A stretch of 64,000 bases of DNA from contig CAWIBO010000005.1 in NCBI GenBank assembly GCA_963834385.1, positions 748,415-812,414 on the forward strand. The letters run 5' to 3'. The notes below the pieces were generated by a model that ran no database searches, was not told the origin of the DNA, and saw nothing but the letters and a program-made list of their open reading frames with translations. Origin of the DNA: an uncultured Verrucomicrobiae bacterium. GTDB taxonomy: Bacteria > Verrucomicrobiota > Verrucomicrobiia > Chthoniobacterales > UBA10450. Below are positions 1 through 64,000 of this stretch, one piece after another. Numbering within the stretch: the first letter of the stretch is position 1; every line of letters begins with the position of its first letter. The translations under genes were made by a program, and so were the position numbers.

Positions 1-1
1 G

Positions 2-373
2 GCCCGGCTCGCCTGGGGTTTTGGCGCCGACGAAAAACTCTCGCACGAAGACCTGATCCGGGAACGCTATCGCGGGATCCGTCCTGCGGCCGGCTACCCG
101 GCCTCACCCGATCACACGGAAAAAGCGACCCTCTGGCGGCTGCTCGAAGCCGACCGCCACGCCGGCATCACCCTCACCGAATCATTCGCCATGCATCCCG
201 GGGCCAGCGTCAGCGGCCTCTACTTCTCGCACCCCGAAGCCAAATACTTCGGCGTCGGCAAGATCGACCGCGACCAGGTCAAAGATTACGCAGCCCGAAA
301 AGGCATCCCTGTCGCCGAGGCCGAACGCTGGCTCGCCCCGAACCTCGGCTATCACGCGGAGAGAACGAATTAG
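2..373 (+). CDS. metH: Methionine synthase (cobalamin-dependent), C-terminal activation domain, 5' partial
   Basis: Frame reads [20 protein letters not shown]...[31 protein letters not shown]...[10 protein letters not shown], the typical MetH C-terminus. Confidence 0.95.
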
Positions 374-552
374 GAAACCAGGAACTCAGGAAAAGAGCGA
401 ACGCGGAGCAAGGACCCGAAAAGGCCGCTGATCTCTCGCCCCACCACTCCTGCTCCTGCTCATGATCCTGATCTTGCTCTTCCTGCGACGCTGCCGCGCC
501 TAAAGTTAGCGAATCAGGGAGAAAACGAATTAGGAAACCAGGAACTCAGGAA
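367..552 (+). repeat. Direct repeat GAATTAGGAAACCAGGAACTCAGGAA (367-392 and 527-552), with a CTCCTG/ATCCTG hexamer tract between the copies; similar copy near 55573
   Basis: Read directly; the first copy contains the metH TAG stop. Confidence 0.85.
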
Positions 553-581
553 GGGGACTGCGTCACCGCTCACCGCTGACG

Positions 582-660
582 GTTCACGATTCACGATTCA
601 CGATTCACGGTTCACGATTCACGATTCACGGTTCACGGTTCACGATTCACTTCATTCACG
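582..660 (+). repeat. Heptamer tandem repeat (TTCACGR)n, about 10 units
   Basis: gttcacgattcacgattcacgattcacggttcacg... Confidence 0.95.
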
Positions 661-729
661 CACTCCCCCCTTGTCTGGAATCTCACAACCTCCGGATGTG
701 CATTTGGCGAACGCAGCTACATTCGACGG

Positions 730-1263
730 GTGAATCGGCTTTGGTTTCTTCTGTTTTTCGTTTTCGCCTGTGTCCGGTCTGTCCCCGGGCAGGCCATGTT
801 TTCCGACCAGGTGCTTTCCTCGCCCTCGCCCTCGCCCACCGCGTCCGTGGCGACGAAGCCCACCCCCACTCCCATTCCTTCCATCCTGCCGCCGGATATC
901 GGCGCACCCGCTCTTCCCTCGGAGCTGCCGAACCTGCCTGACATTTCCGAGCTGGATCAGGCTTTCGAAAAATCGGATCTCGGCAAGGAAGCGGAGGAGA
1001 ATCGTTATCGCGTGGAGCTGCGGAAGCTCAAGAATCAGGTCGCGCAGGACGAGGAAATCCGGAAAGCCCGCAAGACCGCCGACCGTGCCCGGACCGATCT
1101 CGAGCGCCGGCGGCTCCGCCGCGAATACTACGAACTTTATTATGGCCGAATGCGCGGGCTCGCCTCGAGCGAAGGCTTGAAGCGGTATATCGACCGGATC
1201 AGGGACGGCCATATCGCCACGCTCGCCCAGCCCAGGGTGCGCCCCTCCTCTGCGGCAGAATAA
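730..1263 (+). CDS. Hypothetical secreted protein with Pro/Ser/Thr-rich linker and helical C-terminus
   Basis: Signal-peptide-like N-terminus, SPSPTASVATKPTPTP linker, GC-rich codon usage, TACATT just upstream of the GTG. Confidence 0.7.
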   Translation: MNRLWFLLFFVFACVRSVPGQAMFSDQVLSSPSPSPTASVATKPTPTPIPSILPPDIGAPALPSELPNLPDISELDQAFEKSDLGKEAEENRYRVELRKLKNQVAQDEEIRKARKTADRARTDLERRRLRREYYELYYGRMRGLASSEGLKRYIDRIRDGHIATLAQPRVRPSSAAE

Positions 1264-1270
1264 ACCTCCG

Positions 1271-1996
1271 TTGCAGATGACACCTGCTTCCAGCGACGCG
1301 CGTCTGCCGCTCGGGACAACCCGTTTGCTGGAATGGAGTCCGCTCATCCTCCTGGGCGGTTTTTGGTTCGCGATGGTCCTGCCGGCCACCCAGGATTTCT
1401 GTGCCCTCCTCCTGCGCGAGAATTATCCGGTCGAACTGCTCACGTTTCTCGCCGCGCTCGCTGGTGCCGTGATCGGTTTTCGGCTGGTGGCCCGCCTGCG
1501 CGCAGTCGGCGCGCCCGCCGGCGTTCGCCTCTTTTTCCTTCTTTTTTCGATCGGCCTGCTCTTGCTGGCCGGCGAAGAGGTCTCCTGGGGCCAGGACTTC
1601 TACTGGTACAAGACTCCCCGCTTCATCCGCCTCCATAACGCGCAAAACCAGGTGACCCTGCACAACCTCGAAATCTGGCACGGGCACAATCATCTGCTCC
1701 GGCTCTTCTTCGGCGTCGGCGGCCTTCTCGGTCTCTGGCTCGGCCGCTTCCCGGCACTTCGCCCGGTCACGCCTCCACCCCTTCTCTGGCTCTGGTTCTC
1801 TCTCATCACCATGAAGAGTCTGGTCGATGTTTACGTCAAGAACGTGCCGGTCAGCGCCATGACCTTCTACGAGATCAACAAGGTCAGCGAAGTGGTCGAA
1901 ATGATGGTCGCCTTCACCGGCCTGCTTTACCTCTGGCTGAAAACCCGCGCTGCCACAGGGCGAGCCGACCCCGCCTTGATCAGCGCCCGGGCCTGA
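1271..1996 (+). CDS. Hypothetical multi-pass membrane protein
   Basis: Several hydrophobic segments and a GEEVSWGQ...NAQNQVTLHN motif. Confidence 0.75.
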   Translation: MQMTPASSDARLPLGTTRLLEWSPLILLGGFWFAMVLPATQDFCALLLRENYPVELLTFLAALAGAVIGFRLVARLRAVGAPAGVRLFFLLFSIGLLLLAGEEVSWGQDFYWYKTPRFIRLHNAQNQVTLHNLEIWHGHNHLLRLFFGVGGLLGLWLGRFPALRPVTPPPLLWLWFSLITMKSLVDVYVKNVPVSAMTFYEINKVSEVVEMMVAFTGLLYLWLKTRAATGRADPALISARA

Positions 1997-2016
1997 CTAT
2001 CTTCCGTCTCTTCCAC

Positions 2017-2088
2017 GGCGCGTTCGTCTAGTGGTTAGGACACAGCCCTCTCAAGGCTGGTACACGGGTTCGACTCCCGTACGCGCTG
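2017..2088 (+). tRNA. tRNA-Glu (anticodon CTC), CCA not encoded
   Basis: Acceptor GGCGCGT/ACGCGCT, D arm with TAGTGGTTAGG, anticodon arm CAGCC-CTCTCAA-GGCTG, T arm ACGGG-TTCGACT-CCCGT. Confidence 0.95.
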
Positions 2089-2097
2089 CGTTTTCTT

Positions 2098-2796
2098 TCA
2101 GACGGAAAACCCGAAGTGGCTCAGGTAAATCCGGAGATCCCAGAAGAGGGTCGCGATCTGGAAGCTGACCACGAAAAGAAGAGCGTGCGCCAGGGCCGGG
2201 CGCGCCTCGAAAAAGCGCCCCGTCGCTCCAGCCCAGGCACGGCGCACCGGACCGGCCGTGAGGAAGACCACGGTGCCAATGCCCAGCAACGCGCCCGCCA
2301 GCAGATCAGTCGGATAATGCACGCCCACGTAAATCCGCGGCAGGGCAATCACGAACACTATATAGAGAAGGAGCCAGTTCCCCACTTTCCGGTGCGCCAG
2401 CCAAATCCCGCACCAGAGCGCAAAAAACAACGAGGCGTGATCGCTCGGGAACGAACTCCAGTGTGACCAGTTCGCCTGGTCGGGCAACCCGGTCGGCGGA
2501 CGAAACTCCAGCCCATCAGCCAAAACCGGTCGCACCCGCAGCGGCAGGGTTTGCGCCAGCACCCGGGCCAGCACCAGCGCCAGGAGCGATCCCAGCACCC
2601 CGGCCAGCAGGGTCATCCGGCGGGCGGCTTCCTCCCGCATCGGCCGCGAAAACCAGAGACCCCAAAACACCGCCATGATGGCCGCTCCCTTCACCACATC
2701 ACTGTTTGAGAGCACCACCACGATCCGGTCAAACAGCTCCCACTGTTGCGCTCCCTGATTCAGAAAAGTGATGACCGAGCGGTCGAACGGATTCAT
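2098..2796 (-). CDS. PAP2-family membrane phosphatase (undecaprenyl-PP phosphatase-like)
   Basis: Motifs RVRP, SFPSDHA and PRIYVGVHYPTD. Confidence 0.9.
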   Translation of the reverse strand: MNPFDRSVITFLNQGAQQWELFDRIVVVLSNSDVVKGAAIMAVFWGLWFSRPMREEAARRMTLLAGVLGSLLALVLARVLAQTLPLRVRPVLADGLEFRPPTGLPDQANWSHWSSFPSDHASLFFALWCGIWLAHRKVGNWLLLYIVFVIALPRIYVGVHYPTDLLAGALLGIGTVVFLTAGPVRRAWAGATGRFFEARPALAHALLFVVSFQIATLFWDLRIYLSHFGFSV

Positions 2797-2895
2797 CGGC
2801 CCTTCCGTTCTACAGGAGCCCGCCCGTTCTTCGCAACTGCTCGTCTCTCTTTCCTTTCATTGTGCCAAAGCGCAATTTCGGCTCTTCCTTCACCC

Positions 2896-3615
2896 GTGCC
2901 CGCTCGCGTTGCCCTCCTCCTTTGCATTTCCCTCCTCGCCGCCTGCGAACGGCCCGAAATCTTTGAGGGACGCGCCACCATCCTCGCGGTCGATGGCGAC
3001 GCGGTCCTGCGCCGGGGCGACGCCCGCATTCCGCTGACCACCGCGGTGCAACCGCGCCCCGGCGATCGCATCCGCCTCGCTAAAGGCGCCACGGCGACCA
3101 TCTCGCCCCTCCCGGGTCTGCGGCTGACTCTTTCCGATCGGGCCGAAATTCTCTTTGAGGAATTGCGGGTGCAAAAGCGCGGTGACGCCACCTCCGGAGC
3201 GATGCGCTCGCGGCGGGCCGAGTTCTGGCTCTTTCGCGGAAAAGTCCGGGTCGGCGTGGCCGGATTTCGTGAGGGCGCGGAGACCAGTCTTCTTCTCCGC
3301 ATGGACCCGGGCGCGATCGAGGCCGGCCGCGGCGCCATTTTTTCCGTTGAAACCGGCCCTGCCGGGGCGCAGGCCGTTTGTGCCGATGGCCGGATCCGCT
3401 TCTACAAGCAGGGCCTCGATGAGATGACGGAAATTCCCCAGCGGCGCTGGAAAAGCTGGACGCCCGCCGGGGATACCGTGACCAATCTCGCCAGCGTTCG
3501 CGGCCACCCGGAACTCGAGGAAGAGCTGGGAGCCAGCCTCGCCGCCGCCCGGGCTGCCTTTAATATGGAACAGGGCCGGCGAGGGCTGTTGCCGGGTAAA
3601 CCCTCTTCACCCTGA
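2896..3615 (+). CDS. Putative lipoprotein with FecR-like beta domain (start uncertain)
   Basis: Lipobox-like LLAAC, then [10 protein letters not shown]...PGDRIRL...FSVE...VCADGRI pattern resembling FecR domains. Confidence 0.55.
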
Positions 3616-3686
3616 AGTATTTTATTGCCGAAACGCGTGGAAAAGATACAATCACGCGCTCTAATCAGAAGTTCCAGAATAAGCCT

Positions 3687-4016
3687 ATGACCCTCCGTTC
3701 CCTCTCCCGCCTTGCTCTTGCCACCCTCCTCAGTGCGTCGCTTTCCCTCTCGGCGACCGCTCAGACCACCACCAGCGGCGACGACGCCCGCAAGGTGAAA
3801 TCGCCCGAAAAGCCGACGCCGACGCCCAAGCCGTCGCCCACGCCCAAACCTTCTCCGACCCCAAAGCCGTCGCCTACCCCGAAACCGTCTCCGACTCCGA
3901 CGCCTAATCCGACGCCAAAGCCGACCAAGCCGCCGAAGCCAACTCCGACGCCTAAGCCGTCGCCGACGCCGAAGCCAACGGCTACGCCTAAACCGACGGC
4001 TACGCCTCGGCCCTGA
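3687..4016 (+). CDS. Small secreted Pro/Thr/Lys-rich repeat protein, (KPSPTP)n
   Basis: Signal peptide followed by about 10 hexapeptide repeats with synonymous codon variation. Confidence 0.8.
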
Positions 4017-4063
4017 GCGGACTTCCAACCTCACCGACCGCAGTTCCGCACTTGGGTATCTTT

Positions 4064-5495
4064 ATGAGGCAGCCAGGCCGCTCCGGGCTGGTTCGCCCCA
4101 TGTTCTCACGCCTGTTTGTGCTTCTCGGGCTGCTCGCCAGCGCTTCCCTGCTTGCCGGCGGAGGAGATCACGGATTTTGCCGCCCCGGACCCGGCACCGG
4201 CCTACGCCGCGGCTGATCCGGTCACGGAGTATGCCGCCTTGGACGAAGCCCTCCTCCCGGTCGAACCGGCCTACCTCACGGCCCAACCGGACGCGGTGGC
4301 CGAAGTCGACGCGGAGACCCCATTGCCGGAGAACGACGGGCCACAGGTGATCACCTCCCCGGACCAGGAGGTCTCAGCGCACGTCCGCCGCTTTCATTAC
4401 CGGCTTCGTGTCACCGTGCGCGGCGCCTACGACGACAACATCAATCTCTCGAATGTGAATCCAGTCGAGGATTACTACGTCTCGGTCGAACCGTCGCTGA
4501 TGCTCGGTTTCGGCGCGATCGAGGGGGGCGGCGATAATTTTCTCAAGGCGGAATACACCCCCATCTTCACCGCCTTCATGGAGAACACACAGTTCAACAC
4601 TCTCCAGCATACTTTCCAGGCTTCCGGTCAATGGAAACTGAGCCGGCTTACCCTCGGGCTCAGCCAGCAGATTCAATTGCTTGAGGGACCGGACATCGAT
4701 CTGCTCAGCAACCTCGAAGGCGTCACCTTTTCCAACGTCAACATCGACGCCGGCGGCCGCCAAAAAACGAACATTTACGGCACCACCCTGACCGCCGCTT
4801 ACGATTTCACCGGCAAAACGTTCGTCAGCAGCACGCTCAACTGGGGCTTGAGCGACCCGGAAGGCCTGATCGGCACCCAGACATTCAGCGGCGATCTTTT
4901 CCTGAACTATCGCTACAGCCAAAAGCTCACCGTCGGCCTCGGCGGTGGCGCCGGCCAGCAGTTCGTCGAGGCGCCCAGCCCCGATTCCCATTTCGAGGAG
5001 GCACGGGTTCGTCTCGGCTACGACGCCACGGGCAAAGTGCAGTTCAACGGGTCGGCCGGTGTCCAGTTCCGGCATTCGGATGGCGATAACTCCACCTACA
5101 CCACGCCCGTTTTTCAGCTCGGCATGAATTACAAGCCGTTTGACGGCACCACGGTCAACATTTCCGGCACCCGGCGCACCACCGCTTCGGCCGCCCTCGC
5201 CGGGCAGGACTTCGCCGCCACGGAGTTTGTCGGCAGCATTCGCCAGCGCTTTCTCGGCCGGTTCCTGCTTGGGCTGACCGGAGGTTACAGCAATCTCGCT
5301 TATTTCGGCTCGGCCAGCGGGGTCAGCGGCGGTCGCGAGGATAACTACTATTTTATCCAGCCTTCGGTTGATGTTAGACTGACGAACTTCTGGTTCGTCG
5401 GCCTTTACGCCGTTCACCGCGAGAATGACAGCACCGCCACCCTTTTCAGTTTCGAGGAGAATCAGGCGGGCCTCCGGACCGGTCTTCAGTTCTAG
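4064..5495 (+). CDS. Outer-membrane beta-barrel protein of polysaccharide export locus (frameshift near N-terminus)
   Basis: YDDNI motif, alternating beta-strand pattern, C-terminal Phe, directly upstream of the wza-like gene. Confidence 0.8.
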
Positions 5496-5520
5496 GTCCT
5501 TCTTTCCCCGGCGTCACCCT

Positions 5521-6233
5521 ATGCTTTGTCGTCTTTTCATGCCCTTGCTCCTTGCGGCCACCTGCGTCACGGCCGGCGCGCAACAACCCTCGCCCGGAAC
5601 CGCCGCCGCTTCACCCGCGGCCACCCCCCTGGTCGATCTCGGCCCACCCCGTGCCGTGCCCGTCGCCCCGCCCCGCACCTCTTCCGCCACGGCCAACCCG
5701 AACGCCATCAGCGCCCCCAGCAGTTACCGTCTCGCGCCCAAGCGACCAGGTCGTCCATCGAGGTTTTCGGCGAGGACGATCTGCGCACCAACGCCCGCCT
5801 TAATTCCGACGGCGCCCTCAGCCTGCCGCTCCTCGGCGCGGTCAAACTGGCCGGGCTGACCCTGAACGAGGCGGCATCACGCCTGACCGAGCTTTACGGT
5901 CGCGATTATCTCGTCAGCCCGAAGGTCAACGTCACCCTCGTCGGATACGCCAAACGTCGCTTCACCATCCTTGGCCAGGTCAATCGCCCCGGCAGCTTCG
6001 AGATGCCCGACGGCAGCCCGAATGGCATTGATTTGCTCGAGGCCATCGCCATCGCCGGCGGTTACACCCGTATCGCCGCCCCTGAACGGATCAGCGTCCG
6101 CCGCAAAAGCGAAGGCGGCGACAAAGTCCTGCGCGTCAACGCCAAGCGCCTCGCCAAAGGCCAGGGCGCCAACGCCGGCGGCTTCCGCGTCGAACCCGGC
6201 GACACCATCACCGTAGGCGAATCGATCTTTTAA
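5521..6233 (+). CDS. wza: Polysaccharide export protein, Wza/Poly_export plus SLBB (frameshift near 5740)
   Basis: YRL.P.D..IEVFGEDDL...LPLLG...GQVNRPG...AGGYT...PGDTITVGESIF. Confidence 0.85.
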
Positions 6234-6415
6234 AAAGCTGAAAACTGAAAAGCTGAAAAGCTGACATAAGAATGAATCAGGAAAGCAGGAGGGAAAGAGG
6301 ATGGAGAGTAGAGGATAGAGAATCGCCGCTCCCCGATAACCAATAACCAATAACCGATCACCGCGCCGTCCCGGCGCTCCCCCTTCTTCCTTCATAATTC
6401 ATAATTCTTAATTCA
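6234..6415 (+). repeat. Composite intergenic repeat: GCTGAAAA octamers, CAGGAA/AGAGGAT tract, CCAATAA heptamers, CCGCGCCGTCCCGGCGC hairpin, TAATTC tract
   Basis: Read directly; 6270-6415 closely matches 43930-44070. Confidence 0.9.
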
Positions 6416-6422
6416 ATCAGCA

Positions 6423-8911
6423 ATGCCCCTCCCAGAAACACCGCGCCCCGCCAAAGCCGCACCCCTTACCTACGCCGAACCGCCGCGCGGCTTTGATTTC
6501 CGCCAGCTCTGGCATGCCGTCCTCGAGCGCGCCTGGATCGTCATCCTCTGCACCGCTCGCCGGTCTTTTTCTCGCGCTCGGACATCTCGCCCGTACCCCG
6601 AAGATTTATCAGGGCCACATCACGCTCGAAGTCGATGTCGCGGAGCAAGGCATCAATGCCGCCGATTCCGGCGACACCGCCGGGCGGGTCCGCTCCATGT
6701 TCCTCGCCAGCCAGGAAGCGCTCCGCACCATTGAACAGAATCTCACCAACCGTTCCATGCTCGCCCGGGTCATCCGCTCGGAAGGGCTCGCCTCGGACGA
6801 GGGCCGCGCCCTCCTTGGTCACACCGACAAAAAAGCGCCCACACCGCCGCCCGCCCCCGCAAAACCTGCCGCAGCCTCGGAGCGCGAGTCGGCCTTTACC
6901 CCCATCGAGAACGCGCTCGCCGGCGCTCTTGCCGGCATGGTCAAGCCGGTGGTCCGTCGCGGCACCCGCCTGATCGACGTTTATGTCACGCACACGGACC
7001 CCGCCATGGCCCAGCGCCTGGTCGAGGCGGTCGGCCGCGAATACATCCGCGGCTCGGTGGCCCGCCGCGCTTCCTCCACCCAGGACACCCTCCGTTATCT
7101 CCTCGAGGAAGAGGAACGGCTGAAAGCGAATTTGCAGAAGAGCGAGGCGGCCGTGGCCGAATACAAAGCGAAGACGCCTGACGCCCTCCAGCTCGGCGGC
7201 GGCGCCGCCTCCACCGGCAGCCAGCAGGGCGCCGGTTCGGGCTCGGGCGGCAGCCGGGGCGGGTTGGTCGAGGATCGGTTGCAGGAAATGAGCGGGAAGT
7301 TCACCGGGGCCAAAACGGAACGGCTCCGACTCGAGGGCGAGCTCGGGCCAGGTCGAACGCGCCGGGGAAGATGTGGACGCGCTCCTCGCCATTCCCAGCA
7401 TCGCCAGCGCGCCTGTGGTCATGGACCGCCGCCGCGAGCTGGCGCAGGTGCAGGCGGCCGTGGCCACGCTTTCCCAGCGCTACAAGGAACAGCATCCCCG
7501 CATGATCGCGGCCAAGGCGGCCCTCGAGGAAGTTCAGGCCGCCCTGAAACGCGCCGTGCTCGAGCAGCCCGCCACGCTCCGCAACGCCCTCCAGCAGGCT
7601 CGCGCCACCGAGGAACAAATGGCCGCCGCCGTCACGGAACAGGAGAAAGCCGCCATCGCCCTCAACCGCGCCGCCATTGGCTACCAGGAACTGGCCCGGC
7701 AGGCCGAGACCGACCGCGCGCTCTACGAAAGCGTCCTGCGCCAGATCAAATCCACCGACCTCAGCAAAGGCGTAAAGAGCAACGCCGTCAGCGTCGTGCA
7801 AAATTCACCCTTGCCCGGCCGCCCGATCAGTCCGCAGCCCATGAAAACGATCATGCTCGGCCTTTTCGGCGGTCTCGCCGCCGGCCTCGGCGTCATCTAC
7901 GCCCTGAACATGATCGATCGTTCCCTGAAAACGGTGGACGAAGCGGAATCGAACCTCGGCATGCCGGTGCTCGCCGCCGTTCCGGAAGTGAAAAATCGCG
8001 AAGCGTCCAGCCGTCCGAAGGAGGAGATGGAGGGCGAGATCGGGAGCGCCAGTTACCGGCTCCTTGCGGAAGCGCCGGAAGGCCCTGCGGCCGAGGCCTT
8101 CCGCAACCTGCGCGCCGCGCTTTCCTTGCTCGGGCCCGAGGCCGAACGTCGCGTTTTCCTCTTCACCAGCGCGCTCCCGGCGGAAGGCAAAAGTTTCACC
8201 AGCGCGAATTACGCCCTTTCCCTCGCGCAGCAGGGGCACAAGGTGCTCCTGATCGACGGCGATCTGCGCCGGCCGAGTCTCGACAAGATTTTTCGCCGGG
8301 TGCTTCCCCCTAACGCCCGGCCCACGGATGAGTTCGGGATCGTCGATTACCTGATCGGCAACACCACCCTGCAGGAGGCGATGCATCCTGTCTCCGCCTC
8401 GCAGGTGGACGTGCTCGGGTCGCGCGAGAACCGGCAGGCCACCGTCACCGCCACGGGCGGCGAACTTTTCCTGCTCGCCGGCGGCCAGCGCGCCCCCAAC
8501 CCGGCCGAGCTGCTCAGCGGCCACGTCTTTGCCGAGCTGGTCGCGGCCGCTTCCAAGCTTTTCGACCGCGTGGTCATCGACAGCGCGCCCGTCCTGGCGG
8601 TGAGCGATACCCTGCTCATGACCGCCTACGTCCAGACCGTCTGCATGGTGGTGCGCTCCCGCAAAACCCCGCGCAACGCCGTGCAGCGCGCCCTCGCCAT
8701 GATCGCCGGCACCGGCATTCGCCCGGCCGGCGTGATCCTGAACCGGATGCCGCGCCAGCGCGGCGCCGGCTACTATTATTACTACGCGTCGCCCGGCTAC
8801 GGCGCCGGCGAAGGCGCCTACAGCGGCGCGGGGTATGAGAGGAAGCCGGCTGGGCGCAGCCCGGCTGCCGGTGGTCAGAAGTCTGAAGTCGGAAATCGGA
8901 ATTCAGGCTGA
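6423..8911 (+). CDS. wzc: Polysaccharide co-polymerase / BY tyrosine kinase (frameshifts near 6555 and 7345)
   Basis: Coiled-coil periplasmic region, AEAFRNLR, Walker A TSALPAEGKS, IDGDLRRP, VVIDSAP, C-terminal YYYYY cluster. Confidence 0.92.
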
Positions 8912-9232
8912 TCGCACAAGCGCAGCCGGCTGCCCGCGAGCTGCGGAAGCTTTAGGTCTTAAGCTTTAAGTTTTAAGTGTGCGCGCGCGCGCTGCGCGGC
9001 ATCTTCCCCCGCGGAGGGACGAGCTTCTGCTCGTCCAAGCCTGCAGCAAACTAACCAATAACCAATAACCAATAACCAATAACCAATAACCAATAACCGC
9101 GCCGCCCCCGCCGCCCATCACCGATCACCGATCACCGATCACCGATCACCGATCACCGATCACTGATCACCGATCACTCGCGCCGTCCCGGCGCCCCCCG
9201 GCCTCCGACCTCCGGCACCCTCCGACCTCCGG
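8912..9232 (+). repeat. Repeat cluster: TTTAAG heptamer variants, half REP-like hairpin, (CCAATAA)n, (CCGATCA)n, GC hairpin, CCGACCT
   Basis: Read directly. Confidence 0.9.
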
Positions 9233-9481
9233 CTAGCCTTCATTTTCCTGCACGCGAGATCCATTCCCGATCTGCTGATGCAGGCCGGTCATGGTGAGGA
9301 GCGGTAAAATATCGAAGCTCTCACCCTCGTCCTTTGCGTTGAACACAATGACGTAGCCGGCCTTATTCGGCGGAAGGGCAATATAATCCCGGTGGGGAAC
9401 GGAATACTGAAGCCCGTCTGCCATTTTCAGAACAAAAGGCAGATTACTCTCCACCGCTCTCTCAATCTGACTCCGCGTCAC
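9233..9481 (-). CDS. Small hypothetical protein (82 aa) embedded in repeats
   Basis: Compact lower-GC ORF (PFVLKMADG..YSVPHRDYI) with a TTGAAA...TATTGT promoter-like motif immediately upstream. Confidence 0.65.
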   Translation of the reverse strand: MTRSQIERAVESNLPFVLKMADGLQYSVPHRDYIALPPNKAGYVIVFNAKDEGESFDILPLLTMTGLHQQIGNGSRVQENEG

Positions 9482-9772
9482 AACGCAAACAATATCAACG
9501 GCCGCCCGGTCCTTTCAACTCCATTCACCGCCTGGCGGGAACAGTTATCGAAGGTGAGATGTCAGTGATCAGCGGTCAGCGCTCGCCCTTCCGATCTCCG
9601 ACTCCATCTTCCGGCTGCTTCGCAGCGCCTTTCAGCTTGTCAGCTTTTCAGCATTTTCCCCTCTCCGCTCCCGGCCTCCGACTTCCGACTTCCTCCCCCT
9701 GATAACCGATAACTGACAACTGATCACCGCGCCGTCCCGGCGCCCTGCCTCTTAACTCTTAATTCTTAATTC

Positions 9773-11714
9773 TTAATTCTTAATTTCCCCCGTTCCCCAA
9801 CAGATCCCCAAATACACCGCCACATAAAGCTGGATCGAAAAGATCTGTAACGGAAAATCCACCAGCGCGTGCAGCGCCACCCCGCCCAGCGCCAGGACCA
9901 CCAGCGGAACCAGCAACCGATGCCGCGGCAACCAGGACGGCGGGGAAGAATTTTCGATTCTCGATTTTCGATTCTCGATTGCTCCCTTCAGCTTCTCGCG
10001 TTCTCCTTCCTCCCATTAACCGATAACCGATAACCGATAACCGGCTGCCCGCAGCCTACCGACAACTGATCACCGATTACCGGCCGCTCCGCGGCCCTTG
10101 TCAGCTTTTCAGCGTTTTCTCCTTCCTCCCCATTAACCGATAACCGATCACCGATAACCGGCTGCCCCGCAGCCTCCACCGATAACCGATCACCGATTAC
10201 CGGCCGCTCCGCGGCCCCTGTCAGCTTTTCAGCGTTTTCTTCTTCTTCTTCCCCACTAACCGATAACCGATCACCGATAACCGGCTGCCCCGCAGCCTCC
10301 ACCGATAACCGATCACCGATAACCGGCTGCCTCCGCAGCCATCTCCCATCTCCTATCTTCCCGGCCGCTTCGGCCGCTCGCAGCAGCCGCCCCCCCAAAG
10401 AACAGCGCCGCCCAGAGCGCGCCCCCCAGCCACCCCCATTCCAGCAGCGTTTGCAGATAATCCTGGTGCAGATACCGCCACCCTTCCCGCAGCTCCGTCC
10501 CTTCCCCGCGCGCCACGTGCGGAAAGATGGTGCGGAACGTGCCCGGACCGTACCCCAGCAGCCCGGCCTCCGGCACCCCGCGCAGCGCCGTCCGCGCCGC
10601 CGGCCAGCGCAGGTCCTGAGCACACTTTCCCCGGTGTTTTGCCAGCGCTCGATCGGACGATCCAAACGGCTCGCCTGCCCAATGGCGTAGATGGCCACGA
10701 CCAGCAGCAGCACCGTGGCCGCGCCGGTGATCTTCTCCGCGCCCCGCATCAAGCCCGCGCACCCGCGGCAAAGCTGCGACGATCAGCACCAGCATCAGGA
10801 GCAACCCGATCGCCTGCGCGGCCCGCGACGTGTTCGAAACCACCGCGCCGGCCGTGACCAGCGCCGCCGCGATCCAGCCCCCGCGCACCAGCGGACTCGC
10901 GCGATGATGCAACGCCCGGTAAGCCAGACCAAAGACCACCGGCAGGACGAGGTTCAGGTAGGCGCCCGCGTTGGCGTGATAAAAGTAGGTCGCAAAGAAC
11001 TGCGGCGGACCGTAACGCGATTCACCCCAGAAAATCATCTCGGCGCCCGTGCCTTTCTGGAGCAACCCCAGCAGCGCGATGGACGTGCCGGTCAGGGCCA
11101 CGCCCGTGAGCAGACGCAGAAACCACTGCGGACGCCGGCAAAGATCAGCCACAAAGAGGAGCACGCCCAGGAGAAGCGTGGCTCGCGTCATCCAGGCGAG
11201 ACTTACCGCCTTGTCCGCCGACCCCGGCCAGCCCGGCCAGGCCTGGTCAATCGGCACCCAGAGATCAAACTCCGTGTCATAGATCCCCTTCCCATTCCAG
11301 GCCATCGCCCATCCGAGGAGCAGCAAAGCCCCCACGATCCCCCAAAGGACCCACCGCCCCGTTCCCCTTTTTCCTTTTTCCTTTTTCCTTTTGCCTTCCG
11401 CCCCCCTCCTCTTCTCCGACCTCCGACCTCCGACCACCGATAACCGGCCGCTTCGCGGCCTTCTTCCCAATAACCATTAACCAATAACCAATAACCGGCG
11501 GCTGCCCCGCAGCCGCCCCCACCCACAGCAACAGCACCGCTGCAAGCATCCATTCGAGGATCCGGCCGCTCTCCAGCGTCGTGGTGCCGTAAGCCCACGG
11601 CGCCCAGACCAGCGCCACCACCAAACCCCACCCGGCCACACCGCCCAGCAGCGTAGAAAACTTCCAGCCCCGCGGCAGCGGCGGCAGCCATTGAATACGC
11701 GGTCGACGCGACAT
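9773..11714 (-). CDS. O-antigen ligase / Wzy_C family protein, interrupted by two repeat insertions and frameshifts
   Basis: Pieces across frames: [49 protein letters not shown] and terminal [27 protein letters not shown]. Confidence 0.8.
9950..10350 (+). repeat. Higher-order repeat (~120-bp units, about 3 copies) of CCGATAA/CCGATCA heptamers, GC hairpins and TTTCAGC, inside the ligase gene
   Basis: Minus-strand translation repeats [37 protein letters not shown] (41 and 40 aa). Confidence 0.9.
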
Positions 11715-11769
11715 GCGGCCAACACTAAGCCAGGAAGAACCCCGGAAGGAATCGGAAGTTGGTTACTTG

Positions 11770-12198
11770 TTATTTGTTATCAGTTATTGGTTCTCGCGCG
11801 AAATTCGTTCCCGTTGCCCCGGCGCGTTTAAGATAAGCCATGTAGCCATTCAAGAGACGGACCGCCGTGCTGACGAGATCGCGACCCTCTTCGAGCATCT
11901 CACTCGAAATCATTTTCTCGTCCTGCGCGGCGATCAGATGATCGAGGACTTCCCAGCATGAGCCGCGCGCGTTGCTGCAGAATTTCGCGTTATCGAGATG
12001 ATGAAATCGTCCGTAACCCTCCGCGATATTTGCCGTCGTCGAGCGTGCCGCGCGTAAGATTTGATCCCCCAGACGGTATCGCTCCTCTTTCGGGAGCGCC
12101 GGGATTACGGAGCCGGAAACGAATTTCCGTAACTCACGACACGCCTGCCAGCACTCAAGATCTTCAAAGCTCCGAATGGGGGCACGTTCACCACTCAC
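11770..12198 (-). CDS. Four-helix-bundle protein (TIGR02436 / 23S rRNA IVP-like)
   Basis: SFEDLECWQ...LPKEERYRLGDQILRAARSTTANIAEGYGR...NARGSCWEV. Confidence 0.92.
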   Translation of the reverse strand: MSGERAPIRSFEDLECWQACRELRKFVSGSVIPALPKEERYRLGDQILRAARSTTANIAEGYGRFHHLDNAKFCSNARGSCWEVLDHLIAAQDEKMISSEMLEEGRDLVSTAVRLLNGYMAYLKRAGATGTNFAREPITDNK

Positions 12199-12411
12199 CG
12201 GCTAACGTTATCAGACCGGTCAATCCTCCCGACCAATAACCCATAACGAGTAACCAATAACGATCTTCCCTCACCGCCTCCCAATAACCAATAACCAATA
12301 ACCAGTTACCATTTCCCCTTCTCATCGAGCAGCCTTTATTGTAATTTCAAGAACCGCTTTTCGCCGCGCCTTGCCGCCTCCAGGCAGCGGGCGGCGGTCG
12401 CCCCGCACTCC

Positions 12412-13933
12412 ATGCTCGCCACCGATCATCTCGACACCCAGCCATCCGCGCCGATGGCCGTCGAGCCGATCCCGCCTCCTGCGCCGGTCCGGCCGGCCCC
12501 GGCCCCGACCCAAAGCCGCTGGCGCCGGTTCGCCCGCACCGCTGTCCGGCAGGACTGGTCCGCGCCGGCCCTTTGCCTCCTGATCGACGTCGGCCTTTGG
12601 AGCGTGATCTACGGCACGACCGCCTACGTCCGCGGCGATTCCTTTTATTCCACGCCGCTCCAGTTTGCGGTCATCAACCTGATCCCGCTCGCGGTTCTCT
12701 TTGCCGCCCTTTTCATCATTGGCGGATACGATCGCCGGACCCCGATGCGCAGCCTGGTCTATACCAGCGAACACATCCTGGCCATGATCACGGCGGCCGT
12801 CGTCTCCTCCCTCCTGATTTACGCCGCCGCCGCTTACGACCAGCAGATGCGTCCCAGCCGCGGCGCCCTGCTTGATCAGCTTCATCCTCTTTTCTCCGCT
12901 CTCCCTCATCTACCGCCGGATCATCTGGCGGTATCTCGCGGTCTCGACCGCCAACCGCGCGTTTCTGGTCATCGGCGCGGGCGAACTGGCTGCTTCGTTT
13001 TATCGGGCCTACAAAACCTCGCCCAACCGCCAGCGACTCGAGTTCGTCGCGCTCGAACGCGACCGGGTGGGCGAACCGATCTTTGGGCCCGGGTCACCGA
13101 TCATCGAGGGCGACCTCGCGACCAAGCTGGAACGGCTCGACTCCCAGTATAGCGGCGTGATTCTGGCGGAAGCGGTCGATCGCCTCAGCCCGAAGCTGCT
13201 GGATCGTTTGGTCCGGACCCAGTTTCATTCCACCCGGGTTTACACCATGGAATCGTTTTACGAGGCGCACTGGCGACACGTCCCGGTGCAGGCGCTTGAC
13301 CCGTTCTGGCCGTTGCAGACCGGGTTCCAGCTCGCCAGCATCTCGCCTTATCATTACGTGAAACGCCTCTTCGACATCCTCCTCACCGGCCTATTGCTGG
13401 TCGTGTGTGCCCCGGTCATGGCCTTGATCGCCGTTGCCATCTGGCTTGAGACCGGCCGGCCGATCATCTTTCGTCAGACCCGGCTGGGGCGCGAGGAGCT
13501 GCCCTTCAGCGCCCTGAAGTTCCGGACCATGTTTTTGCGGACGGGGGAAGAAGCCGGGGAAGACATTTACACCCGGCAAAACGATCCGCGGATCACCCGG
13601 GTGGGCCGGCTCCTGCGCAAGCTGCGTCTGGACGAACTGCCGCAGCTTTGGAACGTGTTCCGGGGCGAGATGAGCCTGATCGGTCCCCGGGCCGAGTGGG
13701 ACCGTTGCGCCGAGCGTTACGCCGCCGTGATCCCGTTCTATCATTTCCGGCACCTGGTAAAGCCGGGGATCACCGGCTGGGCCCAGGTCAATTATCCGTA
13801 TGGCGAAAGCGACGCCGACGCGATCGAGAAACTAAAGTTCGACCTCTACTACATCCGCCACTACTCCCTGAAGCTCGATCTCATGATCGTCCTGAAAACG
13901 ATTCACACCGTCCTTTTCGGAAAAGGAAGGTGA
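12412..13933 (+). CDS. Priming polyprenyl-phosphate sugar phosphotransferase (WcaJ/WbaP family), frameshift near 12870
   Basis: N-terminal TM segments, [56 protein letters not shown]. Confidence 0.92.
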
Positions 13934-14174
13934 GGTTTAAGAGTTAAGTTTTAGGTTTTAAGGGTTCAGGGTTCAGGACCACGGCAGTTCACCAAAGCTT
14001 AAGCCATGCGGCTGCCAATTTCAGCATTTCAGTTGTCAGCGTTTCAGCATTTTCTTCTTACTTCCGACTGCTCCGCAGTCCGTCTTCCCAATAACCAATA
14101 ACCAATAACCAGTTCACCGCGCCGTCCCGGCGCCCCCCGACCTCCGATCTCCGATCTCCGACTTCCGAATGCCC

Positions 14175-14339
14175 CCGCAGTTTCTCTTCACAGAGCCGAA
14201 GCGAAAGCAGCAGCTCCGCGATGACGCGTTGCGCGACATAAAACCAGCCGCGCCAGCCATCGAGAATGAGGCCGCGCCCGAACAAGAGGTAAAGAAACAT
14301 CACCGGCGGCGCCAAAACGATTTTCAACCGCAACCGATC
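14175..14339 (-). pseudogene. Orphan duplicate 3' end (~55 codons) of the GT2 gene at 17784-18572
   Basis: DRLRLKIVLAPPVMFLYLLFGRGLILDGWRGWFYVAQRVIAELLLSLRLCEEKLR versus DRLRKKVFLAPPVMFLYLLFVKGLALDGWSGWFYVVQRVIAELFLSLRLCEAKLR. Confidence 0.9.
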
Positions 14340-14389
14340 CTGCAGGCTCAGCGGTTCCGCATTCTCCTTTCCGCCTTCTTCTCGCTCCC

Positions 14390-14472
14390 GGCTCCGCGCC
14401 CCGTGCTCCGCGCCCCGCGCCCCGTGCTCCGTGCTCCGTGCTCCGTGCTCCGTGCTCCGTGCTCCCTGCTCC
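14390..14472 (+). repeat. Heptamer tandem repeat (CCGTGCT)n
   Basis: Read directly; same family as 45485-45615. Confidence 0.9.
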
Positions 14473-14480
14473 AAACGACA

Positions 14481-14690
14481 TCACTTCGTGAGCAGATCAT
14501 TGAAGATATCATCGCCCGGATTATCCCAGACGTTCGCAAGCGATTCTTCTGATACCCTCAGCCATGCCGCACGCGAAGTATCTGCGTCCGCGGGTTCAAC
14601 CGTCGACAACACTAGAGTGTCATCCGGGAGCGGAAGCGGTTCTTTCAAAATGAGTTTCCCTTCCAGATATTGCGCTTCCACCGTCGTCAC
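14481..14690 (-). CDS. Small antitoxin-like protein (DUF104/AF2212-like N-terminus), no adjacent toxin seen
   Basis: TTVEAQYLEGKLILKEPLPLPD pattern; GTG start preceded by TTGCTG-N18-TATTGT. Confidence 0.6.
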   Translation of the reverse strand: MTTVEAQYLEGKLILKEPLPLPDDTLVLSTVEPADADTSRAAWLRVSEESLANVWDNPGDDIFNDLLTK

Positions 14691-16548
14691 GAGACAAACA
14701 ATAATGCTGGCGGACCATAGCCAGCAAGTTTTTCCCTGACGGACCCAGCCGTGCCCCCAGCGAATGCCGGGCAATAAAGTTGTCGAGGGCAAAAAGGCAC
14801 CACGATCGATACCAGCTTTTTAGCGGCACCGGGCTTCGCTCACCAATCTTCTTGAAAATATCGTCCCACTCTCCTGTCACCCACTCCTGGAACGGAAAAG
14901 TGAACCCCTGCTTGGGACGATTCCGAACCCATTCGGGAATCTCTGGCACAGCATCAAGCACAAGCTTTTTTCCGCGGGCCAGCCTGACTGCCGCCGGGAT
15001 GGATTCGATCGCCTCGACCAGACGGCTGTCCACGAACGGCACCCGCAGCTCCAGGCTCCAGGCCATGCTCATAACGTCGCTGTCGCGCAGGAGCTGGTTT
15101 CGAATATACCGCCCAATCTCCACATAACTGACCTCATCCTCGATCGTTGGCTGGCTGGGGACATGAAACCCTGCCTGGATGGGACGGCCCAGTTCTTCAC
15201 AGCCGTAATACGGGAGCAGCGCGCTAACCTCGGCCGGAGTGAAAATGCCGCGCATGGCCCAGTAGGCCGACGCCGTCAGGGGGGCGTCGCGCAGGAAATG
15301 CCCGAGGCGCGCCGTTCGGGGGGAGACGTGGAGGGCTTGCAACAATCGGCCGGCTCCCATCTTCAGAGGCCAGATCGGGGTCAGGGCGCGGCTGGCGCGG
15401 ACCAGCTTTGGCACGGTCTGGAATGATTGATAGCCGCCAAACAGCTCGTCTCCGCCGAGGCCGGAAAGCACTACTTTCAGCCCCTGCTCGTGAGCAAGTT
15501 TAGCAACGCAGAAAGTATTAAATCCGTCGATGCTCGGCTGATCCGAGACCGCCAGGAATTTAGCCAGGAGCGATTTTGCCGTAGCCGAATCCAGCTCCCA
15601 GTCGACATGGTCAGTCCCGAAATGGCGCGCGGTGCGGGCCGCCACCTTTCCCTCATTGATCGATTGGTCGGCAAAAGATATGCAAAATGTCTTTAACTGC
15701 GTGCTCTGCCGGGCGGAACTGAGCGCAACCATCGCAGTGGAGTCGATTCCTCCGCTCAAGAAAATCCCGACCGGCACATCGCTCACCAAATGGCGCGCGA
15801 CCGATTCTTCCAGCGCCTGCCGAACCCGTGGCGGACTCTCTTCGGCCGGAATGCCCCCATCGGAAAACCGGATGTCCCAGTATTTGCGCAGCGTCGTCTG
15901 ACCACGACGCCAGACCAGGTAATGGCCCGGCGAAAGCGCTCGGACGCCTTCAACCAGCGTCAGAGGCTCCTGCACCGCTCCGAAAAGCAGGTAGCCGGAA
16001 ACGGCTTCGGGCGATAAACTGAGCGGCACCAGGCCCGAACGAATAAGCGCGTTAACTTCCGAAGCGAAAATCAGGGCGCCATTCCGGTCAGTGTAATAGA
16101 GGGGCTTCACCCCGAGAGGGTCGCGCGCCAGGAAACAGGATTGCTCCGCTGCGTCCCAGATCGCGACCGCGAACATCCCCGCAAGTTCCCGGACAAACTC
16201 CGGGCCGTCGCGCTGGAACATCCGCAGAACTACCTCCGTGTCGGAATGCGACTCGAACTGCTCGCCTTTCGCTTCCAGTTCGCCGCGCAGCGCCTTGAAA
16301 TTGTATATCTCCCCATTGAAAACGATCCGGTAACGCCCGTCGCGCGAGCTCATCGGTTGATGACCGGCGTGCGATAAATCGAGAATCGCCAGACGGGTAT
16401 TCACCAGCCCGGCCAGTCCATCCTCCGACTGGAACACGCCGGAATCATCCGGCCCCCGATGACGGAGGTCCCCTTCCATTTGCGCGAGGGCCCGCGCCAC
16501 TCGCCGCGGCTCCGAGGTTGTCCCAATCGCTCCGGCGATCCCGCACAT
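14620..16548 (-). CDS. asnB: Asparagine synthase (glutamine-hydrolysing) family amidotransferase; 3' end uncertain
   Basis: N-terminal MCGIAG, RGPD, FNGEIYNF, RDPLGVKPLY, LSGGIDS, SGLGGDELFGGY. Confidence 0.93.
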   Translation of the reverse strand: MCGIAGAIGTTSEPRRVARALAQMEGDLRHRGPDDSGVFQSEDGLAGLVNTRLAILDLSHAGHQPMSSRDGRYRIVFNGEIYNFKALRGELEAKGEQFESHSDTEVVLRMFQRDGPEFVRELAGMFAVAIWDAAEQSCFLARDPLGVKPLYYTDRNGALIFASEVNALIRSGLVPLSLSPEAVSGYLLFGAVQEPLTLVEGVRALSPGHYLVWRRGQTTLRKYWDIRFSDGGIPAEESPPRVRQALEESVARHLVSDVPVGIFLSGGIDSTAMVALSSARQSTQLKTFCISFADQSINEGKVAARTARHFGTDHVDWELDSATAKSLLAKFLAVSDQPSIDGFNTFCVAKLAHEQGLKVVLSGLGGDELFGGYQSFQTVPKLVRASRALTPIWPLKMGAGRLLQALHVSPRTARLGHFLRDAPLTASAYWAMRGIFTPAEVSALLPYYGCEELGRPIQAGFHVPSQPTIEDEVSYVEIGRYIRNQLLRDSDVMSMAWSLELRVPFVDSRLVEAIESIPAAVRLARGKKLVLDAVPEIPEWVRNRPKQGFTFPFQEWVTGEWDDIFKKIGERSPVPLKSWYRSWCLFALDNFIARHSLGARLGPSGKNLLAMVRQHYCLSRDDGGSAISGRETHFERTASAPG

Positions 16549-16551
16549 GAC

Positions 16552-17700
16552 CTAGGTGCCGCCTCCTTTCCGGAGCTGAGCCACCCTTTGGATCAACTGC
16601 CGCAGATTCTCCCTGAATCGATCGTAATCATACGCCTCGCATACTCGGCGGCGCAGTTCGGTGGGATCCTGGAGGACCGCCAGCGGATGGGCCCCTCGCA
16701 GAATGGCGATAACCTGCTGTCCCAGTTCGTCGACGCTGTCGGGATCGATCAGCGCGCCGATCGCGCCCCCCAGGAGAGCGTCGACCGATCCATCCTTGTT
16801 CCCGGCCAGGACCGGTTTCCCGCAGGCCAGCGCTTCCAGAAAAACGATTCCGAACCCTTCCCCTTTGCTCGGCATGGCGAAGAGATCGCAAAGATTATAA
16901 TGATCGCAAAGTTCGTGCTCCGGAATGTAGCCGGCGAGCGTGACCTGTTTGCTCACGCCTGCCTCGTCGATCAGCCTCTCCACCCGCCCCCGATCGGGTC
17001 CCTGCCCGCCAAGAATGTAGCGGATATCGGGGAAAGCATCGCGAATCGACGGCAGGGCCTGCAGCACCTGATCGTAACCCTTGTAACGCTCGGCGCTGGC
17101 CAGACGGGCGATGGTCAGGATCACAGGCTGTTCCGGGGAAAGCCCGTAGCGTTTAAGAAGAAAGCGCGGCTTGGGACCCGGCACGAAATGACGGGAATCA
17201 AAGGTGTTTGGCAGAAGATTGATGGAATCTTCTATACGTCCGATCACCTCGGTCATCCGCCCCCGTGTGAACTCGCTCACGGCCGCCAGGCCGGGTGCTT
17301 CCTGCAAGGCACGGCGGACAGACTGGCGCGGGATGTCCCAGACTTCGATGCCGTGTCCGATGGCAAGGTAAGGAATTCCAAACCACGTCCATAACGTTCG
17401 CGCCACCGGCGCGAAATTCACATGCGTCGTCAGAATCACGGTGGGCCGCAGCCGGACACCAGCCATTATAAGGCGGCCGGCGAAAGCCGCGGTTCGCAGA
17501 GACGCCGGCCACCAGCCTAGGGGTGTAAAACTGGTGGCCACATCATCATTCGGCGCTGGAAAACAGGTGTCGTTCTTCGAAAACACATGGACTTCAGCGT
17601 CCGGAAAAGCTTCGGCCAGCGCACGGATGGCAAAGCGGGAGAACGTCTGAATCCCACCCGTAGCCGAGGCATATTCCGGAACCCAGACATGAATTCTCAC
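16552..17700 (-). CDS. Glycosyltransferase family 4
   Basis: HGIEVW, RYKGYD, MPSKGEGFGIVFLEALACGKPV. Confidence 0.93.
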   Translation of the reverse strand: MRIHVWVPEYASATGGIQTFSRFAIRALAEAFPDAEVHVFSKNDTCFPAPNDDVATSFTPLGWWPASLRTAAFAGRLIMAGVRLRPTVILTTHVNFAPVARTLWTWFGIPYLAIGHGIEVWDIPRQSVRRALQEAPGLAAVSEFTRGRMTEVIGRIEDSINLLPNTFDSRHFVPGPKPRFLLKRYGLSPEQPVILTIARLASAERYKGYDQVLQALPSIRDAFPDIRYILGGQGPDRGRVERLIDEAGVSKQVTLAGYIPEHELCDHYNLCDLFAMPSKGEGFGIVFLEALACGKPVLAGNKDGSVDALLGGAIGALIDPDSVDELGQQVIAILRGAHPLAVLQDPTELRRRVCEAYDYDRFRENLRQLIQRVAQLRKGGGT

Positions 17701-17783
17701 CCGCTTGTCTTAAGGGCACCTCGCGATCGCTGAAAGCTCCTTTTTCCTGCCGCCCCTTTTCAGCTTCTCAGGTTGTCAGCTTT

Positions 17784-18572
17784 TCAGCGTTTTGTGTCGC
17801 CGTCCTCCGAACTGCTTCGCAGTTTCGCTTCACAAAGCCGAAGAGAGAGGAAAAGTTCTGCGATCACGCGTTGCACCACATAAAACCACCCGGACCAGCC
17901 GTCTAAAGCCAACCCTTTGACGAAAAGCAGGTAAAGGAACATCACCGGCGGCGCCAGGAAGACTTTCTTTCTTAACCGATCGGCAAAGTTAAGGGCGGCA
18001 TCTGAGGTCTGCAGTAAATGGGCCACCTCGATCTGGGCATACCGATCCTGAGCTGCGAGCCAGCGCGTTAAAGGTTTTCGATCGTCGTGGACAATTTCTC
18101 CGGTCAAGCGCGCAACTTCGCCGGTAATAACGAGCCTTTGGGTGTGCCCATCATCAACGTAATGGGCGCCCTCACGTCGAAAAAGGACAATGTGAGCGGG
18201 ATAGACTGACGTTCGGAGATTTCTGCTAAAGATCCTAAACTGAAAGCAAGCAGAGTAACCATTCGCCGTTGCAGGTATCAGATCCTGAATTTCCCTCGCC
18301 AACGCCGCTGTAACCTCGTAATCCGCATCGAGCGCGAGGACCCAACTAGTTGAAATCTGTCCTAGCCCAAAATTCCACTGCGCCGCGTGCGTGTCAAAAT
18401 CACGTGAAATCGCGATGACGCCGGGATGACACTCTCTTGCTCTCTGTATCGTGTCGTCGGTACTGAAACTATCGATGATGACAATTTTTTCCAGCCAATG
18501 CAGAGCCCTTACCGTGCGTTCAATATTCTCGTTCTCATTATAAGTCAGAATGAGCGCGGTTATTGATAGCAT
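17784..18572 (-). CDS. Glycosyltransferase family 2
   Basis: LILTYNENENI, IDSFSTDDT, WVLALDADY. Confidence 0.92.
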   Translation of the reverse strand: MLSITALILTYNENENIERTVRALHWLEKIVIIDSFSTDDTIQRARECHPGVIAISRDFDTHAAQWNFGLGQISTSWVLALDADYEVTAALAREIQDLIPATANGYSACFQFRIFSRNLRTSVYPAHIVLFRREGAHYVDDGHTQRLVITGEVARLTGEIVHDDRKPLTRWLAAQDRYAQIEVAHLLQTSDAALNFADRLRKKVFLAPPVMFLYLLFVKGLALDGWSGWFYVVQRVIAELFLSLRLCEAKLRSSSEDGDTKR

Positions 18573-18577
18573 ATCAA

Positions 18578-19762
18578 TTAATTTTGTTGCAGCGATCGAT
18601 ACAGATCGACGAGCGCGTCGGCCACTGCGCGTCTCGAGTAACACCTTTCTCCCATCTGTCGGCCTCGTTCAGACATCTCAGCGGCCGCCTTGGGATTTGT
18701 CAGTATCCAGTCAATCGCATCAGCAATGGACTCCGGGTTTCGTTCGACGACCATTCCGCCATCCACCGCACGGACCTCACTGCTGATTGCTACTTCGGGA
18801 GAAATGATCACGGGAATGCCGGCTGAGTAGTGCCTCCGCCGGCGCAATGCCGAAATTCTCGGAGGCAGAAGGCAAGACAAACACTTTTGCAGCTGCGAAG
18901 GCGGCGGCCTTTTCCTCCGGCCGTAAATGACCTGTCCACACGATGTGCCCCTCCAGAAACTGTTTCGTAACGAGTCTTTTCAGCTCGGTGACAAACGATT
19001 CCTCACCATCGCCGGCAATGACAAGCAATAAGGCAGGATGCTGATTGAGCAGTTTACCCAACGCTTCCAGCAAAAGCTCAATCCCTTTCTTCCGATCGAT
19101 TCGGGAGAGGAACAGGATTACATCCCGATGCGTGACACCAGGAAAGCAATTACTGAAGGCCGCTGGCCCGGCTCTTTTAGGCACAGCCACCGGCAGAGGA
19201 ATGATAGCTGTGCGCTTCACTGCGACCTCACGCCCAACATCAAGTGCTTCAGCCGCCTCCGCCTCCGACGTAAAATGCAGGGCGGCAGCTCCGCGAATCA
19301 TTGGAAGCTCGACAACCTTTAGAGAAAGCTTTTTTGACCAAGCCCGCCGATTTGCCAAGCCCCATCGATTCAGGACACCAAGCGGCCGAATAATATAGGG
19401 AACGCCCGCTCGCCATGCAGCAGCAGCAGCAGCCGTGCTCAGAAATGAAAACACGGCATGAATGTGAATTACATCATACTCTCGCGCATGCGTCCGGAGC
19501 CAAAACGCCGCGCCGATCGAAATCTTGTATCGCAAGACGTTGCGCGGGAAGTACACGAAGTTGACGCCATCTTCCCGGATATGCTGGCCAAGTGGAACGG
19601 TCTCAGCCTGCCGTCAGGGCCGTTATCATCAGTCGTCAGAATTGTGACAGTGACACCGTCGCTTGCCAAGGCGCTGCAGATAGCCTTCACAGCGAACGTC
19701 GGGCCACCCTGGTGACACGAAACGGATGGGATGACGTGAAGAATCTTGAGGGTCGGCTCCAT
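18578..19762 (-). CDS. Glycosyltransferase family 4 (frameshifted)
   Basis: KILHVIPSV..GGP, FLSRIDRKKG, LPSASENFGIAPAEA, GIPVII across three frames. Confidence 0.85.
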
Positions 19763-19782
19763 TCACAAGAGGAAAGAAAGAG

Positions 19783-21167
19783 TCACGCTTGCATAGTCGC
19801 CTCGGCCCCCGTCGTTGGTTCATCAAAACTCCGCTGTGCAGAAGCACCCAGTTCCTCGTTCCAGCGTGGAAACAAACGTTGGATGAACATACCGACCGAA
19901 GCAGCTGTCAACGCTCCTGCAACGAGAGACGGAATTACGACATCCATGCGCTGTCCCCCGCTACTAATCGTAAGCAGGACAGACGCGACGAAGAGCCTTA
20001 TACTCAGAGTTGTGCGAACCGTGATGAAATACCATTCAAGCCGTGCAATCAAATAACCCACAACAAAAAGACCAATCACCACACCACTCACTCCCCAGTT
20101 CGCGTAGAACTCGAAGGGAACGGCAACCCAATCGACGTTTCGTCTTCAATGGGGCGCTGTAACCCCGTATACTTGCTCACAAACGCGCTCCCGCCCGCGA
20201 CCGTTGGTTTGCCTGGCCAAAACACTCGGGGAACCAGGGCGATCGAAGCATCGAGGAAGGTTTGGCCATAAGCGAACGGCTCAAACTGCGGCTGATATAA
20301 TCGCTGGAAGGCAAGAATGTCACTCATATCAATCCGATCTCGGAGCCTTTCGTTAACCGATTCGGGTGCAAAGCTCGCGGCGGAAGCATGCTCCACCATA
20401 TCCCCCGCCAATTCTGCTGCCGCACCCGCGAACGACCGTTCGACAAATTCTCCTTCACGGATCTTGGCACGACTACCCATCCATCCGGCAAACATAAGGT
20501 AAAAGACAATAGCTGAAGCGGCAAGAATGATGGCACTCCGAAACGTTACACGTCTCCAACCAGCTACAATGCAGGCAATCGGTAGGAGTAAATCAACTTT
20601 TGCCGGCGTATGTCCGGTGGCCAGCGCGCCCGCGAACGCGATTGGGATATAGATCAATGCGCATCCTGCCACGAAGTTCCAAGATCGACGAATAACCGCG
20701 TCGAGCACGAAAATCACTAATCCTAGTTCACGAAACCGAGTCAGAAGGTCTAAAGCAGGACCGATTGTGGGTATGGACCATAAAACAGCGTTGAACCCTG
20801 TCGCGACAATGCCGACGCCAAATAACAGGATCCCCAATTCGCGTGTCGCCCACTGAGGAGTTTCGATTACCACGGGTTTCCTCCAAGCACGCCAAGCCAA
20901 GGCCATCCCAAGCAACATCGCTAGCGACCCGAGAACCGAATAGCGCACCACTTCAGCGTGCCAGAAGCTGAACCAATCAAGCGGAGCATTAAATAGTCGT
21001 GCATGTGAGAATGCCGACATCGTCGCGGCGACTACTTGATAGAAGCACAACCACGATAATCCCAAAAAAAGCGATCCGCGCCTGTGCGCTAAAATAATCG
21101 CGCAAACAAAAACACTAATTACTTGGGCAGTTAACCACTTAGGATCCATCGAATGCCTCCTGAGCAC
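19783..21167 (-). CDS. Putative polysaccharide polymerase (Wzy-like multi-TM protein), frameshifted
   Basis: Many TM segments, LVPRVFWPGKP motif, position within the glycosyltransferase operon. Confidence 0.65.
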
Positions 21168-21239
21168 TGAAAGCGGTGCCGGAGATTGGGCATATTACTC
21201 CAATTAACCCTCAGGGCGCCATATATTGAGAAGCCACAT

Positions 21240-21920
21240 CTACATTATCCTTTTGACTACCGCCATGGTCTCTTTTTCATCGATGGTCACAAATCTTGCG
21301 TCCAAGACAATCACTTCCCGGTAAAAGCGGGAAGAGTCAGTACGACGCCACGGCTGTGCTGGCGGGACAAGGACGTCGTGAAAACATGCTATGCCTCCCA
21401 CGCCGAGCCTGTCACATACCAACTCCCAATCCGCTTTGATCCCACTCCAAGAGTGATCACCATCGACAAACACGAATTCAAAAACCGCAGGAATCGTGGT
21501 GCCACAAATATGGCTTGTCGTGCGCACTGGAACGACCTTCCCCCCGACGCCTGCGCGGGCAATATGGCGCCTAAAGATGGAAAAACATGGATTCTCGTTA
21601 CCCCGAGCTTCCGCCCATGGATCCACGCAATAAAGCACCCCGTATGTCGGCATCGCCGACGCGATTCGGACGGCAGACACCCCTTGGTGGCTCCCAATCT
21701 CGAGCGCCACCCCCGCGCGTGCCGCGTGTTTCTCAAGCAATCGAAGCTCCTCTTCACTCGTCTCTGAACTCGCGGAGACCAGATGGAAACGGTGTAGGAC
21801 GTTCGCGAGGCGCGGACGGTTTGCAATTCTCCTAGTCAGGTCAAACACTTTCTTGGTCGAAGAAATCCGCGGGCCAGATACCGCCGGTGATGCTTGAAGG
21901 CAACTCCACCCGCGGAACAA
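21240..21920 (-). CDS. Class I SAM-dependent methyltransferase (Methyltransf_24-like); true start probably further downstream
   Basis: ALEIGSHQGVS, YCVDPW, FVFVDGDHSWSG, GGIACFHD. Confidence 0.85.
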   Translation of the reverse strand: MFRGWSCLQASPAVSGPRISSTKKVFDLTRRIANRPRLANVLHRFHLVSASSETSEEELRLLEKHAARAGVALEIGSHQGVSAVRIASAMPTYGVLYCVDPWAEARGNENPCFSIFRRHIARAGVGGKVVPVRTTSHICGTTIPAVFEFVFVDGDHSWSGIKADWELVCDRLGVGGIACFHDVLVPPAQPWRRTDSSRFYREVIVLDARFVTIDEKETMAVVKRIM

Positions 21921-22734
21921 ACTTGTACGGGATTTCCTTAATCCCCGGCACGTATTCTGGAATAGCCACCTCTTGATGCGAGTGCCTCATCGACTTCCAA
22001 AACAGGCGCTGGTCGCTGCCCAACCAGCACCCGTGATGGAAGAAACCCACTGACCAAGGGCACTCCGCGAAACCCCACAGCTGTGACGAGAAGTCAGGTA
22101 GTCGAAGAAACGCCAGCAATTTGGCCAGCCTTGATTCGTTCCAAGAAACAGTTCTGCGCATCTTGAAAAGAACGCTAGGTTTAACGAACCCAAAATGACA
22201 GAATCTGTACAACGTCCGAGGGCACCCGTCGGTTCCAAGTCTTGACATAGTTGTAGGCGTGCATTCGCAGTCCCCTCGGTCGTTTTCGAGCCAAAAAATC
22301 AATGATGTTGGGTAATGAGTTGGTGTTGTACATCTCGTCAGCGTCTACAATTAGAAAATAATCCGGTGTATCGTGAAACATCTTAATCTCACCGGAATCT
22401 ACCCCATGCGACATAACCTGGCGGTGAGGCTGGCAGGACAATGCCAGCATTTCCTGATTTCTCGCTGCAGCCTCGTCTCGTGATCGACGTACCACGAAAT
22501 GGATCTTTCCAAGGGGATCCGGAAAGCCCAAGACATGCGCGGCGGTAAGGTCAGGCTCTACCGGCTTCCCGGTACCAAGTTCTCGATCGTATTGAGTGAT
22601 GACACTGATGCCCGAGCAAAATGGATATAGAGTCTGAAGCTGATTTTTGATAAAGACTTCCTCGTTAAGTGCGGAGGATGTAGTCAATGACAGAACCAAA
22701 CGCGTCGTCCCGCAGCCGGCGCAAAACCTGACCA
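21841..22734 (-). CDS. Hypothetical protein, possible GT-A fold glycosyltransferase (frameshifted; boundaries approximate)
   Basis: ALNEEVFIK, EAAARN, YFLIVDADEMY (DxD). Confidence 0.5.
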
Positions 22735-23429
22735 TGAAACAGCCGGGAAAATGCCGCGCCATAACCGGTAGTGCATAGGTGCGAGGATCAGTTCGACGGC
22801 GGAATAACTCCGGGTGAATGGCAGTGGATATAAAATGAGTGGGGAAAGGAAGCGGGCGCCGGGAGAACAAGATTATATTCTGAGCATAGTAATATGGCAC
22901 TTCGGGATTCGACCAGACAGACGGGCGAATCGGGTCGTAGGCCGTAAATCCACGCTTCTTGAATTTTTCGATCCAATAGTCCTGGGGTTGCTCATTGATG
23001 TGATCAAACCCCCCCTGGCAAGGGATTGCCGCCGAAAAAAGCACGGTTTCCCCGTGTGTAGTTAAAGACTCGATAAACGAGTCGGCGCACGCAGCCGGAA
23101 GGTGCTCGGCCACCTCCAGACTGACAACCAGATCGAAGCCGGCCAGCCGAAGGTCGTCTCAAATCATGAGCGCTAAAGTCCGTCCTCGGGATAACCAGCT
23201 TATCCAGGGGCACCCAATCCCCGTCTACCCCAAAAATTTCCCTTGCACCTTGATTCTTAAATTCGGCTAACCAAAGGCCGACTCCGCATCCTACATCCAA
23301 TACGCTGGCAAACTCAATCTTCTCCCGCACCAAAGGTACAACGATCTGCGCCGCCCGCCGGGCCGGATGATCGGAAGCGTCCATGTAACCATAACCGGCG
23401 GCTAAATGTTCGGCTTTAAGGTTAGTCAT
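22700..23429 (-). CDS. Class I SAM-dependent methyltransferase (frameshifted; 3' end approximate)
   Basis: SVLDVGCGVGLWL, GVDG, EVAEHL, FSAAIPCQGG..HINEQ. Confidence 0.82.
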
Positions 23430-23517
23430 TCTGTCCTAGTTACTCAATCAAGCCAAGCAAATGTGTCACTAGTAGGCCAACGCCCCCACGAGGAGCTGTT
23501 GTAATGTATTCCATCTT

Positions 23518-24701
23518 CTACGCCCTAGGAATTGATGGACGGCTAGACGCAAGCTTTTCATCGACAGCCATACTAAATAAATGCTCATACGCTGCCGCCA
23601 TTCGTTCCTGCGTGAATTCACGAAAAACTCGGCTTTGGCCGTTCCGTCCCATCGCCGCAGCCCGTTCCGGTTCCTCAATTAGGTACCCAATTTTTGCCGC
23701 GATGTCTAGAGGTTCCCCAGGATCGAACAGCAAACCGGTCTCCCCATCAATCACCACTTCCGGCAACCCACCGCGCGCGCTGGCGACAACTGGCAAGGCA
23801 AAGGCAGCCGCCTCCGCTGCGACCATTCCAAATGGCTCTTCAACAAGCTGGGCACGACGGCAATATCGAAATTCGGATAGATTTCCGATAATTCTGCTTT
23901 GTAACCCGGCCACGCACAGAGTTCAGCAATGTGAAGCTTCGGCACGACGCTTTAGTGATTCAATAAACTGCGGATGCCCATCCCCAAAGATTTGCAGCGT
24001 CACTCGCGCTTTCCGAGCGAGCAGAAGAGCAACCGCTTCCAAGAGCTGAGAGTGACCTTTATGCGGCGCGATCTGACCAACAATTCCTAGCCGAACAGAC
24101 TGTTTTTCAGTCTGCGGTTTTGCATCTCTACTCGCGGAGATAAGTGCAGCGCTTTCTTCACTTACCACGCCATTCCAAACAACATGCAACTGCTTTTTTG
24201 GAATCCCCAGTCGCAAGAGGTGCGTCCTCATGAAGTGCGATACCGTTACGAACCCAGTCAGCTTGGCTGAAAACAATCGATACAACACTCGTCGAGTATT
24301 GGTCGTCCCAGGGGATGAGTGTTCGATAAGAAACATGCATTCCTGTCGGATGACGGGGAAAAAGCGCCAAAACATGTCGCCACGTTGTAAAAATCACCAC
24401 CTCGGGTTTGAAGGCTCTGACCAGTTTGATCCATCGCCACCAAAGATAGGGTACTGCGCACGACCACCTGAAAGGTCCACCACAATGGCTGGAGGGCTAA
24501 ACGCTTTCCTAGAAAGCCGAGAGGCAACCTGGAACTCCGGTAATCCCAATCTTTGATAATCGGCGATTGAATTCACCATCCGTCCAAATACTGGTGACCG
24601 CGATTTGTTCGTGGCCGCTGCTTGAGCCCCTCAAGCATTTTCAACGTCACGGTTTCGGCGCCGAAGACGTTGCTCGAGACACAAACGGTCAAAATTCGCA
24701 C
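23518..24701 (-). CDS. Glycosyltransferase family 4 (several frameshifts)
   Basis: MRILTV..SNVFGAE, VGQIAPHKG, EEPFGMVAAEA, GGLPEVVIDGETG. Confidence 0.8.
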
Positions 24702-24711
24702 TGGGTTAATC

Positions 24712-25888
24712 TTAACTTAACACTTTCGAGACCGCTTGGCAGAGTGTTTCCTCCGTCATAGCAATATCAAAGCGCTGCGCCTCTTTAAATAGCACATTGC
24801 GATCCCCAGCTTCGTCAAGCAGTGCGCGAAGCTTCGCCCCGAAGTCACTGCCGTTCAGCTCCGTAAAAACGTCCCCGATCTGCCTGTTCCTTACTACATC
24901 AGGAGCGCATCCGACCCTATCGCTAATCAAGACCCGTCGGCCGCATGCGATCGCCTCGTTGACGGCAAGTCCCCATGTTTCATTGCGGGCCGAAGGGAGA
25001 ACGAGAACATCACCGACCCGATAAACAATCGGCATCTTCGTCTGATTCTGGAAGGGAAGAATGCGAAACATATTGGGCGACGTGGCAGCAATCTTGGTGA
25101 TTTCGCCTCCCAAAGCGCCGTCCCCAACAAGCACCAACGTGAAATTGGGGATTTCGAGACGACGTATTGCCTCCATGAGCTCTATCGGTCGCTCAGGCTC
25201 AAATTTGCCTGCAAAACAGCAGCACTCGGGTGGTTGCTGCAATGCCGTGCCCCTTACGCCAGACACCCGCTTCACGCTCAAGTTCGTTGTTGGCTCGGCG
25301 AACCGATTCACTTCTATCGAATGAGGACAATAGAACAGTTTCGATTCAGGCACGCCGAGAGCACGATAATAGTCGTAATTGTGTCTTCCCACATAAAGGC
25401 AGCCAGCCATCCATGAGAAAGATCCTAGACAGCCCATACCGTTTCAAATTCCAGCGCCAGCCCGGGCTACGATCGAGTAAATGCGAATCACCCCGGAATA
25501 AGACCGGGATTTTTCTTTTGTAAAAGTAACGTGCCGCCTTCAAGTGCGAACAGAACGGATACCCGGTTAGGTGCACAGCATCCGGCGCCCAATGGTCTAT
25601 TCCGTGGACCAAACTCGGATTGCGCAGCCCCCAGAAATGATGAGTTCCAGGCCGGCGCGCCCTGTTAGCGACAAGCTCGAAGTCGTATGCTTCAGTTAAT
25701 GGAATATCCCACTTAATTTCACATCCAAATCCATGATCAAGACTCGCTTGGTTAGCGGCGTGCCATGTAAAAAAGACCTTTATCTCAATATCTGATCGCG
25801 CAGCTAAGCGTTGATAAAGAGGCACATAGTATTGAATGGGATGTGAGACAATGATCGCTAGTCGAGGCGTCTTTTGTCGATTCGCCAT
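24712..25888 (-). CDS. Glycosyltransferase family 4 (frameshifted)
   Basis: SHPIQYYVP, WDIPL, ETWGLAVNEAIACG. Confidence 0.88.
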
Positions 25889-25891
25889 TGC

Positions 25892-27100
25892 TTAAATGTA
25901 AGGTGCCACCGCGGCGGAGACCGCCTTTCGGTATTTCTCCCAGCGGCAGCTTTCCGCGATTTTGCGAGCAGCTGTTTTCATCTTTCCCAGCCGATCTCGC
26001 TCGTCGGAGATCGTGCGAAACGCATGAACTAAGGCGTCGATATCCCCTGTGGGAAGGATTTGACCTGCTCCGTCCTTCGTCAACTCGGGACCGGCACCAC
26101 TGGATTCGGAGGCGATGAACGGCAAACCACATGCCATCGCTTCGAGCAACACTAAGCCAAGACCTTCGAAGAAGGACGGAAATACAAATACATCAGCGCG
26201 GCGATAGAGTTCGCGCAATTCCAACTGCGAGCAGGGCCCAACGTAATGTATATTTCCGGAGATCATTCTCACATGATCTGCCAGATTCCACCGTCCTACG
26301 ATAGTTAGTTCAGCTTCCGCCAAATTCGCTTTGCGCCAAGCCTCGAGCAAAACATGCGCTCCCTTGCGCAACGAGACCTGCCCAACAAAGATGAATTCTA
26401 ATGGCGCTTGCCCCTGGGTGCCGTGCCCAGGCCTCCAAAATTCTGCGTCTACCCCATAAGGGGCGAGGGCACACTTTTTGTCGATATATTGGCGGATTGT
26501 TTTCTCGACGAAATAGCTCGGCGCCAAAACAAGGTCCGCCAGCTCCATCTCCGCGCTTTTTTGCTCCGGCCTGACAAACCGGCGTGACGACAAACCCCCG
26601 GTAGGAAGCCAATCACCGTTGGTACGCACAAGATACTTCTCCACTTCTTGCCAGGCCCGGTGATATCCAATCGGCATATCATAGATGCAGGCCTTATTCA
26701 TTCTTTTGGCCGCTTGAAACGCCCACAGTGATGCATCCTCATAAGAGTGAACCGCCGTCACGGAGCGGCGACGCGCGCCTCTTGCCATCGTGCGCATGAG
26801 CCAGTCGTTTACTTGATAAGAGAGCGCTTCACTGTCTCGACCTAATGCCCGTTGCGCCAAGCGCACAATTTCCCCGGGGCGTCCCTGAATCTTCGGGACC
26901 GACGCCAATAATTCAAACCGCCGTCGCTCCAGCCGTCCGACCAGCGCCTGAAGCGGAAACGTGGCCTGAAGAATCCGCAGACTCAGCCGACTAGGAAACC
27001 AAGGAACCACAAACGCATCGAGCCGGCCCGCTTCTTCATGAGCAAGCGCGGCATGATGAGCATTTGGATTTCCCGTCTGATGGCCAAATAAGATAGCCAT
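25892..27100 (-). CDS. Glycosyltransferase family 4
   Basis: FVGQVSLRKG, FPSFFEGLGLVLLEAMACGLP. Confidence 0.92.
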   Translation of the reverse strand: MAILFGHQTGNPNAHHAALAHEEAGRLDAFVVPWFPSRLSLRILQATFPLQALVGRLERRRFELLASVPKIQGRPGEIVRLAQRALGRDSEALSYQVNDWLMRTMARGARRRSVTAVHSYEDASLWAFQAAKRMNKACIYDMPIGYHRAWQEVEKYLVRTNGDWLPTGGLSSRRFVRPEQKSAEMELADLVLAPSYFVEKTIRQYIDKKCALAPYGVDAEFWRPGHGTQGQAPLEFIFVGQVSLRKGAHVLLEAWRKANLAEAELTIVGRWNLADHVRMISGNIHYVGPCSQLELRELYRRADVFVFPSFFEGLGLVLLEAMACGLPFIASESSGAGPELTKDGAGQILPTGDIDALVHAFRTISDERDRLGKMKTAARKIAESCRWEKYRKAVSAAVAPYI

Positions 27101-27103
27101 GAT

Positions 27104-27988
27104 TCACTTTTGGAAAACAATCAGCAATTCGTCGCCGGTTAAGGATAATTGGATTGAGTTCGCCCGATCCCACGCGGCAATCTCCGTGAGGTTGTAGGGA
27201 TGCGAAGCAACCAGATAAGGAACATCCCCGAGATTACGCTGACAAAACCGCTCCATCCAACAACTGTGGATGTACGAACCCCCATCGGCTATGCCAATCC
27301 TCCGGTCCGACCCTGCGATTAATCTCACTGCCGTTCGGAGTAAACGCCACAAAGAGTCCGCCCGGGCCGCAAGAGCTTCTGGCCTGCTCGAAAACGTCCA
27401 GCACATTCGGAACACTGCTCAAGAACGTGCGCGGAGAAGAAACAATCAAAGGACGACATGATCTCTTCCGGGCAGTCAACTGCGTCCAGGCCGAGCCGCG
27501 CTTTCGCAAAGGCGCAACGCGGCTTCGAAATTTCGAATCCCTGCACCACAAATCCCGCTTCCTGGATTTGCCATGTGCCATACCCCCACGAACATCCGAA
27601 ATCAAGAATGTGCGCACCGGGCGGGAGCCCGAGCGCCCGCAGAATCTCCAGGTATCCTGAATAGTCTTTCGTGCTGCCCTTGAAATGGGTCGCAAGCAAA
27701 TCGTCGAGTACCTGAGATGAGGGAAGTTCCGTTGTGAATCCTTGAGAATATTCCATCTGATAGAAATCACGGCTTTCGACTTCGGACAGGGTTGGTGTAC
27801 GAAAAAGCAATTCGCACTGGGGACATCGTCTCAGAAAGGTCACGAGCTTCTTGCGGTCCACCGCTATCGACTGACGCCCTCCGCAGCTTGGGCATGCCGT
27901 TCGGCTGCGCGTGAGAAGACCCTGCAATCCGTGCGCGAAAGGACTGCGCTCGTCCTAGGAGATTCTGCGTCACTTTAAGACCGCTCAT
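27104..27988 (-). CDS. Class I SAM methyltransferase with N-terminal CxxC pairs (frameshifted)
   Basis: CPSCG, CPQC, ILDFGCSWGYG, HVLE, FTPNG, WGFVHP. Confidence 0.8.
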
Positions 27989-28020
27989 GCGTGGACGAAT
28001 CATTCGGATCATCATTTAAT

Positions 28021-29607
28021 TTATCCGGTTTTGCGCAACTTCATTGAGAGAAGGTCTGCGATTCGAATCGATAAGGCTATGGCCGTGAGCGTTGGACTCG
28101 AGCAACCACCAGTTGGGAAAACCGCGCTGCTTCCGACATACAGGTTCTCCAACCCATGTACTCGGCAGGTTCGATCCACTACACCTTGACGCGGGTCTTC
28201 GCTCATCCGCGTTGTGCCCATATGGTGAAACATGTCCGAAACCACACCGTTCCACGCTTCGCTATCCGTTTGATCAGGCAACGTTAGTTCGATTCTCCCT
28301 ATCCCCAAACGCGCGAGCTCTTTCGCCGCGGCCTCCGCAAACGTGGTGATTGATCTCCATGTCATTTCCGATGGCTGCCAATGAATGTTCGTCCGCGGCA
28401 TCCCGAGAGCATCCTTCTCTTCTGAGAGAGTGACCCGGCATTCCGCATCCGGTTCCTGTTCGCAGTGTGCTTCGAGATAAATCCGCCCCGACGCAGGTGT
28501 GTAGGATCGTCGCCTGACGAACCGCCGCCATGCGATCGGACCGAGATGGATCAATCCACCGATGGCTTGAAGAGCCGATGTGCCAAAGTTGGCGGAGCGT
28601 TGACCCCGCAGGAGCGCACCGGCCACGCGCTTGGCCTCCGCTACCTTTGATTCCGAGGGCCATGCAAAACAGATGTTCCCGATGACATTCAGAATTTTGC
28701 GTTCCTTTTGCAGTTCGTCTGTCGCCCGAAGCTTGGGGAGAAACTTCACCCCACCCCGGTAATACTGTTCAAATAAGTCCTGCAATCGCTCGCGCGAGTT
28801 GGCGTGGATTGGACCGCACGTTATCGCCACATGATCCTGGAAGGACCTTCCGACCAGATCGTGCCGGTTGCCCAGACCATTGGATTCCGCACTCCGCGCA
28901 CTGAGGAGTAGGCGGGCCGTTTCAATTCCGCCGGCACACAAAACGAAGTAGCGGGCCCTAACGGACGAAGATCGCCCGGACAGCGACTTGATTTTTATTT
29001 CCGCTACTGCGTTAACGCCGCTATTCGCGAGAATATCGACAACGTTCGCCCGTAAGAGCACGTCCACATTCGTTGAACGGGAGAATTTTGAACGGTAGGC
29101 CTCCGCGAAATTGGGCTGTGGACTCCACTGCGAATACACGCGTTCGATCGTATCGTCGGAAAAGTCCAGGGGCGGCGCTCGCAAGATTGCCGAGCGACTT
29201 TCATCATAGGGGGCCCCGTCCACCCGCAGGACAGCAGCCGCACGTCGGTAATAGTTTTGGAGCTCGCTCGACGACAACGGCCAGCCACTTTGCGCAACCC
29301 ATGAGCGCTTCTCGAAATCGATTGGAAACAGCTCAAGGGCCTGCCCTCCCCAAAGGGTGGTAGTTCCACCATGCACACGAGCGCGCCCTTTATGTGCTCC
29401 CGGCAGCGGAAGTCCGCTCCAGAAACTGCGGTGAAGGTCGGCTGTCGAGGAATCCTCCTTCACGCCTCCGCTCTCCAAGATGATGACCTTGTGAGGGCTC
29501 TGCAGAAACTCCAACCCGATCGAAGTCCCGCATGCGCCGCTGCCCACAATGCATATGTCACATTCAAAGGGCCTGTTGGGTTCAAGGCTATCGAAATCAA
29601 CAATCAT
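28021..29607 (-). CDS. GMC-family FAD oxidoreductase
   Basis: IVGSGACG, GGTTTLWGG, AGGIETARLLL, HHMGTTRM, PTLT. Confidence 0.92.
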   Translation of the reverse strand: MIVDFDSLEPNRPFECDICIVGSGACGTSIGLEFLQSPHKVIILESGGVKEDSSTADLHRSFWSGLPLPGAHKGRARVHGGTTTLWGGQALELFPIDFEKRSWVAQSGWPLSSSELQNYYRRAAAVLRVDGAPYDESRSAILRAPPLDFSDDTIERVYSQWSPQPNFAEAYRSKFSRSTNVDVLLRANVVDILANSGVNAVAEIKIKSLSGRSSSVRARYFVLCAGGIETARLLLSARSAESNGLGNRHDLVGRSFQDHVAITCGPIHANSRERLQDLFEQYYRGGVKFLPKLRATDELQKERKILNVIGNICFAWPSESKVAEAKRVAGALLRGQRSANFGTSALQAIGGLIHLGPIAWRRFVRRRSYTPASGRIYLEAHCEQEPDAECRVTLSEEKDALGMPRTNIHWQPSEMTWRSITTFAEAAAKELARLGIGRIELTLPDQTDSEAWNGVVSDMFHHMGTTRMSEDPRQGVVDRTCRVHGLENLYVGSSAVFPTGGCSSPTLTAIALSIRIADLLSMKLRKTG

Positions 29608-30588
29608 TTCGGAATCTGATACTTCGCTGAATCCGCCTGCACCAATGCAGCAAACATTGCCAACTGCTCTTCGGCAAACTGCGCGCTCGCAACTGCATCA
29701 ACATTCCGTTCCAAGTGCTCCTCCAAATGGGTTGAGAAAAGCACCACACCTTTCGGGTTGGTACTCGTAGCATGACAAAGCATTAATTGGGCGATTACGT
29801 CGCTAGCCGAGCAATCCACCTGCAACGTGTCGGACCAACGGCGGGTCATTGCCGGATCGGTCTGCAGACAGGCGCGCAATTGCGTGAAGACGACCCGAAT
29901 GGACGGTGAGAAATAATTCCCCACTCCGCGCCACTCGGCATGCGCTCCACCTTGGGCTCCAGCACATCACTCTCGAATTGGAGGATCTGGGCCACCTTCG
30001 GATTGTGCGAAACAATCTTGCGGACCCGCTCGAATTCAGCGCCGATCCCAAAGCAACGGATGTTCCCTTTGTCGACCTGACCGTGGAGAAATTCGACCAG
30101 TTCATCCGACACGGCTTCAGGCGTGTCGGGTTCGTGGATCAGATAAATGTCGATGTATCCGGTGTGCAGAGAGCGCAGGCTCGCCTCGAGACTTTTGGCC
30201 GCATCTGCCACCGTGAACGCGTCCCGCCGGACGAGTTTGGCAGTTTGCCGCGCCAGGACCTTTCGGACAGGTGCGATTTGGCGAACAACTTTCCTGGCCA
30301 ACCCAACGAGACCCGTGAACCCGGCGACCCGTGGCGGCTGGATCCCGAATTTGGTGGTCACCGTCACCTGGTCGCGCTTTGGGGCTACGAATTCAGCCAA
30401 GATTTGCTCCGCTTCGCCATAGCCGTAGGAAGGCGCGGTGTCGTAATGCCGAATCCCCAGATCAAGCGCGCTCCAATAACGCAACAGGCGCTCCCTTTCG
30501 TCGAAAGCCGGAGCAGACTTGTCGTGCCGAAACCCAAACAAGTCGTTGGAGGCAAGTTTGGGGCGAGTTGAGAAAACGGAAGTGTCAT
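29604..30588 (-). CDS. Aldo/keto reductase (frameshifted)
   Basis: LGFGT, GIRHYDTAPSYGYGEAE, TTKFGI, SLRSL...IDIYLIHE. Confidence 0.88.
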
Positions 30589-30595
30589 TAGCTCA

Positions 30596-31889
30596 CTATC
30601 CTTGTGACCGCATCGATAAGACTTGCTCGAATAATTCCGCATGACGTTGCGCCATGGCGGGCGCGAGGTGTTCCTCAATGAATTCGCGGCGAGCGTATTT
30701 CCGGTGATCCTTGACCGCGCAGAGGAAATCACGGACGTCGTTCAATCCTGCCTTATCGGCACCGCCGTCGCTGAAGTGAATCAGGTTGCCCAACGGTGAG
30801 ACGGCATTGAAATATCGATTCGCGTGTGACTCTTTGTGTAGACAGACCAGGAGCGGTTTCCCGGTCAGCGCATAGGTAAAAAGCTTCGACGGCATATACG
30901 CAGGATCGTCCACCCCCAAGATTATCAAACCATCGGCCGCGGCTATGGATTTCATGGCCGCCGGATATGTAATCCTGGCTGGCTCTTCAAAAATCACGTC
31001 TTGCAAGCCGTAGCTTGACGCCAACTCACCAAGAAATCTGGGCTGATTGGGCTGCCATTCACTGTCTGTCCCCAAAAATTCAATTCGAATATCAGTGATC
31101 AACTCCGGTTCCTTCACACGAATCTTCCGGAAAGTTTCGGCAATTTTATGAAACGATTTCGCCATGATTGCGCCGCCGGCGCCGACATACACAACTTTCA
31201 GGGGTTTTCGTCCAGTGCCGGGCCCGGTGAGCGCCAGATCTCGCTCAAAAGCCGCGAAGGGCAGAACTCGGCAGCGTTTTTCCTGCAGGGCGGTGGCCTT
31301 TGGATAGCGCCGGCGCAACTGCTTCACATATTCTGGCGAAACCGCCACCAGTCCGGAAGCGCGCTGCACAGCATATCGCTCGAGGATTTCGCCAGAAACA
31401 TGGTGACTCGGAACTTCACTTTGTGCTCCGTCGTTACGTAACGGACGGCGTCCCGGGCCCATGGATCTTGAAAATCCAGAATGTAAGGAACACCGGTTTT
31501 CCTGCGCCATAGGCCTCCCAGACAAAAAAAATTGAATTGCGCCGTGGAGAAATAGACCAAATCGAATTGCCTCTCACGCAAAAAAAGAAGAGCGAGTCCT
31601 GTTTTTCTGATATAATGGCCAAAAAGGCGCGCCAGCCGATTCCGCGAATGTTGAAGGCTTTGAAGATCAACGCCTTTCCGGGATCCACCACATGGACAGG
31701 AGTGGCTGGATTGAACAACCCTGCGGCCTGATCATCAATCGCGTCTGGCCGATGAAATCGGCTACTGGGCGCGAGTATCTCGACATCCCATCCAAGACGG
31801 GGCAGTTCCCACGCCAGCATCCTGGCCCGATGCGCATCGGCTGTCATAGCCGGGAAGGAAGAGCTCGTGACAATCAGAACGCGTTTCAT
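30596..31889 (-). CDS. Glycosyltransferase-like protein, GT-B (frameshifted)
   Basis: KRVLIV..FP....HRAR, LDFQDPW, YVGAGG, YMPSKLFTY. Confidence 0.75.
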
Positions 31890-32932
31890 GAAAGACGGCC
31901 CATCTCACTATTGCTACCTTGGGCCCAAAAACGGGGCAGCGCGCTCCAGGAAAAGATTGAAACTCCGCGCGCCCACCCAAGCCGCAGCGGAATCAGATCA
32001 CGCCGGCGAAACCGTTTCCCTTCGACGGAATTGCCCAACATCAGCGTTTCTTCAAACGCCGCTGTGCTGGCTCGCAGCCAAAGGCTTTGCGCATTCCCAT
32101 CGCTTCTGTTTGGAAAGTAAGAATCAAAGTCAGGCAGTGTCCGTTGCAGGTAATGGCCCGGCCACAACACTTCCCACCGACTGCTCTCCATCAGCATTGC
32201 TTGCACAATGTATTGCTCACCCCAATTTAGCCCGTCGTCCTTGACCCATGATAGCGGGTATTCAAAGGGTAAAAAGATATCGTGAATGTGCACGATAACA
32301 CCGCCCGGCACTTCGGGAAGCACGCGCCCATAGATGTAGGCTACGTCGTTAGCCGGAGTTACTTCATGTGTTGTATCAATAAACAGTATATCCCCTGCCG
32401 AGAGATTTTGCGTAATTTCTTTGTGATCGAGCGTTTCGACGGCCTTTCGCACAACGAAATTGGCCATGTTGGATATCTCCACGCGCGGCTCAGGATCGAT
32501 ACATTGATGATGACAAGACAAAGTCTCGTCGAGAATAGCCTGTCTAATGACTCGCGTGCTGTTACCACAGCCTATTTCGATTATTTGTCTGGGGCGGGCC
32601 TGTCGAACGAGCGTATAAAGGACTTCCGCATCAGGTGACTTAAAGAAACCGTTACTGAATTGATAGCCGAAATCGTTTCTCGTGCTGTCGCGAAAGCTTT
32701 CAAACCGTTTTGCGTGCATCGGCAATAACGCGAGGATGTCCCGAAATTTTTGTGATTGGAACACAGGCGGAATCGGGTAGACCGTCCCTTCAAAATCACC
32801 TCGCATAGCCGCCGCCTCCAGTCGGCTTTGGCGAGTTTCCGCACGCATCGCTGTTCGAGTGTGTATAGTGAGATTCAAGGGCGTCAGCATCCTATCCAGG
32901 CAGTTAAGGCCGCTGCGCAACATTGCTTTCAT
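31886..32932 (-). CDS. Class I SAM-dependent methyltransferase
   Basis: IEIGCGNST, IDPEPR, LFIDTTH, HIHDIFLP. Confidence 0.88.
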   Translation of the reverse strand: MKAMLRSGLNCLDRMLTPLNLTIHTRTAMRAETRQSRLEAAAMRGDFEGTVYPIPPVFQSQKFRDILALLPMHAKRFESFRDSTRNDFGYQFSNGFFKSPDAEVLYTLVRQARPRQIIEIGCGNSTRVIRQAILDETLSCHHQCIDPEPRVEISNMANFVVRKAVETLDHKEITQNLSAGDILFIDTTHEVTPANDVAYIYGRVLPEVPGGVIVHIHDIFLPFEYPLSWVKDDGLNWGEQYIVQAMLMESSRWEVLWPGHYLQRTLPDFDSYFPNRSDGNAQSLWLRASTAAFEETLMLGNSVEGKRFRRRDLIPLRLGWARGVSIFSWSALPRFWAQGSNSEMGRLS

Positions 32933-33800
32933 GCTTGCTTAAAGTTTTTGGCGCGTCGCCCAAAGATTCGATTCCATTACAGGTGCTCCCGACTCATAAG
33001 GGAATCCGTTGATGTCATAAAGATTGAAACCACAGTTGCGCAGGATGGCAATTGCCCTCTGACTTTTCCCGTTCGGCGACGTCCCCCATTAGAACCTCCA
33101 GGATAATGTTATCAACCCTTTCCAACGCTGATCCCAAGCCTGTTAACACTTCCGCCTCGTACCCTTCAGCATCAATCTTTAATAGTTTGATAGAAATCAC
33201 TTCGCTTGGCGGGGGAATGATTTTCATCCAACCTCACCATCGGCACACAAAATATTTGACGCAGATCGTTGGGCTCGGCAATGCTACCGACAATCGCGCT
33301 TTGTCACTAGCGGACTGGTTGTGTAAGCGAACGTGGGCAACAGATTTAGCGCCAGCCAACGCTACGTGAAGCACAAGATTCTCAAAGCTGTTAGCCTGCC
33401 AGTTAGTCAAGATTTTTTCACAATTGTAAGGCTGAGGTTCAACCGCGATGACTTGCCCTTCAGCGCCTATACATTTCCTCGCTACTAGCGTAAGGAAGCC
33501 AACATGCGCCCCGATATCCACGTATACATCTCCCGGGTGCAGCAGGCGTTCAAATAATTGGGCGGTTTTCGGCTCCGTGGCTTGGCCCGATAAAAGCGTG
33601 ATTTGCGTCCATTCCAAAGGATCCAGAAACATCTTGAAGTCGATTGGCACGCGGCTCGGTCGGGGGCGCAGGTGCTCTCGCAAATATTTCTCTAGCCGTG
33701 ACTTCCCTCTGAACTTAGGTAGTCGCAAAACGAAGCAGTAAACTTTGTAGATCATCATCAGTAGTTTTTTGCCAACGCGCGCCGCTCTTCTTTGTAACAC
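32929..33800 (-). CDS. FkbM-family methyltransferase (frameshifted; boundaries approximate)
   Basis: VDIGAHVG, AVEPQP, KIDAEGYE. Confidence 0.85.
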
Positions 33801-33967
33801 CGGAACTTTAGAGCGTCGAACGTGCGAGCACGAACCAATTAAGGTAATTTACTTTGCCACCGAAGCGACAGTCAGCTGGCGACAGCTTCTTCGCATGGGC
33901 ACGTCGCTGAAATCTGCAGCGACGATGACGCGCCTAAGCTCGCGCAATAAGATGGCACAGCTCGGGC

Positions 33968-34763
33968 TCAGAGACGTAATTTGGCGGTTTCCTCCTGTTC
34001 CAGTACCCAAGTGGTGTAGCCCAGCTTGACGATCCGCTCATTACATTCCCGCGCGAGTGCGCGAGTATGAATCTCTATAAACAGAGCAGGCTTTTGCTTC
34101 TCCAGCAGGTCCTCCCTGGAGGACAAGTGCCTCTGCACCTTCGACATCAATTTTCACAACCGTCACGCGACCAAGAGCGCGAGTTTCTGCGAAGTGGTCA
34201 ATCGTTTCTAACCCAACTTCAATGGCTTCGCCGGCGGACTGGTCCGGCTGAAAACTACTGGCCGATAATTTTGCCATACTCGTTTCGGGCATGATGCGGA
34301 GGGTAGTCCGACCCACCACATCCCCCACGGCGGTTTCAACCAGTTCGATCGGGAGATTGGGGTTTAGTTCAATCATTCTTTTAATCCGCTCCGCATTCGC
34401 GGGCAGTGGTTCGAGTATAAACACCTTCGCCGCCCCTGCCTGAGCCATGACACCGCTCAAAAATCCGTGCCAACCACCAACGTCCAAGCAAATGTCGCCG
34501 GGCTTGACCGCTTCTGCGATGCCGGTCGCCAACTCTACCTCGTAAGTTCCGGTCCAAATCCCTTTGTCGTGAGGCAATTTGATTGGATAATTAAGACCGC
34601 GCGCCGGTCCGGCATCGACAGTGTGAGTAAACTCCTGGCCCTCTACGAATCTCTTAAGCAGATTCCTCTGCAGAAGCGCGACTAAAGGGAGTCTTTTAAT
34701 TGTGCTAAGCTTCCAGGGAATGAGCCGAATACTTTTACGCAAGAAAGTTCTCATTTCCTTCAT
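33968..34763 (-). CDS. FkbM-family methyltransferase (3' end uncertain)
   Basis: LDVGGWHG, LEPLPAN, KIDVEGAE, P.LFIEIH. Confidence 0.85.
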
Positions 34764-34916
34764 TCGCTAAAGCGTGGCCTGCCGTACAGATCTTCCATAC
34801 AGTTTTCCGGCACTCCAATGTGAATGAGACCCCTTCCAAAGGAAAAACGTCATTTCCACTCACGCAGATAAAAAGTGAAAGTTGCCAAACGAGGCAATTA
34901 GGTTTTGCATCCGAAA

Positions 34917-36038
34917 TCAAAGTGAGGAAATAAAGGCAATCGCCTTTCGCGAGGCGTCCGTCGGCGATCCTTGTAGTTGCGCTATTCTGATCATCGCGGA
35001 AACGTTATTCTCAACTCGATTTGCTTTCGCATTTTCAATAATCATATCCGCAAGCGATCTTACAGTGAGCGCCAGCGGTTGCAGGGTCTCATCCCAGACA
35101 TATCCTCTAGCGCCGTCGCACGTCGTCACAATCGGAAGGCCCCAGCCAAGAGCGGTGGCAATCTTAGTGCTACAACCCCGAGCATAGGCGAAAATCGGAT
35201 TAACAAAACAGCACCAAGTCGCCGCCTCCGCCCTCGGCCTCCATCTGACAAACCGCCAGGTATTCATAAATGGAAACGCCCAGCAGACTCACCGACCGAA
35301 GACGGTTTACCGACAATTCTAAACTGCAGATGAGAATCTACGCGAAGCCGGAGGGCTTTTAAAAGTCTCTGAGAGACCGTGAAAATTGGGGGATGGTCAA
35401 GCGTCGTGACACATCCCACCCGCCCGTCTGTTGGATTCAAACTCAACCTAGCTTCACGAATCAACTTAGGGGCAATAAAAGTGCGGCGAGACCCCAGCCA
35501 CCGCTCAACTTCGGCATCAAGAGGGCTCAGGCAAATAGATGCGTCCAAATTCCGTCGATAATCTGCTTCATATCGAATTTTAGAACCTAGTACGCGCGCA
35601 CCTTGCTCATTCATCGCTAGTTCCAGTGCCGCTCGGCGCGATTGTTGGTCGATCAGAATATCGGTGCTATCCAAACGATGTGATAGATGAATGAGCCGAC
35701 ATCTGCACCGTAAACGGCACCGAAGGTAAGCCGCCTCTCGGGGGAAGTTACCGAAATATCGAAGAAGACGATTCTCGCGTGGGTCTTTTCAATTGCTGAA
35801 ATGATTCGTTTGGACAGGTCGACTGGCGTGTGGCGCCGAAACGTATCCCCGGAACTCGGTCGATTATTCTGCGAACTTAACGGTGGTCAGATCGAAAAAG
35901 AAAGACGTGTCAATTCAAAGCGTGCCTCAAGCAATTGAATATAGCTCAGGTACAATATTGCTGCACTCCACCCCCAGAGCCTGCCAAAAAATTTCGGTCG
36001 CAACTAATATCGCTGCGTTTTCTAGTATCGTTAGCCAT
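34917..36038 (-). CDS. Probable glycosyltransferase (multiple frameshifts)
   Basis: Fragments GGVQQY, TLDHPP, NPIFAYARGCSTKIATALGWGLPIVTT. Confidence 0.55.
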
Positions 36039-37612
36039 ATTCAGCCTGCGCCAACGCGTTTCTCGACATTATAGGGGCGCAACCAGCTTCAACCAGCAGG
36101 TCCTTCCCCGGAATCGCACAACGATCTCGCGAAGCAGCGTGGGAAAAAGTAGCGATGCCACCAGAATCAGCACGCCACCGAACACCAGGCCGTCCAGGCG
36201 AGAAATTGAAAAGCGGGGTGCGCCGGGCTAACGATTCCAGAAGATGAGTGCCCCTGCTGCTAATGTCGTGGCGATGGACAGAGGGCACGATCCTGTTTCC
36301 AAACCAGTTTCGCTCCAGGAGACGCGACGAAATCCCCCCGCGATACAAACAGCCACAAATTGCCCGGCCGCCAGGGCCCAGGCGTAGGAGAGCGAATTAC
36401 CACCTCCGAGCGCAACCAATATGGCGGGTAAACCGCTGTAAACCGGCGCGGCGACGCTAACACCTGGAAAGGAAAGCCAGCCGTAATTGGTTCTTAGCCT
36501 GGAAAATTGCGGTAAAAAGCAACGCGGTTCAGACAGCCCAGCGAAGATGGTGCTGGGGGCAATCAAGGATTCGGCCTCGTTTGATTTCTCCCCATAAAGC
36601 AAACGTAAAAGTTGAAATCCGTCCGAAATTATGAACACCGCACTTGGAATGGAAATAAATAGCATCGTCTTGACGAATAACGTGGCGTGACGCGTAAATG
36701 CTCTGGGTCACCGGCGCTTCGCGGCAAGAGAGGATAAACTGTATCCACCACTAACGCCGCGACCCGGCCCCCCGTGGTTGAATACAAAACCTGGGCTCTG
36801 TTCAGAAGACCGACCGGGGCGTATCCGAGTGTAACAGGCAAGACGGCAGCTTCCAGTATTCCTCGCGCTGCCGTAAAAAGCGCCGAACCCGAAAGCTGCG
36901 CGCCAAACTTCAAGGGCGCGCGATAGCTTTTCCACTGGGGCCATTTCCACCAGGCGGCCGGCGGCTTCCATTTTTCAATCAGCAACAAATAGAGCCCCTG
37001 AGGAAGTCCATGAAGAAGGTTGTATCCAATAATCACCGCGAACGCGCCAGCGCCCGATAACGCGAGAGCAACGCTACTGATCACTGTAACGATGGTGGAC
37101 GCACCCTGCACGAGGCGCAGGGTTCGATAGTTCAGATCGCGCCGCAGACGCGTCAACGCAATCTGATTGGCGAAATCGAAGATGAAACCGAAGGAGGCCA
37201 CGAAAAGAAGGGCGGCCATCGGCCGATAGGGCGACAACGACCAGCAGATTAGCGCGATCGCATTGCACGCAATAAATAAAGCAAGCTGAATGTAAAATCC
37301 GGCACTCCAATGCGCTCCCCAGTCGGGTTCTTCTCCTTCGTGGAGTTGTATCGCCTGCGCTATGAAGTAGCTGGAGCTGAAACAATTAATAAGCGCCGTC
37401 ACGCCGTTCACGGCCGCGACAAGGCCGTACTCCATCGGCGAGAGGAGCCTAACGAGCACGATCATTGTCACGAAGTTCGCAGCCACGAGAAACACCTGGA
37501 AAAAGCCGCTCCAAGCAAGGCCGTGAAGGATTACTTTTCGTCGATCGACCACGGGCGGTTCGGGTGGCAGCGATGACCCGCCCGGGGACAGGAACGCCTC
37601 ATTAGGATCCAT
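36031..37612 (-). CDS. wzx: Oligosaccharide flippase (Wzx family), frameshifted
   Basis: GLAWS...IVLVRLLSPMEYG, multiple TM segments, VYPLL. Confidence 0.82.
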
Positions 37613-37946
37613 AGTAGTGCTGAGGAAGCAGAGGGGACGTCGATCGATGGTCGCGACCGGAATAACACGCATGAGACGTTGCTTCACAATAACAATCCTC
37701 CTCAACGAATTCTTCCTCCTGCTTTCTAGGTCCTCCTTCTATTTCTCCGTCTAAGCTCTGCTCTCGTGTCCCGGATCCCCCTTGTGGCGGCCCAACTGCC
37801 CGATTTCTCGGTGTTCCGGGTCTTCAACGTCGCCGGAGTCGCCAGTTGCGCGGCCTTCCAACCCGCGGAGATTCCCAATCAATAGTTGACGGTGCTGGCG
37901 CTGCGACTGGCAGACCGTCAAGACAGATGGACGGATATTTTCAAAA

Positions 37947-38813
37947 GTGAAAGCGCTCAAACATGGCGTGAAGCACGTTTTATGGCGAGGGCTGCAACTG
38001 ATGAGTCTCGGCCGTGAGGTAGCCGAATTGAGAGTATTGCGTGGCCCCGCGAAAGGTGTTTGGATGGAAATTGATCTTCGCAAAGAAGGCTCCTATTGGC
38101 TCGGAACTTATGACCAGTGGCTATTGAGCCGGATTCATTTGGAACGACTGGTTAAACCGGGCCACGTCGTTTGGGATTGTGGCGCGTACATTGGATATTA
38201 CACGGCTATTCTTCGCCGGTTGGTCGGCGATAACGGCCAGGTGATTACGTTTGAAGCGTCCTCAAAGAACTATCAACGGGTAGCACGACTGCCCGAACTC
38301 AACGGCTGGAAAAATGTGATCGTGCTTCAAAGGGCCATTGGCCCAGATCATTCAGTCATTGAATTTGTGTCCAACCTCGCCGGAGGCAGCGGACCATACG
38401 GGCTGACTAAGACATATTCAGATAAAGACGTGCTCGAAGTCGAAAAAGTGCGGTGCGTGGGATTGGATGAATTGGTTTACGAGCAGCAATGCCCGATTCC
38501 GGACTTTATGAAATTCGATCTCGAGACTGCGGAAGAGTTCGCATTGCATAACGGACCGAGGCTTTTTTCGGAGAAGCGCCCCCTGCTGCAACTCGAATTG
38601 CACGGTGAAAAGGCCCCTGCCGCGACGGGACAATTTCTTGAGAGGTATGACTATGCCGCGTGGGACGTACTCCAGTTGCCGCTTGGCACACCGCCTTTCT
38701 CCCTTTCAGCGTGTCAGTTTTTCAGTTTTTCAGTTGGATCGTTCGACCATGAACGAGCCGAGCACCAGCACGTCCATCAGTTGGAAAAGGAGAAAGTAGA
38801 AAGTCCAAAGTAG
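37947..38813 (+). CDS. FkbM-family methyltransferase, opposite strand to the operon; C-terminus runs into repeats
   Basis: YWLGTYD, WDCGAYIGYY, FEAS, MKFDLETAE, LELHG. Confidence 0.85.
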   Translation: MKALKHGVKHVLWRGLQLMSLGREVAELRVLRGPAKGVWMEIDLRKEGSYWLGTYDQWLLSRIHLERLVKPGHVVWDCGAYIGYYTAILRRLVGDNGQVITFEASSKNYQRVARLPELNGWKNVIVLQRAIGPDHSVIEFVSNLAGGSGPYGLTKTYSDKDVLEVEKVRCVGLDELVYEQQCPIPDFMKFDLETAEEFALHNGPRLFSEKRPLLQLELHGEKAPAATGQFLERYDYAAWDVLQLPLGTPPFSLSACQFFSFSVGSFDHERAEHQHVHQLEKEKVESPK

Positions 38814-39078
38814 AAGACTGAGACAAGGCGGCTTTTCACCCTTTTCGCTCTCCCGACCCTTTCTACCTTCCACCTTCAACTTTCTCCCTTTCGCTCGAGC
38901 AAGAAATTACCGAGAGCGAGGACGTCCATCGGTTGGAGAAGTAAAAGGTGCAAAGTCCAAAGTAGAAAACTGAGCAAGCGGCTTTCAGCCTTTTTGCTCT
39001 CCAGATCCTTTTTACTTTCCACCTTCAACTTTCTCCTTTTCGCTCGAGCAAAAAACTACCGAGAGCGAGCACGTCCAT
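38730..39078 (-). repeat. Tandem array of three spare 3' ends of the carbamoyltransferase gene, about 150-bp period
   Basis: 39078-39025 MDVLALGSFLLERKGES*, 38929-38876 MDVLALGNFLLERKGES*, 38777-38730 MDVLVLGSFMVERSN*; the gene itself ends MDVLVLGSFHIERAPSV*. Confidence 0.9.
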
Positions 39079-39139
39079 CTGGAAGAAGAAGTAGAAAGTG
39101 AAAAGTCCAAATTAGAAGCTGAGCAGGGAGCCGATCGCC

Positions 39140-40973
39140 CTAAACGCTTGGCGCCCTTTCAATATGGAAACTGCCTAACACTAAGACATCCATTTTGGTG
39201 CGGAGAAAGCAGTCGAGGGCTTCTTCCGGGCGGCAGACGACCGGTTCGTTCTCGTTGAAGCTGGTGTTGAGAACCAAAGGCACGCGAGGTCAGGGATCGG
39301 AAGTCGGAGATCAGCTGGTGATAAAGGGGGTTTGTCTCCTGGTGCACGGTCTGGAGCCGCCCCGAACCGTCGGCGTGGCAGACCGCCGGGATCTGGCTGC
39401 GCTTCTCTTCCCGGATCTGGAACACTTGCATCATGAACGGGACGTCGTCCTCCTGCTCAAACCATTCCCCCACGGCTTCCCGCAGGATGGAGGGCGCAAA
39501 CGGCCGGAATGATTCGCGCCGCTTGATCTTGGCATTCAGGATATCTTTCATGTCGGCCCGGCGCGGGTCGCCCAGGATCGACCGGTTTCCCAAGGCGCGC
39601 GGACCCCACTCGAGGCGGCCCTGAAACCAGCCGACGACGCGCCCCTCGGCGATGGCCGCCGCTGTCCGCGTCGTCAGCTCGGTCGAAACGCTGAAAACTG
39701 AAACGCTGAGATGCTGAAACTCCGGATTCCGGCCCTCTCGCAACCCTCGCTCGCGCAACAGCTGCTCGATCTCAGCGTCCGAAAACTCAGGGCCGAGGAA
39801 AGCGCTATCGAGACCTCGTCTCGATAGAAGCTGGTAGTTGGAAGTCGGAAGATTGGCCGATTCTTTCAGCTTTTCAGTTGTCAGCTTTTCAGCTTTTCCG
39901 TCGGCGAGCTTCGCCGCGACGACCGCCGCCGCACCGATCGCGCCGCCGGCGTCGCCGGCCGCGGCCGGCAGATACATCCGCCGAAACGGCGTGTGCAGAT
40001 ACACTTTGCCGTTGGCCACGGAGTTCATGGCGCACCCGCCGGAGAGGGCCAGATTCTCCGACGGTCGTGCCCGATGAGTTGCGTTCAGCAAGGCAAAGAA
40101 CGCTTCCTCGTACATGGCCTGGACCGAGCGCGCGATGTCCTTGTGCTTTTGCTCGAGCGGTTCCTCCTTCGCCCGCGGCGGCCCCAAAAGCTCGGCCAGT
40201 TTGTCGGTGTACAGGATCCCACCTCAGGGGCGCAATCTTTCCAGCTGTAAGAGACGTTGTCGGTGTGATGCCGGAAATAACGCAGGTTAAGCCGGAACGT
40301 GCCGTCGGACTGCACCCGGACAATCTGGCGCATCTGCGGCAGGAACCGCGGCTCGCCGTAGGGCGCCAGGCCCATCACCTTGTATTCGTCTCCATAATGC
40401 GGAAAGCCGATGAACTGGGTGAGCGCCGAATAAAAGATGCCAAGCGAATGCGGAAAATAGACGCGCTGATCAATCGTGATCTCGGGCCCGCTACCCCACC
40501 CGATCGCGGTGCTGGCGAAATCGCCGAATCCATCGATGGAAACGCAGGCCGCCTCCGTGAACCCCGACACCAGGAAAGCCGAGGCCAGATGGGCATGATG
40601 ATGCTCCACGTGATGCAGCTCGGCTGACAACGACATCCCATAGGCCTCTTCCAAGGCTTCCTTGGCGCCGCCGGCGCTCCGGATATTGCGAATCTTCTCC
40701 AGCATCAGCCGCGGATCAGGCCGATGCCGCAGGACAAAGGCCAGCCGACGCCAGTTGTTCACCCCGGGCTTCCGATTGACCGCGATATGGTCAACGTCGC
40801 GCAGGGTGGCTCCCGCCTCCGCGCAGACAGTAATCAATCGCTTGCGTGGGAAGCCCGGCCCAATGTTTGATTCGCCGAAAGCGTTCCTCCTCCACCGCCG
40901 CGACCAGCTCGCCATCCTTGAAGAGGCAGGCAGCGGAATCGCCGTGATAAGCGTTTAGCCCTAAAATGAGCAT
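39140..40973 (-). CDS. O-carbamoyltransferase (NodU/CmcH/TobZ family), frameshifted, with two repeat insertions
   Basis: ILGLNAYHGDSAA, EEERF.R.KH, HHHAH, DGFGD, EYKVMGLAPYG, GDAGGAIGA, EWGPRALGNRS, KRRESFRPFAP, NTSFNENEP. Confidence 0.92.
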
Positions 40974-41021
40974 TTTAGGGCGAAAAGCTGAAATGCTGAC
41001 ACGCTGAAAAGCTGAAATTAC

Positions 41022-41390
41022 TCATGTCGCCCGTTCACTCCGTCGCAACTTGCTGATCATCGTTGTAAAGACTGCCAATAGTTCGTGTGATTCTGTTTTC
41101 AGATGGATAAGCTTTTCGTCCTTAATGTCACACTCCTCGTGGAGTAATTCGAGCCAGAGCTGGGATTCATCGGCTTCTTGAAGCAATCCATCAAGCTTGG
41201 AGCAAAACTCCGCCTCGGAGCGCGCTCGAGAAGCTTCACGGGCGTGCGCGGCCACCGATGTCCCCGCCCGCAAAAGTTGGCGCCCAAGTATTTGTACTTC
41301 TCCGCGCTGCGTTGGGAGCCTGACATACAGTCGAATAATCTCGGAGGCATATCGTTTCGTACGGTCACGCAGTTCTTCAGAAAGTCGCAT
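41022..41390 (-). CDS. Four-helix-bundle protein (TIGR02436-like), bracketed by 37-bp inverted repeats
   Basis: LRDRTKRYA, LGRQLLRAGTSVAAHAREASRARS.AEF.SKL...QEADESQLWLELL. Confidence 0.92.
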   Translation of the reverse strand: MRLSEELRDRTKRYASEIIRLYVRLPTQRGEVQILGRQLLRAGTSVAAHAREASRARSEAEFCSKLDGLLQEADESQLWLELLHEECDIKDEKLIHLKTESHELLAVFTTMISKLRRSERAT

Positions 41391-41439
41391 CGCCAAATTT
41401 CAGCTTTTCAGCGTTTCAGTCTTTCAGCTTTTGCTTTTT

Positions 41440-42237
41440 TCATACGTCTGCCCATCGCGTTTGCAGGGGCGGCAGTTCGGAGCGGTGGCGATAGAGCATG
41501 CGGGCAAGGCTGCCGGCAATGATCAGACGCGGCACAATCATGTGCGGTTGGGTGAATAGCCGCGGCAGCCAACCGACCGCGCGCCGTTCCGCCCACCCTG
41601 GGATCGCTTTTTCAATTCCGGCCAGGAGGGAGACCGCAGCGCCCACACAATGGATCTTCGGTCGGTAAAGCAGGTATTCGCTTAGGTAACGCCCAAGCTT
41701 CTCCTGGACGCCGCCGGTGGTGGCGATGACGATCTGGCTGGGCCGGATCGATTCGATCTCGAGCAATAGTTTGTGGTCTTCCCCGCTGCCGGGGATTTGT
41801 TCCAGCACCCGGAAACTCGACTTGGGCGCGGTGATGCCGCGGGCTTGAAGCCAGGCAGCGATCTTCTCCTGCGCTTCGGTGGAGCCGACCAGCCATAGCC
41901 AGTTCCCCTGCTCGCGCGCCGCTGGATTTGTCAGCAAAGCCTCCATGTACTGAATCCCGGAAACCCGGTGCAGAGCCCGACCGCTGATCCGTTTCCAGAG
42001 CGTTGTAAGAAGACCGCTGTCGGCCAGGATGATGTCTGCCTCCTGCAACGCCCGCCGGTAACCTTCGTCATCGCGGAGCTTGAGCAAAGCCGGTGACGCC
42101 GGAATGACGAGATAGCCGCCAACCTCCTGGAAACGCGTCACGGCTTCGGGCGCCGAAGCCGTTAAAGAAGGAGACGCCGAGGATGGTCTCGTCGGGAACG
42201 ACGCCGGGGCGGTGGGTGGCGGGGAAGCGTCGTTCAT
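41440..42237 (-). CDS. WecB/TagA/CpsF-family glycosyltransferase
   Basis: ADIILADSG, RVSG, GGVQEKLG, CVGAA, GWLPRL..QP. Confidence 0.85.
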   Translation of the reverse strand: MNDASPPPTAPASFPTRPSSASPSLTASAPEAVTRFQEVGGYLVIPASPALLKLRDDEGYRRALQEADIILADSGLLTTLWKRISGRALHRVSGIQYMEALLTNPAAREQGNWLWLVGSTEAQEKIAAWLQARGITAPKSSFRVLEQIPGSGEDHKLLLEIESIRPSQIVIATTGGVQEKLGRYLSEYLLYRPKIHCVGAAVSLLAGIEKAIPGWAERRAVGWLPRLFTQPHMIVPRLIIAGSLARMLYRHRSELPPLQTRWADV

Positions 42238-42525
42238 CCGGGTTCAGCAGGAACCCGTGATCCTAGAACAAACGCCGGGAACTGGGAAGGGATATGGAAG
42301 CTGAGGAAGCTTGGAGCATTCGGGCCTGGCAGGGCCAAACTGCTGAAAACTAGAAGCTGGAAAACTGACATGCGCGGAGGAGCAGCAGAATGAAGGATAG
42401 CTTGGAGCTCGGCTGCTTGGCAGCTAGGAAGCTTGGAAGCTTGGAGCTGCGGGCCTGAAGCGAAATGCTGAAAACTGACAAGCTGAAATGCTGACATGGG
42501 CTGCGGAGCAGCCGGACTCTGTCGC

Positions 42526-43089
42526 TCAACCTTTTGCTGCCTTCTCTGCGGCGGACCATTGTTCTTCCAACCCCAACTCAGCCGCAGCTTGACCCGTCAA
42601 AGCGCGATCAGGGTTGGACAGACGCAGCATCGCGGCAATATCCCGAAGATGCTTTGGGTCGGCGCTTTCACGGTAGAATTCCAGCTTCCAAAGGATCACA
42701 TACTCGGGCGGCGCCAGCATCACCTTCTCATCGCGCAATGAAACTGGCCGGCGGTGTTCCATCGCCCATGAAAAATAGGGATGACCCGTCGACGGATAGA
42801 AATCCGCCTTTAAACCGGAACCGCTGTGAATGATGTTGAAATGGCCTCTGCTCTCCCGCCCAATCTCCACCGCGAGCACGTCGGCCGAGGGCAGATAATA
42901 CTCTTCCTCGGAGTAGGCGGAGCGGAGCTGTGCAAGATCGTTTTGGCGGAGCGACACCGCGATATCGATATCCAGGGTCGCACGTGGCTCCCCATAGACC
43001 ACCGCGGCCACCGCACCGGAGACCATGTATGGAACCGCGGTGCGATTGAGCGGCCGGATGAAAAGCTCGATCAGGTCGGGTTCGCGCAT
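42526..43089 (-). CDS. Nucleotidyltransferase-like protein (possible TA toxin)
   Basis: YMVSGAVAAVVYGEPRATLDIDI Pol-beta-like motif, PEYVILWKL, KHLRDI. Confidence 0.75.
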   Translation of the reverse strand: MREPDLIELFIRPLNRTAVPYMVSGAVAAVVYGEPRATLDIDIAVSLRQNDLAQLRSAYSEEEYYLPSADVLAVEIGRESRGHFNIIHSGSGLKADFYPSTGHPYFSWAMEHRRPVSLRDEKVMLAPPEYVILWKLEFYRESADPKHLRDIAAMLRLSNPDRALTGQAAAELGLEEQWSAAEKAAKG

Positions 43090-43262
43090 GAAGCGAAAAT
43101 GCGGGAAACCTCCTGAGAAACCTGGTCCCCGGTCCAATCCGGGTGCCTCTGGCGAACACCCGCGGTTTTCAACTCGCGCAGCATCCGCATTAACTGACTG
43201 AAAAGGGCGTACTTCTCCTGCGCGGACAAGGAACGCCATATCTCCTCCTGCTGGGCAGTCAC
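43071..43262 (-). CDS. Small helical partner protein overlapping the nucleotidyltransferase start (possible antitoxin)
   Basis: EIWRSLSAQEK...AGVRQRHPDWT..QV..EV; overlapping two-gene layout. Confidence 0.6.
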   Translation of the reverse strand: MTAQQEEIWRSLSAQEKYALFSQLMRMLRELKTAGVRQRHPDWTGDQVSQEVSRIFASCANPT

Positions 43263-43608
43263 AGGGAACGGTCGTCTACCGACCCGGGATGGCAAGGCTG
43301 CGAAGCAGCCGAAGCTTGGAAGATGGCCGCGGAGCGGCCGGTTATCGGTGATGGGTTGTTGGTTATCGGGAAGCAGGAAGAGGGGGGAATGAGGGTGGAG
43401 GATTGAAGATAGCTGGGAGCTAGGGCCTGAAGGGCCAAATGCTGAAACACTGACACGCTGAAAAGCTGACATTGGCTGCGAAGCAGCCGGAAGCTGGAAG
43501 CTGGAAGATGGAAGTTGGAAGCTGGAAGCTGGGAGCTGGAATGCTGACAGCTGCGGAGCAGGGACGCTGGGAGCTGGGAGCTGGGAGCTGGGAGCTAGGG
43601 AAGAAAAG

Positions 43609-43851
43609 CTACTTGTCGAGATCGAGTCGCTCGGCGACCCGCAATGCTCCATCGAGAACCTTACCTGTGGGAAGATTGTCTTCCGTCGGGGGACTGGGAA
43701 CCCATTCGCCACGCTCAACGAGGGCGGCCGCATGGGCCATCAACTGTTCGATACTCAAAAGCGGATAATGTCTCACCATCCAGGCGGTGAGGCGGAGACG
43801 CTCATCTGCTGGAAGCGTATCTACCGCCCGCTGTATCTCGCTCAAGCTCAT
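43609..43851 (-). CDS. Small antitoxin-like hypothetical protein (80 aa)
   Basis: MSLSEIQRAVDTLPADERLRL resembles addiction-module components; has its own promoter motif. Confidence 0.6.
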   Translation of the reverse strand: MSLSEIQRAVDTLPADERLRLTAWMVRHYPLLSIEQLMAHAAALVERGEWVPSPPTEDNLPTGKVLDGALRVAERLDLDK

Positions 43852-43858
43852 TAGCTCA

Positions 43859-43887
43859 AGCTTACTGCGCGAAAACTCCAACGGCAA
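43859..43887 (-). promoter_or_regulatory. Sigma70-like promoter, probably leaderless
   Basis: TTGCCG-N17-TAAGCT, then 7 nt, then ATG at 43851. Confidence 0.55.
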
Positions 43888-44071
43888 GACGGCGGAGGCT
43901 GGAGGCCGCTCGGAGCTAGGGGAAAAAAATAAGAATCAGGAAAGCAGGAACACAGGAAGAGATAGAGGATGGAGAGGAGAGGATAGAGAATTGCGGTTCC
44001 CGATAACCAATAACCAATAACCAATAACCGCGCCGTCCCGGCGCTCCCCTTCTTAATTCTTAATTCTTCCT

Positions 44072-44980
44072 TTAATCCACCGGCGCTTCCCGCCCGTAGC
44101 GCAGGATCAGCCAGGGGAGGATGCGCGCGCTCCAGAAGCGGGGAACGAAAGTGCGCGGCTGCGCGAAGTATTCGGAAAAGCCAGCCGAGATACAAACGGT
44201 CAGCCCACATGGGGATCGCCACCTGGTCGCCCGTGACAAAACCCGGGGCCGCCCCGATGCAATGAATGGCGGGGCGATAGTCGAGCGCCTCCTTGAGATA
44301 AAGCCCCAGCTTGTCCTGCATGCCGCCGCCGATCGCCACGATGATGTGTTGCGGCTTGCGCTGCTGAACCATTCTGAGCAGCGCTAAGTCCGGCAAGCGT
44401 GGGGCCTGGAGCATGGGGTTCGGAGTTGGGACCAGAAGCTCAGAACGCTGGGGGCTTGTGACCTTCGTGTCCAGCTCCATGTTCGCTGCCCTGCGCCCCT
44501 TGCCCTCAGAATCTCGCGATCTCCGTGCTTCACTACCGCCTGCTCCGGCGGTAGATTCGCGGCGCCACGTAGCAATCGTCTCCGGCGCGAGCGGATAACC
44601 GTTCTCTTCGGCCCAGCGCAACGTCGTCTTTTGCGCCTGCTCACCCGGCAGGATCCAGAAGAAGGCCGCGGGCTCTTTTGCTTCCGGCAATTCGAGCAAC
44701 GCTTTGAACAGGCGCAGACCGGAAATGCGGGTGAGTTGTTCGCCTTTCAAGAGGCGCCAGAAAACGACCAGCCAGCCGGAATCGGCAATGGCGAGATCAG
44801 CGTGCGCAATGGCGTGGCGATAGTCAGGGTCGCGCCGGAGCGCGATCATGGACGGCCCGGCCGGCGCCACGATGAGTCCGCCGTGCGCCGAAGCCCACCG
44901 CGCCGCTTCCTCCGCCGTCCCCTGGAAGAAATCGACGCCGAGGACGCGAGTCGTCGGGAAAATGCTGAAAAGCTGGACAT
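44072..44980 (-). CDS. Second WecB/TagA/CpsF-family glycosyltransferase (frameshifted, internal insertion)
   Basis: RVLGVDFF, ADLAIADSG, RISG, CYVAP, IGGGMQDKLG, CIGAA, LGWLFR. Confidence 0.82.
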
Positions 44981-45484
44981 GTGCTGGGAGTGGAAGATAG
45001 GGTCACGGAGCAGGTGGCAAAAGCTGAAAACTAGAGTCAGAAAGCCCGGAGGAATGGGCATGGAGTGACAGCCGGAAAGCGGATGAGTCGGCTGGTGGCA
45101 TTTAGCAGGCCGGAGACCAGTTTGCGATCAAGACCTGACAGTTGTGGCGAAGGCTGCTGGCTCTTTCTCCGCACGCTTTTCGGAAAATTGTCGGACAATC
45201 TGAGGCTCGTAGAGAATATCGGTTCGCACGCAGATTGCGGGCGGCAACGTTAGCAACACTAACAGTATCGCCGAAGGTGCAGGAGTCGTTCGAAGGCCAG
45301 TCTCGACGGTGTTCGTCATAATCGATGACCGACGCCGCTCGATCTTCGAGGTGGCGAAAATGCTGCATCAGTTCTCGCTGAGAACGCGAAGCTTCCTCAG
45401 ACCGTGATCGATCGCGTTGATCGAGACTTCAGCGGGAAAGCCGCATGCTCCACGCGTTCATGAAAACCCTGGAAAGCACATAGC

Positions 45485-45615
45485 CGTGCTCCCTGCTCCC
45501 TGCTCCCTGCTCCCTGCTCCCTGCTCCCTGCTCCCTGCTCCCGTGCTCCGTGCTCCGTGCTCCGTGCTCCGTGCTCCGTGCTCCGTGCTCCGTGCTCCGT
45601 GCTCCGTGCTCCGTG
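45485..45615 (+). repeat. Heptamer tandem array (CCCTGCT)n followed by (CCGTGCT)n, about 18 units
   Basis: Read directly, just past the helicase stop codon. Confidence 0.95.
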
Positions 45616-45630
45616 CGTACCGGCGGCGCG

Positions 45631-46942
45631 CTAGCGCCGGCCGAACGATCGCGGGCCGCGGGTGGAGGCGAAACCGCGCGGACGCTGGCCGCTCCGGCGC
45701 GCCGCGGCTTCGCCGCTGCCGCGGGAGCTGTTGCCGGGCGATTTTGGCTCGATCCGCGGACGCGCTTCGCGCCGGGGTCCGCGATCTTCCCGCGGCGGCG
45801 CCGCCGCGTTGTAATCGAATCCTTCCGCCCGTTTCCGGACAATCCCGCGCCCGATAAACCGCTCGAGCGAGCGCAACGGTCCCTGGTCTTCCGGGGTGAT
45901 GAAGCGAAATCGCATCGCCAATCGCCTGGGCCCGGCCGGTCCGGCCAATCCGGTGCACGTAATCCTCGGAGTGCATCGGGAAATCGTAGTTCACCACGTG
46001 CGAAATGCCGTCCACATCGATCCCGCGCGCGGCGATGTCGGTCGCGACCAGCACCCGGACCACGCCTGACTTGAAATCTTTCAGCGCACGCAGCCGCTGG
46101 TTTTGCGATCGGTTGGAATGGATGGTGCCGGTCTTGATCCCGCTGGTCTCGAGCCGGCGCGCAATCCGGTCAGCCCCATGCTTGGTCCGGGTGAAGACCA
46201 GCACGGTGTCGAAGCTCGGGTCTTCCAGCAGATGCAGCAGCAACGCCGGCTTCAGGTGCTGGCGCACTTCGTAAACGAACTGGGTCACGGTCTCGGCCGG
46301 GTTGGCCCGCCGCCCGATCTCCACCGTCTTCGGTGAATTTTGGAACTCGTGGGTCAGACCCTCGATCTCGCGCGAAAGCGTGGCGGAAAACATCAGGGTC
46401 TGGCGTTTGGCCGGGAGCGCTTTCACGATCCGCCGGATCGGCGGCAGGAAACCCATGTCGAGCATCCGGTCAGCCTCATCCAGGACGAAGAACTCGACCC
46501 CGGAGAGGTTGGCGGCTCCCTGCTGCATCAGATCGATCAGACGGCCGGGCGTGGCCACGACCAGGTCGACCCCGGCGCGCAAAGCGGCCATTTGCGGGCG
46601 TTCGCTGACCCCGCCGAAGATGGTGGCCATGCGGAGCGGCAGATGTTTGGCGTAAGCCCGGACGTTCTCCTCGATCTGCGCGACCAGCTCGCGCGTGGGC
46701 GCGACGACCAGGGCGCGCGGACCGCGCCGCTGACCGTTGGCGGGGGCGGCGGCGAGTTTGGACAAAATGGGCCAGACAAAGGCGGCGGTCTTGCCGGTGC
46801 CGGTCTGGGCGATGCCGATGACGTCGTGCCCGGCGAGGATGGGCGGCACAGCGGCCAATTGGATCGGGGTCGGCTCTGTGTAACCGGCCTCGGCGACGGC
46901 TTGCAGGATCTCTGGGGAAAGGTGGAGGGAACGGAACGGCAT
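45631..46942 (-). CDS. DEAD-box RNA helicase (RhlE-like), frameshift near 45905
   Basis: PTPIQ, AQTGTGKT, PTREL, TPGR, LDEAD, SAT, ARGID, HRIGRTGRA. Confidence 0.93.
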
Positions 46943-47029
46943 AAGTGATTACTGTCGCTCAATTTAGGGGGTTTTGCCAGCGGCGGAATCGCTGCTGGCG
47001 AAATGACGAAGGACGGATGACGAAGGACG

Positions 47030-47322
47030 AACTTGGGCTGCGGAGCAGCCGGGAGCCAGGGAAGAAAAGTGAGAATTAGGAAGTAAGAAGGATGAAAGGG
47101 AGCGGGCGCGGCGGAAGCAGGTCCCTCCGTTCCGCCCTCCGCCCCCTGATAACCGATAACCGATAACCGATAACCGATAACCGATCGAACCGACCGTAAC
47201 CGATAACCGATAACCGATCCCCGATAACCGATACCCGCCGTCGCCGACCTCCGACCTCCGACCCTCCGACTTCCGACCTCCGACTTCCGACCTCCGACCT
47301 CCGACTTCCGGCTTCCGGCTTC
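47030..47322 (+). repeat. Composite repeat cluster: GNA hairpin, AGAATT/AGGAAGT tract, half REP, (CCGATAA)n, (CCGACCT)n
   Basis: Read directly; first half closely matches 61685-61860. Confidence 0.9.
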
Positions 47323-47535
47323 TCAGAGCCTTTCCCACTCTTCTGGACTGATTCGCGCTTGATTCAAAATGCGTTTTACGAGTGTCCAATCCAGATCGCT
47401 GCCATGTGGGTTAGGCACAATGAGGCGCCGACCCTCTTTACGCATAAAAGGATGCGATCCTCCCCCCTCGGGTCCCTTCCAGCCACAACTGCGCAAGCGC
47501 CGGATGAACTCGCGCCGCTTGATCGGCTTAGGCAT
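47323..47535 (-). CDS. hicA: HicA-family toxin
   Basis: RREFIRRL...G...GGSHPFM...VPNPHG..L...LVKRILNQA. Confidence 0.88.
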   Translation of the reverse strand: MPKPIKRREFIRRLRSCGWKGPEGGGSHPFMRKEGRRLIVPNPHGSDLDWTLVKRILNQARISPEEWERL

Positions 47536-47773
47536 CCACCAGCTCGCGCGGGTTTAGATCGATCCCATCGATTGCAGGAAGTGGATCACCATGGCGGAGT
47601 CCGCCCATGATCCAGCTTTCAACTGCGCCTCGGAGTTCTTCGCGACACCTCTCAAGAGTCTCAGCTTCAGCCCAGGCGCCCTCGCACTCCGCGATCGAGC
47701 CGAAAAAACGGCTGTTCTCAGTTATCTCGTAATGGGCGTGACGCAAAGCAGCCGCAATATACTCAGTGAGCAT
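47528..47773 (-). CDS. hicB: Short HicB-family antitoxin
   Basis: MLTEYI.AAL..A.YE...FFGSI....G.WAE.ETLE.CREEL...ESW. Confidence 0.88.
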   Translation of the reverse strand: MLTEYIAAALRHAHYEITENSRFFGSIAECEGAWAEAETLERCREELRGAVESWIMGGLRHGDPLPAIDGIDLNPRELVDA

Positions 47774-47827
47774 GAATTGAATCCTAGCCTTTTGTCTTCC
47801 CGGTGCGAGCCGAAAAAAAGAGGGGAC

Positions 47828-47877
47828 GGAAGGACGAGCTTCTGCTCGTCCGCGGACCTGCGGAAGCAGGTCCCTCC
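47828..47877 (+). repeat. REP-like double-hairpin element GGAGGGACGAGCTTCYGCTCGTCC-N-GGACCTGCGGAAGCAGGTCCCTCC; other copies 51404-51453, 57603-57652, 58853-58901, 61994-62042; partial copies 9013, 47111, 61776
   Basis: Stems GGACGAGC/GCTCGTCC and GGACCTGC/GCAGGTCC with complementary ends GGAGGGAC/GTCCCTCC. Confidence 0.9.
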
Positions 47878-47963
47878 GTTCCGCCCCCTGATAACCGATA
47901 ACCGATAACCGATAACCGATAACCGCGCCGTCCCGGCGCCTCCGACTTCCGACCCCCGCCTCG

Positions 47964-48254
47964 CTATGCCGGAACGGGCTCGAACGGCCGGATCCTCGCG
48001 GTTAGGCGGCGCTCCTGCCGTTTCGCTTCACGAAAATCGCACTCGGTCTGTATGTTGAGCCAGAAGCGCGGGCTTTGTGAGAAATATGCGCCGAGGCGGA
48101 TCGACATTTCTGGCGATATCCCTCGTCGGCCCAGAACGATCTCATTAACGGCGCGAGGAGAAACGCCCAGGGCACGCCCCAAGGCGTTCTGCGAGATTCC
48201 CAGAGGCTCCAGGTACTCCTTGAGCAAAATTTCTCCAGGTGTAACCGCTTTCAT
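47964..48254 (-). CDS. higA: HigA-family antitoxin (HTH)
   Basis: TPGEILLKEYLEPLGISQNAL...VNEIV.GRRGISPEM.IRL..YF..SP.FWLNIQ. Confidence 0.93.
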   Translation of the reverse strand: MKAVTPGEILLKEYLEPLGISQNALGRALGVSPRAVNEIVLGRRGISPEMSIRLGAYFSQSPRFWLNIQTECDFREAKRQERRLTARIRPFEPVPA

Positions 48255-48284
48255 GCCATATCCTATAGCGTTATAGGTGCCATC

Positions 48285-48563
48285 TCAATGATAATCTGTG
48301 ATCTCCAGGTTTGCCGGGCCCGCTTCCGTCCAGCGGAAGCAGATTCGCCATTGATCGTTGATTCGAATCGCATACTGGCCGGCGCGGTTTCCTTTCAACA
48401 TTTCCAATCTGTTCCCGGGTGGAACGCGCAGATCCGAAAGCGCTTCCGCGGAATGCATTTGTACCAGCTTGCGAAGGGCGATGCGCGCGAAAGCGCCGAA
48501 ACGTCGCGATACCCCTGTTTCCCAAAGGCGCTCCGTTTCGCGGTCCTTAAACGATTGGATCAT
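48285..48563 (-). CDS. higB: HigB/RelE-family toxin
   Basis: MIQSFKD.ETE.L...DLRVPPGNRLE.LKGNRAGQYAIRINDQWRICF.W...EITDYH. Confidence 0.93.
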   Translation of the reverse strand: MIQSFKDRETERLWETGVSRRFGAFARIALRKLVQMHSAEALSDLRVPPGNRLEMLKGNRAGQYAIRINDQWRICFRWTEAGPANLEITDYH

Positions 48564-48604
48564 GGATCCCGATCACCGCCTTCTTAATTCTTCCTTCTTA
48601 ATTC

Positions 48605-51186
<2,582 letters not shown>

Positions 51187-51235
51187 AACCGTATTCTACG
51201 AGACAAACGCGGGCGCGCACGCGTTCAGCTGTGCG

Positions 51236-51570
51236 GTGATCGGTAGTCGGTGAGTCAGTAGTCGGCGGTCGGCGGTCGGTTTGTGATCGGTGATCGGTGA
51301 TCGGTTCGGTTTGGAGTTCGGTTCGGTTCGGTTCGGTATCGGTTCGGTCCGGTCCGGTCCGGTCCGGTCATAAACTTAACACTTAAGGCTTAAAGCTCCC
51401 GACGGAGGGACGAGCTTCTGCTCGTCCGCGGACCTGCGGAAGCAGGTCCCTCCGTTCCGACCTCCGGCTTCCGACCTCCGACACCGATAACCGATAACCG
51501 ATAACCGATAACTGATCACCGCGCCGTCCCGGCGCCCCCGACTTCCAACTTCTTCCTTCATAATTCTTAC
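51236..51570 (+). repeat. Repeat cluster between divergent clpB and MFS genes: GGTGATC heptamers, (GGTTC)n/(GGTCC)n pentamers, CTTAA tract, REP-like element, (CCGATAA)n, GC hairpin
   Basis: Read directly. Confidence 0.9.
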
Positions 51571-51592
51571 TTCCCGCGTATCTGTCTCTCCC

Positions 51593-52876
51593 ATGCAGCC
51601 GCTCCCCGACGAACTCCCTTTCCGCCAGCGGGCGAAGGAATTGCTGCGGGGCGGACCGTTCCGGCGCTACATCCTCGGATCGGCTGTCTCCGACACCGGC
51701 ACCTGGATGCAGGTCATGGCCCAGGGCTGGGTCCTGAGCACGCTGACCAACAGCGCTCTCATGCTCGGCATGGTCAATTTCGCCGCCGGCATTCCCACGC
51801 TCGCCCTGACCATGTTCGGCGGCTCGGTGGCCGACCGCTACGACAAGCGGATGATCCTGATCCTGACCCTGGTGCTCCAGATGGCCCTCGCCATCGCGCT
51901 CGGGCTGGTGATTCTCTTCGGGACCGTCCAGATCTGGCACATCGTCCTTTGCGCCGCGCTCCTCGGCGTGGCCATTGCCTTTGAAATGCCGGCCCTGACC
52001 GCGCTCGTGCCGGAACTGGTGAAGAAGGAGCAGATCGCCGCGGCCATCGCGATGGACCGCTCGGTCTTTCACGCGTCGCGCCTGATCGGTCCCTCCACCG
52101 CCGGCATTCTCGTCTCCGTTTTCGGGGCGGCCTCCGCCTTTTTCGCCAACGCCACCTCCTTCCTGGCCCTGATCGTGGCCATGCTCACCCTGCCGCCCCG
52201 CACCCCGGGCACGGCGCAGGAGGAGGAACAGCGCAAAAGCGGTTTCATGGAGGGGATCCGTTATGTCCGCTCGGAAAAGACGATTCTCTCGCTCATCATC
52301 CTGATCGCGCTCACCACCACCTTTGTTTACCCGGTGGTGGGATTGATGCTCCCGCTTTACGTGAAGAACCTGCTCCAGCTCGGACCGGACAAGCTCGGTT
52401 ACCTCATGGCGGTCTCCGGCATCGGCTCGCTCTCCGGCTCGCTCGGCCTGCTCACCGTCGCCCCCGGCCGCCGCATCAACGTCATCACCATCGGCGCCGC
52501 GGTCGTGGCCGCCTGCGTCTTCGTGATGTCGCGGTCCACCAGTTTCCTCGTCACCGCCGGCGCCATGGGCATCCTCGCCATCGGTCTTTCCATGCTCTTC
52601 GGCCTTTCCAACACCATCGTGCAGGAACGAACGCCGCCCGCCCTGCGCGGACGCGTCTCCGCCGTTTACGGCCTGAGCTTCTTCGGCCTCATGCCGATCG
52701 CCGGCCTGGTCGTGACCGGTCTCTCCGACCTGATCGGCATGCGCACCGCCCTGATGCTGGCCGCCATCGTTTATGGGGTGACCGCGGTCTGGAACCTGCG
52801 TCGTTGCGAGCATACCCCGGCCGTGGCCACGACCACACCGGCCCCGGCGGAACCGGAACCGGCACCGCTCGTTTGA
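51593..52876 (+). CDS. MFS transporter
   Basis: About 12 TM segments, GGSVADRYDKR motif, LRGRV. Confidence 0.92.
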   Translation: MQPLPDELPFRQRAKELLRGGPFRRYILGSAVSDTGTWMQVMAQGWVLSTLTNSALMLGMVNFAAGIPTLALTMFGGSVADRYDKRMILILTLVLQMALAIALGLVILFGTVQIWHIVLCAALLGVAIAFEMPALTALVPELVKKEQIAAAIAMDRSVFHASRLIGPSTAGILVSVFGAASAFFANATSFLALIVAMLTLPPRTPGTAQEEEQRKSGFMEGIRYVRSEKTILSLIILIALTTTFVYPVVGLMLPLYVKNLLQLGPDKLGYLMAVSGIGSLSGSLGLLTVAPGRRINVITIGAAVVAACVFVMSRSTSFLVTAGAMGILAIGLSMLFGLSNTIVQERTPPALRGRVSAVYGLSFFGLMPIAGLVVTGLSDLIGMRTALMLAAIVYGVTAVWNLRRCEHTPAVATTTPAPAEPEPAPLV

Positions 52877-52890
52877 AATCCCTCCCTCCC

Positions 52891-53803
52891 GTGATCGCCT
52901 TCTCCACCTGCTGGAACTCGAGCCGGCACACCGCCGGTGAGGAAATGCTGCGCGAAATCAAGGAACTCGGCTTCGACCTCGTCGAGCTCGGGCACGGCAT
53001 CCGCATCTCGCTCCTGCCCGGCATCCAGGAATATGCCGAAACCGGCGCGGTCCGGTTCAGCAGCCTGCACAACTTCTGTCCCCTCCCCGTGGAGGTGATG
53101 ACCGCCTCGCCCGATTGCTACCAGTTTTCCGCCTTCGACGCGGGCGAACGGGAACGGGCCGTCCGGCAAACCTTCCAGACAATCGACTTTGCGGAGCGGC
53201 TCGGCGCCCCTTTTGTTGTCCTGCATTGCGGCGAGGTGCGGATGAACCCGATCACGGACGAGCTCGTGGCCCTGGCGAAGGAAGGCCGGCTTTTTTCGCG
53301 CGAATATGTGAAGGCCAAGGTCCGGGCCGTGCAACGCCGCGAGAAACGCGCCCCGCGCTATCTCGTCCGGGTGCGCGACTGCCTGCGCCGCATTGTTGAT
53401 TATGCCGCGACGAAAAACGTGAAGCTCGGGATCGAGGGCCGGCGCGGTTACGAGGAAATCCCGAGCGAACGCGAGATTCCGCAGTTCCTGGAGGAGTTCA
53501 ACGCACCCCATGTCGGCTACTGGCACGACATCGGCCATTTGCAGGTGAAGGAGAACCTCGGGTTCCTCAACCACGCGGAATGGCTGGAGACGATCGGGCC
53601 GCGCACCTTTGGCTGTCACATGCAGGACGTCATCTGGCCCGCGCAGGACCACCAGCCGCCGTTTCGCGGGCCACGTCGATTTTGACCGCCTCCTCCCGCT
53701 GCTGCCGCCCGAGTGCCTTTACGTCTGGGAATTGAGCCCGCGCCGCAGCGTTGAGGAAGTGCTGCGCTCGGTCGCGATCTGGCAGGAACGTTTCGCCGCG
53801 TGA
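52891..53803 (+). CDS. Sugar phosphate isomerase/epimerase (TIM barrel), frameshift near 53670
   Basis: FSTCWNS, VELGH, SLHNFCP, VVLHCG, WHDIGH, HMQD, WELSP. Confidence 0.8.
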
Positions 53804-54838
53804 AAAAAATTCTCCTGACGCTGCTGCAGTTGAGCGTGACGGCGGCGATCCTTTACTGGGTCTTCCACGACCCGGTGGCCCGCGCCAAGATGGCCACGGC
53901 GCTGCGCCAGGCCGACTACAGCTGGATCGTCTTCGGCATCCTGGCCTATTTCGTGGTCGAAGCCTGCACCGCCTTTCGCTGGCACGTCCTGCTCAAGGTC
54001 CAGGGGATCAACCTTTCCGCACCCGCGCCTGACCGGCCTGTTCCTGATCGGGATGTTCTACAACCAGTTTCTCCCGGGCGGCACCGGCGGCGACATCATG
54101 AAATCGTACCTGCTCCTGAAGGAAACGCCCGGCCGGGCCACGGGCGCGCTCCTGGCCGTGGTCTTTGATCGCCTCGTCGGCCTGATCGCGCTGGTCGCCA
54201 TTACCGGGACCCTGATCGGGTTGCGCTACGATTTCCTGGCGCAGACGCCGGAGACGCGGCAGCTCCTCTGGATTCTTCTCGTGATCCTGGGGAGCGCGGT
54301 TTTCGGTTTGCTGACCAGTTTTGTCATCAGCGGGTTCAACCTGGCGCACCTCCTCCCGCAAAAATTTCCCGGGCGCGAAAAGCTGATCGAGATCTCCGCG
54401 GCCTACCATCTGTACGCGCGGCACTGGCGGACCACCGCGGTGGCGTTCGGGGCCTCGATCGTGGCCCATCTCGGGACCTTCGCGACGTTCCTCTTCGTGG
54501 CCTTCGCCTTTGGCGCGCGCATCCCGCTCCTCGACTTCTTTGCCGTCATGCCGGTGGAACGCACCATTTCCTCGCTCCCGATCAGTTTCGCCGGCGTCGG
54601 GGTCCGCGAAAAGGTGCTCCAGGTGATGCTGCACAACCTTTGCGGGGTGCCGGAAGCCGTGGCCGCCCTGATCGGCTCGATGAGTTTCCTGATCATTCTT
54701 TTCTGCTGCCTTCCGGGCGGGATCGTTTACTTCTTTTATAAACCGAGCGGGCCGGCCGGCATGCTCCCGCTCAGCGAAATGAAGAAGGAAGTCGCCGCGG
54801 TGGAGCATGAGATCGAGGTCAACGACACGCAAAACTAA
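53800..54838 (+). CDS. Lysylphosphatidylglycerol synthase TM / flippase-like membrane protein (UPF0104), frameshifted
   Basis: RWHVLL, FYNQFLPGGTGGD, DRLVG, PISFAGVGVRE. Confidence 0.85.
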
Positions 54839-55550
54839 ACCGGGGAAACCGGAGCGCCCCCTGCGGCTGCAGCGGCCGTTTGTCGCCGTGACCTTTGCCA
54901 TGACCCTTGACGGCAAGATCACCACCCGTGCTTTTTCGCCGGTCGATTTCACCTCGCGCGAGGACAAGCGCCATCTGCTGCGCCAGCGCGCCCGCGGCGA
55001 TGCCGTCCTCGTCGGGCACACCACCGTCCGCCGGGATAATGTCCGGCTGGGCGTGCCCGACGCCGCCATGCGCAAGGAGCGCAGCAAACGCGGGCAGACC
55101 GAGTATCCGCTGCGGGTGATCGTTTCCAACGAAGGCCGGATCGACCCGGCCCTGAACGTTTTCCAGACCGATATCTCGCCGATCCTGATTTTTTCCACGA
55201 CGCGCATGCCGCGGAAGACGCAGAAGGCGCTGCGGGAGAAGGCCACCCTGCACCTGAGCTCGGAGCGGACGGTCGACCTCGCCTGGATGCTGCATCAGCT
55301 CCGGTGCGATTACCGGGTGCGCCATGTGGCCTGTGAAGGGGGCGCCTCGCTTTTCCGCGCCCTCCTCGAGCACGACCTGGTGGACCAGTTGAACCTGACC
55401 ATCGCGCCGTTTCTTTTTGGTGGCGCCGACGCCCCCACCCTGACCGGCCTCGACAAGACGCTTCCTGCCCCGGAGCGTGGAACTGACCCTCAAGGAGATG
55501 CGGGTGGTGGAGGAGGAATGTTTTCTGACCTACCGCGTGAAACGGCGTAA
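54807..55550 (+). CDS. RibD C-terminal (DHFR-like) reductase domain protein
   Basis: RPFV...AMTLDGKI, DAVLVG..T, CEGGASL, LVDQL.LTIAP.LFGG. Confidence 0.87.
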   Translation: MRSRSTTRKTKPGKPERPLRLQRPFVAVTFAMTLDGKITTRAFSPVDFTSREDKRHLLRQRARGDAVLVGHTTVRRDNVRLGVPDAAMRKERSKRGQTEYPLRVIVSNEGRIDPALNVFQTDISPILIFSTTRMPRKTQKALREKATLHLSSERTVDLAWMLHQLRCDYRVRHVACEGGASLFRALLEHDLVDQLNLTIAPFLFGGADAPTLTGLDKTLPAPERGTDPQGDAGGGGGMFSDLPRETA

Positions 55551-55683
55551 GTTGGGGAAAGGCAGAAGACTAATTAGGAAACCAGGAACACAGGAAAAGA
55601 AATAGGAGTTAAAGCCCGCCACTGGTCACCGATTCACCGATCACTGATCACCGTCTCATTCTTACCTTCTCCCTTTCCCAGAC

Positions 55684-56142
55684 ATGCGCAAGACCAACTC
55701 CATCATCATCCACGCGCCGCGGCCGTTGATCTTCGAGACCGCCGCCAACCTCGAGCTTTGGCCGAAGATCCTGCCGCATTACCGTTACATCACCTACCTC
55801 GAGCGCGGGCCCGACCGGAACCATGTGATCATGGCAGCCACGCGGTCCGGCATTCCCATCTCCTGGGAATCGGAGCAGGTGATCGACCGCGAGAAGTTCG
55901 AGATCCGGTTTCATCACCTCAAGGCTTTCACCAAGGGGATGGATGTCGTCTGGACCCTGACCGAGACGCCGGCCGGCGTGCTCGTCGAGATCAGGCACGA
56001 CCTGAAATTTCGGGTCCCGTTCCTGGCGCCAATCGCCGAGCCGATCATCGGCGATTTTTTCATCCATGCCGTGGCCAATCGCACACTTGCGCTGCATGAA
56101 AGCGTATCTCGAGAACATGCCGGGCGCGTAACATCGGTGTGA
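55684..56142 (+). CDS. SRPBCC / polyketide cyclase-dehydrase family protein
   Basis: NSIII.AP...IFE.A.NLE.WPKILPHY, START-like pattern. Confidence 0.75.
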   Translation: MRKTNSIIIHAPRPLIFETAANLELWPKILPHYRYITYLERGPDRNHVIMAATRSGIPISWESEQVIDREKFEIRFHHLKAFTKGMDVVWTLTETPAGVLVEIRHDLKFRVPFLAPIAEPIIGDFFIHAVANRTLALHESVSREHAGRVTSV

Positions 56143-57386
56143 AACACCCGCGCAGAGCCGTCATCACCGGGCTTGGACCGATCACCTGCATCGGCACCGG
56201 CCGCGAAGCGTTCTGGAAGGGATTGCGGGCGGAACGGAGCGGGATTCGGCGGGTGGCCTCCTTCGACACCACCGGGTTCAACGCCCACTGCGGGGGCGAG
56301 ATCACCGATTGGAACCCCGAGGAACATTTCCCGCCGCATCGCCTGAAACGGCTCGACCGTTACGCCCAGTTCGCCGTCGGCTCGGCCCGGCTGGCGCTGG
56401 CCGATGCCGGGCTTTCCTACTCGCGCGAGGACCCGCAGGCGCGCGTCGGGGTCAGCTTCGGCACCGCCCTTGGGGGCGTCGCCGGCGCCGAGCAACAGCA
56501 CACTCATTTCCTGAAGAAAGGGACGCGCGGGGTCAACCAGACCCTCGCCGTCCAGGTCTTTGGCGGGTCGGCCCACTCCAACATCGCGCTCGAATTCGGC
56601 CTGCGCGGCGCCGGCACGACCAACTCGAACAGTTGCGCCAGCGGCACCGTCGCCGTGGGCGAGGCGCTCCGCTATATCCGCGACGATTTTGCCGACGTCA
56701 TGATCGCCGGCGGGGCGGAAGCGCCGCTCAGTCCGCTGACCTTTGGCGCTTTCGCCATTATCAAGACCATGAGCCAATGGGACGGCGACGCCGCCGTGGC
56801 CTGTCGCCCATTTGATGCGCAGCGCGACGGCTTTGTCATGGGGGAAGGCGCCGCCGCCCTCGTGGTGGAGGAACTCGAGCACGCGCGCGCGCGCGGCGCG
56901 CATATCTACGGCGAGATTCTCGGGTTCAGCCTGACCAATGACGCCTGGCACATGACGACGCCGTTGCCCGCGGCGGAATCTTCCGTGGCGGCGATGCGCC
57001 ATGCTTTGCGCGACGCGGGACGCGCTCCCGACGAGGTTGATTACGTGAACGCGCATGCCAGTTCGACCCAACTGGGCGACGCCGCCGAGGTGGTGGCGCT
57101 GCGGGAAGTCTTTGGCGGGCATTTGCCCCGCGTCCCGGTGAGCGGGACGAAGCCGTATACCGGTCACCCGCTCGGTGCGACCGGGGCGATGGAAGCGGTC
57201 ATTTGCGCGCTGGCCCTCGAGCACCAATGGATCCCGCCCACCCTGAACCGTGATCATCCCGACCCGGCCTGCGACATCGACACGGTGCCGCACCACGGCC
57301 GTGAGGCCAGGCTGCAGACAATTCTCAGCAACGCCTTTGGCTTCGGCGGGATCAACGCCTGCATCGTCCTCGGCGCCGCGCCGTAG
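56139..57386 (+). CDS. Beta-ketoacyl-ACP synthase II-like protein
   Basis: AVITGLG, SCASG (Cys), RPFD..RDGFVMGEG, NAHASST, TGHPLGA, SNAFGFGG.NA. Confidence 0.92.
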   Translation: MKHPRRAVITGLGPITCIGTGREAFWKGLRAERSGIRRVASFDTTGFNAHCGGEITDWNPEEHFPPHRLKRLDRYAQFAVGSARLALADAGLSYSREDPQARVGVSFGTALGGVAGAEQQHTHFLKKGTRGVNQTLAVQVFGGSAHSNIALEFGLRGAGTTNSNSCASGTVAVGEALRYIRDDFADVMIAGGAEAPLSPLTFGAFAIIKTMSQWDGDAAVACRPFDAQRDGFVMGEGAAALVVEELEHARARGAHIYGEILGFSLTNDAWHMTTPLPAAESSVAAMRHALRDAGRAPDEVDYVNAHASSTQLGDAAEVVALREVFGGHLPRVPVSGTKPYTGHPLGATGAMEAVICALALEHQWIPPTLNRDHPDPACDIDTVPHHGREARLQTILSNAFGFGGINACIVLGAAP

Positions 57387-57389
57387 CCT

Positions 57390-57735
57390 ACTCCCTTCTC
57401 GTCCTGCTCCTGATCCTGATCTTGATCCTGCTCCTCTTTTTTAGACAGGATTAACAGGATTTTACAGGATTGGGGGATAGGTAGTCTTAAGCTTTAGGTT
57501 TTAAGCTTTAAGGGCAAGGTGGGCGGCACGGACCGCTCATCTGCCGAACAACGTTGCAGCGTGCCCCTGCTTAAAACTTAAGACTTAGGAGAGCTTTACA
57601 GCGGAGGGACGAGCTTCTGCTCGTCCGCGGACCTGCGGAAGCAGGTCCCTCCGTTACCGATCACCGACCCTCCGACTTCGCCCCCAATAACAAATAACGG
57701 TTAACCAATAACCAACTCCCGACCCCCGACCTCCG
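57390..57735 (+). repeat. Repeat cluster between convergent genes: ATCCTG hexamers, ACAGGATTW 9-mers, inverted TTTAAG/CTTAAA tracts, REP-like element, heptamers
   Basis: Read directly. Confidence 0.85.
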
Positions 57736-57736
57736 C

Positions 57737-58414
57737 TCACCCGCCCTCTTCCAGCATGTCCGGCCGGTTCCGGCGGGTGCGTGCCAGGCCCTGTTCCTCG
57801 CGCCACCGGGCGATGCGGACATGATCGCCGGAGAGGAGAACATCGGGGATCTTCCAGCCGCGAAACTCGGCCGGGCGGGTATACTGCGGCCCTTCCAGGA
57901 CGCCTTTGCAGAAGGAGTCGTCCCGGGCCGACTGTTCGTCGCCGAGGACGCCGGGAAGAAGCCGCACCACCGCGTCCACCAGGACCGCCGCCGCGAGGGC
58001 GCCGTTGGTCAGGACATAATCGCCAATGGAAATCTCCTCATCGACGAGGTGTTCCACCACCCGGTGATCCACGCCTTCGTAATGCCCGCAGACGATGACG
58101 AGGTGCGGCAGGGCCGCCAGTTGGCCGGCGCGGACCTGATTAAAGCGCCCGCCCTGCGGGGTCATGAGGATGACCCGGCTTTCCGGTGTCCGCAGTTCCT
58201 CGACCGCGGCAAAGATCGGTTCGGGCTTCAGAACCATGCCCTGGCCGCCGCCGAAAGGGGCGTCATCCACCACGCGGTGTTTGTCGGTGGCCCAGCGACG
58301 GAGATCGTGCACGTGCAGGTCGAGCAGCCCTTTGTCGCGGGCGCGCTTGAGCATGCTCTCGCCGAGGGGACCCGCGCAGATGGCGGGGAAGATCGTGATG
58401 ATGTCGACGCGCAT
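57737..58414 (-). CDS. trmD: tRNA (guanine-N1)-methyltransferase
   Basis: [40 protein letters not shown]. Confidence 0.96.
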
Positions 58415-58475
58415 GGTGGTCGCTCGCGCAGGGTTATCCGCGGGCGGTTTCGCGAGGGTCAACCGCCTCCCACGG

Positions 58476-58706
58476 TCATTCGATGATCTCGATCGTGGCT
58501 TTTTGTCCGTGGCGCGCCGCTGAGCTGGCCAGGAGCGAACGGATGGCCTGGATGGTCTGGCCGTTGCGGCCGATGATCCGGCCCACATCGCTCTGGCGCA
58601 TGGCCACCCGGAAGACAACGACACGATCAGAAGGAGTCTCGGTGATGATTGCTTCCTCGGGGAATTCCACCAGCTGGCGAATGATGAATTCGAGGAACTG
58701 TTTCAT
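58476..58706 (-). CDS. khpA: KH-domain RNA-binding protein
   Basis: [17 protein letters not shown]; located between rpsP and trmD. Confidence 0.88.
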
Positions 58707-58781
58707 GGGACGACGGTAGCCGGTTTTTCAGCCGCTGGCCAGCGGCTGAAGCTTTAGGCTTTAAGTTTTAAGCTTTAAGTG

Positions 58782-58930
58782 GGCCGATCCGCTGAGGACA
58801 GCGGACGCTACAGGTTTCGAGCTAAAACTTAAGACTTAAGACTTAAAACTCCGGAGGGACGAGCTTCCGCTCGTCCAGGACCTGCGGAAGCAGGTCCCTC
58901 CGCCGACCTCCGACCTCCGACTCCGACACC
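58782..58930 (+). repeat. Composite element: GTAG-type hairpin, CTTAAGA heptamers, REP-like element, CCGACCT heptamers; near-identical copy at 61923-62068
   Basis: Minus strand GTAG-CGTCCGCTG-TCCT-CAGCGGA; copies compared by eye. Confidence 0.88.
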
Positions 58931-58970
58931 GATAACCGATACCGATACCGATAACCGCGCCGTCCCGGCG

Positions 58971-59255
58971 CTAAGAAACGGCCGCGGGCGTCGGTTCCGC
59001 CGAGGCTTCGGCGCCCTTTTTGCGGTTCTTCTTGATCAGGCTGCGGACGGTGTCCGAAGGCTGGGCGCCTTTGCTGATCCAATGCTCGGCCCGGTCGAGG
59101 TCGAGCTTGCTGTTGTCGCCCGGCTTTTTCGGATCGTAGGTCCCGATGATCTCGATGAATTTGCCGTCGCGCGGGCTGCGGCTGTCCGCCACCACCACCT
59201 TGTAATAGGGGCGGTTTTTCGCGCCTTCTCTGCGTAGTCTGATTGAAACTGCCAT
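58971..59255 (-). CDS. rpsP: 30S ribosomal protein S16
   Basis: [41 protein letters not shown]. Confidence 0.97.
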
Positions 59256-59257
59256 AC

Positions 59258-60577
59258 TTAGTTTTTCATTCGCGCCATTTGCGCCATCATTTTTTTCATC
59301 TTGCCCGCGTTCTTCATCATCTTGCGCATCTGGTTGAACCGCTGCAGCAAATCGTTCACTTCCGTGACCGTGCTGCCGCTGCCCCGCGCGATGCGTTGAC
59401 GGCGCCGCGCGTTCAAAATATCGGGCCGGGTGCGCTCTTCGCGCGTCATCGAAAGCACTATGGCTTCCGTGCGCTTGATCTGCCTTTCGTCCACGGAAAG
59501 GCCCGGCAAGTTACTCATCCCGGGCAGCATGCCAAGAATATTCTCCAGGGGGCCCATTTTCCGCATCATCCTGAACTGGGCCAGGAAATCGTTGAAATCG
59601 AAGGAGGCGGTCTTGAGCTTCTTCTCCAGGCGGGCGGCTTCCTCCTCGTCGATCGCCTCGGCCGCCTTCTCGACCAGACCCACAATGTCGCCCATTCCGA
59701 GAATCCGGCCCGCCAGGCGGTCCGGCACGAAAACCTCAAATTGGTCCAGCTTTTCGCCCACGCCGGCGAACTTGATCGGCCGCTGGGTCACCTCCCGCAT
59801 GGAGAGAGCCGCCCCGCCCCGGGCGTCACCATCGAGCTTGGTCAGGACGATCCCGGTAATGCCAAGCGCCTCGTGGAAATGGGTGGCCACGCTGACGGCC
59901 TGCTGGCCGGTGGCGGCATCGGCCACGAGCAGGACTTCCTGCGGCTGAAGAAATTCCTTCAGCTCTTTCAGTTCCTGGACAAGAGCCACGTCGATTTCCT
60001 GCCGGCCGGCAGTGTCGAAGATCTGGACATTGCCATTCTGCCCTTCCGCCCAGGCCAGCGCGGCTTTGGCCGAGCGTTTCACGTCCTTTTCCTCGGGCGG
60101 CGGCGTGTAAACCGGCACGTCCACCTGCCCAGCCAGGGTGGCCAGCTGCTGGATCGCGGCCGGTCGCTGCAAATCCGAGGCGATCAGGAGCGGCGCGCGC
60201 CCCTGCTTCTTCAGCAGGGCGGCGAGCTTGGCCGAGGAGGTGGTCTTGCCGGCGCCGTTGAGCCCGACCATGAGGATCCGGGCCGGTTTATCGAGGTTCA
60301 GCGGGGCGGCATCGGCCCCGAGCAGGCTGGTCAGCTCATCGTGAAAAATCTTCACCATCTGCTGGCCGGGGGTGACGCTCCGGAGCACCTCCTCGCCCAG
60401 CGCCTTTTCCTTCACCCGCCCGATAAAGGTTTTGGCCACCTGGTAATCGACGTCGGCCTCGAGCAGGGCCAGGCGCACCTGGCGGAGGGCGTCGTTGACG
60501 TTCTCCTCGCTGATGGTGCCGTGGCCCCGGAGGTCCTTGAAAATGTCCTGAAGTTTGTCGCCGAGCTGGGAAAACAT
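59258..60577 (-). CDS. ffh: Signal recognition particle protein
   Basis: [35 protein letters not shown], Met-rich M domain. Confidence 0.97.
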
Positions 60578-60899
60578 GGAGACCGGACGAGTAGCACGGA
60601 TGGAAGCGCGGTGCCACTCGGGCTGGTTCTGAGCTTTAGGTTTTAAGCTTTAAGTGGGGCCGGGTTCTGAGCTTTAAGCTTTAGGTTTTAAGCTTTAAGT
60701 CGGGGAGCGGGCAAGCCCGGTTACCGCTCTCCCGCCATTCGCCCGCTGTAGCGTGCGCCGTCACCGGCGCATCCCCTCCTGCTCCTGCTCCTAATCCTGA
60801 TCCTGCTCCTCTCCTGGAAAATTCCCAGATCGGCTGGGGACAGGGGCCCGTCTCGACTCTTGACGCCGGGATGGGTAATCGGTTAGCACTTCGAGACTT

Positions 60900-61679
60900 A
60901 TGAAAACCAAGCTGCTCGCGGTGGCGGTGTCTCTCGGTCTCATCTCGGGCCTTTGGGCCGGGGAAACCTACTCGGGAAAAGAAGTCCGCGAGACCACGTC
61001 GCCGGCCCTGCCGGACCCTTGTCCCGACTGGGCCGGATTCTATTTCGGCGGATTTGTCGGCTACAAGCATGGCGACATCGGGTCGGGCCTCGACCTGGGC
61101 GGCCTCTGGAGCGATACCGTGGCAGAATTCGTGGAGGACAACGCCCGGCAGGGCCTGGATGACGGCGGCTTCGAGATCGGCGGCCTGCTCGGTTACAATT
61201 TTCAGTGGAACCGCTGGGTGGTCGGGTTGGAGGCGACCGGGGCCTACATCTGGCTCGATGAATCGAGCTTTACCGGCAGGTTTACCGGCCCGGGCGGCTT
61301 TTATGAAGTCACCAGCTCACTCGAGAGCAACTATCTGTTCACCTTCGGGCCGCGTCTCGGACACGCCTTCTGCCGGTGGCTGCCCTACGTGACGGGCGGT
61401 CTCGCCGTCGGCAATCTCGACTTCGACCAGGAGTTCGTTTCCTCCGACTTCTTCGGGACGCTCGAGGAAGGCCGGAACGAAACCAACGCCGGATTCTTCG
61501 TCGGGGGCGGCTTGCAATACGCGATCGACGACCATTGGAGCGTGCGGGTCCAATATCAGTATGTCGACCTCGGCAAGGTCAAGTTCACCTACGACACCAT
61601 CAACAACGATTTGATCACCCAGGGGAAAGCCGACCTGACGGAACATAACGTCAGCCTGGCTGTGATTTACCAGTTCTGA
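60900..61679 (+). CDS. Outer-membrane beta-barrel protein (Omp25/RopB-like)
   Basis: Signal peptide, WAGFYFG, GYNFQ, LPYVTGGLA, WSVRVQYQYVDLG, C-terminal Phe. Confidence 0.87.
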   Translation: MKTKLLAVAVSLGLISGLWAGETYSGKEVRETTSPALPDPCPDWAGFYFGGFVGYKHGDIGSGLDLGGLWSDTVAEFVEDNARQGLDDGGFEIGGLLGYNFQWNRWVVGLEATGAYIWLDESSFTGRFTGPGGFYEVTSSLESNYLFTFGPRLGHAFCRWLPYVTGGLAVGNLDFDQEFVSSDFFGTLEEGRNETNAGFFVGGGLQYAIDDHWSVRVQYQYVDLGKVKFTYDTINNDLITQGKADLTEHNVSLAVIYQF

Positions 61680-62072
61680 GCGGACTAGCTGCGAAGCAGC
61701 GGAAGTTTTGAAGCTGGAAGCTGGGGAAGAAAAGTAAGAATTAGGAAGTAAGAAGGATGAAAGGGAGCGGACGCGGCGGAAGCAGGGCCTCGACCGCCGA
61801 CCTCCGATTTCCGGCATTCCGCCCTCCGCCACCTGATAACCGATAACCGATAACCGATGACCGCGCCGTCCCCGGCGCATCTTTCGGAGCGTGAATGGTG
61901 AATCGTAAGTGGTGAATGGAAAGCCGATCCGCTGAGGACAGCGGAGCGCTGCAGGGTCCGAGCTTAAAACTTAAGACTTAAGCTTAAAGCTCCGGAGGGA
62001 CGAGCTTCCGCTCGTCCAGGACCTGCGGAAGCAGGTCCCTCCGATCTCCGACCTCCGACCTCCGACTTCTGG

Positions 62073-62962
62073 CTAGACCGGCTCGGCCTCAGCCGAAACC
62101 AGGATCGCACCCGCCGGAGCGATGTCGTCAGGAGACGCCTCGATCGTGGCGCGCTGCTGCTCGGGCCAGACGACGCTCCAGGCCAGGCCCATTCTTTCGA
62201 GGGTCCAGATAATGTAACGGGTCAGGTCGAACTCCCACCATTTCTGGCCGTGCGCGGCGCAGCGCGGTTTGGCGTGATGGTTGTTATGGAACCCTTCGCC
62301 AAAGGCCATCAGGCCGACGAAATAGTTGTTCTTGCTGTGGTCCGAGGTCTCGAAGGTCCGGTAACCAAGGCTCGGCATGTGACAGATCGAGTTCACCGCC
62401 CAGGTCACGTTGTAGACAATCAGCATCGGGACGTAGAGGCACCAAAGCATGCCGGCGAGGCCAAGGGTGAGATAAAGGGTCGTCGCGACTGCGATATGCG
62501 GGAGCACGTAGAGATAGCTGCGTTCCCAAAGGCGGCAGTACCAGATCTTGCGCACGTCGCTCGCGTAACGCAGCGAACGTTCGCGGAAGCCGGCGGCTTG
62601 CGGATCAGCCACATCATGTGCGCGTAGGGGAAGCCGTGGATCGGGCTGTGGATATCCTCGTCCGTGTCGGACTTCAGATGATGATAACGATGGTCGCCCA
62701 CCCAGGTCACAGGATCGCCGGCGAGGGTCACGGCCGAGCCGGAGGCGAAGAAAAACTTGAGCCAACCCGGCATTTCAAAGCCGCGATGAGTCAGGTAACG
62801 ATGCAGATACAGCGTGGTGCTGATGCCGCCCCAGAAGTAGATGAAAATCATCAGCGGGAGGAAGCGCAGCTCGAAACGGGTCGAAAGCCCGATCAGGCCA
62901 AGGATCTGCAATCCGACGAGGATCGCGAAGAGCCAGAAATTAAGACGTTCGTGTTTAAACAT
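62073..62962 (-). CDS. Membrane fatty-acid (acyl-CoA delta-9-like) desaturase, frameshift near 62600
   Basis: His boxes HRYLTH, HRYHH, HNNHH; VNSICH; GEGF. Confidence 0.92.
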
Positions 62963-63220
62963 GCGGGGAGCAACGATGCGAAGCGAAGTGCAACCCGCTT
63001 CAGGATGAAAATGACAGCCGGGGAATGTGGACGCGGCCGCGGTAAACGGCAAGTTTTTATGCCGAAAGTATCAGCTCGGGGAGACGTGGCCTTGGGGGCT
63101 ATCCGGCTAGGGGCGGAACCCGGCAGATGTTGAGGATTTGAAGAACGGACGGCACCGCGTAATATCCTCCGCGCCCTCCCCAATCGAGATTCGAGAATCG
63201 CCTTCGAAAATTCATTCAGC

Positions 63221-64000
63221 ATGCACGCTCCCACGGAACTGATCATCGAAGCCGGCCACACTGAGCGGAATTACTGGCGCGACCTGTTCCGGTATCGCGA
63301 GCTGTTCTACTTCCTGGCCTGGCGCGACGTCCTGGTGCGCTACAAACAAACGGTCATCGGCGTCCTCTGGGCGGTGCTCCGGCCATTGCTGACCATGGTG
63401 GTCTTCACCTTCGTTTTCAGCCGGATCGCGAAGCTGCCGGCGGAAGGCATCCCTACCCCGTGATGGTTTTTTCCGCGATGCTGCCCTGGACACTCTTTCC
63501 ACTTCGCTGAGCGAAGGGAGCGGGAGCCTGATCAACAACGCCAACCTCATCTCCAAGGTCTATTTCCCGCGCCTGATCGTGCCGGCGAGCGCGGTCATCG
63601 TTTCGTTTGTCGATTTCGCCATTTCCATGGTGCTGCTCTTCATCCTGATGCTGATCTACGGCGTAGGGGTGAGCCCGCATTGCTCATGCTGCCGGTTTTC
63701 ACCGTGATCGCGCTCCTGGCATCGGCCGGCGCGGCACCTGGCTAGCGGCCTTGAACGTGAAGTATCGCGACTTCCGGTATGTCGTGCCGTTTATCGTTCA
63801 GTTCGGACTCTACATTTCGCCGGTCGGGTTCAGCAGCAGCATTGTCCCGGAGAAATACCAGACGCTCTACGCGCTCAACCCGATGGTGGGCGTGATCGAC
63901 GGGTTTCGCTGGTCGATCAGCGGCGGGGCCACCGCGTTCCCATCACAAAGCCTGCTCCTCTCCGGCATCACCATCGCCTTCCTCCTCGTCACGGGGATCT
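63221..64000 (+). CDS. Polysaccharide ABC transporter permease (Wzm/TagG-like), frameshifted, 3' partial
   Basis: YRELFYFLAWRDVLVRYKQTVIGVLWA, LISKVYFPR, LNVKYRDFRY, LNPMVGVIDGFRW. Confidence 0.92.

What the first reader, a model, noticed from the sequence alone, without database searches (positions are those of the whole stretch)
38730..39193. Stack of three spare, synonymously diverged C-termini behind the carbamoyltransferase gene
Seen: the gene ends ...FLRTK-MDVLVLGSFHIERAPSV* (39193-39140). Three more copies of that last segment follow on the same strand, each starting at the same Met and ending in its own stop: MDVLALGSFLLERKGES* (39078-39025), MDVLALGNFLLERKGES* (38929-38876) and MDVLVLGSFMVERSN* (38777-38730). 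They are spaced 115, 149 and 152 bp apart by facing GAAAGT/ACTTT-like tracts. Three of the four differences between the first two spare ends are synonymous (GTG/GTC, TTT/TTC, AAA/AAG). The third encodes the same MDVLVLGSF as the live end with very different codons (GAC GTG CTG GTG CTC GGC TCG versus GAT GTC TTA GTG TTA GGC AGT). Inference: each copy was once under protein-level selection. The site just before ATGGAYGT may be an integration or recombination point where incoming DNA supplies a new 3' end and displaces the old one, leaving an ordered record of insertions, or a silent-cassette reservoir. No recombinase is visible in the window.
Basis: partly seen in the sequence, partly recalled or inferred. 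Interest (0 to 1): 0.88.

Follow-up and report, generated by a model that had tools for sequence, protein, structure and literature searches.

The report
Stacked leftover ends behind carbamoyltransferase gene
Behind a sugar-coat enzyme gene of a soil bacterium lie three leftover copies of the gene's last codons, most likely pushed aside each time foreign DNA brought in a new gene end; related bacteria show the same scar, a known kind of footprint but here with no integrase gene nearby.

Summary
The four copies are real and at the stated coordinates. They diverge mainly at silent sites: live and last spare differ at 16 of 36 bases yet keep 10 of 12 residues (0 of 20,000 neutral simulations); the first two spares alone are uninformative (P 0.19). 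Displaced ends occur behind 11 of 62 family orthologues, against 1 clear case in 147 other loci, so misassembly is unlikely. In six genomes of four genera the spare starts at the same junction: an ACTTT heptamer tract joined to the internal Met codon. Codon usage gives polarity: the live end looks foreign (0.2 percentile), the last spare native. Best reading (0.55): incoming DNA recombines in the conserved gene and rejoins at the short end, so the resident end becomes the spare and rounds stack. No recombinase match lies in the window. It works like icd/icdC but fails the integrase test. No reads were listed. The scan noted similar stacks on other DNA before. New variant of a known kind.

The parts
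39140..40973 (-). O-carbamoyltransferase gene (PF02543 + PF16861; NodU/TobZ-like), three single-base frameshifts in this assembly
   Evidence: start codon read
39194..39283 (-). Conserved block just before the Met (VPLVLNTSF...FLRTK), host-like codons; inferred left recombination anchor
   Evidence: codon index 0.97 and 0.86; mean pairwise DNA identity in the family 0.77-0.84
39140..39193 (-). Live C-terminal end, foreign-looking codons
   Evidence: index 0.28, 0.22 percentile of 45,849 windows; 3 of 782 C-terminal control windows as low
39079..39139 (-). Linker plus single ACTTT-type heptamer tract, no facing arm; aligns with the linkers of G005, G205, G083, G041
39025..39078 (-). Spare end c1
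   Evidence: codon index 0.46
38935..39036 (-). Hairpin 1 of facing heptamer tracts, from just after the ER codons of c1 to 5 bases before the ATG of c2
   Evidence: -22.6 kcal/mol, z -3.78
38876..38929 (-). Spare end c2
   Evidence: codon index 0.52
38789..38887 (-). Hairpin 2 of facing heptamer tracts (weaker fold)
   Evidence: -16.1 kcal/mol, z -1.21
38730..38777 (-). Spare end c3, host-like codons; inferred oldest, resident end
   Evidence: codon index 0.78, 59th percentile
38700..38733 (-). CTGAAAAA-type tract after c3, supplying its stop
   Evidence: sequence
37947..38813 (+). Convergent FkbM-family methyltransferase ORF whose last codons run antisense through c3
41022..41396 (-). Four-helix-bundle gene (TIGR02436 / PF05635) between facing tracts, directly upstream of the carbamoyltransferase; context, role not shown

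Best explanation
The array is a pile of displaced gene ends left by repeated gene-end replacement during horizontal exchange of a polysaccharide locus. Shown: the copies are alleles from different lineages, ordered from foreign-looking (live) to host-like (c3), and the tract|ATG junction is shared across genera. Inferred step 1: once, a donor's pyrimidine heptamer tract plus the start codon behind it (the same tract leads into the asparagine-synthase gene in relatives) was joined to the enzyme's internal Met codon. Inferred step 2: such DNA carries the gene end twice, so it spreads by host recombination: the left crossover falls in the conserved block before the Met, the right junction in the short duplicated end. 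The donor's end becomes live; the recipient's end becomes the spare and keeps its old neighbours. Inferred step 3: repeating this stacks ends, newest nearest the gene. Units here are empty (115-152 bases); in relatives longer units carry toxin-antitoxin-like cargo. c1 and c2 may be two related arrivals or one arrival duplicated locally. Selection keeps only events that restore the end, which belongs to the conserved C-terminal domain.
For: Silent bias. Polarity and a sharp codon step at the ATG, 0.86 to 0.28; the step is larger in all six shared-junction loci (mean 0.36) than in 56 others (mean 0.07), P 0.0006 with kin not independent. 11 of 62 family loci have displaced ends. Nine spares in six genomes start at tract + NNG + ATG; the same tract type precedes asparagine-synthase starts in L006, L228, L243 and a short form in L216. 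Five tested shared-junction alleles are not one clade (AU p 0.003). G253 has one nearly identical end-linker-tract unit twice, each followed by a different spare. L244/L246 share a junction with different cargo and L229/L233 share a cargo end. G041 has the mirror image, three 5' starts of the next gene between MNT/HEPN-type cassettes. A ComEC match exists in the genome. The last 13 residues align with solved carbamoyltransferases.
Against: The right arm is only about 39 bases at 61-69% identity to family ends, below the 25-35 identical bases cited for RecA exchange (PMC6382021, passages), so that junction must be illegitimate or assisted and rare. No donor-recipient pair was found: the best match of any window copy to another locus's live end is 33 of 39 bases. 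In 2 of 12 comparisons the spare is less host-like than the live end, and this genome's codon table was used for all genomes. Recombination inside the gene weakens the tree test. A genome-wide test of pyrimidine tracts abutting starts was not above background (9 of 121 against about 10% at random). An enzyme acting in trans is not excluded.
Confidence: 0.55

Rival explanations
1. Site-specific integration at a core around the Met codon by a recombinase encoded elsewhere (tyrosine integrase, HUH/RAYT transposase or an unknown heptamer-linked enzyme); the units are minimal hairpin elements or remnants of islands that lost their cargo.
For: Both the codon-usage step and the spare starts fall at the same ATG; hairpin 1 spans exactly from the ER codons to the next ATG; the genome has 3 tyrosine recombinase and 2-3 Y1 transposase matches on other stretches; a four-helix-bundle gene in facing tracts lies next door.
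Against: No such gene in the window; longer displaced ends in relatives begin at several other positions; the first unit has no hairpin; identical core only 5 bases plus GT.
Confidence: 0.22
2. Local tandem duplication of the gene end with its tract (slippage or unequal crossover), followed by ordinary allele replacement of the live end only.
For: Units 1 and 2 are 90% identical over 97 bases; c1/c2 is compatible with neutral drift (P 0.19); the genome has a near-exact end duplication at uppS.
Against: c1/c3 and c2/c3, all spares, also show silent bias (P 0.003 and 0.034); the junction is shared with other genera; c1/c2 has 4 differences in 54 coding bases against 7 in the next 43.
Confidence: 0.11
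3. The spares are kept for a function: translated mini-genes, or a silent reservoir swapped onto the enzyme.
For: Each starts with ATG in the position of a normal start behind a tract; in G005, G083 and G041 the live frame reads through the tract and its stop overlaps the spare's start; icd/icdC shows that deletion between such copies gives a working chimera (PMC13626634, passages).
Against: Spares decay in G083, G253 and G074 and one is frameshifted in G041; 51 of 62 family loci show none in the DNA held; variants are conservative and what follows ER is unconstrained.
Confidence: 0.09
4. Assembly artefact: strain haplotypes strung together.
For: The assembly has indels in this and neighbouring genes; reads not checked.
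Against: Copies differ at up to 18 of 36 bases, far beyond strain variation; each has its own flanks; the same layout is in five other assemblies.
Confidence: 0.03

Closest known systems
icd / icdC at prophage e14 of Escherichia coli K-12 (PMC13626634, passages read)
   Same: Incoming DNA holds the working 3' end; a C-terminal fragment differing largely at silent sites lies downstream; deletion between the copies gives a chimeric gene.
   Different: e14 is a 15-kb excisable prophage; here the intervals are 115-152 bases with no gene, three are stacked, and the junction is tied to heptamer tracts and shared across genera.
Integrase-bearing islands and tandem arrays at tRNA/tmRNA genes (Islander, PMC4383910, passages read)
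   Same: Restored target plus displaced fragment marks each insertion; tandems occur (125 of two or more, 4 of three or more).
   Different: Each array member there has its own integrase; the target here is a protein gene and no integrase is in the intervals or window.
Alternative C-termini of atp6 and cox2 beside homing endonuclease genes in fungal mitochondria (PMC4019555, passages read)
   Same: Foreign C-terminus fused in frame with the old one downstream; codon adaptation used to tell them apart; two extra copies at cox2.
   Different: No endonuclease gene between or beside the copies here.
Homology-facilitated illegitimate recombination (as summarised in PMC6382021, passages read; primary papers not read)
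   Same: RecA-dependent one-sided anchor with a short-match second junction during transformation; fits the long left anchor and short right arm.
   Different: Recalled, not from a call: it usually deletes recipient DNA and scatters junctions; here nothing is lost and one junction is reused across genera.
Intergenic heptamer repeats ending just before start codons (TAACTGA repeats, PMC4679880, abstract and outline read)
   Same: Heptamer arrays ending a few bases upstream of an ATG.
   Different: Other unit sequence; the abstract does not link them to gene-end duplication.

Membership tests
Integrase-mediated island in a gene end (e14/icd, Islander type) | Restored gene followed by displaced fragment on the same strand | tested here: met
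Integrase-mediated island in a gene end (e14/icd, Islander type) | Integrase gene within or beside the interval | tested here: not met
   intervals hold no gene; PF00589 matches at C2 and C5:81595 only, PF00239 none over cut-off; genome 89.6% complete
Integrase-mediated island in a gene end (e14/icd, Islander type) | Identical crossover core shared by the ends | tested here: inconclusive
   5 identical bases plus GT in all four copies
Integrase-mediated island in a gene end (e14/icd, Islander type) | Excision or circular form | not testable with these tools
   no run was listed
Integron cassette array | Adjacent integron integrase | tested here: not met
   no PF00589 match in the window
Integron cassette array | attC sites with conserved R and L boxes | not tested
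   no attC model run; Rfam scan of 37500-42500 gave one sub-threshold microRNA match
Silent-cassette antigenic variation | Incomplete copies of one gene segment beside the expressed gene | tested here: met
Silent-cassette antigenic variation | Cassettes diversified at the protein level and maintained | tested here: not met
   pS above pN in 13 of 13 pairs; decayed spares in relatives
Homing-endonuclease C-terminal replacement | Endonuclease gene between new and old ends | tested here: not met
   the cargo tested in relatives gave MNT/HEPN/HepT or no family
Homology-facilitated illegitimate recombination | One long homologous anchor | tested here: met
   conserved block before the Met, 0.77-0.84 mean identity, perfect runs up to 23 bases
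Homology-facilitated illegitimate recombination | Microhomology at the second junction | tested here: inconclusive
   doubled start codon at the junction in G005, G205, G083, G041; true parents unknown
Homology-facilitated illegitimate recombination | Natural competence and RecA dependence | not testable with these tools
   only a ComEC family match
REP/RAYT elements | Conserved terminal tetranucleotide at the hairpin foot and a cognate RAYT | not tested
   Y1 matches exist elsewhere in the genome; hairpins not compared with their REPs

The most novel reading that the evidence does not exclude
Polysaccharide loci of this soil Verrucomicrobia family run an integrase-free, integron-like accretion system: heptamer-hairpin-bounded units carry a short piece of the neighbouring conserved gene (its 3' end here, the 5' start of the next gene in G041) and use it as a portable recombination arm, so one junction spreads across genera like a selfish element and stacks empty or toxin-antitoxin-like cassettes in time order; the heptamer tracts themselves are the junction-making sites.
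Probability: 0.3. Interest if true: 0.75.

Novelty: new variant of a known kind. Interest (0 to 1): 0.48.

Why it matters
Displaced gene ends are normally read as the mark of an integrase. Here they recur at one gene across a family with one reused junction, no recombinase gene nearby and sometimes no cargo, with the order of events readable from codon usage. If the arm model holds, small cassettes can spread and pile up by host recombination alone, and the long-unexplained heptamer tracts get a testable role at junctions. If not, it is one more scar of horizontal exchange in a variable locus; the scan has noted several of these elsewhere.

Tried and rejected
Reads: the look-up of sequencing runs listed none, so no reads were laid; this is no evidence either way. 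Structure: the model from an 8-sequence alignment had mean pLDDT 37.5 and was not used. First genome-wide tail scan was swamped by shadow frames; second missed the positive control; only one search is used. General tract-to-start test not above background. Rfam: nothing at gathering score. No promoter-like or terminator-like site in 38500-39400. No reverse transcriptase match. A strict pattern for tract plus spare over 401 genomes of the order hit only G000 and G041 and missed known cases such as G005, so it is insensitive. A DNA search with the array over 355 family genomes found only short tract or gene-end matches, no whole unit. Literature searches for this locus or for four-helix-bundle genes with heptamers gave nothing relevant by title and abstract start; the library lacks most subscription papers and no supplements were read. 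PMC8116780 gave only reference-list hits. The idea that every spare matches a live end elsewhere was not confirmed at DNA level (best 34 of 39 bases), though the G010 spare equals the G017 live end as a peptide.

Full report
Observation. The four ORFs lie at the stated coordinates with spacings 115, 149 and 152. The gene is an O-carbamoyltransferase (PF02543 and PF16861) in a polysaccharide locus with WecG, flippase and FkbM genes. Its last 13 conserved residues align with solved carbamoyltransferases, in TobZ to residue 570 of 576, so the repeated piece belongs to the conserved C-terminal domain; that it is indispensable is inferred. The gene carries three single-base frameshifts here, as neighbouring genes appear to; I read them as sequencing errors but could not check. 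The best named relatives are labelled Chthoniobacterales and other Verrucomicrobia.

Selection. Over codons 2-13, live and c3 differ at 16 of 36 bases but keep 10 of 12 residues; 0 of 20,000 random mutations of that size do so. Live/c1 gives 0 of 20,000, live/c2 1 of 20,000, c1/c3 P 0.003, c2/c3 P 0.034, c1/c2 P 0.19. So at least three lineages of the end were coding while they diverged; c1 and c2 may be one lineage (their units are 90% identical over 97 bases).

Order. With a codon table from 1,381 long ORFs of this genome, the 26 codons before the Met score 0.97 and 0.86, the live end 0.28 (0.22 percentile of 45,849 windows), c1 0.46, c2 0.52, c3 0.78. Only 3 of 782 C-terminal control windows are as low. 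The live end is a foreign-looking patch that begins at the ATG, and c3 looks resident.

Spacers. The c1-c2 spacer is one long hairpin of facing heptamer tracts (z -3.8) from the ER codons to 5 bases before the next ATG; c2-c3 folds alike but weakly (z -1.2); live-c1 has only the pyrimidine tract. Heptamer tracts are ten-fold enriched in the window (54 against 5.6 expected) and bracket the four-helix-bundle gene next door.

Relatives. Of 301 family genomes 65 matched the C-terminal domain. I located the live end in 63 of 67 non-redundant family loci and kept 62 with at least 500 bases downstream (about half have only 1.4-1.5 kb; two loci are identical). Eleven of 62 have a displaced end (union: L003, L005, L008, L229, L233, L242, L243, L244, L246, L251, L252). 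Among 147 best-match loci from the genome and metagenome collections (may overlap the family set) one is clear (L067) and one marginal and uninspected (L173). Opposite-strand controls gave 0 hits. pS exceeds pN in 13 of 13 pairs, and the spare is more host-like than the live end in 10 of 12 comparisons, using this genome's table as a proxy.

Two junction classes. In six genomes of four genera (G000, G005, G205, G253, G083, G041; nine spares, the G083 one decayed and found by eye) the spare begins at the Met behind an alignable ACTTT tract, first spare 113-127 bases from the live Met. Four have a doubled start codon at the joint, and the same tract type leads into asparagine-synthase starts in L006, L228 and L243, which suggests that the joint arose by fusing a gene leader to the internal Met. 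These loci show a larger codon step at the Met than 56 others (0.36 against 0.07), and five tested alleles (L251 left out for its rearranged gene; L254, L232 and the short L200 also left out) are not one clade (AU p 0.003; intragenic recombination weakens this). G253 has the same unit twice before two different spares. The other class has longer ends with cargo between; L244 and L246 share a junction with different cargo, L229 and L233 share a cargo end; cargo tested in L246 and L252 is MNT/HEPN-type, and that of L005 and L244 matched no Pfam family. G041 adds three 5' starts of the downstream gene, which I take from recall for an ABC-transporter ATPase (wzt; no Pfam match), between cassettes.

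Machinery. No PF00589, PF01797 or PF00239 match lies in the window; three tyrosine recombinases and two to three Y1 domains lie elsewhere, no reverse transcriptase was found, and a ComEC match is present (genome 89.6% complete). In this genome the effect is gene-specific.

Mechanism. I favour host recombination with a portable short arm (0.55): left crossover in the conserved block before the Met, right junction in the duplicated end, the recipient's end becoming the spare, rounds stacking newest first. Its weak point is the right arm, 39 bases at 61-69% identity, under the 25-35 identical bases cited for RecA (PMC6382021, passages), and no parent pair was found. Rivals: an enzyme in trans (0.22), local duplication (0.11), functional mini-genes or reservoir (0.09), artefact (0.03).

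Comparison. It works like icd/icdC at e14 (PMC13626634, passages), tRNA-island tandems (PMC4383910, passages) and mitochondrial atp6/cox2 alternative ends (PMC4019555, passages), but fails their integrase or endonuclease test. Heptamers before start codons are described (PMC4679880, abstract). My searches showed no paper on this locus or on heptamer-linked end stacks; subscription papers and supplements were not seen. Earlier scan notes report stacks of spare ends behind icd, rodA, glmS, rpsJ and msrA and heptamer-flanked four-helix-bundle genes on other DNA; they are unchecked leads, and they pointed me to the mitochondrial papers and to the serine-recombinase check.

Verdict. Real, ordered and recurrent; a new variant of a known footprint, with the shared, integrase-free junction as the new element. 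Interest 0.48.

Noticed in passing
window 39905-39820 and 39722-39682 (- strand): Facing GCTGAAAA-type and TTTCAGC-type tracts lie in frame inside the carbamoyltransferase gene.
   Followed up: partly
L233, L243, L248, L250, L252, about 100-135 bases before the Met: In these alleles a segment of the enzyme is encoded by an in-frame ACTTTCT heptamer tract; longer displaced ends often begin at this segment.
   Followed up: partly
L252:1428-3026 (G041): Three truncated 5' starts of the same downstream gene alternate with MNT/HepT, small-pair and MNT/HEPN cassettes: the mirror image of the finding.
   Followed up: partly
L246, and by eye L233, L247, L248, L250: The carbamoyltransferase frame runs on into a nucleotidyltransferase (antitoxin-like) gene, giving a fusion.
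   Followed up: partly
window 43612-43851 (- strand): 80-residue ORF of no Pfam family that by eye resembles the cargo behind the carbamoyltransferase in L244 and L251; not aligned.
   Followed up: no
window 37947-38813 (+ strand): The FkbM ORF runs antisense through c3; its one family homologue has the same length but matches only to residue 240.
   Followed up: partly
window 11827-12150 and 41022-41396: Two of the genome's nine TIGR02436 matches lie in this window, which is ten-fold enriched in heptamer tracts.
   Followed up: no
G000:C5:579080-579280 (- strand, outside the window): Near-exact duplication of the last codons of a gene I take from recall for uppS, each copy followed by a palindromic element.
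   Followed up: partly
L007, about 130-280 bases after the Met: A truncated 5' piece of an ABC-permease-like gene sits between the carbamoyltransferase and a flippase.
   Followed up: no
L067: A Burkholderiales-labelled contig has a long displaced end of about 145 codons with toxin-antitoxin-like ORFs between, the one clear case outside the family.
   Followed up: partly
L251 (G083): The gene upstream of the live end appears internally deleted (very long branch, joined N- and C-terminal parts).
   Followed up: no
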